Shown here: piece by piece, positions 1 to 64,000 of the stretch
Layout of the letters: every line of letters starts with the position of its first letter
Numbering within the stretch: position 1 is the first letter of the stretch
NCBI RefSeq assembly: GCF_041248615.1
Contig: NZ_CP158426.1
Length of the DNA stretch: 64,000 nucleotides
DNA from: Escherichia coli
Lineage (GTDB): Bacteria > Pseudomonadota > Gammaproteobacteria > Enterobacterales > Enterobacteriaceae
Reading direction: 5' to 3' (one strand)
The notes under the pieces: generated by a model
Database searches by the model: none
Told to the model about the DNA's origin: nothing
Seen by the model: only the letters and a program-made list of their open reading frames with translations
Translations under genes and position numbers: made by a program

Positions 1-72
1 TTTAGAGGCACAACCAGACAGAGCCAACAAGCCGCATAAAGCTGCAACTTTCGCAAATGATGTAGTACGCAT
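1..72 (-). CDS. ydcL: lipoprotein YdcL, 5' end only (window starts inside the gene)
   Basis: Minus-strand translation from ATG at 70-72 to the window edge gives MRTTSFAKVAALCGLLALSGCASK, a lipoprotein signal peptide with LSGC lipobox; fits YdcL N-terminus and its position next to tehB. Confidence 0.6.
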   Translation of the reverse strand, partial: MRTTSFAKVAALCGLLALSGCASK

Positions 73-374
73 GAATAGTTTCCTGAGATGATTATATTAC
101 TTTCTAAGTTATAGCAAAAAGCGCCGCTTCGTGTTGTGGCAAAAAAAGTGTTGGTGAAAATAAATTTTTTAGCCCCTTTTCAGACGACATAGTCAATGCC
201 GAAAAAGGGGCTAAGTCAATCATCAGTAGTTAAATTTCAGTAAGTTAAGCGGCTAAAAAACTTCGACTACTGTGATTGATTTCACATCCCTTCGATAAAA
301 AATATGCTTACCGAAAAGAAGAACAGTAAACCATCTCAGCGTGGGGAATTTTCACGCGCTTTGTTCTTACCGGA

Positions 375-968
375 TCATTTTTTACGTGCCAGCATCGTGG
401 CGAAACGCAGTTTAATACGATTACCGTTGGCGTCGGTGCGGTGCAGCTCGCCGACGTCTTCATTGTATTTCACCCTCTCCCAGCCTTCGTAATATCGACG
501 TAATTCTCCCTCTTTGAAGGCAAACGGGAAGCCGACGGTACATGGATAATCAGCGGTATCCATCGCCGCCACAATCAGGTTGTAACCGCCAGGTTTAGTG
601 CAACGTTGCATATTGGCAATCAGCCCTGGGATGGTTTTAGCCTCAAGGAACATCAGCACCACAGTCGAAAGAATAAAATCGTATTGCCCATCAAACGTGA
701 GGTTATTCAGATCAACGACCCGGGTGTGTAAATTATCCAGATTTTCAATGGATTTAATGCGCTCGACGTTGGCGATACTCATGGCATTTTTATCCCATGC
801 GTCAACTTCATAACCATTGGCTGCCAGGTAAAGACTGTTACGACCATTGCCACAGCCCAGATCCAGCGTTTTACCGGGTTTAACCACTTTCACCGCTTCC
901 AGTACTTCAGAGTGTGTGCGGGTTAATTCATACTTATCAGTAAAATAGTTTTCGTCACGAATGATCAT
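375..968 (-). CDS. tehB: tellurite resistance SAM-dependent methyltransferase TehB (197 aa)
   Basis: Track ORF; methyltransferase motif [11 protein letters not shown]; recognised as TehB; 4-nt overlap with tehA. Confidence 0.93.
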
Positions 969-1957
969 TCTTTGTCCTCTGCTTTCATTAAAACGGCGCG
1001 CTCGGTTCTGATTAACAATTTTCCTTGCATCAGAAGCGCAAAAGTACGGATGAGCAGTATTGCAATAATAAAATTGGTAAAGATAAACAGCGGCACCGCC
1101 AGCGTATGGAAAAATCCATTATCGCTGCCACTCCCCAGATGCAAACCGGTGGTTGCCAGTGCAGATACGCCGAACGAGAAACTCCAGAATGAAGCATTAA
1201 ATGGCTGGGAGAGATACCATGGCATCAGACGTAGCATAAACAGCAGTTGCAGCAGCCCATAACCGAAAAGCATTTTCGCCAGCGTGTCACCCTCGCCGCC
1301 GTTGACGCTCAGCCAGGCACTACAGGCCACGAGCGCAGGAGCGAGCTGAATGCCGAGTGATGTCCGCAGCGCCGTGGGTAATTCTCCCGAACTGCGCAGA
1401 CGCTGCAAGATCACCGGTTCCAGGCTTAACCATGAGAAAACGCCTGCGCCTAAAAACACCAGACCGGCGTCGGTGTAGCCCAATGCACCACAGGCCATTG
1501 CGCTGATAAAGTTGTTGGCAACTGTCGGCAGATACAGTCCAGGCGTGGTAGCTTCTTCAGGGTGAGATCCGCGCCATAATCCCGCAGTTTGCCATGCGGC
1601 ATAAGCCAGTTGCACCACGACACCAAAACTGAACAGGCACACCGCCAGTGGGCGAAACCACGGAACAAAACCAATCGCCACCAGCATCGTCGTTGCCGGA
1701 AACAAACTCACAAAACTGCTCAGCACTGGATGGCGCACTTCCGCCAGCACGCTATGCGGAAAGCGTATGAGTCGGGTAATAAATGCGCCAGTCAATAATC
1801 CCCAGATGATCATCGCCAGAATCACCAGCCCATCCCCTAACCAGTGGCTGACCTGCCAAACCTGGCTGGCATAGCGCCAGGCAAATCCCATCCCTATCGT
1901 CCCCAACACAATACCAAAATAGCCTGCCGGCAAATTGAGCACTTTATCGCTCTGCAT
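965..1957 (-). CDS. tehA: tellurite resistance / C4-dicarboxylate-type membrane protein TehA (330 aa)
   Basis: Track ORF 965-2065 trimmed to internal ATG ([15 protein letters not shown]...) giving the 330-aa length I recall for TehA; hydrophobic multi-pass protein. Confidence 0.9.
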
Positions 1958-2080
1958 CTTCTTACTCATTTTGTTTAATTTATAAAGTATATTTGAAATG
2001 CATTTTATGGAATTTTCTCGAGCATAGCCAGAGCCGCAGAATTTGCTACGGTTATAGTAAGTCACCTGTGGGAAAACGCT

Positions 2081-3061
2081 ATGCGCAAATATCGTCTAAG
2101 TGAAGAACAGCGAGCCTTTAGTTATCAGGAAGATGGCACTAAAAAAAATGTGTTATTACGGCAGATTATCGCCATTAGCGATTTTAACGATGTGATAGCA
2201 GGAACCGCTGGCGGCTGGATCGATCGCGAAACGGTGTTAGCACAGGAAGGAAATTGCTGGATTTACGACCAGAATGCTATTGCGTTCGGCGGAACGGTGA
2301 TTTCCGGTAATACGCGTATCACCGGCACCAGCGTGCTGTGGGGAGAGGTTTACGCAACGGATAACGTCTGGATCGATAATAGTGAAATCAGCCAGGGTGC
2401 ATATATAAGTGACAGTGTCACCATTCATGACTCATTAGTTTACGGGCAATGTAGAATATTTGGTCACGCCTTAATTGATCAACATTCTATGATCGTCGCC
2501 GCACAAGGCTTAACGCCCGACCATCAACTCCTGCTACAAATTTATGATCGCGCAAGGGTTAGCGCCTCGCGTATTGTTCACCAGGCACAAATTTATGGCG
2601 ATGCCGTCGTCCGGTATGCTTTTATTGAACATCGCGCCGAAGTTTTTGATTTTGCCAGCGTTGAAGGTAATGAAGAGAACAACGTCTGGCTATGCGATTG
2701 CGCTAAAGTCTACGGTCACGCGCAGGTGAAAGCTGGCATAGAAGAAGATGCCATTCCGACGATTCATTACAGTTCGCAGGTGGCGGAATATGCCATTGTG
2801 GAAGGTAATTGTGTGTTAAAACATCATGTCTTGATTGGCGGAAATGCCGTGGTACGTGGCGGACCGATTCTGCTCGACGAGCACGTTGTAATACAAGGTG
2901 AGAGCCGTATTACAGGTGCGGTGATAATTGAAAAACATGTGGAGTTAACCGACCACGCCGTCGTTGAAGCCTTTGATGGCGACACGGTTCATGTCCGTGG
3001 TCCAAAAGTCATTAACGGCGAGGAGCGCATTACGCGAACGCCGCTGGCAGGGTTATTGTGA
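2081..3061 (+). CDS. ydcK: uncharacterised protein YdcK (326 aa, hexapeptide-repeat-like)
   Basis: Track ORF; repetitive beta-helix-like sequence; position between tehA and rimL as in K-12. Confidence 0.85.
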
Positions 3062-3592
3062 ATCGATAATACGCGCGTATAAGTTCACATCATCATAGGC
3101 ATCATTCAGGAACTCAGCCTGTTTCAGACAACCTTCAAGGATAAAACCATTGCGCAAAGCGACCTGGTTGCTTTGCGGATTGTCCACCCGACATTTGATC
3201 ACGAAGCGTCTAAGTTCACCAGACTGAGCGTAATGATGAATCAATGCCTGCAGCGCCTGAGAAATGATCCCCTGCCCCTGATGAGATTCGTCCAGCCAGT
3301 AGCCGATTTCAGCGGTTTTATTCAGTGGTTCAATACGATTAAACGAGATAACGCCGATAAGTTCATCTTCTTTGAAAATCATGAACATTTTGGCATATCC
3401 GCGTTGATGCAACATTACATTGCCCTGCACCGTTTTTCGCGTGTCCTCTTCACTTTGAACAAACTGCGGCCAGTTTAGCGACTGCTGTAACCAGGTTCTA
3501 TTTTTACAGATTAACTGATAAAGAGGTGTGACATGACTTTCTGCAACAGCATGTAATTCAAGTGATTCACTTACTTTTATCGTTTCGGTCAT
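3053..3592 (-). CDS. rimL: ribosomal-protein L7/L12 serine acetyltransferase RimL (179 aa)
   Basis: Track ORF 3053-3607 trimmed to [16 protein letters not shown]...; GNAT acetyltransferase; 9-nt convergent overlap with ydcK. Confidence 0.88.
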
Positions 3593-3621
3593 CTTATCTC
3601 CAGTCAATCCATGCAGTTGTT

Positions 3622-3646
3622 AAAAAAGCCGCCTGGCTGGCGGCTT
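3622..3646 (-). terminator. intrinsic terminator downstream of ydcH
   Basis: GCCGCC-loop-GGCGGC hairpin with A-run on plus strand (T-run on minus) just past the ydcH stop; approximate coordinates. Confidence 0.5.
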
Positions 3647-3654
3647 AGGAAAGT

Positions 3655-3879
3655 TTACACCTCTTTGACGCTCTCCTGCTGCAGGATTTTGAGCATCTCA
3701 TCTTTTAACTGTAGCTTTTGTTTTTTCATGCGGACCACTTCCGCATTGTACCCTCGACCGTCGGAACCTTCCTTTCTGGCAATTTCATGATCAAGTTTAT
3801 TGTGTTTATCGAACAAGGACATAAAGCGAGGATTTTCGTTTTTCAGACGGGATATTAAATCTCGGTATTCTGGAAACAT
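3655..3879 (-). CDS. ydcH: small protein YdcH (74 aa, DUF465-like)
   Basis: Track ORF trimmed to MFPEYRDLISRLKNENPRF...; recognised as YdcH. Confidence 0.85.
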   Translation of the reverse strand: MFPEYRDLISRLKNENPRFMSLFDKHNKLDHEIARKEGSDGRGYNAEVVRMKKQKLQLKDEMLKILQQESVKEV

Positions 3880-4018
3880 ACGCACTCCCTGTTAGTGGCT
3901 GACAAGGTGTATCTGAAATACACACTATCAGATTACTCATTTAACTTAGGGAAAAATGCGAGCGGGATCGTGTTTAACCAGACGGCACCTCCCGAAGAAG
4001 GTGCCGAAGAAAAAACGA

Positions 4019-5674
4019 TTAACTCATCACGCGGTCGTCAACATACTGACGTTTATCCGGCGCTGGCGGGAAATACTGATACAGCCATGTTTCACTGATA
4101 GCGTCGCCCTGACAACGCAGATACATCCGCATATCGACCGGATCAGTGGAGTCCGAAGTCGGATACCAGTCAAACTGAATACGATAACCATCAATGGGTT
4201 CAATATAGAGAATTTCGATTTGCTTCGCTTCCCCACTGGAAAGCGTAATCACCGGCTCAATGCCTTTTGGTGCGGCAGCTTTCAGATCACCACCAACGAA
4301 ATCGACGGCAAAACGACGCGCCCATTTTTCGGGATAGTGTTCACCTGGCGCCCAACCTTCCGGGAAACCGCCCATGCCGGTACGCGTCGCCATAACGCGC
4401 GCTAATGGGCAATGAACAGGCGGTTGCGCACTCCAGTACAGACGATACTGGAATGCAAACTCATCACCCGCTTTTACAGCTTTTTCTGGCTGCCAGAAGA
4501 AGACAATGTTATCCAGCGTTTCACCCGTAGTTGGGATTTCCATCAGGCCGATGGTGCCCTTACCCCACTTGTTACGCGGTTCCACCCACAGACTTGGGCG
4601 TTTGTTATACCAGCCCATAATGTCCTGATAATGAGAGAAATCACGATCCAGTTGCAATAAACCAAACCCTTTCGGGTTGTTGTCGGTGTAAGCATTGAAC
4701 TGCAATTTTTGCGGATTGTTCAGCGGACGGCAAATCCACTCGCCGTTGCCCCGCCACATGGACAGACGATCAGAGTCATGGATTTGCGGATGAATGGTGT
4801 CGCACATCCGACGTTCATTAGTACCGCAGCTGAACATGCTGGTCATCGGCGCAATGCCCAGCTGTTTAATGTCTTTGCGCGCATACAGGTGATTTTCCAC
4901 ATCCATAATCACCTGACTTTTCTCACAATGGATAGTGAACTTATAGGCACCAGTAATGCTGGCGCTATCGAGCAACGCATAAACGGTAAAGGTGGTTGCC
5001 CCCGGTTTTACCGTATCAAACCAGAAGGCGGTAAAGTCGGGGAACTCTTCTTTACTGTCGGTGTAAGTGTCGATCGCCAGGCCGCGAGCCGATAGACCGT
5101 ATTGATATGTGTCGTCAACGGCGCGGAAATAACTCGCACCGAGGAATGATACGACATCACGGCGCGCCAGTTCGGGGGCTTTAAACACGCGAAAACCGGC
5201 AAAACCGAGATCGCTTTGCCCTTCTAATTGTTTGGTATCAACACCCGCATCGTTGTATTTGAACAACTCCGGGCGAAAGTGAATTTCACGCGCCAGATGT
5301 GTTGCGGGATCTACAGAAAACATACGAACGCGGCGACGGAATCCCATTCCCATATGGAAGAACTGAGCGTCCAGTTGACGGTTCTCAACGTTATGCCAGA
5401 GCGATTTTTCGGCGTCGTATTGAATACTGTTATAAGCCTGCGGCGTCATTGTCGCCAGAGTGTCAGGTAACGGACGCGGCGCACCTCGCCACGCTGTTTG
5501 CGCTAAGTCGTGCGCCATTGACTGTAGAATGGAGAAGTCAAAACGTTGGGTTTGCCCGTCGGCAATATCAGAATCTGCCGCGAATGCCGCCTGAGAAAAA
5601 AGAGAAGCAATGCCGCTGGTACCGCACACGGCGGCCATAGCCATTGAACCTTTAATAAATCGTCTACGATCCAT
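4019..5674 (-). CDS. opgD: glucans biosynthesis protein D OpgD/MdoD (551 aa, Tat-exported)
   Basis: Track ORF; N-terminal twin-arginine signal [32 protein letters not shown]; recognised as OpgD. Confidence 0.93.
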
Positions 5675-5898
5675 ACCTGAAAGTGAGTCCTTCTGGTGTT
5701 GTGAATGGTCCCGCGCTGGTCGTTTTCAGCGGCAAGAAAGTGCTTATTTATGACCGCTCACTCTAGACAATATTTATTAATAATCCAATTGTTGAACTGA
5801 GAGAATATGCATAAATCGGCAATTTTTTTATGTCGATGGGATGAGCCTGATTCGTTTGTAAAATCAGGCAAATTTTTGCAAAGGCGGATGGTCAGAGT

Positions 5899-7242
5899 TT
5901 AAAGCAAACCACAGCGACGTTTACTGCGTTCTTCCGCTTCCTGATAAAGCTGGAACTCATCCAAAACCGGGCAGCCCAACGCCTGCTCAAATGCTTCGCG
6001 ACTGGCATTACCGTGACTGCGTGCCTGCGTTTCATTACCCAGATTTGACTGGAAGATCCCCGCCGCGCTAACAGGCAAGAAATCTTCATAGGTAATGGGT
6101 TGCGCCACTACCCAACCACGTTCAATTAAGGGCTGTGGATCGTCTCCGGAATGAATCGCCTGACGATGCGCCTCACCTGAAGGCGTTAGACGGTACCGGA
6201 ACCATGCCAACCCTTGCTGACGCATTAAAAACTCACTGTCAGGAAAAGTGCGGAAGGTTTCCTGTAAATGCATTTGGTGAGTGAGATTATCCTGCCCGGT
6301 TCCAGCGTTACGCAGAAGATCATCATACAGTTGTCGCCCTTTCGGCGTTAATGCCACACCACGCTGCTCTATTTCACCAAAGCGCGCGGTATGCGTACCC
6401 TGTTTCTGCCCTGCAAACAACACCGTCTCTTCCAGTGCTTTAAAGCTGGTCTGGCGTAGTAAAATCGGTACCTCGCGGCGCGGCGGCCCTTCGATCAGAA
6501 TTTTGGGTTCAATCCCGCATTCAGGCATCATCGACTGCACCCGGTCAATATCCAGCGTACGTGGCGTCAGGTGGTTGATATGGCATCCAGGAAAACAGAC
6601 CACATCAGCAATTAACCGATGTTCGTTGTGCAAGGCGCGATAGGTTTCTTCATCTACCGTTGCTGACTGGTGCCAACGAAACGTTTCCAGGGCTTCCTGC
6701 ACAAACTCCTGTGCCTGTGTTTCGTTAAAACCGCCCCGCTGCTCATATTCCTCTAACAGTTGTCGACAACGTGGGGTGAAGATATCGCGCTGACGCAGAA
6801 TCTCCGCCGCTTTCTGGCGCAAAATTTCGTTCTCGATAAGCTCAAGGCGGAGTAATGAAGTAAAAACGCGGAAGGGATTACGCGCCAGAGAAGCATCATC
6901 AATGGGCCGAAATGCTGTCGAATGTACCGGCACCCCCGCCTGCGAGAGATCGTAATAGCTCACCGGGTACATCCCCATAATGGCAAACATCCGCCGAAGA
7001 GTAGCAAGCTCTTGTGCAGTCCCAACACGAATCGCCCCATGACGTTCAACATTCAGTCGCGCCAGCTCGTCTGCATTTACCATTTTTTCGTGCAGTTGAG
7101 GATTGTTTTCCAGCACAGCCAGATTCACATCAGCTACCAGTTCCAGCAGCGTGCCGTACTGCGGAACTTCTTGCTGGTACATGGCTGACATTGCCTGCGA
7201 AAACTGTTCCCGAATCTCATCCGCCGTGATGCTGTTCGCCAT
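5899..7242 (-). CDS. ydcJ: uncharacterised protein YdcJ (447 aa, DUF1338-like)
   Basis: Track ORF; length and synteny (between opgD and ydcI) match K-12 ydcJ. Confidence 0.85.
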   Translation of the reverse strand: MANSITADEIREQFSQAMSAMYQQEVPQYGTLLELVADVNLAVLENNPQLHEKMVNADELARLNVERHGAIRVGTAQELATLRRMFAIMGMYPVSYYDLSQAGVPVHSTAFRPIDDASLARNPFRVFTSLLRLELIENEILRQKAAEILRQRDIFTPRCRQLLEEYEQRGGFNETQAQEFVQEALETFRWHQSATVDEETYRALHNEHRLIADVVCFPGCHINHLTPRTLDIDRVQSMMPECGIEPKILIEGPPRREVPILLRQTSFKALEETVLFAGQKQGTHTARFGEIEQRGVALTPKGRQLYDDLLRNAGTGQDNLTHQMHLQETFRTFPDSEFLMRQQGLAWFRYRLTPSGEAHRQAIHSGDDPQPLIERGWVVAQPITYEDFLPVSAAGIFQSNLGNETQARSHGNASREAFEQALGCPVLDEFQLYQEAEERSKRRCGLL

Positions 7243-7458
7243 AGTGTCTGCCTCCAGTGGTCAGTAATCTGGAGTGTAGGTAACCGCATTCACTCCGGCG
7301 GGAAGAATTTACAAACTGTGATCTCGCCGCGAAAACATCAATATTATCCATTTTGCTGTAACATAATTGCTTTAATTGTTAATAATATTTTGCAATCAAG
7401 TTATCATAATCAAACAACTTCACTTGTCAGCGACACCGCTTCGTTTTTAACATCGCTT

Positions 7459-8382
7459 ATGGAAAAAAATAGTCTGTTTAGTCAGCGCATCCGTTTGCGC
7501 CACCTTCATACATTCGTAGCTGTCGCACAACAAGGAACTTTGGGGCGCGCGGCTGAAACCCTTAATTTGAGTCAACCTGCGCTCTCTAAAACATTGAATG
7601 AACTGGAGCAACTGACGGGCGCTCGCTTGTTTGAGCGTGGTCGTCAGGGGGCGCAACTTACCTTACCCGGCGAACAATTTTTAACGCATGCAGTCAGAGT
7701 TCTTGACGCCATCAACACTGCCGGACAGTCGCTTCATCGTAAAGAAGGTCTTAATAATGATGTCGTCAGGGTTGGTGCACTACCTACTGCGGCACTGGGG
7801 ATATTACCTTCGGTTATAGGTCAGTTTCATCAGCAACAAAAAGAAACGACCTTGCAAGTTGCGACAATGAGTAACCCTATGATTCTGGCGGGTTTGAAAA
7901 CCGGGGAAATCGATATCGGCATTGGTCGGATGTCAGATCCTGAACTGATGACCGGGCTTAATTACGAACTGCTGTTTCTTGAATCGCTGAAGCTGGTTGT
8001 CCGCCCCAATCATCCGCTACTTCAGGAGAACGTAACGCTAAGCCGGGTGCTGGAATGGCCGGTCGTTGTATCACCAGAAGGCACTGCGCCACGCCAGCAT
8101 TCAGATGCATTAGTGCAGAGCCAGGGATGTAAAATTCCTTCGGGTTGTATCGAAACGCTGTCTGCTTCGCTATCTCGTCAACTTACGGTTGAATACGACT
8201 ACGTGTGGTTTGTCCCTTCTGGCGCGGTAAAAGACGACCTGCGTCATGCCACGCTGGTGGCCCTGCCTGTTCCGGGACATGGTGCAGGCGAACCGATTGG
8301 AATACTGACCCGCGTAGATGCAACGTTCTCTTCTGGTTGCCAGTTGATGATTAACGCTATTCGAAAATCAATGCCGTTCTGA
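7459..8382 (+). CDS. ydcI: LysR-family transcriptional regulator YdcI (307 aa)
   Basis: Track ORF 7318-8382 trimmed to MEKNSLFSQRIRLRHLHTFVAVAQQGTLGRAAETLNLSQPALSKTL (LysR helix-turn-helix); divergent from ydcJ. Confidence 0.88.
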   Translation: MEKNSLFSQRIRLRHLHTFVAVAQQGTLGRAAETLNLSQPALSKTLNELEQLTGARLFERGRQGAQLTLPGEQFLTHAVRVLDAINTAGQSLHRKEGLNNDVVRVGALPTAALGILPSVIGQFHQQQKETTLQVATMSNPMILAGLKTGEIDIGIGRMSDPELMTGLNYELLFLESLKLVVRPNHPLLQENVTLSRVLEWPVVVSPEGTAPRQHSDALVQSQGCKIPSGCIETLSASLSRQLTVEYDYVWFVPSGAVKDDLRHATLVALPVPGHGAGEPIGILTRVDATFSSGCQLMINAIRKSMPF

Positions 8383-8387
8383 AAGGT

Positions 8388-8409
8388 GAAGGGATCTGTC
8401 GATCCCTTC
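8388..8409. terminator. bidirectional hairpin between convergent ydcI and trg
   Basis: Perfect 9-bp inverted repeat GAAGGGATC-TGTC-GATCCCTTC in the 38-bp gap between the two stop codons. Confidence 0.55.
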
Positions 8410-8420
8410 CTTGAACATTT

Positions 8421-10061
8421 TCACACCGTAGCGAAACTAACTTGTTCACCCGCTCCGCGAGGTTCTGCCAACACAGAATGTTTGTTCAGACGGAATACGT
8501 CCACCGCCTCAGTTAATCGTGCCGCCTGTTCTTCAAGGGACACCGCCGCCGCTGAGGCCTCTTCTACCAGAGAAGCATTCTGTTGCGTCACCTTATCCAT
8601 TTCAGAAATCGCCTGGCTAACCTGAGTTATGCCTCTGCTTTGTTCATCCGAGGCAGCGGCGATTTCCTGCATGATATGTGTGACACTCGCGACGGCATCA
8701 ACAATAGTGCTCATGGTTTTCCCTGCCATTGCCACCTCATCCGACCCCAGGTCAATTAACCTGACTGATTCACTGATCAAGCCTTCAATCTCTTTCGCCG
8801 CCTGAGCGCTGCGGCTTGCGAGTGTCCGTACTTCGCTGGCGACAACGGCAAATCCACGCCCTTGCTCACCCGCTCGCGCGGCTTCAACGGCAGCATTCAG
8901 TGCCAGAATATTCGTCTGGAAAGCAATACTGTTGATGACGGCGGTGATCTCAGAAATTTTCTTCGAACTCGTGGAGATAGCGCCCATCGTTTTTACTACA
9001 CCGGAAACCGTCTGCCCGCCATCGCTGGCTTTAATAGAAGCCTCTTGCGCCAGTTTGCTGGCATGATGCGCGTTATCCGCATTCTGTTTCACCGTCGCAG
9101 TAAGTTGCTCCATGCTGGCGGCAGTTTGTTCGATAGCCGCCGCTTGTTCTTCGGTGCGAGATGACAGGTCCGCATTGCCAGCTGAAATTTCGCTGGTGCC
9201 ACGATAAATCTCTTCCGCACCCTGTCGAACAGTCCCTACTGTCATCCCCAGTGAATGCTGCATTTGCTGTAAATGACGACTTAAGCGACCGATTTCATTA
9301 CGACCCGCCGGTTCATCATTCATCGTCAGATCGCCACTGGCGATTTTTTCAATCCGTTGTGCGGCATGTTGCAGTGGACGAATGACGATCCGACGTAGCA
9401 CTATAAATGTTATCAGCGTCATGACCAGGGCAAGCACAAACGCGCCAATCATGAACATCCCACCCAGGCGGGTGCGCTGATGGGCCAGTTCCGCCAGTTG
9501 GTTGGCTCTGGCGCTACGTATCTTAACGGCTTTGCTCAAAATATCGGTATAAGCATTATCCAGCGGTCGGATCTGCTCACTTTCATGATTGATAATCGCT
9601 TCAAACATGCCATTTTTGGCATATTTCAACATCGGTTGCATACCCGTGATATAAGCCTGGAAGCGTTGATTTAATTCAGTGTCGAGGGCTTCATCAGCAG
9701 GTGTTTTCACCGACCGATTCTGATAAGCACGATAACCTTGCTGCGACTGTTTAATCTCCGATTCGGCTTGCGCAATATTTCGCTTCATTGCTTCCATTTC
9801 AGCAATACGACTCGCAGCACCAGCCTGAATCATATTGATCCGGGCTGAACGCAAAAAATCTGAACTGTTCGCTAACCCGGTCCGAATCTCAATCTCCGCA
9901 GTAACATCACGCTGATCGCGATCGGCCTGCCAAAGGAAATAGCCGGCCAGGGCTGAACTTAATGCGAATAGAACTAAGATACCGCCAAGAATGCAGGCAA
10001 ATAACGGAACCAGCCTGATGTGATGCAAAAAACCTAATCGCTGTGAGGGAGTTGTATTCAT
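8421..10061 (-). CDS. trg: methyl-accepting chemotaxis protein III Trg (546 aa)
   Basis: Track ORF; two transmembrane segments, HAMP region and conserved MCP signalling domain; recognised as Trg. Confidence 0.93.
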
Positions 10062-10401
10062 TACCGTTGTCTCTCTTCCAGGTTTACTCCTGATAGAAAG
10101 TCATCGGCACTTGACGGTAATTTCTTACGACCAAAAACCTCTTTGCGTCACATTTTTACAACAATTATGGCAGAGAAGAATAATGCCATTGGAATGAAGA
10201 GAGTAACGAATGATTAAACTGGCTAAACCGAATGACGAAAAATTCTGGAAAACAGCACGCAATTTCGTGAAGTGATTATTTTCGTCCCTAAGGAAACCTC
10301 ATAGGATGCCTGCGGGTGCCTGAGACTTTCTGTTTTCAGGCTAACCGGGAATCAGAAAGACGAAGGCCCCGACCGATATTTCTATCAACCGAGGCCAACG
10401 A

Positions 10402-10609
<208 letters not shown>

Positions 10610-10680
10610 GGGCAAGCGCGGGGATTTTCCCCGCGCATCTGACTAGCAGATTCATTTTCTCATGGCACCCCTTTTACACT

Positions 10681-10854
10681 TCAGTTAGTGCATGTTTTTT
10701 TCGATGCACTAATAGAACCATCATTACAGACAAATTTGCCGCCTGCCGTACAGTGTGAGATCCCCCCTTTCGAACCAGAACAGGGTTTGCGCCCGGCATC
10801 GGCATAAAAGGAAACAAGCGTTCCCATAAACAAGATAAGTGCCAGTTTTTTCAT
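10681..10854 (-). CDS. ydcA: small Cys-rich secreted/lipoprotein-like protein YdcA (57 aa)
   Basis: Not in ORF track. Minus-strand ATG with SD GGAGG; translation MKKLALILFMGTLVSFYADAGRKPCSGSKGGISHCTAGGKFVCNDGSISASKKTCTN, recognised as YdcA. Confidence 0.75.
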   Translation of the reverse strand: MKKLALILFMGTLVSFYADAGRKPCSGSKGGISHCTAGGKFVCNDGSISASKKTCTN

Positions 10855-11024
10855 ATAACCTCCATGGTTTATCGAATCTTATGTTCGATTTGAACGTTAT
10901 ACGCTGGTTTATTTTGATACCGTTGATGAGATCAAAGATCGGGCGAATTGATTAAAGATAAGCCAGATGGACGTATGGATAAGGATTATGGTTTTATTTG
11001 TCATACAAATAAATATAATAGGCG

Positions 11025-11088
11025 CTTCCGATGTAGACCCGTATTCTTCGCCTGTACCACGGGTCGGTTTTAGTACAGGCGTTTTCTT
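11025..11088 (+). ncRNA. rydC: RydC small regulatory RNA (about 64 nt)
   Basis: Sequence CTTCCGATGTAGACCCGTATTCTTCGCCTGTACCACGGGTCGGTTTTAGTACAGGCGTTTTCTT matches my recollection of RydC, with terminal hairpin plus U-run; lies between ydcA and cybB, convergent with cybB. Confidence 0.65.
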
Positions 11089-11098
11089 TAAATATCCT

Positions 11099-11629
11099 TC
11101 AGGAACGTTTACGCGGCATCATGCGTAGAAGTGTGTTGTCCTTCCAGAAATAGTGGTGTGCCAGTGCAGCCGCAGCGTGCAACCCGATGACAAAATATCC
11201 CAGATTCGCCAGCATTTCATGCCACGACTTTAAGCTATCAACCCGTTCGAAATTGGCCTCTGATGCATAAGGCATCGTCAAACCAAACGCAAACCACGGG
11301 TTGCCTCGGTTATACATCATCACCAAACCAATCACTGGCAGCGCAATAAACAGGAGATAAATCACCAAATGTCCCAAATGCGCCAGTCCCGTCATCATCG
11401 GTTTTGGCTTAGGTATAATCGGCGGGGTTGGGTATTTCAGCCTTAACAAAAGACGAACGACCATCAGCACGAGAATTGATATGCCACAGGAAACATGAAT
11501 CATGTTGATGAGTGGCCGATCGCTACGTGGGAAGAAACCCCGAAACTCCATTGCGCAATACGCTGCGATAACCAGCATAAAGACCAGCCAGTGAATGCTG
11601 ATTTGTAACCTTGAGTATTTATTTCCCAT
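11099..11629 (-). CDS. cybB: cytochrome b561 CybB (176 aa)
   Basis: Track ORF 11099-11665 trimmed to MGNKYSRLQISIHWLVF...; heme-binding His residues in a 4-TM protein; recognised as CybB. Confidence 0.9.
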   Translation of the reverse strand: MGNKYSRLQISIHWLVFMLVIAAYCAMEFRGFFPRSDRPLINMIHVSCGISILVLMVVRLLLRLKYPTPPIIPKPKPMMTGLAHLGHLVIYLLFIALPVIGLVMMYNRGNPWFAFGLTMPYASEANFERVDSLKSWHEMLANLGYFVIGLHAAAALAHHYFWKDNTLLRMMPRKRS

Positions 11630-11817
11630 AACATTTCCTGCTTTAACATAATTTTCCGTTAACATAACGGGCTTTTCTTAAAATTTCATTAAATATTGTT
11701 CACCCGTTTTCAGTACGTTACGTTTCACGGCAAGAATGTAGATTGCCCATCCCGCCATCGTGGTCTAAGCCTGGAAAGGATCAATTTTCATCCGAACGTT
11801 CCTGACAGGAGAAGACC

Positions 11818-21200: not shown

Positions 21201-22194
21201 GTTCGCTGTTCGAAAGCCGCGCATAAAGCGGCAAGATTTCGGTATGGCGTAAGTTCAGCTTGTTCAGCGCATCGGCGGTATCGCGAATTTCCCGCTCACC
21301 GCTCATAAAGATCAGAATGTCGCCGGGACTTTCCTGGCTCAGTTCGTCTACGGCGTCAAAAATCGCCTGCAACTGATCGCGCTCGGTGTCATCGGCTTCT
21401 TCAACAATCGGGCGATAGCGCACTTCCACCGGATAGGTCCGACCGGAGACTTCGATAATCGGCGCATTATTAAAGTGGCGCGAAAAGCGTTCCGGGTCGA
21501 TAGTCGCGGAAGTGATAATGATTTTTAGGTCAGGACGCCGCGGTAGCAACTCTTTCAAATAGCCGAGCAGAAAATCGATATTCAGGCTGCGTTCGTGCGC
21601 TTCGTCAATAATGATAGTGTCGTACTGCATCAGCAGGCGGTCTTGCTGGATCTCCGCCAGCAGGATACCGTCGGTCATCAGCTTGACCATCGTGTTATCA
21701 CTAACGTGATCACTGAAACGCACTTTGTAACCGATGCAACCGCCCGGCTCCGTTTTCAGCTCTTCCGCAATACGGTTCGCCACCGTTCGTGCCGCCAGGC
21801 GACGCGGCTGGGTATGGCCGATCAGCCCTTTAATCCCGCGCCCCAGTTCCATACAGATTTTCGGTAGCTGAGTCGTCTTACCGGAACCGGTTTCCCCGGC
21901 GACGATCACCACCTGGTGATCACGAATCGCTTCGAGAATATCCTTCTTTTTCTGACTAACTGGCAAATTGTCGGGATAAGTGATTTCCGGTCGTGCCGCT
22001 TCACGCAGCAGGACTTTCCCTGCCGCCTGGTCAATCTCTTTCGCCATCTCCTGGAAAATGGCCTGTTGTGCATCAGGATTTTTAACCTTCTTCACACCGT
22101 GCAGACGGCGTAAAAAACGCTGTCTGTCGCGCAGCATCAGCGAATCCAGCCGCTGCTGCAAGGCAGTAAAGGTCAATTTTTGTTGTTCTGTCAT
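18292..22194 (-). CDS. hrpA: ATP-dependent RNA helicase HrpA (DEAH-box, 1300 aa)
   Basis: Track ORF; Walker A GETGSGKTTQ, DEAH box (IIDEAHERS); length matches HrpA. Confidence 0.95.
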   Translation of the reverse strand: MTEQQKLTFTALQQRLDSLMLRDRQRFLRRLHGVKKVKNPDAQQAIFQEMAKEIDQAAGKVLLREAARPEITYPDNLPVSQKKKDILEAIRDHQVVIVAGETGSGKTTQLPKICMELGRGIKGLIGHTQPRRLAARTVANRIAEELKTEPGGCIGYKVRFSDHVSDNTMVKLMTDGILLAEIQQDRLLMQYDTIIIDEAHERSLNIDFLLGYLKELLPRRPDLKIIITSATIDPERFSRHFNNAPIIEVSGRTYPVEVRYRPIVEEADDTERDQLQAIFDAVDELSQESPGDILIFMSGEREIRDTADALNKLNLRHTEILPLYARLSNSEQNRVFQSHSGRRIVLATNVAETSLTVPGIKYVIDPGTARISRYSYRTKVQRLPIEPISQASANQRKGRCGRVSEGICIRLYSEDDFLSRPEFTDPEILRTNLASVILQMTALGLGDIAAFPFVEAPDKRNIQDGVRLLEELGAITTDEQASAYKLTPLGRQLSQLPVDPRLARMVLEAQKHGCVREAMIITSALSIQDPRERPMDKQQASDEKHRRFHDKESDFLAFVNLWNYLGEQQKALSSNAFRRLCRTDYLNYLRVREWQDIYTQLRQVVKELGIPVNSEPAEYREIHIALLTGLLSHIGMKDADKQEYTGARNARFSIFPGSGLFKKPPKWVMVAELVETSRLWGRIAARIDPEWVEPVAQHLIKRTYSEPHWERAQGAVMATEKVTVYGLPIVAARKVNYSQIDPALCRELFIRHALVEGDWQTRHAFFRENLKLRAEVEELEHKTRRRDILVDDETLFEFYDQRISHDVISARHFDSWWKKVSRETPDLLNFEKSMLIKEGAEKISKLDYPNFWHQGNLKLRLSYQFEPGADADGVTVHIPLPLLNQVEESGFEWQIPGLRRELVIALIKSLPKPVRRNFVPAPNYAEAFLGRVTPLELPLLDSLERELRRMTGVTVDREDWHWDQVPDHLKITFRVVDDKNKKLKEGRSLQDLKDALKGKVQETLSAVADDGIEQSGLHIWSFGQLPESYEQKRGNYKVKAWPALVDERDSVAIKLFDNPLEQKQAMWNGLRRLLLLNIPSPIKYLHEKLPNKAKLGLYFNPYGKVLELIDDCISCGVDQLIDANGGPVWTEEGFAALHEKVRAELNDTVVDIAKQVEQILTAVFNINKRLKGRVDMTMALGLSDIKAQMGGLVYRGFVTSNGFKRLGDTLRYLQAIEKRLEKLAVDPHRDRAQMLKVENVQQAWQQWINKLPPARREDEDVKEIRWMIEELRVSYFAQQLGTPYPISDKRILQAMEQISG

Positions 22195-22385
22195 AACGTT
22201 AGTGGGCAGTAGTCTGCCTGATTAATTTTCTTTTAAATGATAGATATAGAGTACCACATCGCGGCTTTCTATGCGTTGTTCAATAAATTCGAACATAGGC
22301 TTCGATTTATTGCGCTATCTCTGTGGCAGGATTGTGAATAAAGTGTCAGCAAGCAACGGGGCATCGCCCATTCAAACATCTATAA

Positions 22386-23000
<615 letters not shown>

Positions 23001-23025
23001 CCGGACACGGTCTTGATGTGGACTG

Positions 23026-23050
23026 TAGATATTCAGTCCACATCTCAATC
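23026..23050. terminator. hairpin between convergent azoR and ynbD
   Basis: GTGGACTG-TAGATATT-CAGTCCAC inverted repeat in the 53-bp gap; approximate coordinates. Confidence 0.45.
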
Positions 23051-23053
23051 CGC

Positions 23054-26117
<3,064 letters not shown>

Positions 26118-26132
26118 TTTCTCTATTTTCCT

Positions 26133-27029
26133 TCAGTAACAGCAGTAGCGAATAAAATAAAAAAATACCGGAGCGGTGAAAATTAATGAGTCAATCCTGT
26201 CAAGGAGTCCGCCATGTCCTGGTAATAGTTTTCCACTATCTTTAACACCAATATCTCGTTTGATGGCTGACATCACTACATCGCCGCAAAAACCACTAAT
26301 ACCAATTAACAAACCCGTTAATAATGCCTGTAATGTATTTACCGGTGTCAGTAACGGTCCAATAATCAGTGACACAATCATGGTAGTGATTACGCCCCCC
26401 ACCAGACCTTCCAGCGTTTTTCCCGGGCTGACTTTGGGGACCACTTTTCTTCTGCCGCAGGATTTCCCCCATAAATACTGTGCAATATCGTTTGACTCGG
26501 TTAATGCCAAAAGAAATAACACCAGTAACGCCTCGCCCTGGATATTTATGGTTGGCAACATTAACAACCAGGCGGCATGACTCAAGGCGAAAACGATCAT
26601 TATCCAGCCCCAAAAAATGGCGCTCACAGTATGCAGAAAACCGGAGGGGTCCCCCACAAAAACTTGCCCGGTGGCTAATATCAGAAACCCAGCCAAAGGT
26701 ATAAATAACAGATACAGCTCAAAGCAATTAAAACCGATAAACAAATAGTTAAGAGGAATACCCCAATATAACCAACGCGGAAAATGTACAGATATAAGCG
26801 TACAATATTCTTTCAATGCCAGAAAACTTATCAGCGCAAAAAACGTCAACGTCATCCAGCGTGGACCTGAAATCACCATTGAAAAACAAATGACGATGCC
26901 CCACCAGGTACGAATACGTAATGTAACTTCATCCCCTTTTCTCTCCGGTAACCGCCATATCAGAAAACGGTTTATCAGCGTTGCTAAAATTAACAACGCG
27001 AAAAGTGTTGCCAGAGATTTTTCCAGCAT
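26133..27029 (-). CDS. ynbB: CDP-diglyceride synthetase (CdsA) paralog YnbB (298 aa)
   Basis: Track ORF; CdsA-like C-terminal motif GHGGLLDRIDSLIF. Confidence 0.85.
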   Translation of the reverse strand: MLEKSLATLFALLILATLINRFLIWRLPERKGDEVTLRIRTWWGIVICFSMVISGPRWMTLTFFALISFLALKEYCTLISVHFPRWLYWGIPLNYLFIGFNCFELYLLFIPLAGFLILATGQVFVGDPSGFLHTVSAIFWGWIMIVFALSHAAWLLMLPTINIQGEALLVLFLLALTESNDIAQYLWGKSCGRRKVVPKVSPGKTLEGLVGGVITTMIVSLIIGPLLTPVNTLQALLTGLLIGISGFCGDVVMSAIKRDIGVKDSGKLLPGHGGLLDRIDSLIFTAPVFFYFIRYCCY

Positions 27030-27640
27030 TATCTTTCAGCGCTCATAAGAAGCACACTCCGACAACGATTAATCGCAGTCCAGAGAAGCAGAATTGAAGC
27101 AATGCTCCATAAAAGATTATTCCATTGCATCCATTGTGGATAAATGGCAATGGCCAGCCCCCACAAACCAAATATTAACGCGCGATCGCTTTTGCCAAAT
27201 GGACCGACATAACTACGAATACCGTTAATCGTCTGCGCGAGTAAACCGCAAAACTCGGTCAATATGGTGCAAAATAACATGAGTATCACGAGTGATGCAT
27301 TACTTTCAGGTAAAAATAAAAACGGTAAATAGAGCGCAATATCGGAAATAACATCGCCAGTCTCATTCAAAATCGCCCCAAGACGTGTTTGCTGATTGCA
27401 CTCACGCGCCAACATGCCATCCAGCGCATTGAGTGCCATACGAATAAAAAGCACGATGGGCAATAGCAGAAACATGCCAGGATATGGCACCAACGCCAAC
27501 AACAAACCGGTGAGAAGAGAAAGTGCCAAAGCGGCAAGTGTGATCTGATTTGCAGACACTTGCAGCTTATGAAGCCAAAACATCGTCGGCCTTAACAGCG
27601 ACTGAAAGAGCGGTTTTATCTGGTAGAGCGTCATTATCAA
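27029..27640 (-). CDS. ynbA: CDP-alcohol phosphatidyltransferase-family inner membrane protein YnbA (about 203 aa)
   Basis: Track ORF; first gene of the ynbABCD operon; overlaps ynbB start/stop. Confidence 0.85.
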   Translation of the reverse strand: MIMTLYQIKPLFQSLLRPTMFWLHKLQVSANQITLAALALSLLTGLLLALVPYPGMFLLLPIVLFIRMALNALDGMLARECNQQTRLGAILNETGDVISDIALYLPFLFLPESNASLVILMLFCTILTEFCGLLAQTINGIRSYVGPFGKSDRALIFGLWGLAIAIYPQWMQWNNLLWSIASILLLWTAINRCRSVLLMSAER

Positions 27641-27803
27641 TCCTTGATAATTCTGTTTGCGCTATGGTGCATCAATTGCCCTGACAGAGATATCGCAACA
27701 CGCCGCTTCATTAAAAATTCAGAATATATCAAGGTATTGGGGCTCACTGTCAGGAATGATTATCCCCAAATTAATCAAATAGTTAAAAATATTACGCTGT
27801 TAT

Positions 27804-30110
27804 TCAATGCAACTCATCAAGTTTTCTCATCGCTTGTTCCCGTATTGCGCGCGTCTTACCGTTAAGCGCCAGCTGGCGGACTAAATCCAGTTCAGGTTTA
27901 ACAAGCTCTAACGCCAGCAAAGGATCACGTTTCAGCCTCGCCTTCAATACATCAACTGGGAAACGGGGATTATTCATCGCCATAATCCACCACTCGGGAT
28001 CAATTTCTGCCGCCAGTGCCGCAGACGGTGTATGGCGATTGTTAAGTGCGCCGAACTTGAAAAATGTAAGATTGCTTTTCGCCAGCGTACTCCACCATAT
28101 ACGATCCGGTTGTTTTGCCAGTTTATCCAGTTGCGCTAACGCATCGGGGTCAAGTGCATAATAAACACGTAACGCTTCGTTAACCTGCGCACGAGAGCTG
28201 TTTTCCTGCCTCAGAAAAAACTTCGCCCAAATATCATTGCGTGGTATATTTTGCTGTAATTCCTTGAGGACAACAGCGGGTAAATTATCCCAACTAACTA
28301 ATGCACTCTCTAAAAAGTCCCAGCCTTCCGAACGTATCAGAGAGGTGGCATTTAATAGCATCTGGTCATCAACTTCACCGTGGCTAATCAGCTCAGACAA
28401 AATCATATCAGCGCTGGTTTCATATGCTGCAGAATCTGCTTTCGGATTATTTTTCCGATGCGATAAAGCACGTTGCCAAATTTTTTGTTTCATCGACGTG
28501 CTCAGATACTGATTTTTCGCCAAATTACTCCACCCCTCAGGATCGTTGAAACGTGTCAATAACCGTTGTAAAGCAGCGTCAGAGTGAATTATCTGCATAT
28601 CCCGACAGCAAAAGTAGGCAGGGGATTTTTTCTCCATCCTTTTAACAAAATTAAACTGTAAGTTATCTGGCAACGCTAAAAATAACGTACCTATTAGATC
28701 ATCGTCATTCTCGAATTTTTGGTATAAATATACTGCTATTTTGTGACTCTCTTGTGGCGTCATCCGCAACAATTGACCATGGTGTTTCATCTCTGCCAGC
28801 TTTGACGCTAAGCTTGTGACAACATCGTTTGATGAATCGTTCGCCAACTGCATTGCCTGATTGTAGGTGAGTTGTCCTCCAGCACCGACCTGACGAATAG
28901 AGAAATCATCACTGCGGATATAGCCATCAATAATGGATTCGGGCAATAACCACGCATCTTTATAAAGCTCCTGAATGATCATATCCCAATCTCTTTTCGC
29001 CAGAGTCATGACGATATCCAGAGGGAGATTTTCACGTAGCGCAAGATTCAACGGACCGACACCATCAGGTAGATGACTCATTCGCGTCATTATTTCGACA
29101 GAGAGCGGTTCACGGTCGAGCAACCCCAGAACAACAGGCTGGTAACCCAATTGCTGATCGGTCAACTCCAGAATCTCATTGTCAGGCATATATCTCGCCA
29201 TACTTGCAATCGTTTGTCCATCATTGCTATTAATAAGTTGTTTGCGTAGGTTAGCTGAAATTCCTTTAAGCCTTGGGAGAGTTCGCATTATGGCAAGATC
29301 AAATGTCGCAATGTCTCGTCCTTCAAATGCAGCAACGTTGCCTTCATCCAGCATTTGTAATTCCTGCACTAATTCAGGTGAAGGCTTAGGGCGAAACAGC
29401 GCTTCTTTTTTCATCTGATTACAGACATTCCCTGCTATGCGAATATTGCTTCGCTTAAAAATTTCTTTCAGAGCATCTTCATCATTTATTAGGCCCCAAT
29501 AATATGCATCAGGATTTATTATCGTCAGCGCTTTTTTGACATTTTCAGTGTCATTTTTGTCACTCGCACGGACCATGAATTCACTATTTGTCGAAGACGC
29601 AACAACAGGTGCGATTATATCATTGATAAATATCCCGCGCGCATTAATACTCCCCTTAATCGTAGACGGATTATCGTAATATGAGTCGATAAATACCAGT
29701 CCACTTGCATTTATCGAACCGGTAATTAACAGTGGTGAATCCGTAACTATATTCGTTGCCGTCACGTTACCGAGAATAACCCATGGATTAGAAAGAGAGA
29801 AAGTGGAAATATTACCTTTGACTGTCAAATTGCCAAGAACAATCAATTTTTGATTACTCTCTATATTACCTTCTACCACTAAATCGCCACGATGCACTTT
29901 CCAGTCCGATGCAGATAAACCGAAGGGGACAAGATTCACGCTACTGTTGATAGCTTGTTCAACTTGTTGTTTATCTTCAGCGGTAGCCGCAGAAAAAAAT
30001 GGTTCAATATCAACTGCATTTGCAACACATCGAAGTTCCGCCTGTACTGGAAGACTCAGCATAAACAGGGGAAGTAAACCTATCCAGCTGCAAATCCTGG
30101 GCTTAAACAT
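27804..30110 (-). CDS. ydbD: uncharacterised exported protein YdbD (about 768 aa)
   Basis: Track ORF 27804-30116; signal peptide after MFKPRICSWIGLLPLFMLSLPVQA; start trimmed by two codons, uncertain. Confidence 0.8.
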   Translation of the reverse strand: MFKPRICSWIGLLPLFMLSLPVQAELRCVANAVDIEPFFSAATAEDKQQVEQAINSSVNLVPFGLSASDWKVHRGDLVVEGNIESNQKLIVLGNLTVKGNISTFSLSNPWVILGNVTATNIVTDSPLLITGSINASGLVFIDSYYDNPSTIKGSINARGIFINDIIAPVVASSTNSEFMVRASDKNDTENVKKALTIINPDAYYWGLINDEDALKEIFKRSNIRIAGNVCNQMKKEALFRPKPSPELVQELQMLDEGNVAAFEGRDIATFDLAIMRTLPRLKGISANLRKQLINSNDGQTIASMARYMPDNEILELTDQQLGYQPVVLGLLDREPLSVEIMTRMSHLPDGVGPLNLALRENLPLDIVMTLAKRDWDMIIQELYKDAWLLPESIIDGYIRSDDFSIRQVGAGGQLTYNQAMQLANDSSNDVVTSLASKLAEMKHHGQLLRMTPQESHKIAVYLYQKFENDDDLIGTLFLALPDNLQFNFVKRMEKKSPAYFCCRDMQIIHSDAALQRLLTRFNDPEGWSNLAKNQYLSTSMKQKIWQRALSHRKNNPKADSAAYETSADMILSELISHGEVDDQMLLNATSLIRSEGWDFLESALVSWDNLPAVVLKELQQNIPRNDIWAKFFLRQENSSRAQVNEALRVYYALDPDALAQLDKLAKQPDRIWWSTLAKSNLTFFKFGALNNRHTPSAALAAEIDPEWWIMAMNNPRFPVDVLKARLKRDPLLALELVKPELDLVRQLALNGKTRAIREQAMRKLDELH

Positions 30111-30173
30111 ATGCACTCCATGCCATTAAAAAAGAAACAAAAGGGAAATGCATCTTTCCCTTTTGTATATTCG

Positions 30174-31034
30174 TTATTCTCGCGATATACCATCCAACGT
30201 AGACAACACTTCCTCAGAAAGATGCAATTTTTCAGCAGCCATATTCTCCCGTAAATGCGCAACAGAAGACGTCCCTGGGATCAGCAAAATATTCGGTGAA
30301 CGTTGTAACAGCCACGCCAGCGCCACCTGCATGGGTGTTGCACCCAGGCTCGCAGCAACATCCGACAGCGTAGAGGATTGCAGCGGTGTAAAGCCCCCGA
30401 GCGGGAAGAACGGCACGTAAGCAATGCCATCGTGGGCCAAAGCATCAATCATTGCATCATCAGCACGGTGCGCGATGTTGTATTCGTTTTGCACACAGAC
30501 AATTTCGGCAATCTTGCGCGCCTCTGCAACCTGCGTCGGTGTGACGTTGCTCAGGCCAATATGTTTTACCAGGCCTTGTTGTTGCATCTCTGCCAGCACG
30601 GTCAGGCTGGCCTCAATCGATCCTTCCGCTGGGCCATGACCATCCCCCATCATAACGCGCAGGTTAACCACATCCAGTACGTCCAGGCCGAGATTACGTA
30701 GATTATCGTGCACCGCTTTTTGCAACTCTGCCGGAGAAAAGGCGGGCAACCAGGAAGCGTCCTCTCCACGCCGCGCACCAATTTTAGTGACAATTGTCAG
30801 GTCGTCAGAGTAAGGATAAAGCGCTTCGCGGATAATCTGATTGGTGACGTGCGGACCATAAAAGTCGCTGGTATCAATGTGATTGACGCCCAATGCCAGC
30901 GCCTCGCGCAGTACAGTTATAGCGACGTGGCGATCTCTTGGGGGGCCAAAAACCCCAGGACCTGCCAGTTGCATCGCGCCATAACCAAGACGGTTAACGG
31001 ATTTTGTACCGAGAGTAAATGTATTGCTGCTCAT
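30174..31034 (-). CDS. pdxI: pyridoxine 4-dehydrogenase / aldo-keto reductase PdxI (YdbC), 286 aa
   Basis: Track ORF; aldo-keto reductase fold; recognised as ydbC/pdxI. Confidence 0.88.
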   Translation of the reverse strand: MSSNTFTLGTKSVNRLGYGAMQLAGPGVFGPPRDRHVAITVLREALALGVNHIDTSDFYGPHVTNQIIREALYPYSDDLTIVTKIGARRGEDASWLPAFSPAELQKAVHDNLRNLGLDVLDVVNLRVMMGDGHGPAEGSIEASLTVLAEMQQQGLVKHIGLSNVTPTQVAEARKIAEIVCVQNEYNIAHRADDAMIDALAHDGIAYVPFFPLGGFTPLQSSTLSDVAASLGATPMQVALAWLLQRSPNILLIPGTSSVAHLRENMAAEKLHLSEEVLSTLDGISRE

Positions 31035-31189
31035 CGCACCCTGCCCTGTAATAAAACGGATTGAGAAAAATCAGTATAGAAACGAAAAGAGATAAATAAT
31101 GCGAAGGCGTAAACAAGATTACTGGATGAGTTGCTCTATTGTCCTGAAAGACACCAAAACAAAACGCGTAAAGCGCCGCATTCGGCAAT

Positions 31190-31222
31190 AAAAAAACCGC
31201 AACCTGTATCAGCGTTGCGGTT
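31190..31222 (-). terminator. intrinsic terminator downstream of paaY
   Basis: AACCGCAAC-loop-GTTGCGGTT hairpin with A7 on plus strand (T7 on minus) 45 nt past the paaY stop. Confidence 0.6.
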
Positions 31223-31265
31223 TAGGTATCACATGCTAAAAATTAGAACGTCCAGCATCAGGACG

Positions 31266-31856
31266 TTACTGTTTCGGTCGCAGATTCTCATCAAATACCA
31301 AGCGTTTCCTGCCAGGTTCAACTTCCCGCAATGGCTCAACTTGATGTAACGTCTGCTTACAGCGTGTCACCAGCACCTGGTACTCATGCGTACCCTGCTT
31401 TTTCCATGCCAACTCCTGCTCACTGAGTTCACGAATCGCTTTCGCCGGGCTGCCGACAATCAGGTAATTAGCAGGCATTTCTGCTTTGGCTTTCACAAAT
31501 GCGGATGCACCCACAATACTGTTCTCACCAATCACCGCACCGTCCATCACTACCGCATTCATTCCCACTAATGCATTGCGGCGGATAATGCAGCCGTGAA
31601 GGATAGCGCTATGACCAATATGCCCATCTTCTTCCACGACAGTATCCTGCTCGGGAAAACCGTGCATAACGCAATTATCCTGAATGTTCGCGCCATCTTT
31701 CACCACGATACGACCAAAATCGCCACGCAGGCTGGCATTTGGCCCAACGTACACGCCCTTGCCGAGAATAACATCGCCGATCAATACCGCTGTCGGATGG
31801 ACAAAACTCTCTTCTGGCACAACCGGAGTCAGACCGTCTATCTGATAAATTGGCAT
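31266..31856 (-). CDS. paaY: hexapeptide-repeat thioesterase PaaY (196 aa)
   Basis: Track ORF; recognised as PaaY. Confidence 0.92.
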
Positions 31857-32788
31857 AACGCCTCCTGTTCAATATTCAAGCCGCCAAAACGTTGAAAATA
31901 CAGGCTTCCCGGCGCAGGCAATTCACCGACCGAGGTTTCACCTTTTTCACTAACGAACGCTAAAGCAGCAGGCGCTACGCGCTGATAAATGTTGATACAC
32001 AGCTGACGCGCCGTATGCCCTGCCCAGTGTGCCGGAAGCAACTCCTCCGGCAACAATGGGTCTTTAAGGACGACACGGCGATAAAAATGGATCAGTAAAA
32101 GCTGAATATGAAATGCCCGCTCCGGGGTTAACTCGTCTGCCGTCTCTTTTAACAGCGGCACCAGCGGGCGGAATGACTGAATAAAGGTTTCGTACATGGC
32201 ATTTTGTTCAGTTAAATGCCAGCACTCTTCTACTCTGGCACGCAGTGCTGCGCGAGAAAGCGCCAGTGGTATTTGCGCTTCAAAACAAATCACGTTATCC
32301 GCCACACCCGCTTCATGCAAAAGTGTCTGTACATCGGCCAGTTTTTGCGACGGCGATGCCATCAGGCTGGGTGCCAGTGCGCCAAAACCTTGCCAGATCA
32401 ACTGCTTTTTGACATCAGCCAGCGTCGTTTTATCTAAACCTTCCGAGAGCAACAGGAGCCATTTACCATCCCATGCAGGTTGCTCTGCGCGATAAATTTT
32501 ACTTTCTGCCCGTCGCGTCAGGCGCAAGCCTTTATCACTGAGGCTATAGAAACTGCGTCGCCCGATGCGGGAAACATCCAGCCAGCCTTCTTTATTAAGA
32601 CGAAACAAAGCGGTGCGCACGAAACGCTCACCAAATCCCAGCCCTTCCAGCAAAGCAGCCAGACTACCCAGCCAGATTTCACCACCACGATGGGAAAGCG
32701 AATCACCATACAGAGAGGAGATCAAAGATGTGCCACTGACAGGAACAGCGTTTACAGCATGTTGGATAAAAGTATCAAGTTTACTCAT
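31838..32788 (-). CDS. paaX: phenylacetyl-CoA-responsive transcriptional repressor PaaX (316 aa)
   Basis: Track ORF; recognised as PaaX; overlaps paaY start by 19 nt. Confidence 0.92.
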
Positions 32789-32888
32789 TCGATTCAGTCT
32801 GTTGTTATTGTTGTGATTTATGAATCATAGCACAGGTCGTATCGACTTCTGGCCCTGGCGGTTTACCTCACCAGGGCCAGGCGACACG

Positions 32889-34202
32889 TCAGGCACCAAC
32901 AATATTGCGCAGATCAAACACCCGACACGCCTTGCCTTCTGAACGCGGGATACTGCCACAGTTAACGATCATCACATCGGTAGAGATCCCCACCATCGAC
33001 TTAATCCGATGGCGCAGCTGGTGGCACACCTGGCAACGCTGCTCATGCGTCAATGTCAGGCTACTTTCTTTCAACTCCACTTTCACAGAAAGTGAATCAA
33101 GATGCCCCCGGCGGTTCACCTCCAGTTGGTAATGCGGCGATAAATGTTCGAATTTGACAATCTCTTCTTCCAGTTGCGACGGAAAGACATTTACACCGCG
33201 AATAATCAACATGTCATCGCTGCGTCCGCTGATGCGATCCATGCGGCGCATAGTCCGCGCCGTTCCTGGTAACAGTCGGGTTAAATCACGCGTGCGGTAA
33301 CGAATGACCGGCAATGCTTCTTTGGTCAGCGTGGTGAATAACAGTTCTCCATGTTCACCATCGGCAAGCGGTGTGCCGTCATGAGGATTAACAATTTCAG
33401 GATAGAAATGATCTTCCCAAATGGTTGGGCCGTCGGTAGTTTCCAGACACTCCATCGCCACCCCCGGCCCCATCACTTCTGACAGGCCATAAATATCCAG
33501 TGCGGTGATCCCCAGGCGACGCTCAATTTCTTTACGCATGGCCTGTGTCCACGGCTCAGCACCAAACACTCCAACCCGCAGCGAGCAACCGCTGGCATCA
33601 CCGCCCAACTGCCGCTCCAGCTCTTCAATCAGGTTAAGGCAATAAGATGGCGTAACCATGATCATATCTGGTTGAAAATCGCGGATCAGTTGCGCTTGTT
33701 TTTCCGTCTGCCCACCAGACATCGGGATCACCGTAGCGCCCAGACGTTCGGCACCATAGTGCGCACCCAGCCCACCAGTAAACAGGCCGTAACCATAGGC
33801 AACATGAATTTTATCTTTGGGCGTGCCACCTGCCGCACGCAAGGAACGCGCTACTATATTGGCCCAGTTATCAATATCGTTTTGCGTATAGCCAACAACT
33901 GTCGGTTTACCTGTTGTTCCCGAAGAAGCATGAATGCGCACCACTTGTTCCATCGGCACGGCAAAGGTGTCGAAAGGATAGTTGTCGCGCAGATCCTGTT
34001 TGGTGGTACAGGGAAATTTACGCAGGTCAGAAAGTTCCCTGAAATCATCAGGATGTACGCCTGCTGCGTCGAATTTGCGCCGATACATCGGGACATTTTC
34101 ATACGCGTGTTTGAGCGTCCATTTCAGACGCTGTGTTTGCAACGCCTGTAACTCATCTACAGACGCGGTTTCAATCGGGTCAAGCTTTGTATTGGTTATC
34201 AT
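32889..34202 (-). CDS. paaK: phenylacetate-CoA ligase PaaK (437 aa)
   Basis: Track ORF 32889-34286 begins at GTG; trimmed to internal ATG (MITNTKLDPIETASVDELQ...). Confidence 0.9.
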   Translation of the reverse strand: MITNTKLDPIETASVDELQALQTQRLKWTLKHAYENVPMYRRKFDAAGVHPDDFRELSDLRKFPCTTKQDLRDNYPFDTFAVPMEQVVRIHASSGTTGKPTVVGYTQNDIDNWANIVARSLRAAGGTPKDKIHVAYGYGLFTGGLGAHYGAERLGATVIPMSGGQTEKQAQLIRDFQPDMIMVTPSYCLNLIEELERQLGGDASGCSLRVGVFGAEPWTQAMRKEIERRLGITALDIYGLSEVMGPGVAMECLETTDGPTIWEDHFYPEIVNPHDGTPLADGEHGELLFTTLTKEALPVIRYRTRDLTRLLPGTARTMRRMDRISGRSDDMLIIRGVNVFPSQLEEEIVKFEHLSPHYQLEVNRRGHLDSLSVKVELKESSLTLTHEQRCQVCHQLRHRIKSMVGISTDVMIVNCGSIPRSEGKACRVFDLRNIVGA

Positions 34203-34228
34203 TGTAGGGTACTCGCAGGTTGATATGC

Positions 34229-35434
34229 TCAAACACGCTCCAGGATCATGGCGATGCCCTGACCGACACCGATGCACATGGTGCACAATGCGTAACGACC
34301 GTTACGCCGATGCAGCTCATGGCTGGCAGCCAGTGCCAGGCGGGCACCACTCATTCCCAACGGATGGCCTAAGGCGATAGCGCCTCCGTTGGGGTTAACA
34401 TGTGGGGCATCATCAGGTAGCCCCAATTCGCGTAGTACACCCAACGCCTGGGCCGCGAACGCTTCGTTCAGTTCAATCACGTCCATATCGTGAATACTCA
34501 ACCCCGCGCGTTCCAGCACCCGACGAGTTGCAGGCACCGGACCAAGCCCCATCAGGCGCGGTTCCACCCCGGCGGTTGCCATGGCTACGATACGCGCTCG
34601 CGGTGTCAGTCCTTGCGCTGCTGCCATCTGTTCACTGGCAATAATCAACGCAGCGGCTCCATCATTCACCCCGGAGGCATTGCCTGCGGTGATCACTCCA
34701 TTGGCACGAAATGGTGCTTTTAGTCCACGTAACTGTTCCAGCGTCGTTTCCGGGCGCAGATGCTCGTCATGTTGTATTTCTGTTACAACACCTTTTTTGT
34801 TTTTCAACACAACCGGAACAATCTCTTCAGCTAAAATGCCTGAAGATTGCGCTTTTGCTGTACGTTGCTGACTGCGTAGCGCAAAACTATCTTGATCTTC
34901 TCGCGAGATTTTTAACAGTTCAGCTACATTCTCTGCCGTTTCCGGCATGCTGTCAGTTCCAAATTGTTGAGCCATGAGCGGGTTCACAAATCGCCAGCCA
35001 ATAGTGGTATCAAACATCTCAGCCTGACGAGAAAATGCACTGGTTGCCTTGCCCATAACAAACGGTGCCCGAGACATTGACTCCACGCCACCAGCGATCA
35101 GCAAATCGCCATCGCCCGCTTTAATCGCCCGTGCGGCGAACCCCAGTGCGTCCAGTCCGGAACCACACAAGCGGTTAATGGTTGTGCCGGAAACACTCTG
35201 CGGCAGCCCCGCCAGTAAAGTCGCCATCCGGGCTACGTTACGGTTATCTTCTCCCGCCTGATTAGCACAGCCGAGGATCACATCATCGATACATTCCGCA
35301 TCGAGACGCGGGTTTCGCACCAGCAGTTCCCGCAAAGGGATAGCAGCCAGATCATCAGCCCGAACACCTGATAATGCCCCGCCGTAGCGACCAATTGGCG
35401 TACGAATTCCGTCACAGATAAAGGCTTCACGCAT
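34229..35434 (-). CDS. paaJ: 3-oxoadipyl-CoA / 3-oxo-5,6-dehydrosuberyl-CoA thiolase PaaJ (401 aa)
   Basis: Track ORF; thiolase family. Confidence 0.92.
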
Positions 35435-35856
35435 CAGGCTTCTCCTGTAATGGTGCCGCCGATGCGGTGAGATTTACCGCGAAACAGCGCAACCGTTTTT
35501 TGTTGTTGGTTAACAATTTCGATGTCGTAAACACCGGTTTGCTTGCCCTGATGACGTACCTGCGCAGTAGCAGTTAAGGTGTCTCCGGCAAAGCCTGGAC
35601 GCAAAAAATCAATCGTGCAGGCAGAAGCGACGGCTGCCAGCCCCTGGCTATTGCAGGCGTAGGCAAAGGCAGTATCAGCCAGTGAAAATAGCTGCCCGCC
35701 GTGGCAACTTTGATGACCATTAAGCATTTGTGCAGTGACGGTCATGGTCACTACAGCAAAGCCTTCATCCATTGAGATAATGTCGATGCCAAGCGCTTTG
35801 GCGCAGGCATCGTTCTCATACATTGCATGGGCATTTTGCCAGGCCTTATTACTCAT
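35434..35856 (-). CDS. paaI: hotdog-fold acyl-CoA thioesterase PaaI (140 aa)
   Basis: Track ORF 35434-35919 trimmed to MSNKAWQNAHAMYEND.... Confidence 0.9.
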   Translation of the reverse strand: MSNKAWQNAHAMYENDACAKALGIDIISMDEGFAVVTMTVTAQMLNGHQSCHGGQLFSLADTAFAYACNSQGLAAVASACTIDFLRPGFAGDTLTATAQVRHQGKQTGVYDIEIVNQQQKTVALFRGKSHRIGGTITGEA

Positions 35857-37273
35857 AACCGCTCTCCAGAAGCGCTCGTTGGCGCAGCAATGAACATGGG
35901 CGATAGCGTTCTTCGCCATAGTGATGTTGTAGATTTTCCAGGAGCCTTAATATTCGCTGCCAGCCAAGTTGCGCTCCCCAGGCAAGCGGGCCATATGGAT
36001 AATTCACCCCAAGACGCATGGCGGTATCGATATCCTGTTCAGAGGCCACGCCTTTTTGAAGCGCATCAAGGGCTTCATTGATGATCATTGCTACCGTTCG
36101 CCAAATCAGCATTCCTGGGTAATCTGCAATTTGCAGCACTGTTTTGCCCTGCTGTTGCAGGTAATAAATGGCCTTGCGGGTCGCTGAGTCCGGGTTCACC
36201 GCTGCCGCAGCAATGGTCACCACCTTGCCCGCCATTTTGTCGACCACTACCACCGGGCGTGCCAGTCGTATTGCCAGCGCCTGTGCCGTCTCGCCTTGTG
36301 TCTCAATCAATAAAACATCGTCAATTTCCGTGACACCGTCACTTTTCTTTTCTACTTTCATGGGGCTAAAACTGTCGCTTACCGCTTCCAGGCCAACAAC
36401 TGCCTCACGTTCCGCGCGCCAGTCGTACACGCCCAGCCCACTTTTCTTGCCCAACCGTCCACCAATCACCAGTTCCTGTTGCACCAGCGAAGGTAAAAAA
36501 CGACGCTCCTGCCAGAAAGCGTTAAACACCGAACAGGTGACAGCAAAATTGACGTCCTGACCAATCAGATCGGTTAATTCCAGCGGCCCCATCGGGAAAC
36601 CAGCGCCATCGCGAAGTGCAGCGTCAATCACTTCTGGTGCAGCAACCTGCTCTTCCAGTGCCCGCCAGGCCTCGGAATAATAAGGACGCGCAACACGGTT
36701 AACGATAAATCCAGGAGTCGAATGACAGCGCACAGGCTGCTTACCCCAACTCAACGTTAGTTCACACAACTGCTCAACAACTTCCGCTGCCGTTGCCAGC
36801 CCACTGACCACCTCCACCAACTTCATCACCGGTGCCGGGTTAAAAAAATGCAGCCCCGCAACACGTTCAGGATTTTTTACCTCCGCAGCAATCGCGGTTA
36901 TAGAGATTGACGAAGTGTTAGTGGTCAATAGCGTTTGTGGCGGGCAAACTTCCGCCAGCTGTGCAAAGAGCGCTTTTTTGACTTCCAGACGTTCAGACGC
37001 CGCTTCAATGACCAGGTCCGCAGCTGCCAGCGCGTGAATATCGGTCACCGGGATCAGGCGTTTCAATGTGCGTTCACAGGTTTCAGCAGTCAGTTTTCCC
37101 CGCGTCACTCGTGAATTTAGCCGCGCGTGTATCCCGTCGATTGCGCGGGTCAGCGCTTCAGCAGAAATGTCATACAGTAAAACCTGATGTCCATGACTGG
37201 CGGCAACTTCAGCAATGCCAGCCCCCATGGTGCCGCTCCCAATCACTGCCACAGTTTGCACATTTATCATCAT
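35849..37273 (-). CDS. paaH: 3-hydroxyadipyl-CoA dehydrogenase PaaH (about 474 aa)
   Basis: Track ORF 35849-37393 trimmed to MMINVQTVAVIGSGTMGAGIA (NAD-binding GxGxxG); ATGA overlap with paaG stop. Confidence 0.88.
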   Translation of the reverse strand: MMINVQTVAVIGSGTMGAGIAEVAASHGHQVLLYDISAEALTRAIDGIHARLNSRVTRGKLTAETCERTLKRLIPVTDIHALAAADLVIEAASERLEVKKALFAQLAEVCPPQTLLTTNTSSISITAIAAEVKNPERVAGLHFFNPAPVMKLVEVVSGLATAAEVVEQLCELTLSWGKQPVRCHSTPGFIVNRVARPYYSEAWRALEEQVAAPEVIDAALRDGAGFPMGPLELTDLIGQDVNFAVTCSVFNAFWQERRFLPSLVQQELVIGGRLGKKSGLGVYDWRAEREAVVGLEAVSDSFSPMKVEKKSDGVTEIDDVLLIETQGETAQALAIRLARPVVVVDKMAGKVVTIAAAAVNPDSATRKAIYYLQQQGKTVLQIADYPGMLIWRTVAMIINEALDALQKGVASEQDIDTAMRLGVNYPYGPLAWGAQLGWQRILRLLENLQHHYGEERYRPCSLLRQRALLESGYE

Positions 37274-37274
37274 G

Positions 37275-38063
37275 CTATTTCCCCGTGAACTGCGGTGAGC
37301 GTTTAGCCAGGAACGCACTGACACCTTCACGATAATCTGCGCTCCGTCCGGCAAGTCGCTGATAGTCACGTTCCAGATCCAGTTGCGTATCAAGCGTATT
37401 GGTTTCAGCGCTATTTATCGCTTGCTTGATAAGTCCAAGACCAAATGTCGGTTGTGTCGCCAGATGCCGTGCCAGCTGTTGCGCGGTATCTGCCAGCGTT
37501 TCATCATCAACAACCTGCCAGATCATCCCCCATTCGTGCGCCTGTTCAGCACTCAGTTGATTCCCCAGCAGTGCCAGCCCCATGGCGCGCGCTCGTCCGG
37601 CAACGCGTGGCAGTAACCAGGTACCACCGCAATCGGGTACCAAACCTAACTTACTAAACGCCATGACGAATTTTGCTGAACGGGCAGCAATAACGATATC
37701 GCACCCCAGTGCCAGTGTTGCGCCTGCCCCTGCAGCCACGCCATTAACTGCACAGATCACCGGTTTTGGCAGTTTTGCCAGGCGACGTACCAGTGGGTTA
37801 TAGAAACGCTCCACTGACATACCTAAATCCGGTGCGGGGCCTGTGGGATCAACGTTACGATCGTTAAGATCCTGACCAGCACAAAATCCACGTCCGGCAC
37901 CTGTAATTAACAAGCAACGGATAGTGTCGTCGCGCTCGACCTGTTTCAGGCACTCTGCCAGTTGTGCGTGCATCTCATCATTAAAACTGTTCAGGCGTTC
38001 CGGGCGGTTGAGCGTTAGTGTCATCACGCCCTTTTCTACATGACTGAGGATGAATTCCATCAT
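37275..38063 (-). CDS. paaG: 1,2-epoxyphenylacetyl-CoA isomerase PaaG (262 aa, crotonase fold)
   Basis: Track ORF; enoyl-CoA hydratase/isomerase family. Confidence 0.9.
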   Translation of the reverse strand: MMEFILSHVEKGVMTLTLNRPERLNSFNDEMHAQLAECLKQVERDDTIRCLLITGAGRGFCAGQDLNDRNVDPTGPAPDLGMSVERFYNPLVRRLAKLPKPVICAVNGVAAGAGATLALGCDIVIAARSAKFVMAFSKLGLVPDCGGTWLLPRVAGRARAMGLALLGNQLSAEQAHEWGMIWQVVDDETLADTAQQLARHLATQPTFGLGLIKQAINSAETNTLDTQLDLERDYQRLAGRSADYREGVSAFLAKRSPQFTGK

Positions 38064-38830
38064 TAGCGTCCTTTAAAGTCGGGCGTGCGTTTTTGTAAGA
38101 AAGCGGAGATGCCTTCATGACGATCTTCTGTTGCCGCCAGCAAGGTGAATAACTGTCGCTCCTGGGCAAGTCCGGCTTGCAAAGCCACTTCCTGCGACTG
38201 GCGCAGCGCTTGCTTTGCCGCTTGTAAGGCCAGCGGCGAGTGACGTGCCATTTTCGACGCCAGCTGTAAGGCGTATTCGAGGGTTAAATCGCTGGGGAAG
38301 ACGTCGCTAACCAGCCCGGCCTGCTGTGCTTGCTGAGCGGTGATACTTTCTCCGCTCAGCACCATTTTGCTGGCTAACGATTTACCGACACTACGGATTA
38401 AACGTTGCGTTCCGCCTGCGCCAGGCATGATGCCGAGAGTGATTTCCGGCAACCCAAAACGCGCGTTCTCTCCGGCAACCACCACATCGCACAACAATGC
38501 CAGTTCGCAACCCGCACCAAGCGCGTAACCGTTGACGGCTGCGATGAGTGGTTTGTTAAAGGCCTGCAATCGCGCCCATAGCTGCGGACGTGTATCGTTT
38601 AAGGTGGCCGCGAGATCTTTTTCTGCCATTTCGTTGAGATCGGCCCCAGCGGCAAAAAAGCGTGCATTACCGGTAATCACACAGACCGAAATGCTGGGAT
38701 CGATAGCCGCAGCTTCCAGCTCATTTACCAGTTGCGTCAGCAGGACATTATTCAGCGCATTACGTGCGGCAGGACGGTTAAGGGTCAGCAACAATACTCG
38801 TTGCTGACGGCTGACGATCAGTTCGCTCAT
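38063..38830 (-). CDS. paaF: 2,3-dehydroadipyl-CoA hydratase PaaF (255 aa)
   Basis: Track ORF; crotonase family. Confidence 0.9.
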   Translation of the reverse strand: MSELIVSRQQRVLLLTLNRPAARNALNNVLLTQLVNELEAAAIDPSISVCVITGNARFFAAGADLNEMAEKDLAATLNDTRPQLWARLQAFNKPLIAAVNGYALGAGCELALLCDVVVAGENARFGLPEITLGIMPGAGGTQRLIRSVGKSLASKMVLSGESITAQQAQQAGLVSDVFPSDLTLEYALQLASKMARHSPLALQAAKQALRQSQEVALQAGLAQERQLFTLLAATEDRHEGISAFLQKRTPDFKGR

Positions 38831-39897
38831 GCCATCCCCTTCGCGTCAAAGTCAACCACCACATCGCTGGTCAGCGGCAGTGCCTGGCAACTCAACACAT
38901 AGCCTGCAGCCAGTTCATCCGGTTCCAGACTGTAATTGGTTTCCATCGCCACTTTGCCACGCAGCACTTTGCATTTGCAGGTCGCACAGACGCCGCCTTT
39001 GCAGGCATAGGGCAGATCAGCCCCCTGGCGCAATGCCGCATCGAGAATGCTTTCATCGTCGGCATTAAGCACGATTTCCCGATCCCGCCCATCCTGACGC
39101 ACAGTCACTTTTTGTCCGTCACTTTGCACGTTAACGTTACGTTTGACGCGCGTGCCAGCCGTATTAAACCGCTCCAGATGAATCGCTTTTTCTGGCATTC
39201 CCAGTGCTTTTAAGGCAGCTTCCGCGTCATCCATCATCGCCGCCGGACCACAAATAAACGCCTCATCATAAAGACGAAAATTAATGAGCGAGGCCCCAAG
39301 TGACTGTAATTTTTCACCGTCAATACGCCCGTGAAGCAGATCGCTGTCGAGAGTTTCCTGACTGAAAATGCACAACAACTGTAAACGCTGAGGATATTTG
39401 TCTTTCAGGTCTGCCAGTGCCTGGCGAAACATCATGCTCTGGCTGGTACGGTTACCGTAAATCAGAGTGAACTGACTTTCAGGCTCGGTTTGTAAAGTGG
39501 TGGCGATAATCGCCAGCATTGGCGTAATACCCGATCCTGCTGCAATAGCCAGATAGCGGCCCTGGCGTTCGGCCTGTGGCTGATAGCCGAAATGCCCCTG
39601 CGGCACCATGACTTCCAGCGTCATCCCCTGGCGGATGTGTTCGCGGGCATAGCGGGAGAAACGTCCGCCTTCAATGGCTTTCACCGCCACACTAATTTCG
39701 CCAGGCAGGTAGCTACGGCAAATGGAGTAACAACGGCGTAATTCTTCACCATTAAGGCTGGCTTTTAAGGTCAAATGTTGACCGGGACGAAAGCGATACG
39801 CCTCCTGCAAAGGCTGGGGTACCGCAAAGGTAATGGTTACCGCATCACGGGTTTCTGGCTCCACTTTTGCCACCGTTAAGGAATGAAACGTTGTCAT
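38827..39897 (-). CDS. paaE: phenylacetyl-CoA oxygenase reductase subunit PaaE (356 aa)
   Basis: Track ORF 38827-40107 trimmed to MTTFHSLTVAKVEPETRD...; C-terminal plant-type 2Fe-2S ferredoxin Cys motif. Confidence 0.9.
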   Translation of the reverse strand: MTTFHSLTVAKVEPETRDAVTITFAVPQPLQEAYRFRPGQHLTLKASLNGEELRRCYSICRSYLPGEISVAVKAIEGGRFSRYAREHIRQGMTLEVMVPQGHFGYQPQAERQGRYLAIAAGSGITPMLAIIATTLQTEPESQFTLIYGNRTSQSMMFRQALADLKDKYPQRLQLLCIFSQETLDSDLLHGRIDGEKLQSLGASLINFRLYDEAFICGPAAMMDDAEAALKALGMPEKAIHLERFNTAGTRVKRNVNVQSDGQKVTVRQDGRDREIVLNADDESILDAALRQGADLPYACKGGVCATCKCKVLRGKVAMETNYSLEPDELAAGYVLSCQALPLTSDVVVDFDAKGMA

Positions 39898-39904
39898 GGC
39901 ATCC

Positions 39905-40402
39905 TCAAATACATTTGAAATAATCGAAAGGTTCGCGACAGCTATCGCAGCGATACAATGCTTTGCAGGCCGTGGAACCAAATTCACTGATAAGTGTGGT
40001 ATGGACGCTGGCGCAACGCGGGCAACGTACTTCTGGCGGCAAATGGGCATGGCAACTGTGTCCGGCGGGCGGGCTAATGCCATACTGTCGCAGACGCTCA
40101 CGGGCATCGGGGGTCATCCAGTCGGTGGTCCACGCCGGGTCGAGTTGCAGCACAACCTGAACGGGGGTAAACCCGTTGGTTGTCATTGCCTCACGTATCG
40201 CGCCAATCAAATGTTCCGTTGCCGGACAACCGGAATATGTCGGCGTAAAGCCGATCACCCATCCTTCTCCCATCTGTGTCACATTACGCACCATGCCTAA
40301 ATCAGTAATGGTCAGCACCGGGATCTCCGGATCCGGGATCTGGCTGAGTAGCGCCCATATCTCATGCACCTGTGGCGGTGCAATGGTGGCCAGACGTTGC
40401 AT
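39905..40402 (-). CDS. paaD: phenylacetyl-CoA oxygenase maturation protein PaaD (165 aa)
   Basis: Track ORF trimmed to MQRLATIAPPQVHEIW.... Confidence 0.88.
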   Translation of the reverse strand: MQRLATIAPPQVHEIWALLSQIPDPEIPVLTITDLGMVRNVTQMGEGWVIGFTPTYSGCPATEHLIGAIREAMTTNGFTPVQVVLQLDPAWTTDWMTPDARERLRQYGISPPAGHSCHAHLPPEVRCPRCASVHTTLISEFGSTACKALYRCDSCREPFDYFKCI

Positions 40403-40416
40403 ACCCATCTCCTCTG

Positions 40417-41163
40417 TTACCATTGCTGACCGGGTAAGACACGCTGGAGATACTGCATTTCTGCCACCATGGGTCCAAGGTGTTCGGTATGCAGTCCTTT
40501 TTTACCGCCAGTGCGATACGCCTGCTCTTGCGGTACGTTCAATGTGGCTTCGTTGAACCCAGCAAAAACTTCGGCTTCCCACGCTGCGCGTAAAGTGCGT
40601 GGGTCAACCGCAATACCCTCTTCACTCAGTGCAATATCAATCTCGTCGGCATCGAACAGTTCGGCGGTAAAACGCCACAACTTGTTGATGGCCTGCTGCA
40701 TCTTTTGCCCTGATACGTCAGTACCATTGCCCAGTCGCTCCAGCCAGCCACGACTAAAACGCAGGTGATAGCGAGCTTCTTTAATTGCTTTGGCAGAAAT
40801 CGCCGCCAGTTGCGGCTCGCGGCTTTCCATCAGACGGGTAAAGAGCGCCACATGCCATGCATCGATGAAATACTGACGTGCAATGGTGTCGGCAAAATTG
40901 CCGTTTGGTTGTTCAACCAACAATAAGTTGCTGAACTGGCGCTCGTCTCGGGTGAAGGCCAGGGTATCTTCATCGCCTTCTCCCGCTAATTCAGCGGCAT
41001 ACGATAAGAAGTTGCGTGCCTGACCTAATAAATCGAGGCCAATGTTTGCCAGTGCGAGATCGATTTCCAGTTCCGGTGCGTGACCGCACCATTCACCCAA
41101 CCGCTGGGAGAGCACCAGGCAGTTATCGCCCAGGCGCAAGGTGTAAGCCGTTAACTGATTCAT
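40417..41163 (-). CDS. paaC: phenylacetyl-CoA oxygenase subunit PaaC (248 aa)
   Basis: Track ORF trimmed to MNQLTAYTLRLGDN.... Confidence 0.9.
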   Translation of the reverse strand: MNQLTAYTLRLGDNCLVLSQRLGEWCGHAPELEIDLALANIGLDLLGQARNFLSYAAELAGEGDEDTLAFTRDERQFSNLLLVEQPNGNFADTIARQYFIDAWHVALFTRLMESREPQLAAISAKAIKEARYHLRFSRGWLERLGNGTDVSGQKMQQAINKLWRFTAELFDADEIDIALSEEGIAVDPRTLRAAWEAEVFAGFNEATLNVPQEQAYRTGGKKGLHTEHLGPMVAEMQYLQRVLPGQQW

Positions 41164-41171
41164 TTCCGACC

Positions 41172-41459
41172 TCACATGTGCTCAATGCCATCAGGGATGG
41201 TGTAAAACGTTGGATGGCGATAGACCTTGCTTTCAGCCGGATCAAAAAATTCACCGCGTTCTTCCGGTTGCGAGGCAACAATTTCACTCGCCTTCACCAC
41301 CCAAATTGAACATCCTTCGCTACGACGGGTATAAGCATCACGGGCATTTTCCAGTGCCATCCGCTCATCGGCAGCATGTAAACTGCCAACATGGCGGTGT
41401 GATAAGCCCTGTTTGCCACGCACGAAAACTTCGTATAACGGCCAGTAAACATTACTCAT
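41172..41459 (-). CDS. paaB: phenylacetyl-CoA oxygenase subunit PaaB (95 aa)
   Basis: Track ORF; recognised as PaaB. Confidence 0.92.
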   Translation of the reverse strand: MSNVYWPLYEVFVRGKQGLSHRHVGSLHAADERMALENARDAYTRRSEGCSIWVVKASEIVASQPEERGEFFDPAESKVYRHPTFYTIPDGIEHM

Positions 41460-41470
41460 TTTGAAACTCC

Positions 41471-42400
41471 TTATGCGACCTTACAGGCATGTTGTTTTTG
41501 TGCATGGGCCAGCGCAGCTTCCCGTACCCAGGTACCTTCTTCCCAGGCTTTACGTTTGGCGTCGAGCCGCTCCTGATTACAAATTCCGCGACCGTTTATC
41601 ACTTCGTTAAACTCCTGCCAGTCGATCTCACCAAAGCGGTAGTGACCGCTTTCAGTATCAAAATGCAGATCCGGGTCAGGAACGGTCATACCGAGCATTT
41701 CAACCTGTGGAACGGTGTTATCCACGAAACGCTGGCGGAGTTCGTCGTTGGTGAAACGTTTGATTTTCCAGGCGAGACTTCTGGCGCTGTTTGGCGAGTT
41801 ATCATCGTTTGGCCCGAACATCATTAAGGCTGGCCACCAGAAACGGTTAATGGCGTCTTGCAACATCTGCTTTTGAGCTTCGCTGCCCTGCGCCAGTGCC
41901 ATGCAGGCTTCAAACCCCTGACGCTGGTGAAAACTCTCTTCTTTGCAGATTTTCACCATTGCTCTGGCATACGGGCCATAAGAAGTGCGGCATAACGCCA
42001 CCTGATTGACGATCGCTGCGCCATCCACCAGCCAGCCGATAACACCGATATCAGCCCAACTCAATGTCGGATAATTAAAGATGGAGGAATATTTCATCCG
42101 TCCGTCGAGCATTTTTTGGTAGATGTCTTCTCTGGCGCAGCCCAGTGTTTCGGCGGCGCTATAGAGATACAGACCATGACCTGCTTCATCCTGCACTTTG
42201 GCCAACAGAATGGCTTTACGCCGTAAGGTTGGTGCGCGAGTGATCCAGTTACCTTCAGGCAACATACCAACAATCTCGGAGTGCGCATGCTGCCCAATCT
42301 GGCGGATCAATGTCTTTCGGTAAGCATCGGGCATCCAGTCCTGCGGCTCGATAGCCGTTTCCTGGGCTATCCGTTGCTCAAAGCGTTCTTCTTGGGTCAC
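41471..42400 (-). CDS. paaA: phenylacetyl-CoA 1,2-epoxidase catalytic subunit PaaA (309 aa)
   Basis: Track ORF 41471-42436 trimmed to the in-frame GTG giving (M)[13 protein letters not shown]... and the expected 309 aa. Confidence 0.88.
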
Positions 42401-42684
42401 GTCATCACCTTTACGATTCCAGTTTTCGTGATTCAATCAAAAACACGAATCACATTGCTTTATGAAAGTTACACAGTGGTTAACTAAAATCACAAATTTT
42501 GTATATTTGAACTGTGACGGATTTCGCACCCTATTTTTATAAATCATTATTTATCAGTGTATTAATGTTTTTCGCAGTTGCTATACAGATCGCACAGTTA
42601 ACATTTCGTTAAAAGACCACTTGCTTTTTATGATTCGCGATTTAACTATTAGCAACGGAAATGTGAAACATCTGGAGAGTAGCG
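42401..42684. promoter_or_regulatory. divergent paaA / paaZ promoter-operator region
   Basis: 284-bp AT-rich gap between divergently oriented paaA and paaZ; in K-12 this region holds the Pa and Pz promoters with PaaX, CRP and IHF sites. Individual sites not mapped here. Confidence 0.6.
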
Positions 42685-44730
42685 ATGCAGCAGTTAGCCA
42701 GTTTCTTATCCGGTACCTGGCAGTCTGGCCGGGGCCGTAGCCGTTTGATTCACCACGCTATTAGCGGCGAGGCGTTATGGGAAGTGACCAGTGAAGGTCT
42801 TGATATGGCGGCTGCCCGCCAGTTTGCCATTGAAAAAGGTGCCCCCGCCCTCCGCGCGATGACCTTTATCGAACGTGCGGCGATGCTTAAAGCGGTCGCT
42901 AAACATCTGCTGAGTGAAAAAGAGCGTTTCTATGCTCTTTCTGCACAAACAGGCGCAACGCGGGCAGATAGTTGGGTTGATATTGAAGGCGGTATTGGGA
43001 CGTTATTTACTTACGCCAGCCTCGGTGGCCGGGAGCTGCCTGACGATACGCTGTGGCCGGAAGATGAATTGATCCCCTTATCGAAAGAAGGTGGATTTGC
43101 CGCGCGCCATGTACTGACCTCGAAGTCAGGTGTGGCGGTGCATATTAACGCCTTTAACTTCCCCTGCTGGGGAATGCTGGAAAAGCTGGCACCAACGTGG
43201 CTGGGCGGAATGCCAGCCATCATAAAACCAGCTACCGCGACGGCCCAACTGACTCAGGCGATGGTGAAATCAATTGTCGATAGTGGTCTTGTTCCCGAAG
43301 GCGCAATTAGTCTGATCTGCGGTAGTGCGGGCGACCTTTTGGATCATCTGGACAGCCAGGATGTGGTGACTTTCACGGGGTCCGCGACGACCGGACAGAT
43401 GCTGCGAGTTCAGCCAAATATCGTTGCCAAATCTATCCCCTTCACTATGGAAGCTGATTCCCTGAACTGCTGCGTACTGGGCGAAGATGTCACCCCAGAT
43501 CAACCGGAGTTTGCGCTGTTTATTCGTGAAGTTGTGCGTGAGATGACCACAAAAGCCGGGCAAAAATGTACGGCAATCCGGCGGATTATTGTGCCGCAAG
43601 TATTGGTTAATGCTGTCAGTGACGCTCTGGTTGCGCGATTACAGAAAGTCGTGGTCGGTGATCCTGCGCAGGAAGGCGTGAAAATGGGCGCACTGGTAAA
43701 TGCTGAGCAGCGTGCCGATGTGCAGGAAAAAGTGAACACATTGCTGGCTGCAGGATGCGAGATTCGCCTCGGTGGTCAGGCGGATTTATCTGCTGCGGGT
43801 GCCTTCTTCCCGCCAACCTTATTGTACTGTCCGCAGCCGGATGAAACACCGGCGGTACATGCAACAGAAGCCTTTGGCCCTGTCGCAACGCTAATGCCAG
43901 CACAAAACCAACAACATGCTCTGCAACTGGCTTGTGCAGGCGGCGGTAGCCTTGCGGGAACGCTGGTGACGGCTGATCCGCAAATAGCGCGTCAGTTTAT
44001 TGCCGACGCGGCACGTACGCATGGGCGAATTCAGATCCTCAATGAAGAATCGGCAAAAGAATCCACCGGGCATGGCTCCCCACTGCCACAACTGGTACAT
44101 GGTGGGCCTGGTCGCGCAGGAGGCGGTGAAGAATTAGGTGGTTTACGGGCGGTGAAACATTACATGCAGCGAACCGCTGTTCAGGGTAGTCCGACGATGC
44201 TTGCCGCTATCAGTAAACAGTGGGTGCGTGGTGCGAAAGTCGAAGAAGATCGTATTCATCCGTTCCGCAAATATTTTGAGGAGCTGCAACCAGGCGACAG
44301 CCTGTTGACTCCCCGCCGCACAATGACAGAGGCCGATATTGTGAACTTTGCTTGCCTCAGCGGCGATCATTTCTATGCACATATGGATAAGATTGCTGCT
44401 GCCGAATCTATTTTTGGTGAGCGTGTAGTACATGGGTATTTTGTGCTTTCTGCGGCTGCGGGTCTGTTTGTCGATGCCGGAGTTGGTCCGGTCATTGCTA
44501 ACTACGGGCTGGAAAACTTGCGTTTTATCGAACCCGTAAAACCAGGCGATACCATCCAGGTGCGTCTCACCTGTAAGCGCAAGACGCTGAAAAAACAGCG
44601 TAGCGCAGAAGAAAAACCAACAGGTGTAGTAGAATGGTCGGTAGAGGTATTCAATCAGCATCAAACCCCGGTGGCGCTGTATTCAATTCTGACGCTGGTG
44701 GCCAGGCAGCACGGTGATTTTGTCGATTAA
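42685..44730 (+). CDS. paaZ: bifunctional oxepin-CoA hydrolase / aldehyde dehydrogenase PaaZ (681 aa)
   Basis: Track ORF; N-terminal aldehyde dehydrogenase domain plus C-terminal MaoC-like hydratase domain. Confidence 0.93.
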
Positions 44731-44977
44731 TCGGTCAATGAAGGGCAACGGCGAATAGTTGCCCTTTTATTTCACCAAATTTTGTGACGTTGTCACATTA
44801 TGCATGATGTGTATCTGTATTTTCAGGGCACTCACTGTATGAAAAGCTGGCACACCTGCCAAACAACCTGGCAGGTGCAGGCAATCCCCTTTACATCAGT
44901 ACTGATAATGTGAACCTGACTAAACCGCCCACAGAGCGCGGTTGCTAACAAGAACACAACATCTGACGAGGTTAATA

Positions 44978-47251
44978 ATGGGAAGCCCCTCTCTGTATTC
45001 TGCCCGTAAAACAGCCCTGGCGTTGGCAGTCGCCTTAAGTTTCGCCTGGCAAGCGCCGGTATTTGCCCACGGTGGTGAAGCGCATATGGTGCCAATGGAT
45101 AAAACGCTTAAAGAATTTGGTGCCGATGTGCAGTGGGACGACTACGCCCAGATCTTTACCCTGATTAAAGATGGCGCGTACGTGAAAGTGAAGCCTGGTG
45201 CGCAAACAGCAATTGTTAATGGTCAGCCTCTGGCACTGCAAGTCCCGGTAGTGATGAAAGACAATAAAGCCTGGGTTTCTGACACCTTTATTAACGATGT
45301 TTTCCAGTCCGGGCTGGATCAAACCTTTCAGGTAGAAAAGCGCCCTCACCCACTTAATGCGCTAACTGCGGACGAAATTAAACAGGCCGTTGAAATTGTT
45401 AAAGCTTCCGCGGACTTCAAACCCAATACCCGTTTTACTGAGATCTCCCTGCTACCGCCAGATAAAGAGGCTGTCTGGGCGTTTGCGCTGGAAAACAAAC
45501 CGGTTGACCAGCCGCGCAAAGCCGACGTCATTATGCTCGACGGCAAACATATCATCGAAGCGGTAGTGGATCTGCAAAACAACAAATTGCTCTCCTGGCA
45601 ACCCATTAAAGACGCCCACGGAATGGTGTTGCTGGATGATTTCGCCAGTGTGCAGAACATTATTAACAACAGTGAAGAATTTGCCGCTGCCGTGAAGAAG
45701 CGCGGTATTACTGATACGAAGAAAGTGATTACCACGCCGCTGACCGTAGGTTATTTCGATGGTAAAGATGGCCTGAAACAAGATGCCCGGTTGCTCAAAG
45801 TCATCAGCTATCTTGATGTCGGTGATGGCAACTACTGGGCACATCCCATCGAAAACCTGGTGGCGGTCGTTGATTTAGAACAGAAAAAAATCGTTAAGAT
45901 TGAAGAAGGTCCGGTAGTTCCGGTGCCAATGACCGCACGCCCATTTGATGGCCGTGACCGTGTTGCTCCGGCAGTTAAGCCTATGCAAATCATCGAGCCT
46001 GAAGGTAAAAATTACACCATTACTGGCGATATGATTCACTGGCGTAACTGGGATTTTCACCTCAGCATGAATTCTCGCGTCGGGCCGATGATCTCCACCG
46101 TGACTTATAACGACAATGGCACCAAACGCAAAGTCATGTACGAAGGTTCTCTCGGCGGCATGATTGTACCTTACGGTGATCCTGATATTGGCTGGTACTT
46201 TAAAGCGTATCTGGACTCTGGTGACTACGGTATGGGCACGCTAACCTCGCCAATTGCCCGTGGTAAAGATGCACCGTCTAACGCAGTGCTCCTTAATGAA
46301 ACCATTGCCGACTACACTGGCGTGCCGATGGAGATCCCTCGCGCTATCGCGGTATTTGAACGTTATGCCGGGCCGGAGTATAAGCATCAGGAAATGGGCC
46401 AGCCCAACGTCAGTACCGAACGCCGGGAGTTGGTGGTGCGCTGGATCAGTACAGTGGGTAACTATGACTACATTTTTGACTGGATCTTCCATGAAAACGG
46501 CACTATTGGCATTGATGCCGGTGCTACGGGCATCGAAGCGGTGAAAGGTGTTAAAGCGAAAACCATGCACGATGAGACGGCGAAAGATGACACGCGCTAC
46601 GGCACGCTTATCGATCACAATATCGTGGGTACTACACACCAACATATTTATAATTTCCGCCTCGATCTGGATGTAGATGGCGAAAATAACAGCCTGGTGG
46701 CGATGGATCCGGTGGTAAAACCGAATACTGCCGGTGGCCCACGCACCAGTACCATGCAAGTTAATCAGTACAACATCGGCAATGAACAGGATGCCGCGCA
46801 GAAGTTTGATCCGGGCACGATTCGTCTGTTGAGTAACCCGAACAAAGAGAACCGCATGGGCAATCCGGTTTCCTATCAAATTATTCCTTATGCAGGTGGT
46901 ACTCACCCGGTAGCAAAAGGTGCCCAGTTCGCCCCGGACGAGTGGATCTATCATCGTTTAAGCTTTATGGACAAGCAACTTTGGGTAACGCGTTACCATC
47001 CTGGCGAGCGTTTCCCTGAAGGCAAATACCCGAACCGTTCCACTCATGACACCGGTCTTGGACAATACAGTAAGGATAACGAGTCGCTGAACAACACCGA
47101 CGCCGTTGTCTGGATGACCACCGGCACCACACATGTGGCCCGTGCCGAAGAGTGGCCGATTATGCCGACCGAATGGGTACATACTCTGCTTAAACCATGG
47201 AACTTCTTTGACGAAACGCCAACGCTAGGGGCGATAAAGAAAGATAAGTGA
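44978..47251 (+). CDS. tynA: periplasmic copper/topaquinone primary amine oxidase TynA (757-aa precursor)
   Basis: Track ORF 44942-47251 trimmed to MGSPSLYSARKTALALAVALSFAWQAPVFA (signal peptide); recognised as TynA. Confidence 0.93.
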   Translation: MGSPSLYSARKTALALAVALSFAWQAPVFAHGGEAHMVPMDKTLKEFGADVQWDDYAQIFTLIKDGAYVKVKPGAQTAIVNGQPLALQVPVVMKDNKAWVSDTFINDVFQSGLDQTFQVEKRPHPLNALTADEIKQAVEIVKASADFKPNTRFTEISLLPPDKEAVWAFALENKPVDQPRKADVIMLDGKHIIEAVVDLQNNKLLSWQPIKDAHGMVLLDDFASVQNIINNSEEFAAAVKKRGITDTKKVITTPLTVGYFDGKDGLKQDARLLKVISYLDVGDGNYWAHPIENLVAVVDLEQKKIVKIEEGPVVPVPMTARPFDGRDRVAPAVKPMQIIEPEGKNYTITGDMIHWRNWDFHLSMNSRVGPMISTVTYNDNGTKRKVMYEGSLGGMIVPYGDPDIGWYFKAYLDSGDYGMGTLTSPIARGKDAPSNAVLLNETIADYTGVPMEIPRAIAVFERYAGPEYKHQEMGQPNVSTERRELVVRWISTVGNYDYIFDWIFHENGTIGIDAGATGIEAVKGVKAKTMHDETAKDDTRYGTLIDHNIVGTTHQHIYNFRLDLDVDGENNSLVAMDPVVKPNTAGGPRTSTMQVNQYNIGNEQDAAQKFDPGTIRLLSNPNKENRMGNPVSYQIIPYAGGTHPVAKGAQFAPDEWIYHRLSFMDKQLWVTRYHPGERFPEGKYPNRSTHDTGLGQYSKDNESLNNTDAVVWMTTGTTHVARAEEWPIMPTEWVHTLLKPWNFFDETPTLGAIKKDK

Positions 47252-47263
47252 TTGTTTCAGACT

Positions 47264-47291
47264 AAAAAAACGGCACCAGGTGCCGTTTTTT
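47264..47291. terminator. bidirectional intrinsic terminator between tynA and feaB
   Basis: A7-CGGCACC-AGG-TGCCG-T6 palindrome between convergent stop codons. Confidence 0.65.
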
Positions 47292-47309
47292 ACTTATGCG
47301 CGAATCAGA

Positions 47310-48809
47310 TTAATACCGTACACACACCGATTTAGTTTCACACCAACCGTCCAGCCAGTCCGGGCCAAAATCACGGCCTGTTCCTGACTGCTTCATCCCA
47401 CCAAACGGTAAGTTAGCGTCAATTAAGGTATGACTGTTTACCCACACCGTACCAGCCTGTAAGCGATCGCTATATTCCAGAGCCCGGGAGAGATTTTGCG
47501 TCCAGACGCTGGCAGTTAAGCCATATTCCGTGTCGTTTGCCAGTTGTAACGCCTCTTCTCCGTCTGCTACTCGCACCAGGTTAACCACCGGACCAAACAC
47601 CTCTTCACGAGTTAAGCGCAATTTAGCATCGGGATTTACCACCAGCGTTGGCGCAACATAATACCCCTCTCCGGCTGGTCCATTCGACCCGCGAATCAGC
47701 TCTGCTTGCTGTGCCTGCGCATCGTCAAGGAATGAACGCACTTTGTCGCAGTGCGCACGAGAAACCAAAGGGTTAATCTGTGCAACAGGTGACATCCCCG
47801 GTCCCACTTGCAACGATTTTACCGCCTGCTCAAATCCACTAACCATCGTGTCAAACAACGGCGCTTCAATATAAATTCGCGAACTGGCGGCGCATACTTG
47901 TCCCTGATTCAGGAAGCTTCCGGTCATCAAGCCTTCAATAACCCATTGCGGATCAGCATCTTTTAATACAATTGCCGGGTTTTTACCGCCCAGTTCCAGC
48001 GTTACACGCGTTAAGCGATCAGCAGCAGTTCTGGCAATACCTTTTCCCGTCGCGGTTGAACCGGTAAAACTGATTTTCGCAACATGAGGATGTGACGTCA
48101 GGGCCGCGCCGCATACAGCACCGGCCCCGGTGACCACATTAAAAACGCCATCAGGGATACCAGCCTCGCTGGCCAGTTCCGCCACGCGCAACATCGTCAG
48201 TGGCGTGGTTTCCGAAGGCTTAATCACGATTGAACAGCCTGCTGCCAGTGCTGGCATCACCTTCCACATGCCAATCATCAACGGAAAGTTCCATGGCACA
48301 ATTCCCGCTACCACGCCAACCGGCTCTTTACGCGTCCAGGCCTGATAACGCGCCCCCTGGGGTAAGGGAATCGACAAGTCCAGCGTTTTACCCGCGATTT
48401 TGGTCGTTAACCCGGCGGTATAACGCATCCAGTTCAGCGTACAGCCAACTTCAAAAGCACGGGAAATGGCAATTGACTTGCCTTGCTCCAGGGTTTCCAG
48501 TTGCGCCAGCTCCTCACTGTGCAGCTCAACCAGATCGGCAAAACGTAGCAGGATACGTTCACGCTCTGCAGGTAATCGCCCGGCCCAGCGACGCGAGACG
48601 AAGGCGCGCCATGCAGACATGACTGCGTTATCTACATCCGCTTCGTTGGCATCAGCAGTTGACGCAATTTCTTGCCCGGTTGCTGGATCAAAGATCGCTA
48701 ACCGTTTTTCACTTTGTGCGGGGCCAGGACGACCATCAATATAAAGACCGTGTTGACGATCGAGAAACTGTTGGACCTGGCTTAATACTGCTACATGCGG
48801 CTCTGTCAT
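47310..48809 (-). CDS. feaB: phenylacetaldehyde dehydrogenase FeaB (499 aa)
   Basis: Track ORF trimmed by one codon; aldehyde dehydrogenase family; recognised as FeaB. Confidence 0.92.
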
Positions 48810-49044
48810 CACTTTTCCTTATTATTTACCCAGTGTGATTTCAGTGTACGCAGCGACAAGAAAAGTCACTTTTTTCGCTGTGACATTCGCTTTGTCAGCT
48901 GTGACAAGCTCCGCAAATCGTGACAATAACCGCTTATGTCTCTATGCCTGACAAGACTTATTTCCTATAGTCAGGCTCATTAGCTTCGTTTATTGCAACA
49001 CAAATGCAACAATAAAAATACATTTCACAGAGCGAAAACGTGCC

Positions 49045-49950
49045 ATGAACCCCGCAGTGGATAATGAGTTTCAGCAATGGCTTTCCCAAATCAATCAGGT
49101 ATGCGGAAATTTTACCGGACGCCTGCTGACTGAGCGTTACACGGGTGTACTGGATACGCATTTTGCCAAAGGACTAAAGCTGAGTACCGTGACAACCAAC
49201 GGGGTGAATTTATCCCGCACCTGGCAGGAAATAAAAGGCAGCGACGATGCCTGGTTTTACACCGTTTTTCAGCTTAGTGGTCAGGCAATAATGGAGCAGG
49301 ATGAGCGTCAGGTGCAGATTGGCGCTGGCGATATTACGTTACTCGATGCCTCACGCCCCTGTTCGCTTTACTGGCAGGAGTCTTCTAAACAGATTTCATT
49401 ACTTTTACCACGCACTCTGCTGGAACAATATTTTCCCCATCAAAAACCTGTCTGCGCAGAAAGACTGGACGCTGACTTACCCATGGTGCAACTCAGTCAT
49501 CGCCTGTTACAGGAGAGCATGAATAATCCAGCACTTTCTGAAACAGAAAGTGAAGCTGCGCTACAGGCGATGGTGTGTCTGCTTCGCCCAGTACTTCATC
49601 AGCGGGAATCTGTCCAACCTCGCCGTGAACGTCAGTTTCAAAAAGTGGTTACGTTGATAGACGATAATATTCGCGAAGAGATATTACGCCCGGAGTGGAT
49701 AGCCGCAGAAACGGGTATGTCAGTACGTAGTTTGTACCGAATGTTTGCCGATAAAGGTTTGGTAGTCGCGCAATATATTCGTAACCGTCGTCTCGATTTT
49801 TGTGCAGATGCAATTCGCCATGCCGCAGATGATGAAAAACTGGCAGGCATCGGCTTTCATTGGGGATTTTCTGACCAGAGTCATTTTTCAACGGTATTTA
49901 AGCAACGCTTTGGGATGACGCCAGGCGAGTATCGACGTAAATTCCGCTAA
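49045..49950 (+). CDS. feaR: AraC-family activator FeaR (301 aa)
   Basis: Track ORF; C-terminal AraC-type helix-turn-helix; divergent from feaB. Confidence 0.92.
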   Translation: MNPAVDNEFQQWLSQINQVCGNFTGRLLTERYTGVLDTHFAKGLKLSTVTTNGVNLSRTWQEIKGSDDAWFYTVFQLSGQAIMEQDERQVQIGAGDITLLDASRPCSLYWQESSKQISLLLPRTLLEQYFPHQKPVCAERLDADLPMVQLSHRLLQESMNNPALSETESEAALQAMVCLLRPVLHQRESVQPRRERQFQKVVTLIDDNIREEILRPEWIAAETGMSVRSLYRMFADKGLVVAQYIRNRRLDFCADAIRHAADDEKLAGIGFHWGFSDQSHFSTVFKQRFGMTPGEYRRKFR

Positions 49951-50121
49951 CTAATTGGCGTTGTGTGTACTGCAACGCGAATTAGTTAAAACAGATATTT
50001 GACTATGCATTTTTCAGGGCGAGAGGCAATTTGACAGGAGTTTTTGAATAATCATCTTGTTTCCGGAAAATAGATTAATCGCCTTCTCCTGTAGAATTAT
50101 CCCGATATTGCAGTTTTGCTA

Positions 50122-50448
50122 TTAAAATTTTCGCACCCATTTACCGTTTATCCCTTGTATATATTCCCCCGGTTTAGCCCGAGCTACGAGCTTTTGCCCG
50201 GCGAGTTTCGCGATATCATCTACCGAGACATTATTTTGCTTTGCCAGTTGTTGGTAACTCGCTTTACGTTCGGCATTAATGTCGTTTACTAATTTCTCTG
50301 TTTCAGCATCTGTTTTCAGCGCAACCAGATAACCATAAAATGTTTCCCCTACCCGCCCCTGAGTTCTGGCTTCATCCAGAGTCAATGCCATTACATTGCT
50401 GCTTACAAGCCCAACAAGAAACGCACAAAGAAGTAATGTTTTCTTCAT
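50122..50448 (-). CDS. ydbL: DUF1318 periplasmic protein YdbL (108 aa)
   Basis: Track ORF 50122-50529 trimmed to MKKTLLLCAFLVGLVSSNVMA (signal peptide). Confidence 0.85.
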   Translation of the reverse strand: MKKTLLLCAFLVGLVSSNVMALTLDEARTQGRVGETFYGYLVALKTDAETEKLVNDINAERKASYQQLAKQNNVSVDDIAKLAGQKLVARAKPGEYIQGINGKWVRKF

Positions 50449-50455
50449 CATCGCC

Positions 50456-50641
50456 TCAGAAAAGATCGCTACGAGTCTCAAGCAGCTCTTCGACATCTTT
50501 GTCTGCCTTGATGATGATCTCATGCTCAATTTTAACGTTCATATTGATAGTGATCGGTTCCTTAGGTGCAGCGACTTCAATGCGAGGCGTACAGCCAACC
50601 AGCATAAAAGATGACGTCAACGCAGCCAGTAAAATTTTCAT
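50456..50641 (-). CDS. ynbE: small lipoprotein YnbE (61 aa)
   Basis: Track ORF; lipobox LVGC; between ydbH and ydbL. Confidence 0.85.
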   Translation of the reverse strand: MKILLAALTSSFMLVGCTPRIEVAAPKEPITINMNVKIEHEIIIKADKDVEELLETRSDLF

Positions 50642-53277
50642 TGTTTTTCCTCACACTCTTTTCCTTGCGGACAGTCATTTCCCGGCAGACGTGCGTTCTG
50701 CTCCAACCATGCCTGGAGATTATCGCCAAAGCGTAAACTGCGCCACAGCGTAAAAATATTCTCTTCATGATGGTAATTAAGGTTTACCGTACCGCTTTTA
50801 CCATCAACGCGACTGGTACCTGTAATGTTGGCCTGCATGGTTAATAAACCGAGATTATCTAAATTAATATTTGTCGATGAACGGCTAATTTCCATATAGC
50901 GCAACCAGTTAATTGCTGAACCCGCAGTCATATTGTCTTTCACCACCGCATCTGCGGTGTCTTTATCCAGCCGCAAGGTCATTGGCCCGCTATTTGCCAG
51001 CCAGCCATCTTTCACTATCCATTTTTCGTTGTTTAGCCATAACGGCAATGCACCACTAAATGCCCCGGACATGGCGAATTGTTTCGGATTGACGGCGCTA
51101 ACCAGTTCGCTGGATGAGAGATTATTCAGCCGCAACAGCGCCGGGTCATGTTGCGGCATACGTAATTGTTTCATCAGCACGTTACCGCCTAACACATCGA
51201 CGCTAACATCAGTCAACAACAATGGTTCTTCTTCTGTCCACGGATAGCGCCCTTGCAAATCAGCCGTAATATTTTTCGCTGTCACCAGATTAATCACTTC
51301 GGCAATTCGCAACGTAACGGGGCCGCGAGTCCCCAGATGCCAGGCTCCATCGGCAAAACGGAAAGGCAGGACAAAATCGACACCGTTAACCTGATTATCT
51401 GGCATCCAGGCACTACCGCCTTTCAACACACCGTGCCCTCCCGCGCGGAATCCTTGTTCAGGCGCAGCAGAAAATGCGACCTGAGCATACAGTTCGCCAT
51501 CGCGTAAGTTCATCTTCCAGTCGGGTGGCACCAGCGGCTGGAATACGGTCAGTGATTGTTTAGGCCACCAGGCGTTACCGCGCAGACGAATACCGTCCCA
51601 GCGACCATTTACCCGAACCGGGCCAATCTCACCAGCATGTAAATCGCCTTTATATAGGAAATACGTCGGATCGCGTCCATCGACGCTAAATTTTAAGGTT
51701 GATGGCGGTAACACACTGCCGCCAGTGAACAGCGTTTGCCCGGCGTCCAGTGACAGCGCGCCGCTAAAGGAGGGATGCTGTGCGTCACGTACCCAGACGA
51801 CGGGCTTGTCGAGAATTAATCGCGGCTTTTCTACCGTCATCGTACCGTATTGTAACTGGTCGAAACCGGTGGAGAGATCGGTCAGCGTAATCGTGCTGTC
51901 ATGCCACTCACCTTTTCCTGCAACATCCCAGGTGGCATTCATCGGTGTAAAACTCCCTTTTCCCCAGTAGCGCCACTGCCAGCGGCCAGCGTCAGGGAGA
52001 AAATCATTCGCCAGCCCATCCATATGCAGCACGAAATCGCCCAGTTCATTTTCATGCGCCTGCAAAATGGCCTGCAAACGTCCGTCAACACCACGTTGGG
52101 TGACTTTTACACCCGCTAAAGGCCAGCGGATTTCATCGATGTCCAGCGAATCGATGACTCTTCCCTTCGAACGTAATAACGCGCCTGGCTCAAAGGCCAG
52201 CGTTGGGTCAGTCAGACTTCCGCTTAGCTGCGCAGGTAAGCGGGCATATAAAATGAGATCCGCCTGTTTCGCTTCACCGGTCAGCTGCAAAGGCAGCTGG
52301 CTGTTATCCATGCTTAATTTTCCAGGGCCAAAATTAAGCACCGCGTTGCCCTTACCCGCTTGCCCCTGGGTCAGCACACTCAGTCGTCCGCTGACCAGAG
52401 CGTTCTCGAGCCCTGCCTGCCAGTTGTCGACTTTGACACCCAGTCTGCCACTCAAAGGAAAACCTGCATACGGCCAGCTCCAGCGACCATCGCTTACAGT
52501 CAATTGTTGGCGAGTAATTTGCCACGGCAGATCGAGCAACGGATCGCCATTATCCCGTGCCAGCACAATCAATTGCCCGCTATTTTCCTGCCAGTCCAGC
52601 TCGGCATCCACCAGTGAAGGCTCCTGCGGCAAGTTTAACGTCGCAGTAGCATGACCACTTACAGGAAGTCCATCCGGCACTAGCGGCATAGTAAATTCCC
52701 CCACCAGTTTAACCGGCGGCTGATTTTCAAACGCGACGACATCCAGTTCGCTGACTGTAAGTTGTTGCCCTTTCAGCTGGCCTTGAAATTTAACTTTTTC
52801 GCCCTGATAACGCAGTTGCTGGATATCGGAGGTTAATGCGAGAGAGAGTTTTCCCTGCCATTCCTGCCAGGGAGAAAAAATCAGTTTATCGATATTGATC
52901 CAGGTGTTAGGCAACATGGCCTGCCACTGCGCGAGGATTTTTGGAGCAGCTGGCGATTGCTCCGTCTGCGGCAATTTCGCCAGACAAGCAGAATCAAGTT
53001 CTACCGTACCGACGTTCAATAACCAGCGGCTGGGATGTGAAAGGCTGGCGTTGGTGATATGCGCAAGCTGACAATCTCCCACCAGATAACGGAGATCGGG
53101 GATGATTAAACCTTTACGCGTAATGCGTGGGCTTTCATCTAATGCAATACGTGTCCCGAGCGGTAGCCAGATGCCCGCCAGCGTGGGAACCCACAAGCCG
53201 AGCGTCATCAGCAGCGTCAACGGCACAAGAATAATCAGTAATAACAGCGCGAGAACGGCTTTATATTTACCCAGCAT
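50638..53277 (-). CDS. ydbH: AsmA/TamB-like large envelope protein YdbH (879 aa)
   Basis: Track ORF; N-terminal membrane anchor; length and operon context (ydbH-ynbE-ydbL) match. Confidence 0.9.
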   Translation of the reverse strand: MLGKYKAVLALLLLIILVPLTLLMTLGLWVPTLAGIWLPLGTRIALDESPRITRKGLIIPDLRYLVGDCQLAHITNASLSHPSRWLLNVGTVELDSACLAKLPQTEQSPAAPKILAQWQAMLPNTWINIDKLIFSPWQEWQGKLSLALTSDIQQLRYQGEKVKFQGQLKGQQLTVSELDVVAFENQPPVKLVGEFTMPLVPDGLPVSGHATATLNLPQEPSLVDAELDWQENSGQLIVLARDNGDPLLDLPWQITRQQLTVSDGRWSWPYAGFPLSGRLGVKVDNWQAGLENALVSGRLSVLTQGQAGKGNAVLNFGPGKLSMDNSQLPLQLTGEAKQADLILYARLPAQLSGSLTDPTLAFEPGALLRSKGRVIDSLDIDEIRWPLAGVKVTQRGVDGRLQAILQAHENELGDFVLHMDGLANDFLPDAGRWQWRYWGKGSFTPMNATWDVAGKGEWHDSTITLTDLSTGFDQLQYGTMTVEKPRLILDKPVVWVRDAQHPSFSGALSLDAGQTLFTGGSVLPPSTLKFSVDGRDPTYFLYKGDLHAGEIGPVRVNGRWDGIRLRGNAWWPKQSLTVFQPLVPPDWKMNLRDGELYAQVAFSAAPEQGFRAGGHGVLKGGSAWMPDNQVNGVDFVLPFRFADGAWHLGTRGPVTLRIAEVINLVTAKNITADLQGRYPWTEEEPLLLTDVSVDVLGGNVLMKQLRMPQHDPALLRLNNLSSSELVSAVNPKQFAMSGAFSGALPLWLNNEKWIVKDGWLANSGPMTLRLDKDTADAVVKDNMTAGSAINWLRYMEISRSSTNINLDNLGLLTMQANITGTSRVDGKSGTVNLNYHHEENIFTLWRSLRFGDNLQAWLEQNARLPGNDCPQGKECEEKQ

Positions 53278-53484
53278 GGGTAGTTAATATCCTGATTTAG
53301 CGAAAAATTAAGCATTCAATACGGGTATTGTGGCATGTTTAACCGTTCAGTTGAAGGTTGCGCCTACACTAAGCATAGTTGTTGATGAATTTTTCAATAT
53401 CGCCATGGCTTTCAATTATATTTGAAATTTTGTAAAATATTTTTAGTAGCTTAAATGTGATTCAACATCACTGGAGAAAGTCTT

Positions 53485-54474
53485 ATGAAACTCGCCGTTT
53501 ATAGCACAAAACAGTACGACAAGAAGTACCTGCAACAGGTGAACGAGTCCTTTGGCTTTGAGCTGGAATTTTTTGACTTTCTGCTGACGGAAAAAACCGC
53601 TAAAACTGCCAATGGCTGCGAAGCGGTATGTATTTTCGTAAACGATGACGGCAGCCGCCCGGTGCTGGAAGAGCTGAAAAAGCACGGCGTTAAATATATC
53701 GCCCTGCGCTGTGCCGGTTTTAATAACGTCGACCTTGACGCGGCAAAAGAACTGGGGCTGAAAGTAGTCCGTGTTCCAGCCTATGATCCAGAAGCCGTTG
53801 CTGAACACGCCATCGGTATGATGATGACGCTGAACCGCCGTATTCATCGCGCGTATCAGCGTACTCGTGACGCCAACTTCTCTCTGGAAGGTCTGACCGG
53901 CTTTACTATGTATGGCAAAACGGCAGGCGTTATCGGTACCGGTAAAATCGGTGTGGCGATGCTGCGCATTCTGAAAGGTTTTGGTATGCGTCTGCTGGCA
54001 TTCGATCCGTATCCAAGTGCGGCGGCACTGGAACTCGGTGTGGAGTATGTCGATCTGCCAACCCTGTTCTCTGAATCAGACGTTATCTCTCTGCACTGCC
54101 CGCTGACACCGGAAAACTACCATCTGTTGAACGAAGCCGCCTTCGATCAGATGAAAAATGGCGTGATGATCGTCAATACCAGTCGCGGTGCATTGATTGA
54201 TTCTCAGGCGGCAATTGAAGCGCTGAAAAATCAGAAAATTGGTTCGTTGGGTATGGACGTGTATGAGAACGAACGCGATCTGTTCTTTGAAGACAAATCC
54301 AACGACGTGATCCAGGATGACGTATTCCGTCGTCTGTCTGCCTGCCACAACGTGCTGTTTACCGGGCACCAGGCATTCCTGACAGCAGAAGCACTGACCA
54401 GTATTTCTCAGACTACGCTGCAAAACTTAAGCAATCTGGAAAAAGGCGAAACCTGCCCGAACGAACTGGTTTAA
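53485..54474 (+). CDS. ldhA: fermentative D-lactate dehydrogenase LdhA (329 aa)
   Basis: Track ORF; D-2-hydroxyacid dehydrogenase family with NAD-binding GTGKIG; recognised as LdhA. Confidence 0.95.
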   Translation: MKLAVYSTKQYDKKYLQQVNESFGFELEFFDFLLTEKTAKTANGCEAVCIFVNDDGSRPVLEELKKHGVKYIALRCAGFNNVDLDAAKELGLKVVRVPAYDPEAVAEHAIGMMMTLNRRIHRAYQRTRDANFSLEGLTGFTMYGKTAGVIGTGKIGVAMLRILKGFGMRLLAFDPYPSAAALELGVEYVDLPTLFSESDVISLHCPLTPENYHLLNEAAFDQMKNGVMIVNTSRGALIDSQAAIEALKNQKIGSLGMDVYENERDLFFEDKSNDVIQDDVFRRLSACHNVLFTGHQAFLTAEALTSISQTTLQNLSNLEKGETCPNELV

Positions 54475-54584
54475 TCTTGCCGCTCCCCTGCATTCCAGGG
54501 GAGCTTATTCAGATAATCCCCAAAGACCTTTCATCCTCTATTCTTAAAATAGTCCTGAGTCAGAAACTGTAATTGAGAACCACA

Positions 54585-55007
54585 ATGAAGAAAGTAGCCG
54601 CGCTCGTTGCGCTAAGCCTGCTGATGGCGGGATGTGTAAGTAATGACAAAATTGCTGTAACCCCAGAACAGCTACAGCATCATCGCTTTGTGCTGGAAAG
54701 CGTAAACGGTAAGCCCGTGACCAGCGATAAAAATCCGCCAGAAATCAGCTTTGGTGAAAAGATGATGATTTCCGGCAGCATGTGTAACCGCTTTAGCGGT
54801 GAAGGCAAACTGTCTAATGGTGAACTGACAGCCAAAGGGCTGGCAATGACCCGTATGATGTGCGCTAACCCGCAGCTTAATGAACTCGATAACACCATTA
54901 GCGAAATGCTGAAAGAAGGTGCACAAGTGGATCTGACCGCGAACCAGTTAACGCTGGCGACCGCGAAACAGACATTAACTTATAAGCTGGCGGATTTAAT
55001 GAATTAA
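54585..55007 (+). CDS. hslJ: heat-shock lipoprotein HslJ (140 aa)
   Basis: Track ORF 54573-55007 trimmed to MKKVAALVALSLLMAGC (lipobox). Confidence 0.9.
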   Translation: MKKVAALVALSLLMAGCVSNDKIAVTPEQLQHHRFVLESVNGKPVTSDKNPPEISFGEKMMISGSMCNRFSGEGKLSNGELTAKGLAMTRMMCANPQLNELDNTISEMLKEGAQVDLTANQLTLATAKQTLTYKLADLMN

Positions 55008-55270
55008 TAGCTGCCACAGCTCCCGGCGGCAAGTGACTGTTCGCTACAGCGTTTGCCGTTGGGTAATGCACACATCCCAATCGCCGTACCATCCAGTTGA
55101 CGGGCAACAGAAAGCGAACCGCCGATCATTGCACAATTTGCTTCTCCACTACTGGACATCGACGCTTTTAAACCTGGCGCTACGTGCGCCGCAGTCGCCT
55201 GCTGAACAGGTTCACTACTACACGCCGACAATAATAAAGCGGCACACCCTACCCAAAACGCTGCTCGCAT
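55004..55270 (-). CDS. ydbJ: DUF333 small lipoprotein YdbJ (88 aa)
   Basis: Track ORF; lipobox LLSAC; convergent 4-nt overlap with hslJ. Confidence 0.85.
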   Translation of the reverse strand: MRAAFWVGCAALLLSACSSEPVQQATAAHVAPGLKASMSSSGEANCAMIGGSLSVARQLDGTAIGMCALPNGKRCSEQSLAAGSCGSY

Positions 55271-55543
55271 CTTTTCTTCCTCTGATCTTCAAGCCAAACG
55301 ACACCGCCATAAATAATAGGCAGCACAGAGGGCGGCGTCGAGAGCTGTCCTGCGCGTTGCCCCGCATTTTTACTTTTTTATGGCTATTTTTTTGCCCTCT
55401 GTTTGATCAAAACATTCATTACGCTGATGTGGGGGACACAAAAGCGAAAATGCAGAAGAAAGCCATTTGCTAAAATTGAAAGATAACTACTGGGCGCGCA
55501 GCAATTTCGTGCGCCCCTCATTTGCGCAATGTAAGGGTGTCAT

Positions 55544-64000: not shown

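Follow-up and report, generated by a model that had tools for sequence, protein, structure and literature searches.

The window, a 64,000-nt stretch of Escherichia coli DNA (RefSeq assembly GCF_041248615.1, contig NZ_CP158426.1), carries two convergent genes that share their 3' ends. On the plus strand, ydcK (2081..3061) encodes a 326-aa protein of the YdcK family, a beta-solenoid or left-handed beta-helix protein whose function is uncharacterised. On the minus strand, rimL (3053..3592) encodes the 179-aa ribosomal protein L7/L12-serine N-acetyltransferase, an enzyme of the GNAT fold. Both assignments were drawn from the open reading frame (ORF) list, RefSeq, Pfam and the PDB. The rimL frame spans 3053..3607 on the minus strand in the ORF list, with the annotated ATG at 3592-3590 and the TAA stop opposite 3053-3055.

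The RimL sequence matches PF13302 (Acetyltransf_3, GNAT; E 5e-23, 82.7 bits) and YdcK matches PF18836, the YdcK beta-solenoid repeat, together with LbH families. Salmonella orthologues of both proteins have solved structures, 2F9C/2PIG for YdcK (E 1e-142) and 1Z9U/1S7x for RimL (E 9e-81), and each alignment reaches to within one residue of the C-terminus. The window RimL is 98% identical to K-12 b1427 and is a GNAT enzyme orthologous to the characterised RimL. Full-length orthologues of both ydcK and rimL were recovered in 38 other loci, and both are bona fide genes.

Next to ydcK, on the minus strand, the stop of tehA and the start of tehB overlap by 4 nt at 965-968 in a co-directional ATGA junction. 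The form of tehA in the ORF list begins with GTG, extends up to 2065 and encodes 366 aa; the annotated gene extends up to 1957 and encodes 330 aa.

The nine shared nucleotides

Read directly from the window, positions 3050..3064 are GGG TTA TTG TGA ATC, and the genes share the 9-nt stretch TTATTGTGA at 3053..3061 on both strands. On the plus strand these nucleotides encode Leu325 and Leu326 of YdcK and its stop, and on the minus strand Ser178 and Gln179 of RimL and its stop, so that each gene contributes two sense codons and a stop codon and the codon boundaries coincide (phase 123:321). YdcK ends in Gly-Leu-Leu, with its TGA at 3059-3061. RimL ends in Asp-Ser-Gln, its final codons GAT, TCA, CAA and TAA being the reverse complements of 3062-64, 3059-61, 3056-58 and 3053-55, respectively. 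Each stop therefore lies opposite a sense codon of the partner gene, whose reverse complement it is: TTA at 3053..3055, the Leu325 codon of ydcK, is the complement of the rimL stop TAA, and TGA at 3059..3061, the ydcK stop, is the complement of TCA, the Ser178 codon of rimL.

The identical 9-nt overlap is present in the RefSeq annotation of strain TUM1886 and of K-12 MG1655 (b1428 and b1427), where rimL occupies 1498938..1499477 and ydcK 1499469..1500449. Bases 1800-4000 of the window are 100% identical to TUM1886, and of the 5426 complete E. coli genomes 5412 contain the region. An earlier note on this DNA had described the last three codons of the two genes as overlapping; the overlap is seen directly at 3053..3061, and the sequence, the ORF list and RefSeq agree with the gene names, the coordinates and the 9-nt length that it gave. 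Two genuine genes on opposite strands thus share 3' nucleotides that include both of their stop codons, and the overlap is real, ordinary, probably harmless and already known. It forms part of the standard K-12 annotation, and the listing of the pair as an excludon and the Rho termination of read-through within ydcK have likewise been tabulated before.

It could be supposed that a reading frame or stop was called wrongly and that the true genes do not overlap, given that the function of YdcK is uncharacterised and that rimL is flagged as a pseudogene by PGAP in an O157:H7 strain. The 3' end of an ORF is set by its first in-frame stop, which leaves nothing adjustable in the call. The solved orthologues aligning to within a residue of both C-termini and the full-length conservation of both genes in 38 other loci also speak against this explanation, and the O157 flag stems from the loss of the last residue only. 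As both genes are genuine, the overlap is not an annotation artefact, and we reject this explanation as hardly credible.

Outside these comparisons, the locus is missing from 14 of the 5426 complete E. coli genomes and five copies of it lie on records labelled as plasmids. The ydcK region of strain LHM10-1 (NZ_CP037903.1) lies in two separate pieces, possibly because of an insertion in the gene.

Stop codons within E. coli and across the Enterobacteriaceae

Alignment of E. coli genomes revealed a polymorphic base at position 3058, which is G in the window and A in many other strains. The G3058A change is silent in ydcK (TTG to TTA, both Leu) and converts Gln179 of rimL from CAA to TAA. In the A form, TTATTATGA, rimL stops one codon sooner, which shortens RimL to 178 aa and the overlap to 6 nt. 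Using allele-specific 35-mers, each unable to seed a match on the other allele, we found the G allele in at least 3363 and the A allele in at least 1925 of the 5426 complete genomes; full 61-mers were identical in 2014 (G) and 1911 (A) genomes. Other Escherichia species have G at this position, so the A allele is probably derived. The earlier note had raised a different choice of stop codon for either gene as grounds for doubt, and such a stop occurs naturally for rimL in about one third of E. coli genomes, where a 6-nt overlap is still there.

This polymorphism is a minor annotation trap, since the loss of one terminal residue is enough for rimL to be called a pseudogene. The rimL gene of the O157:H7 strain Vac_07.1, which carries the A allele, is recorded by PGAP as a pseudogene with an 'internal stop'; the sole cause visible at the junction is G3058A, and we attribute the flag to the loss of the terminal Gln only. 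Many of the genomes with the A allele, at least 1925 in number, may be mis-flagged for rimL in the same way.

A search with YdcK through a single genome for each species yielded 39 loci, and Salmonella was added through its PDB sequence. Stop-to-stop spacing was counted in the 38 loci with both genes, all of them other than the window. Thirty-one loci have -9 spacing; they come from Escherichia (species and clades), Citrobacter, Enterobacter sp., Superficieibacter electus, Pluralibacter, Yokenella and Trabulsiella, and their YdcK identity ranges between 94% and 55%. Two loci, Salmonella (TTAA) and strain RIT693, have -4, three from Cedecea and Dryocola have zero, and a Superficieibacter sp. 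and Buttiauxella have +3 and +22, respectively. None of the 38 loci departs from this range of -9 to +22 nt between the 3' ends, even where YdcK identity is as low as 45%.

The two C-termini behave differently across these loci. The YdcK tail is conserved as TRTP(L/I/F)xG(L/S/V)(L/F) directly before its stop. RimL is conserved up to YARI(I/V)(D/E), beyond which it ends in SQ, xxSE, RSQ or SE, or has no tail in the taxa with zero spacing. With the YdcK tail conserved and the RimL tail varying, the overlap most likely arose from a shift of the rimL stop.

Only three codons, TTA, CTA and TCA, have a stop codon as their complement. The ydcK codon that faces the rimL stop is one of these in every locus with -9 spacing, giving TAA, TAG and TGA, respectively. 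At other positions of these genes the same codons account for just 20% of the Leu and 9% of the Ser codons, although the count at the facing codon is partly circular because the group is defined by a stop at this position. The variation among the three shows that the anti-stop codon has changed several times, once with a Leu to Ser replacement in YdcK, while always remaining a stop for rimL. Where rimL stops elsewhere or is missing, the codon is mostly unconstrained, being TCC, TCG, GTT, GTA or GTG in seven of eight loci (TCC in Salmonella, TCG in a Pluralibacter metagenome-assembled genome (MAG), L040, and GTN in outgroups) and CTA in the eighth, L022. The opposite pairing varies as well: in L024 and L025 the ydcK stop is TAA and a RimL Leu codon (TTA) lies opposite, so that RimL ends in EVLE. 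Loss of the rimL stop would extend RimL by 35 residues in this strain and by 1 to 309 residues in others.

The genes on either side are arranged alike throughout the examined loci, in a tehB-(tehA)-ydcK-rimL-(ydcH)-opgD block. Conserved adjacency of ydcK and rimL was considered as a sign of coupling between them and set aside as uninformative, because the entire block from tehB to opgD is syntenic and the adjacency of this one pair is not specially preserved.

Several departures from this arrangement were recorded. The Pluralibacter MAG (L040, 3979-4030) is the sole locus where rimL does not follow ydcK; there ydcK ends in TCG CTG TAA and read-through would run for 231 codons. The tehA gene is missing between tehB and ydcK in L022, L024-L027, L031-L035 and L038, which represent Superficieibacter, Yokenella, Trabulsiella, one Cedecea and Buttiauxella, and tehB persists there without its usual partner. 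The region past the rimL start is variable: in Salmonella (L042, 4234-5981) a peptidase M42 / PTS IIB / EIIC cluster replaces ydcH-opgD, and in six Citrobacter loci (L010, L011, L014, L017, L019 and L020; 4520-6035) an insertion of about 1.4 kb separates rimL from ydcH.

Additionally, three of the database records appear to be misattributed. A 237-bp contig of the Bacillota species Alkalicoccobacillus porphyridii (L041, NZ_VLXZ01000410.1) codes for part of a protein with 99% identity to YdcK of E. coli, which probably reflects contamination of the assembly with E. coli DNA. The 405-kb contig CACSKA010000006.1 (L024), which is labelled Chryseobacterium sp. 18061, carries an enterobacterial tehB-ydcK-rimL block nearly identical to that of Citrobacter sp. 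18056 (L025) from the same project, and looks like a sample mix-up or mislabel. A MAG labelled 'uncultured Raoultella' (L012) looks like Citrobacter braakii.

Transcription and termination at the junction

The earlier note had held that the overlap leaves no room for a terminator between the genes, and this was borne out: intergenic DNA is absent, and no intrinsic-terminator-like site lies near the junction. A consensus scan of 1800..4200 gave a single match, at position 2601 within ydcK, and shuffled sequences gave more. A relaxed search for a hairpin followed by a U-tract returned one weak candidate on the minus strand, at 3044..3015 (-13.8 kcal/mol), a span 9 to 38 nt beyond the rimL stop that leads into UAAUGACUU, a poor U-tract. 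The 160 nt past either stop did not fold better than shuffled sequence (z -0.27 and -1.07). Alignments of 17 species, folded for both strands, held no conserved RNA structure (alifold -1.4 and 0 kcal/mol, with zero compensatory pairs). The junction lacks the G+C-rich hairpin between an A-tract and a U-tract that defines a bidirectional intrinsic terminator.

These results bear on the proposal that an intrinsic, bidirectional terminator is hidden in the coding sequence and ends both transcripts within tens of bases. Among 58 convergent overlaps of E. coli, 21 have a predicted Rho-independent terminator for at least one of their genes (Lillo & Krakauer 2007, PMC2174442), and the hairpin at 3044..3015 with UAAUGACUU and a 12-bp palindrome, ATACGCGCGTAT, at 3069..3080 might be taken for parts of such an element. 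The hairpin is not conserved, its U-tract is poor, and no compensatory pairs accompany it in the 17 species. The palindrome falls within the Tyr-Ala-Arg-Ile codons of rimL, leaves room for too short a loop and has no palindromic counterpart in other genera, and was rejected as a signal in favour of chance or coding constraint. With nothing near the junction in the consensus scan, no excess of folding over shuffled sequence and no conserved structure, we conclude that the coding sequence conceals no terminator. The read-through past rimL that has been measured is also Rho-sensitive (PMC7815308), and we reject a hidden terminator as very unlikely.

Published K-12 data describe how transcription of rimL begins and ends. 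Positions were transferred from K-12 to the window via the collinear loci L001 and L002. Full-length transcripts place a rimL transcription start at 3646 on the minus strand (K-12 1498884) and the start of a longer opgD-ydcH-rimL transcript at about 5752 on the same strand (K-12 1496778; Yan et al. 2018, PMC6131387, supplementary operon tables). Adams et al. (2021, PMC7815308, Suppl. file 2) list a Rho termination region at K-12 1499587 (+), in the class 'antisense ydcK', which corresponds to about 2943 on the minus strand of the window, 110 nt past the rimL stop, a position of low resolution because the score uses 800-nt windows. Reads at this region fell from 82 upstream to 20 downstream without bicyclomycin (BCM) and were 137 and 144 with it; the Rho score was 4.3 (p 1.5e-8) and termination was bicyclomycin-sensitive (PMC7815308). 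We found that the RNA at this region is richer in C than in G, and that the C/G ratio of the RNA 3' of rimL is 1.0 to 3.0.

Transcription of ydcK has left less trace in the same surveys. No unit with ydcK (b1428) is present among the full-length transcripts (PMC6131387 operon tables). In file 1 of Adams et al. no Term-seq 3' ends are assigned to rimL or ydcK, the only one nearby being the primary 3' end of ydcH, and a 3' end of the ydcK transcript was not found in the data of PMC7815308 or PMC6131387.

In the absence of both intergenic DNA and an embedded intrinsic terminator, each transcript must end inside the other gene. The earlier note went further and stated that the transcripts must read into each other, which holds only if both genes are transcribed. 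For rimL, K-12 data support transcripts that run into ydcK; for ydcK, reading into rimL is plausible. Termination does happen, yet it takes place within the partner gene via Rho instead of between ydcK and rimL.

Could the missing spacer itself have been selected? In such a convergent excludon the 3' ends of the two transcripts would be complementary, and transcription of either gene would lower expression of its partner. Colliding RNA polymerases, or RNase III cutting the RNA duplex, would then tie L12 acetylation to the role of YdcK. The pair is among the 165 convergent excludons of MG1655 (ExcludonFinder, PMC12288877, Table 1), a list of pairs present in at least 50% of 58 MG1655 transcriptomes as judged from RNA-seq coverage. 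Rho mapping shows rimL-sense transcription entering ydcK (PMC7815308), and the genes have stayed abutted, at -9 to +22 nt, in all 38 two-gene loci across deep divergence. Against these points, the excludon call was made from coverage thresholds alone. Full-length sequencing detected no ydcK unit (PMC6131387) and ydcK is barely transcribed in the surveys examined, so mutual interference may rarely occur. The overlap's length is labile, being 9 or 6 nt in E. coli, 4 in Salmonella and 0 to +22 elsewhere, the complementary stretch displays neither added conservation nor added structure, and the surrounding block is syntenic in any case. Selection for an excludon is thus unlikely. That the persistent absence of a spacer has been selected and that antisense read-in couples the L12 acetyltransferase to YdcK, as a conserved functional excludon, we regard as decidedly unlikely.

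Origin of the overlap and comparison with known systems

We consider it probable that ydcK/rimL is a plain convergent overlap of two unrelated genes, the neutral by-product of a stop shift in a pair without a spacer, with termination within the partner gene via Rho. The 3' ends of the two genes would have had practically no spacer since before these Enterobacteriaceae diverged, and the ancestral rimL may have ended in YARI(I/V)(D/E) right against the ydcK stop, as it does in present Cedecea and Dryocola. On the branch that gave rise to Escherichia, Citrobacter, Pluralibacter, Yokenella and Trabulsiella, the rimL stop was presumably lost. The rimL frame would then have been read to its first in-frame stop, the complement of the second-last sense codon of ydcK, and RimL would thereby have gained a short and variable tail. 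The observations behind this origin, in an unrooted comparison, are the longer and more variable RimL tail in the clade with -9 spacing and the zero spacing of outgroups. A shift of the rimL stop into ydcK, as opposed to the reverse direction, is the simplest reading of these sequences, drawn as it is from few outgroup loci.

The pairing of stop and anti-stop codons would since have been maintained because ordinary purifying selection disfavours far longer extensions of the C-terminus, with the last sense residues of both proteins otherwise free to vary. The rimL transcript, as the K-12 literature shows, would be terminated by Rho within antisense ydcK, about 110 nt from the rimL stop, and the ydcK transcript would presumably be terminated by Rho acting on untranslated RNA. 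The nine shared bases would need no function of their own.

What the present comparison adds to the existing annotation is detail, namely the stop/anti-stop pairing, the 9/6-nt polymorphism in E. coli and the 4-nt TTAA overlap in Salmonella. The pair offers a textbook-style illustration of how convergent overlaps originate and drift; it matters little beyond this and raises no new question. The judgement of the earlier note that such overlaps are common and of low interest is well founded, with 58 to 75 convergent overlaps annotated in E. coli.

Several known systems resemble this junction. Collision-driven bidirectional terminators (Wang et al., bioRxiv 10.1101/2022.10.23.513370) act on the same kind of head-on convergent pair, but their mechanism needs a stem-loop between the gene boundaries, and none is present or conserved at ydcK/rimL. 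Convergent excludons (PMC12288877) are alike in that the pair is listed among them, its transcripts overlap at their 3' ends and it has effectively no intergenic region. Overlapping terminators are predicted for most of the E. coli excludons of that study but could not be detected for ydcK-rimL, and the excludon status of the pair is known from RNA coverage alone.

A further match is the termination by Rho of antisense transcription and of 3' read-through in E. coli (PMC7815308), in that rimL-sense reads show the same BCM-sensitive drop in antisense ydcK. The RNA past the stop codon is untranslated and richer in C than in G, as in that system, a likeness documented for the rimL side only.

Nothing essential separates the pair from the convergent overlaps of prokaryotes in general (PMC2174442, PMC4161906), which share the same 3' arrangement, the anti-stop codons TTA, CTA and TCA and, probably, an origin by extension after stop loss. 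There are 58 such overlaps in E. coli by one count (Lillo & Krakauer 2007, PMC2174442) and 75 convergent pairs among 663 overlapping pairs by another (Huvet & Stumpf 2014, PMC4161906). Phase 123:321 accounts for 21% of convergent overlaps, and for 33% of those of at least 5 nt, in 58 prokaryotic species (PMC2174442), and mutation of a stop codon is their usual origin (PMC2174442, PMC4161906). Compared with the commonest convergent form, which is 4 nt long (TTAA and similar), the ydcK/rimL overlap is longer here, at 9 nt, and of that same 4-nt length in Salmonella.

Follow-up and report, generated by a model that had tools for sequence, protein, structure and literature searches.

The stretch of E. 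coli DNA analysed here, 64,000 nt long and hereafter termed the window, carries the small RNA gene rydC at its normal E. coli place, tail to tail with cybB. The hairpin at the RydC 3' end is not a canonical shared terminator, and cybB transcripts likely end further on; taken as a whole, we regard this explanation as almost certainly correct. The sequence argues against a simple terminator shared by the two genes and for read-through of cybB into rydC. RydC itself, its pseudoknot, its Hfq complex, its cfa target, its YieP repressor and its adjacency to cybB are all already known, and the gene is annotated in K-12. The identity, anatomy, conservation and covariation of RydC, and also the missing U tract of the cybB strand, were computed here.

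An Rfam scan of the whole 64-kb window gave three matches above the gathering score, among them RydC (RF00505) at 11025..11088 on the + strand. The match covers model positions 1-64 of 64 with 92.5 bits and an E-value of 5.2e-17, far above chance, the gathering score of RF00505 being 48. The matched sequence is 100% identical to K-12 rydC (b4597); the locus belongs to the RydC family and is indeed its reference allele. The initial annotation had recognised RydC at 11025-11088 from the letters alone, and its coordinates, strand and identity were all right. It had also proposed an alignment to the reference RydC as a check, and this placed the RNA at the same position in K-12 with 100% identity and not elsewhere. 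In the K-12 MG1655 annotation, rydC (b4597) occupies 1491442..1491506, a length of 65 nt, and cybB (b1418) occupies 1490902..1491432 on the opposite strand. From the RF00505 match, the K-12 identity and the K-12 Term-seq 3' ends, the RydC small RNA gene of 64-65 nt is assigned to 11025..11089 (+).

Alignment of the window against K-12 MG1655 over 166 nt revealed differences only upstream of the rydC promoter, whereas RydC, the spacer and the end of cybB are identical. These differences are three substitutions upstream of the palindrome that precedes the rydC -10 element. The two loci thus share the RNA sequence, promoter, spacer, neighbours, seed, stems, U-rich tail, 3' ends and convergent cybB, and differ only outside the RNA, for example in the three upstream substitutions and in gapC, which is intact in the window. 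The local gene order is trg, hokB/sokB, ydcA, rydC, cybB, gapC and aldA, on the E. coli chromosome. Two ORFs of 41 and 53 aa that overlap 10948-11128 (+) were rejected as genes, being mechanical ORFs across a known small RNA. Altogether, every hallmark of RydC that sequence can reveal is present at the locus: model score, seed, pseudoknot, terminator with tail, promoter with YieP site, and synteny. Expression, Hfq binding, activation of cfa and repression by YieP are taken from the literature, where RydC expression, Hfq binding and target regulation were published for the identical K-12 sequence.

The RNA begins with a single-stranded 5' seed, CUUCCGAUGUA, at 11025..11035 (+), which is assigned from its invariance and its pairing with cfa. 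It is invariant in 10 of 10 RydC variants, with positions 1-12 unchanged. Within the K-12 cfa leader, the seed finds its complement around -110..-98 relative to the start codon and forms a duplex of -18.3 kcal/mol, an energy that only 10 of 1000 shuffled seeds could match. Activation of cfa by RydC via this seed has been published (PMC11340327, PMC4337610).

The seed is followed by two interleaved stems, S1 and S2, which together make up an H-type pseudoknot. Stem S1 (11036..11065, +) corresponds to inverted repeat I3 and pairs GACCCGU (11036-11042) with ACGGGUC (11059-11065). Stem S2 (11049..11081, +), which corresponds to inverted repeat I2 and is also the terminator hairpin, pairs CGCCUGUAC (11049-11057) with GUACAGGCG (11073-11081). 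Counting the 16 pseudoknot pairs across the ten variants gave 160 paired cells out of 160, compared to 26-47% when the partners were slid by 1-3 columns. All nine pairs of S2 are kept, four of them with compensatory double changes (G-C to A-U, U-A to C-G, A-U to G-C and C-G to U-A). The seven pairs of S1 are likewise kept in the ten variants, with one A-U to G-U change and no covariation; since the second scan pattern had partly fixed S1, however, this invariance says little. Both stems, for which the initial annotation had proposed a folding check, are confirmed by this pair counting. Minimum-free-energy folding of the whole RydC was not better than that of shuffles (z = -0.48), and it was dropped as a test in favour of pair counting because it cannot represent a pseudoknot. 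The crystal structure of RydC with Hfq is in agreement with the pseudoknot fold (PMC4337610).

On the RydC strand, the S2 hairpin has an energy of -13.7 kcal/mol and is followed by the U-rich tail UUUUCUUU at 11082..11089 (+), which is read as the termination signal and the Hfq-binding 3' end. The tail has seven U among eight nucleotides and a tail score of -4.92, within the top 0.13% of window 15-mers; the score is U-weighted and was written here after the TransTermHP formula. A simple terminator scan missed the RydC terminator, because its 15-nt loop exceeds the limit of the scan, and reported a spurious GCCTGTACCACGGGT hairpin instead. RydC's U-rich tail has been described to bind the proximal face of Hfq and, with the hairpin, to give Rho-independent termination (PMC4337610). 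K-12 Term-seq (Adams et al. 2021, PMC7815308) detected a very strong 3' end on the rydC strand under each of three growth conditions, at position 1491443 or 1491442. These positions correspond to 11088 and 11089 of the window, inside the tail UUUUCUUU; with respect to rydC the same source terms the end "primary", and with respect to cybB "antisense" (PMC7815308).

These features are consistent with a mechanism in which RydC of 64-65 nt would fold into the S1 and S2 pseudoknot and leave the seed CUUCCGAUGUA free. S2 and the tail UUUUCUUU would serve both as the Rho-independent terminator and as the Hfq-binding end of the RNA. Together with Hfq, the seed would pair with its targets, chiefly the long cfa mRNA leader, and would shield cfa from RNase E and Rho. 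Protection of the leader would in turn yield more cyclopropane fatty acid synthase.

Upstream of the gene, a perfect palindrome, TTTATTTGT-CAT-ACAAATAAA, spans 10993..11013 and represents a probable YieP operator, as judged from the inverted repeat and a motif match. Its 9-nt arms are 100% complementary and its centre lies 22 nt upstream of the rydC start (-22). Read on the - strand, the palindrome gives ATTTGTATGACAAAT at 10996-11010, an exact match to the YieP motif atTTGTaTGAcaAAT derived from the ChIP-exo data of Nguyen-Vo et al. (PMC7642389), and this is the sole match in the 64-kb window at up to two mismatches. Both rydC and ydcA were picked as YieP targets in that ChIP-exo study (PMC7642389). 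YieP is a GntR-family repressor that represses rydC 20-fold in E. coli (PMC11340327); the latter paper did not locate the operator at rydC, and noted that an earlier putative YieP regulon was without rydC. The palindrome is kept in Escherichia, Salmonella-like and Citrobacter-like loci, with the central triplet inverted in the Citrobacter-like type. We therefore propose that the palindrome at 10993-11013 is the putative YieP operator of rydC, with binding at this exact site being probable on the strength of the motif.

The -10 element TATAAT, read from the sequence at 11014..11019 (+), directly follows the palindrome, and the rydC start is at 11025. In agreement, rydC has been described as having a perfect TATAAT while lacking an obvious -35 box (PMC11340327). 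Transcription from 11025 would be driven by a sigma-70 promoter whose TATAAT box lies beside the YieP palindrome, and with the box placed next to the operator, RydC would be made only upon relief of YieP repression.

Comparison with other genomes was based on two pattern scans, which yielded 88 loci with ten distinct RydC sequences. The first, a scan of a genome collection with the pattern CTTCCGATGT-N11-CTTCGCCTG, was too strict and returned six Escherichia loci and two chance matches; the latter, on a Lachnospiraceae and a Verrucomicrobiaceae contig, were rejected as they have no RydC-like fold. The metagenome scan fixed S1, so that covariation in S1 could not be tested, and missed RydC of the Klebsiella/Enterobacter type. 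The cybB gene is convergent with rydC in 84 of the 84 loci that have downstream sequence. The claim of the initial annotation that RydC is convergent with cybB and abuts it is thus borne out, both by these loci and by the K-12 annotation.

The loci differ in the gap between the 64-nt RydC and the cybB stop codon. Loci of Escherichia (E. coli, E. albertii, E. whittamii and others), identified through named records and identity of sequence, have a gap of 8-10 nt. In Citrobacter-like loci, recognised by frmR and an alcohol dehydrogenase gene upstream as PMC11340327 describes, the gap is 36 nt. Salmonella-like loci, which were assigned from the flanking methyltransferase gene upstream, have one of about 82 nt. 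Salmonella RydC, the RNA of the crystal structure, has the same seed, the same S1, an equivalent S2 and a convergent cybB as in the window. Compared to the window, the Salmonella-like locus L043, attributed to Salmonella by its flanking methyltransferase, has a loop longer by one nucleotide, an S2 with compensatory changes at three pairs, and a gap of ~82 nt instead of 10 nt. The convergent layout in Salmonella, with RydC between STM1638 and cybB, was in print by 2008 (PMC2515195), and a convergent cybB has been reported in most species (PMC11340327, 2024), whereas rydC is located elsewhere in Klebsiella and Enterobacter aerogenes (PMC11340327). The tail-to-tail arrangement of rydC and cybB is the ancestral synteny.

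Within the species, 5415 out of the 5426 complete E. coli genomes contain exactly one match, at an identity of at least 95%, to a 136-nt query comprising the operator, RydC, the gap and the end of cybB. The rydC-cybB locus is absent from the other 11 genomes, which fits the IS-mediated deletions around hokB/cybB that arose in laboratory evolution lines (PMC8569431). In the strains with a 100% identical rydC region (L001 and L104), IS150 is inserted between trg and hokB; the window is without IS150 there (about 10062-10460).

The cybB gene, as seen from its ORF and annotation, occupies 11099..11629 (-). It is 531 nt long and encodes cytochrome b561 / superoxide oxidase of 176 aa, with a TGA stop codon whose complement is at 11099..11101. 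Between the 64-nt RydC and this codon lie the bases 11089..11098, in line with the initial annotation, which had RydC ending 10 nt before the cybB stop; measured from the 65-nt form of K-12, the spacer (11090..11098) is 9 nt. In either case, a separate terminator for cybB would not fit into it.

The initial annotation had further suggested that the RydC hairpin may double as the cybB terminator, and this suggestion is not supported. A shared bidirectional intrinsic terminator would require that S2 stop polymerases from both directions, ending both RydC and cybB. S2 is indeed a perfect 9-bp inverted repeat that forms a stem on both strands, at -13.7 kcal/mol for RydC and -15.8 kcal/mol for cybB. 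Moreover, the 10-nt gap leaves no room for another structure, and the simple terminator scan found no other terminator-like site on the cybB strand from the cybB stop to ydcA. However, an intrinsic terminator needs a U-rich tract after the stem, and the cybB strand is poor in U at this point. Past the stem it reads AAGAAUACGGGUCUA, the first eight nucleotides of which hold a single U. The tail AAGAAUAC that follows the hairpin, with one U among eight, has a score of -1.56, and about 81% of window 15-mers are as U-rich or richer; it is less U-rich than the median window 15-mer. Bidirectional terminators have a symmetric arrangement of A tract and U tract, whereas the RydC strand is U-rich on both flanks of the hairpin, leaving the cybB strand A-rich on both sides. 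In addition, no 3' end of the cybB strand was recorded at or just past the hairpin in K-12 Term-seq (PMC7815308), although low expression of cybB could hide one.

A relative that keeps a dedicated cybB terminator beside that of RydC also speaks against sharing. In the Citrobacter-like locus L076, the 36-nt gap contains ACCCCGCGTAATGCGGGGT followed by TTCTTTTAG / UUCUUUUAG, a hairpin of -13.8 kcal/mol with a tail score of -4.17. As cybB has its own terminator in this locus, the RydC hairpin is not its end there. Escherichia loci, with a gap of 8-10 nt versus 36 nt, are without a cybB hairpin of the L076 type, and no canonical terminator was found in the Salmonella-like gap. The cybB terminator of L076 (404-422, -) stands back to back with the RydC terminator, a common A/U-rich stretch providing both tails, and the same layout is seen in L081, L088 and L070. 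Taking the U-poor tail, the Term-seq record and the Citrobacter-like locus together, we consider a terminator shared by RydC and cybB highly improbable.

Bidirectional intrinsic terminators between convergent genes have reportedly been described by Ju et al. in 2019. Like them, the present locus has a single strong hairpin between two convergent units, but here the U tract and the mapped 3' ends are found on one strand only. The rydC/cybB hairpin does not belong to this class, as it lacks the U tract on the cybB strand. It may nevertheless have a non-canonical role, for example as a protective stem-loop at the cybB 3' end after Rho-dependent termination.

A hairpin that lacks a U tract can still mark a 3' end, as exemplified by the aldA end in the K-12 Term-seq table (PMC7815308). 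The convergent genes gapC and aldA lie 41 nt apart (12820-12860) and have one common hairpin, GGCGGAGG-AAAAAA-CCTCCGCC. In K-12 Term-seq, the aldA 3' end maps 5 nt past this hairpin, and no U tract follows the hairpin on the aldA strand. For a hairpin shared between convergent genes, gapC and aldA are more promising candidates than rydC/cybB.

As to how cybB transcripts end, no structure fits into the 10-nt gap, and any cybB transcript therefore extends antisense into rydC; reading at least some way into the gene is probable. On the cybB strand, an untranslated stretch at 10940..11041 (-) is C-rich and G-poor, with a C/G ratio of 2.0-3.6 and 8-13% G in 60-nt windows from 11041 to 10940, making it by composition a candidate Rho-loading region for cybB read-through RNA. 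In Rho-dependent E. coli transcripts, Dar and Sorek (2018, PMC6061677) described a stable stem-loop that no uridines follow, with the rut site immediately beyond it and exonucleases that shorten the RNA as far as the stem-loop. The cybB strand is similar in having a stable stem-loop without a U tract and then C-rich, G-poor RNA. In contrast to those ends, it has no recorded steady-state 3' end or bicyclomycin-sensitive region, so that the likeness is one of sequence layout only. From this composition, we infer that cybB transcripts most likely end beyond the hairpin, possibly by the action of Rho on the C-rich, G-poor RNA, and the antisense copy of the RydC hairpin would at most protect the cybB 3' end after Rho-dependent termination.

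The Term-seq and Rho-region tables (PMC7815308) have no cybB-strand entry at K-12 1491433-1491999, from the hairpin to ydcA, possibly owing to weak expression of cybB under the growth conditions used, and the supplements of SMRT-Cappable-seq have no entry for cybB, rydC or ydcA. A literature search on cybB and its terminator found nothing relevant, and no published mapping of E. coli cybB ends was apparent. The only cybB-strand 3' end in the Term-seq tables is weak and is seen in one growth condition, at K-12 1491416, corresponding to 11115 of the window. This position falls within the cybB ORF, 16 nt ahead of the final base of the ORF and 26 nt before transcription from cybB would reach the RydC 3' end; possible origins are processing, pausing or polymerase collision.

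Alternatively, cybB transcripts might cross rydC into ydcA as a read-through operon with no termination near RydC. The genes cybB and ydcA are co-oriented, with ydcA 244 nt downstream, and the strand they share has no predicted canonical terminator in between. However, the 244-nt untranslated gap is C-rich and G-poor and would favour Rho loading, and YieP at the palindrome together with the rydC promoter complex would stand in the path of the polymerase. No data on a joint cybB-ydcA transcript were found, and we consider such an operon unlikely. Termination beyond the hairpin, possibly by Rho, remains our preferred reading.

A further alternative is a cis-antisense coupling of the two genes, in which, for want of a cybB terminator in Escherichia, the cybB 3' UTR is fully complementary to RydC and polymerases converge. 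The expression of cybB and the production of RydC would then affect one another through transcriptional interference, through duplexes cleaved by RNase III, or through sponging of RydC by this UTR. Once it continues for more than 10 nt beyond the stop codon, a cybB transcript necessarily overlaps RydC, and the gap is 8-10 nt throughout Escherichia. Polymerases that stall or collide could account for the weak 3' end within the cybB ORF, though this is far from proof. On the other hand, no interaction between RydC and cybB is reported in the literature searched, and the RydC sponge reported by RIL-seq is OmrB. Furthermore, YieP keeps rydC strongly repressed under standard conditions and cybB has no strong 3' ends, so the two are probably rarely co-transcribed. 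The location of rydC elsewhere in Klebsiella and Enterobacter aerogenes also indicates that RydC can do its work without cybB. On balance, coupling appears very unlikely. By the same measure, there is a slim chance of coupling between the superoxide oxidase gene and the membrane-stress small RNA RydC, arising from the absence of a dedicated cybB terminator in Escherichia, which makes antisense entry obligatory. If the read-through were regulatory, it would form a new link between the oxidative-stress and membrane-stress responses.

The initial annotation had also remarked that the track gave no hint of RydC. This agrees with the NCBI PGAP annotation of E. coli genomes, which lists only cybB under the match and no rydC, whereas the K-12 reference record annotates rydC; the track is empty over rydC because PGAP omits it. 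The gene is thus omitted in the routine annotation of thousands of E. coli genomes, and a track can look empty over a well-studied gene.

Several other features of the window were noted. RF01794, named "sok antitoxin", matches 10314-10465 (+), on the mRNA-sense strand of hokB/mokB, and reaches exactly up to the hokB start codon. In the K-12 annotation, sokB is on the opposite strand, corresponding to 10356-10412 (-) of the window, so that the RF01794 match apparently represents the leader of the hok mRNA and not the antisense RNA. The 22-codon gene yncP at 10587-10655 (-), annotated in both K-12 and PGAP, is convergent with hokB (10460-10609, +) and overlaps its 3' end by 23 nt; a G+C-rich hairpin, GCGCGGGGATTTTCCCCGCGC, is located inside yncP at about 10616-10636. 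The gapC gene at 11818-12819 (+) is an intact ORF encoding a glyceraldehyde-3-phosphate dehydrogenase of 333 aa, and is a pseudogene in the K-12 MG1655 annotation. In addition, the small RNA MicC is found at 59089-59204 (-), where RF00121 matches over the full model with 105.7 bits.

Follow-up and report, generated by a model that had tools for sequence, protein, structure and literature searches.

The 231-bp gap between pdxI and paaY in the analyzed stretch of Escherichia coli DNA (64,000 nucleotides, hereafter the window) is very probably the scar of one old deletion of approximately 6.09 kb. The deletion would have occurred in an ancestor with the order paaY-ydbA-pdxI, and the allele would since have spread and diverged. 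The first-pass annotation had proposed that the autotransporter gene ydbA was either never acquired or cleanly deleted. Deletion is favored by the retained terminal codons, stop codon, and 3' flank of ydbA and by the gene order in Pseudocitrobacter, which speak against the gene never having been acquired. The deletion was also not clean, i.e., the junction contains 4-5 nt of filler and an extra loss of 11 nt.

The genes on the minus strand of the window were ordered as hrpA, azoR (placed on the plus strand), ynbDCBA, ydbD, pdxI, paaY, paaX, paaK to paaA, paaZ, tynA, feaB, feaR, ydbL, ynbE, and ydbH. Positions 27000-37000 were 100% identical to NZ_LT599825.1 (isolate NRZ14408) and NZ_OW967178.1. 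The pdxI product was identical to WP_000097801.1 in the matching RefSeq records and scored 558 bits against NCBIfam NF007695 (cut-off 280), and paaY scored 378 bits against TIGR02287 PaaY (cut-off 319.6). Both genes are on the same strand, and the ORF coordinates bear out the spacing first given for them, i.e., exactly 231 bp from 31035 to 31265. The features of the region are as follows.

30174-31034, minus strand: pdxI (ydbC), pyridoxine 4-dehydrogenase, intact, a 286-aa ORF.
31035-31242, minus strand: equivalent of the ydbA-pdxI intergenic region (ydbA 3' flank and pdxI upstream region), retained whole, collinear and 91-97% identical with K-12, P13-6, BHUCD02, O157:H7, and a B2-like strain.
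31162-31183, minus strand: second terminator-like hairpin, weaker than the main terminator and located beyond it, with a T-rich run (consensus scan and fold).
31190-31224, minus strand: predicted strong intrinsic terminator, AAACCGCAAC-GCUGAUACAG-GUUGCGGUUU followed by U7 (sequence and fold, both minimum-free-energy and centroid).
31243-31251, minus strand: last 9 nt of ydbA, ACGTTCTAA (ACG TTC TAA, i.e., Thr-Phe-stop), in line with the ydbA 3' flank.
31247-31267, minus strand: 7-bp hairpin, AACGUCC-UGAUGCU-GGACGUU, spanning the stop codon of paaY and the ydbA remnant (scan and fold).
31252-31264, minus strand: 13-nt junction segment, GTCCTGATGCTGG on the coding strand (alignment to ydbA-bearing genomes).
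31266-31856, minus strand: paaY, intact, a 196-aa ORF and the final gene of the paa cluster.

A tblastn search with the intact 1922-aa YdbA (E<=10) detected no YdbA-like coding sequence in the whole 64-kb window, the single match (E=7) being meaningless. The earlier statement that no trace of autotransporter coding sequence was left thus stands at the protein level. It fails at the nucleotide level, where 9 nt of ydbA (31243-31251) and 8 nt more within 31252-31264 are the residue between paaY and pdxI. Known RNA families were not found in 30800-31500 (Rfam, E<=1), and the promoter scan found no sigma-70 consensus promoter in 30900-31400. Elsewhere in the window, an IS1414 (IS256-like) transposase gene was observed at about 15809-17017 (L092 8710-9918), within a small cluster of hypothetical genes in the ydcF-hrpA interval. 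The same cluster is present without IS1414 in strain C4.

The annotation of K-12 DHB4 confirmed the gene order that had been given for K-12, in which paaY and pdxI flank a ydbA interrupted by IS2 and IS30. The order, oriented as in the window, is paaY, a 21-aa ORF, the 5' ydbA fragment, IS2, IS30, the 3' ydbA fragment, and pdxI, and the insertion is located mid-gene (L001 17147-19735). BHUCD02 likewise carries IS2 and IS30 within ydbA, and strain P13-6 encodes an uninterrupted ydbA of 5769 bp (1922 aa) at the paaY-pdxI site. O157:H7 shows ydbL-ydbA-pdxI without paa. The size of ydbA varies in E. coli, i.e., 2838 aa in the B2-like strain (L007 9654-18170) and two ORFs in O157:H7 (L006 9655-15312). 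YdbA amino acid identity among the K-12, O157, and B2 types was 57-69%, and the final approximately 60 nt that were read are well conserved. A repeat search of the ydbA-bearing allele found 294-bp tandem repeats inside the gene.

The breakpoints were located by aligning window positions 30900-31500 to five ydbA-bearing genomes, i.e., K-12, P13-6, BHUCD02, O157:H7 F6321, and the B2-like FDAARGOS_1266. Homology was unbroken from pdxI to position 31251 and, in the genomes with paaY, resumed at 31265, one base past the paaY stop codon. The 13-nt segment at 31252-31264 stands in place of 6089 bp of the ydbA-bearing allele (L002 11652-17740). The lost sequence consists of ydbA with its upstream region, the 21-aa ORF, and the terminator that belonged to paaY. 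The coding strand of the window reads CAG TAA C GTCC TGATGCTG G ACGTTCTAA TTTTTAGC. The ydbA-bearing genomes read CAGTAAC AGATGTAAAATT after paaY, and GGCG TGATGCTG AACTTCAAGAAA ACGTTCTAA TTTTTAGC at the ydbA end. Within the junction segment, TGATGCTG corresponds to the ydbA codons (G)TG ATG CTG, which are sited 12 nt further upstream in ydbA. Eleven nucleotides are absent within the remnant, flanked by AAC triplets, i.e., CTGAAC(TTCAAGAAAAC)GTTC. GTCC is a filler of 4-5 nt with no source traced, and no convincing source was found downstream of paaY in K-12-type or B2-type genomes. A GATG microhomology (TAAC-AGATG / GCGT-GATG) is possible, but alone it is insufficient to explain the junction.

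The comparison that had been proposed with genomes carrying full-length ydbA, in search of exact breakpoints and flanking direct repeats, thus placed the breakpoints at 31251 and 31265. It detected no direct repeats of at least 12 nt bracketing the lost segment in the ydbA-bearing allele; the only repeats were internal to the ydbA passenger domain. Neither IS ends nor a target duplication were found at the junction, and the P13-6 annotation shows no integrase or IS where the variable segment begins and ends. A site-specific or transposon-borne island was also considered as the origin of ydbA and was not supported, as the borders showed no bracketing repeat of that length and, in P13-6, no annotated IS or integrase.

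The deletion allele was then searched in 5426 complete E. coli genomes with a 61-nt junction probe (window 31230-31290). The probe matched 2044 of them, 2042 over at least 80% of its length, with identity of at least 99% in 493 genomes, 95-99% in 518, and 90-95% in 1033. All full-length matches among the 60 matches listed were ungapped. A 1101-bp span with adjacent paaY and pdxI was found in one place, at least 80% covered, in 2032 genomes, and 3081 of the 5426 carried both the ydbA 3' end and the intergenic region next to it. Roughly 38% of the genomes are ydbA-less, 57% are ydbA-bearing, and 5% are neither. In all ydbA-less genomes among the matches listed, homology ended at ydbA nucleotide 8-9. 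By serotype name, there are hints that O26:H11 is without ydbA and that O157:H7, O55:H7, and K-12 carry it. At this junction, the window carries a widespread and ordinary E. coli allele rather than a peculiarity of one lineage.

Nine of the nine other ydbA-less genomes that were read, i.e., C4, C8, AR_0069, EcPNK004, Rb-50, 2017.18.04CC, KBN10P04869, O26:H11 FWSEC0001, and KE55, shared the junction length and differed by substitutions only. The window has the same fixed-length junction, TAAC-GTCC-(T/A)GAT(G/A)CTG(G/A)AC-GTTCTAA. It also has the other properties of the ydbA-less allele, i.e., same-strand paaY and pdxI about 231 bp apart and a retained ydbA 3' flank with its terminator. Because the junction length is constant and the differences are only base substitutions, a single origin is indicated.

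Further changes were observed around the junction in some genomes. C4, Rb-50, and EcPNK004 (L003 21239-21598; L088; L090) keep the pdxI-paaY junction and have lost most of paaX and the remaining paa/fea cluster. Truncated paaX there abuts a truncated HTH gene beside ydbL, which is a second, independent deletion in the region. In 2017.18.04CC (L089 2717-3088), the deletion junction is accompanied by loss of the 5' part of pdxI and the pdxI upstream region. The paaY stop codon of Rb-50 is TCA instead of TAA (L088 about 935-965), so that the reading frame continues into the ydbA scar and adds 10 residues to PaaY. In HS-01 (L096 about 3040-3815), the scar is separated from a truncated paaY by about 780 bp of low-complexity, near-pure G/C/A sequence, which seems to be an artefact of assembly or base calling and not a biological feature. 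Of the 2044 junction matches, three are on records labelled as plasmids.

The gap had been described as containing a strong paaY terminator. A strong G+C-rich stem-loop followed by seven U was indeed recognized at 31190-31224, 3' of the stop codon, and the 141-nt region with it gave z = -3.6 against shuffles in folding. A simple terminator scan missed this hairpin, the loop being 10 nt. Its origin is different from that description. In L001, L002, L005, L006, and L007, i.e., every ydbA-bearing E. coli read, the hairpin follows the stop codon of ydbA at a distance of 23 nt. paaY's own K-12-type terminator (AAAGCAGAG...CTCTGCTTT, also given as AAAGCAGAG...CUCUGCUUU, with a T/U-rich run) lies inside the deleted segment. 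The stem-loop is, judged by its sequence and position, the inherited ydbA terminator and now the first strong predicted terminator after paaY. In KE55, JNEC-KY178, XJ6.1, and GMF065, which are 98-99% identical and the nearest relatives after the two identical records, a 705-bp IS200 (IS200/IS605 tnpA) is located in the gap. It occupies an A-run beside the terminator hairpin (window 31191-31196; L004 4197-4901), where the window has no IS200.

The hairpin over the paaY stop codon has an energy of -10.5 kcal/mol in the window, compared with -3.6 in C8, -6.3 in the T->A allele, and -4.2 in the commonest allele (O26 type). Compared with C8, the window has an A->G change that makes the 7-bp hairpin perfect. 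As a general claim, a conserved and selected element was rejected, because the alleles differ in hairpin energy (-3.6 to -10.5 kcal/mol) and the commonest one has a weak hairpin. A narrower proposal is that the scar is not inert, i.e., that the A->G change of the window lineage and the T->A change of another lineage reflect selection for a paaY 3'-end stabiliser or terminator, or mutation by template switching at a quasi-palindrome. We regard it as unlikely; the weak hairpin of the commonest allele argues against general selection. If it were true, a new stabiliser or terminator at the 3' end of paaY would have been made from gene debris, or the hairpin would be a template-switch product.

The deletion reading depends on the remnant being ydbA sequence. 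The terminal ACGTTCTAA adjoins, without a break, about 200 bp whose homology is undisputed. The second remnant is short (8 to 11 nt) and was found after the fact, and its match to ydbA differs among alleles. In strain C8, the 11-mer TGATGCTGAAC is intact and shows no difference from the ydbA codons just upstream; 3 of 200,000 composition-preserving shuffles gave an equal match. The scar of Rb-50 keeps the 10-mer GATGCTGAAC (3/20,000 shuffles), and that of the window the 8-mer TGATGCTG (60/20,000). The ydbA homolog of Pseudocitrobacter faecalis ends with GTGATGCTGAACGTCAAGAAAACGTTCTAA, and an unrelated REP-like palindrome comes after its stop codon. Since the terminal codons are conserved there despite a different 3' flank, these nucleotides belong to ydbA and not to an E. 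coli intergenic target. From the contiguity of ACGTTCTAA, the polymorphic scar in C8 and Rb-50, and the ydbA end of P. faecalis, the remnant is judged to be real. If TAACGTCC stood downstream of paaY in ydbA-bearing genomes, the junction segment would come from a non-ydbA source. The terminal aromatic residue matters for the assembly of the autotransporter barrel.

Outgroups for the direction of the event were searched with PdxI in genome contigs. Homologs with 72-79% identity from Alpha- and Betaproteobacteria dominated this search. The useful outgroups that it yielded were E. albertii, one divergent 'E. coli', Pseudocitrobacter, and Kluyvera, and it did not recover E. fergusonii, E. marmotae, or E. 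ruysiae. The PdxI homologs at 72-79% amino acid identity include many in Mesorhizobium, Rhizobium, Burkholderia, Corallococcus, and others, and the Kluyvera homolog shows 86%. That such distant homologs are almost as close as that of Kluyvera hints at a possible horizontal history of this aldo-keto reductase. P. faecalis has the order paaK-paaX-paaY-ydbA-pdxI-azoR-hrpA, with PaaY and PdxI 90-91% identical to the window proteins and YdbA 50% identical in amino acids to that of P13-6. The three-gene order therefore extends beyond Escherichia, as found in one non-Escherichia genome recovered. The order in P. faecalis could in principle reflect block transfer rather than common ancestry.

The opposite direction, in which the empty site is ancestral and ydbA entered the paaY-pdxI interval of other E. 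coli lineages without ever having been present in this one, is improbable. The type strain of E. albertii does have pdxI without ydbA, the divergence of YdbA in E. coli noted above makes imports possible, and the region is described as genomically heterogeneous (PMC4951805). However, the ydbA-less junction retains the stop codon of ydbA, the two codons before it, and 8-11 nt more of the 3' end. Insertion would need ydbA to borrow essential C-terminal codons, including the terminal Phe, from its target site, and the conservation of these codons in Pseudocitrobacter beside another 3' flank also speaks against it. E. albertii has ydbH-ynbE-ydbL-pdxI-ydbD with neither the paa cluster nor ydbA, and its ydbL-pdxI junction is without a remnant, so its state is different from that of the window. 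The ancestral empty site would be revived if ACGTTCTAATTTTTAGC pre-existed beside paaY or pdxI in lineages that never had ydbA.

By the deletion reading, almost all of ydbA would have been removed, together with a roughly 330-bp A+T-rich upstream region including the 21-aa ORF and the paaY terminator. One breakpoint would be a single base past the stop codon of paaY, and the other would precede the stop codon of ydbA by about 30 nt. The junction would be completed by a further loss of 11 nt (TTCAAGAAAAC, between two AAC triplets) and by the filler of 4-5 nt, which makes it more than a simple two-ended deletion. We infer the exact sequence of events: small indels probably arose in the functionless remnant after the deletion. 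Illegitimate recombination of the microhomology type or replication slippage is the most likely mechanism, because no IS ends or long repeats are found at the breakpoints. Afterwards, paaY would run into the former ydbA terminator, which would separate the paa cluster from pdxI, and the upstream region of pdxI would be untouched. The allele would later have spread and diverged into a common E. coli polymorphism.

Removal of ydbA by an IS, i.e., the K-12-type IS2/IS30 or another element, is likewise improbable. K-12 and BHUCD02 have both elements in ydbA, and the locus attracts mobile elements, as IS200 in the gap of the closest relatives of the window illustrates. However, the junction is free of IS ends and target duplication and is common to 2044 genomes, and the mid-gene IS2/IS30 is far from both of its breakpoints, of which one is at the stop codon of paaY and the other 30 nt ahead of that of ydbA. 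An intact IS-free ydbA exists in P13-6, so IS2/IS30 is a late event of the K-12 lineage. A collapsed or misjoined contig concealing ydbA is practically negligible: the 294-bp tandem repeats can trouble assemblers, but the same junction occurs in 2044 independently finished genomes, ungapped among the matches listed, and two records match 10 kb of the window at 100% identity.

The absence of ydbA is thus most reasonably considered a derived and very common E. coli allele, not special to the strain of the window, and the terminator serving paaY would be inherited from the deleted gene. The 61-nt probe provides a simple marker separating the deletion from ydbA-bearing alleles. The scar fixes the direction of the event for studies of autotransporter gain and loss or of the mosaic paa region. 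Beyond annotation, the importance is little.

Variable carriage of ydbA is already published (Goldstone et al. 2016, PMC4951805). The paaY-pdxI region is presented there as a zone of gene-content heterogeneity, and carriage of ydbA varies independently of paa, i.e., full-length ydbA in about 42% of phylogroup A versus about 80% for paa. O157:H7, which has ydbA without paa, and E. albertii, which has neither, thus indicate that the paa module and ydbA vary independently, as reported for phylogroup A. The available part of the article gives gene presence/absence only, with no junction sequence, remnant, or direction of the event. Compared with the ydbA-less alleles of O26:H11 FWSEC0001, AR_0069, C8, and C4, the window is identical in junction architecture and length, and only substitutions in the 13-nt scar differ. 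The P13-6 YdbA matches NCBIfam NF033178 auto_BigA (BigA/YdbA autotransporter adhesins) over its C-terminal 800 aa with 1076 bits, below the curated cut-off (3400), and the window encodes nothing of this protein. The K-12 locus shares with the window the flanking genes, 96-98% identical, their orientation, and the ydbA-pdxI intergenic region with its terminator. However, K-12 keeps the whole ydbA as a pseudogene split by two IS, whereas the window retains approximately 18 nt of the gene and also lacks the sequence upstream of ydbA, the 21-aa ORF, and the terminator proper to paaY.
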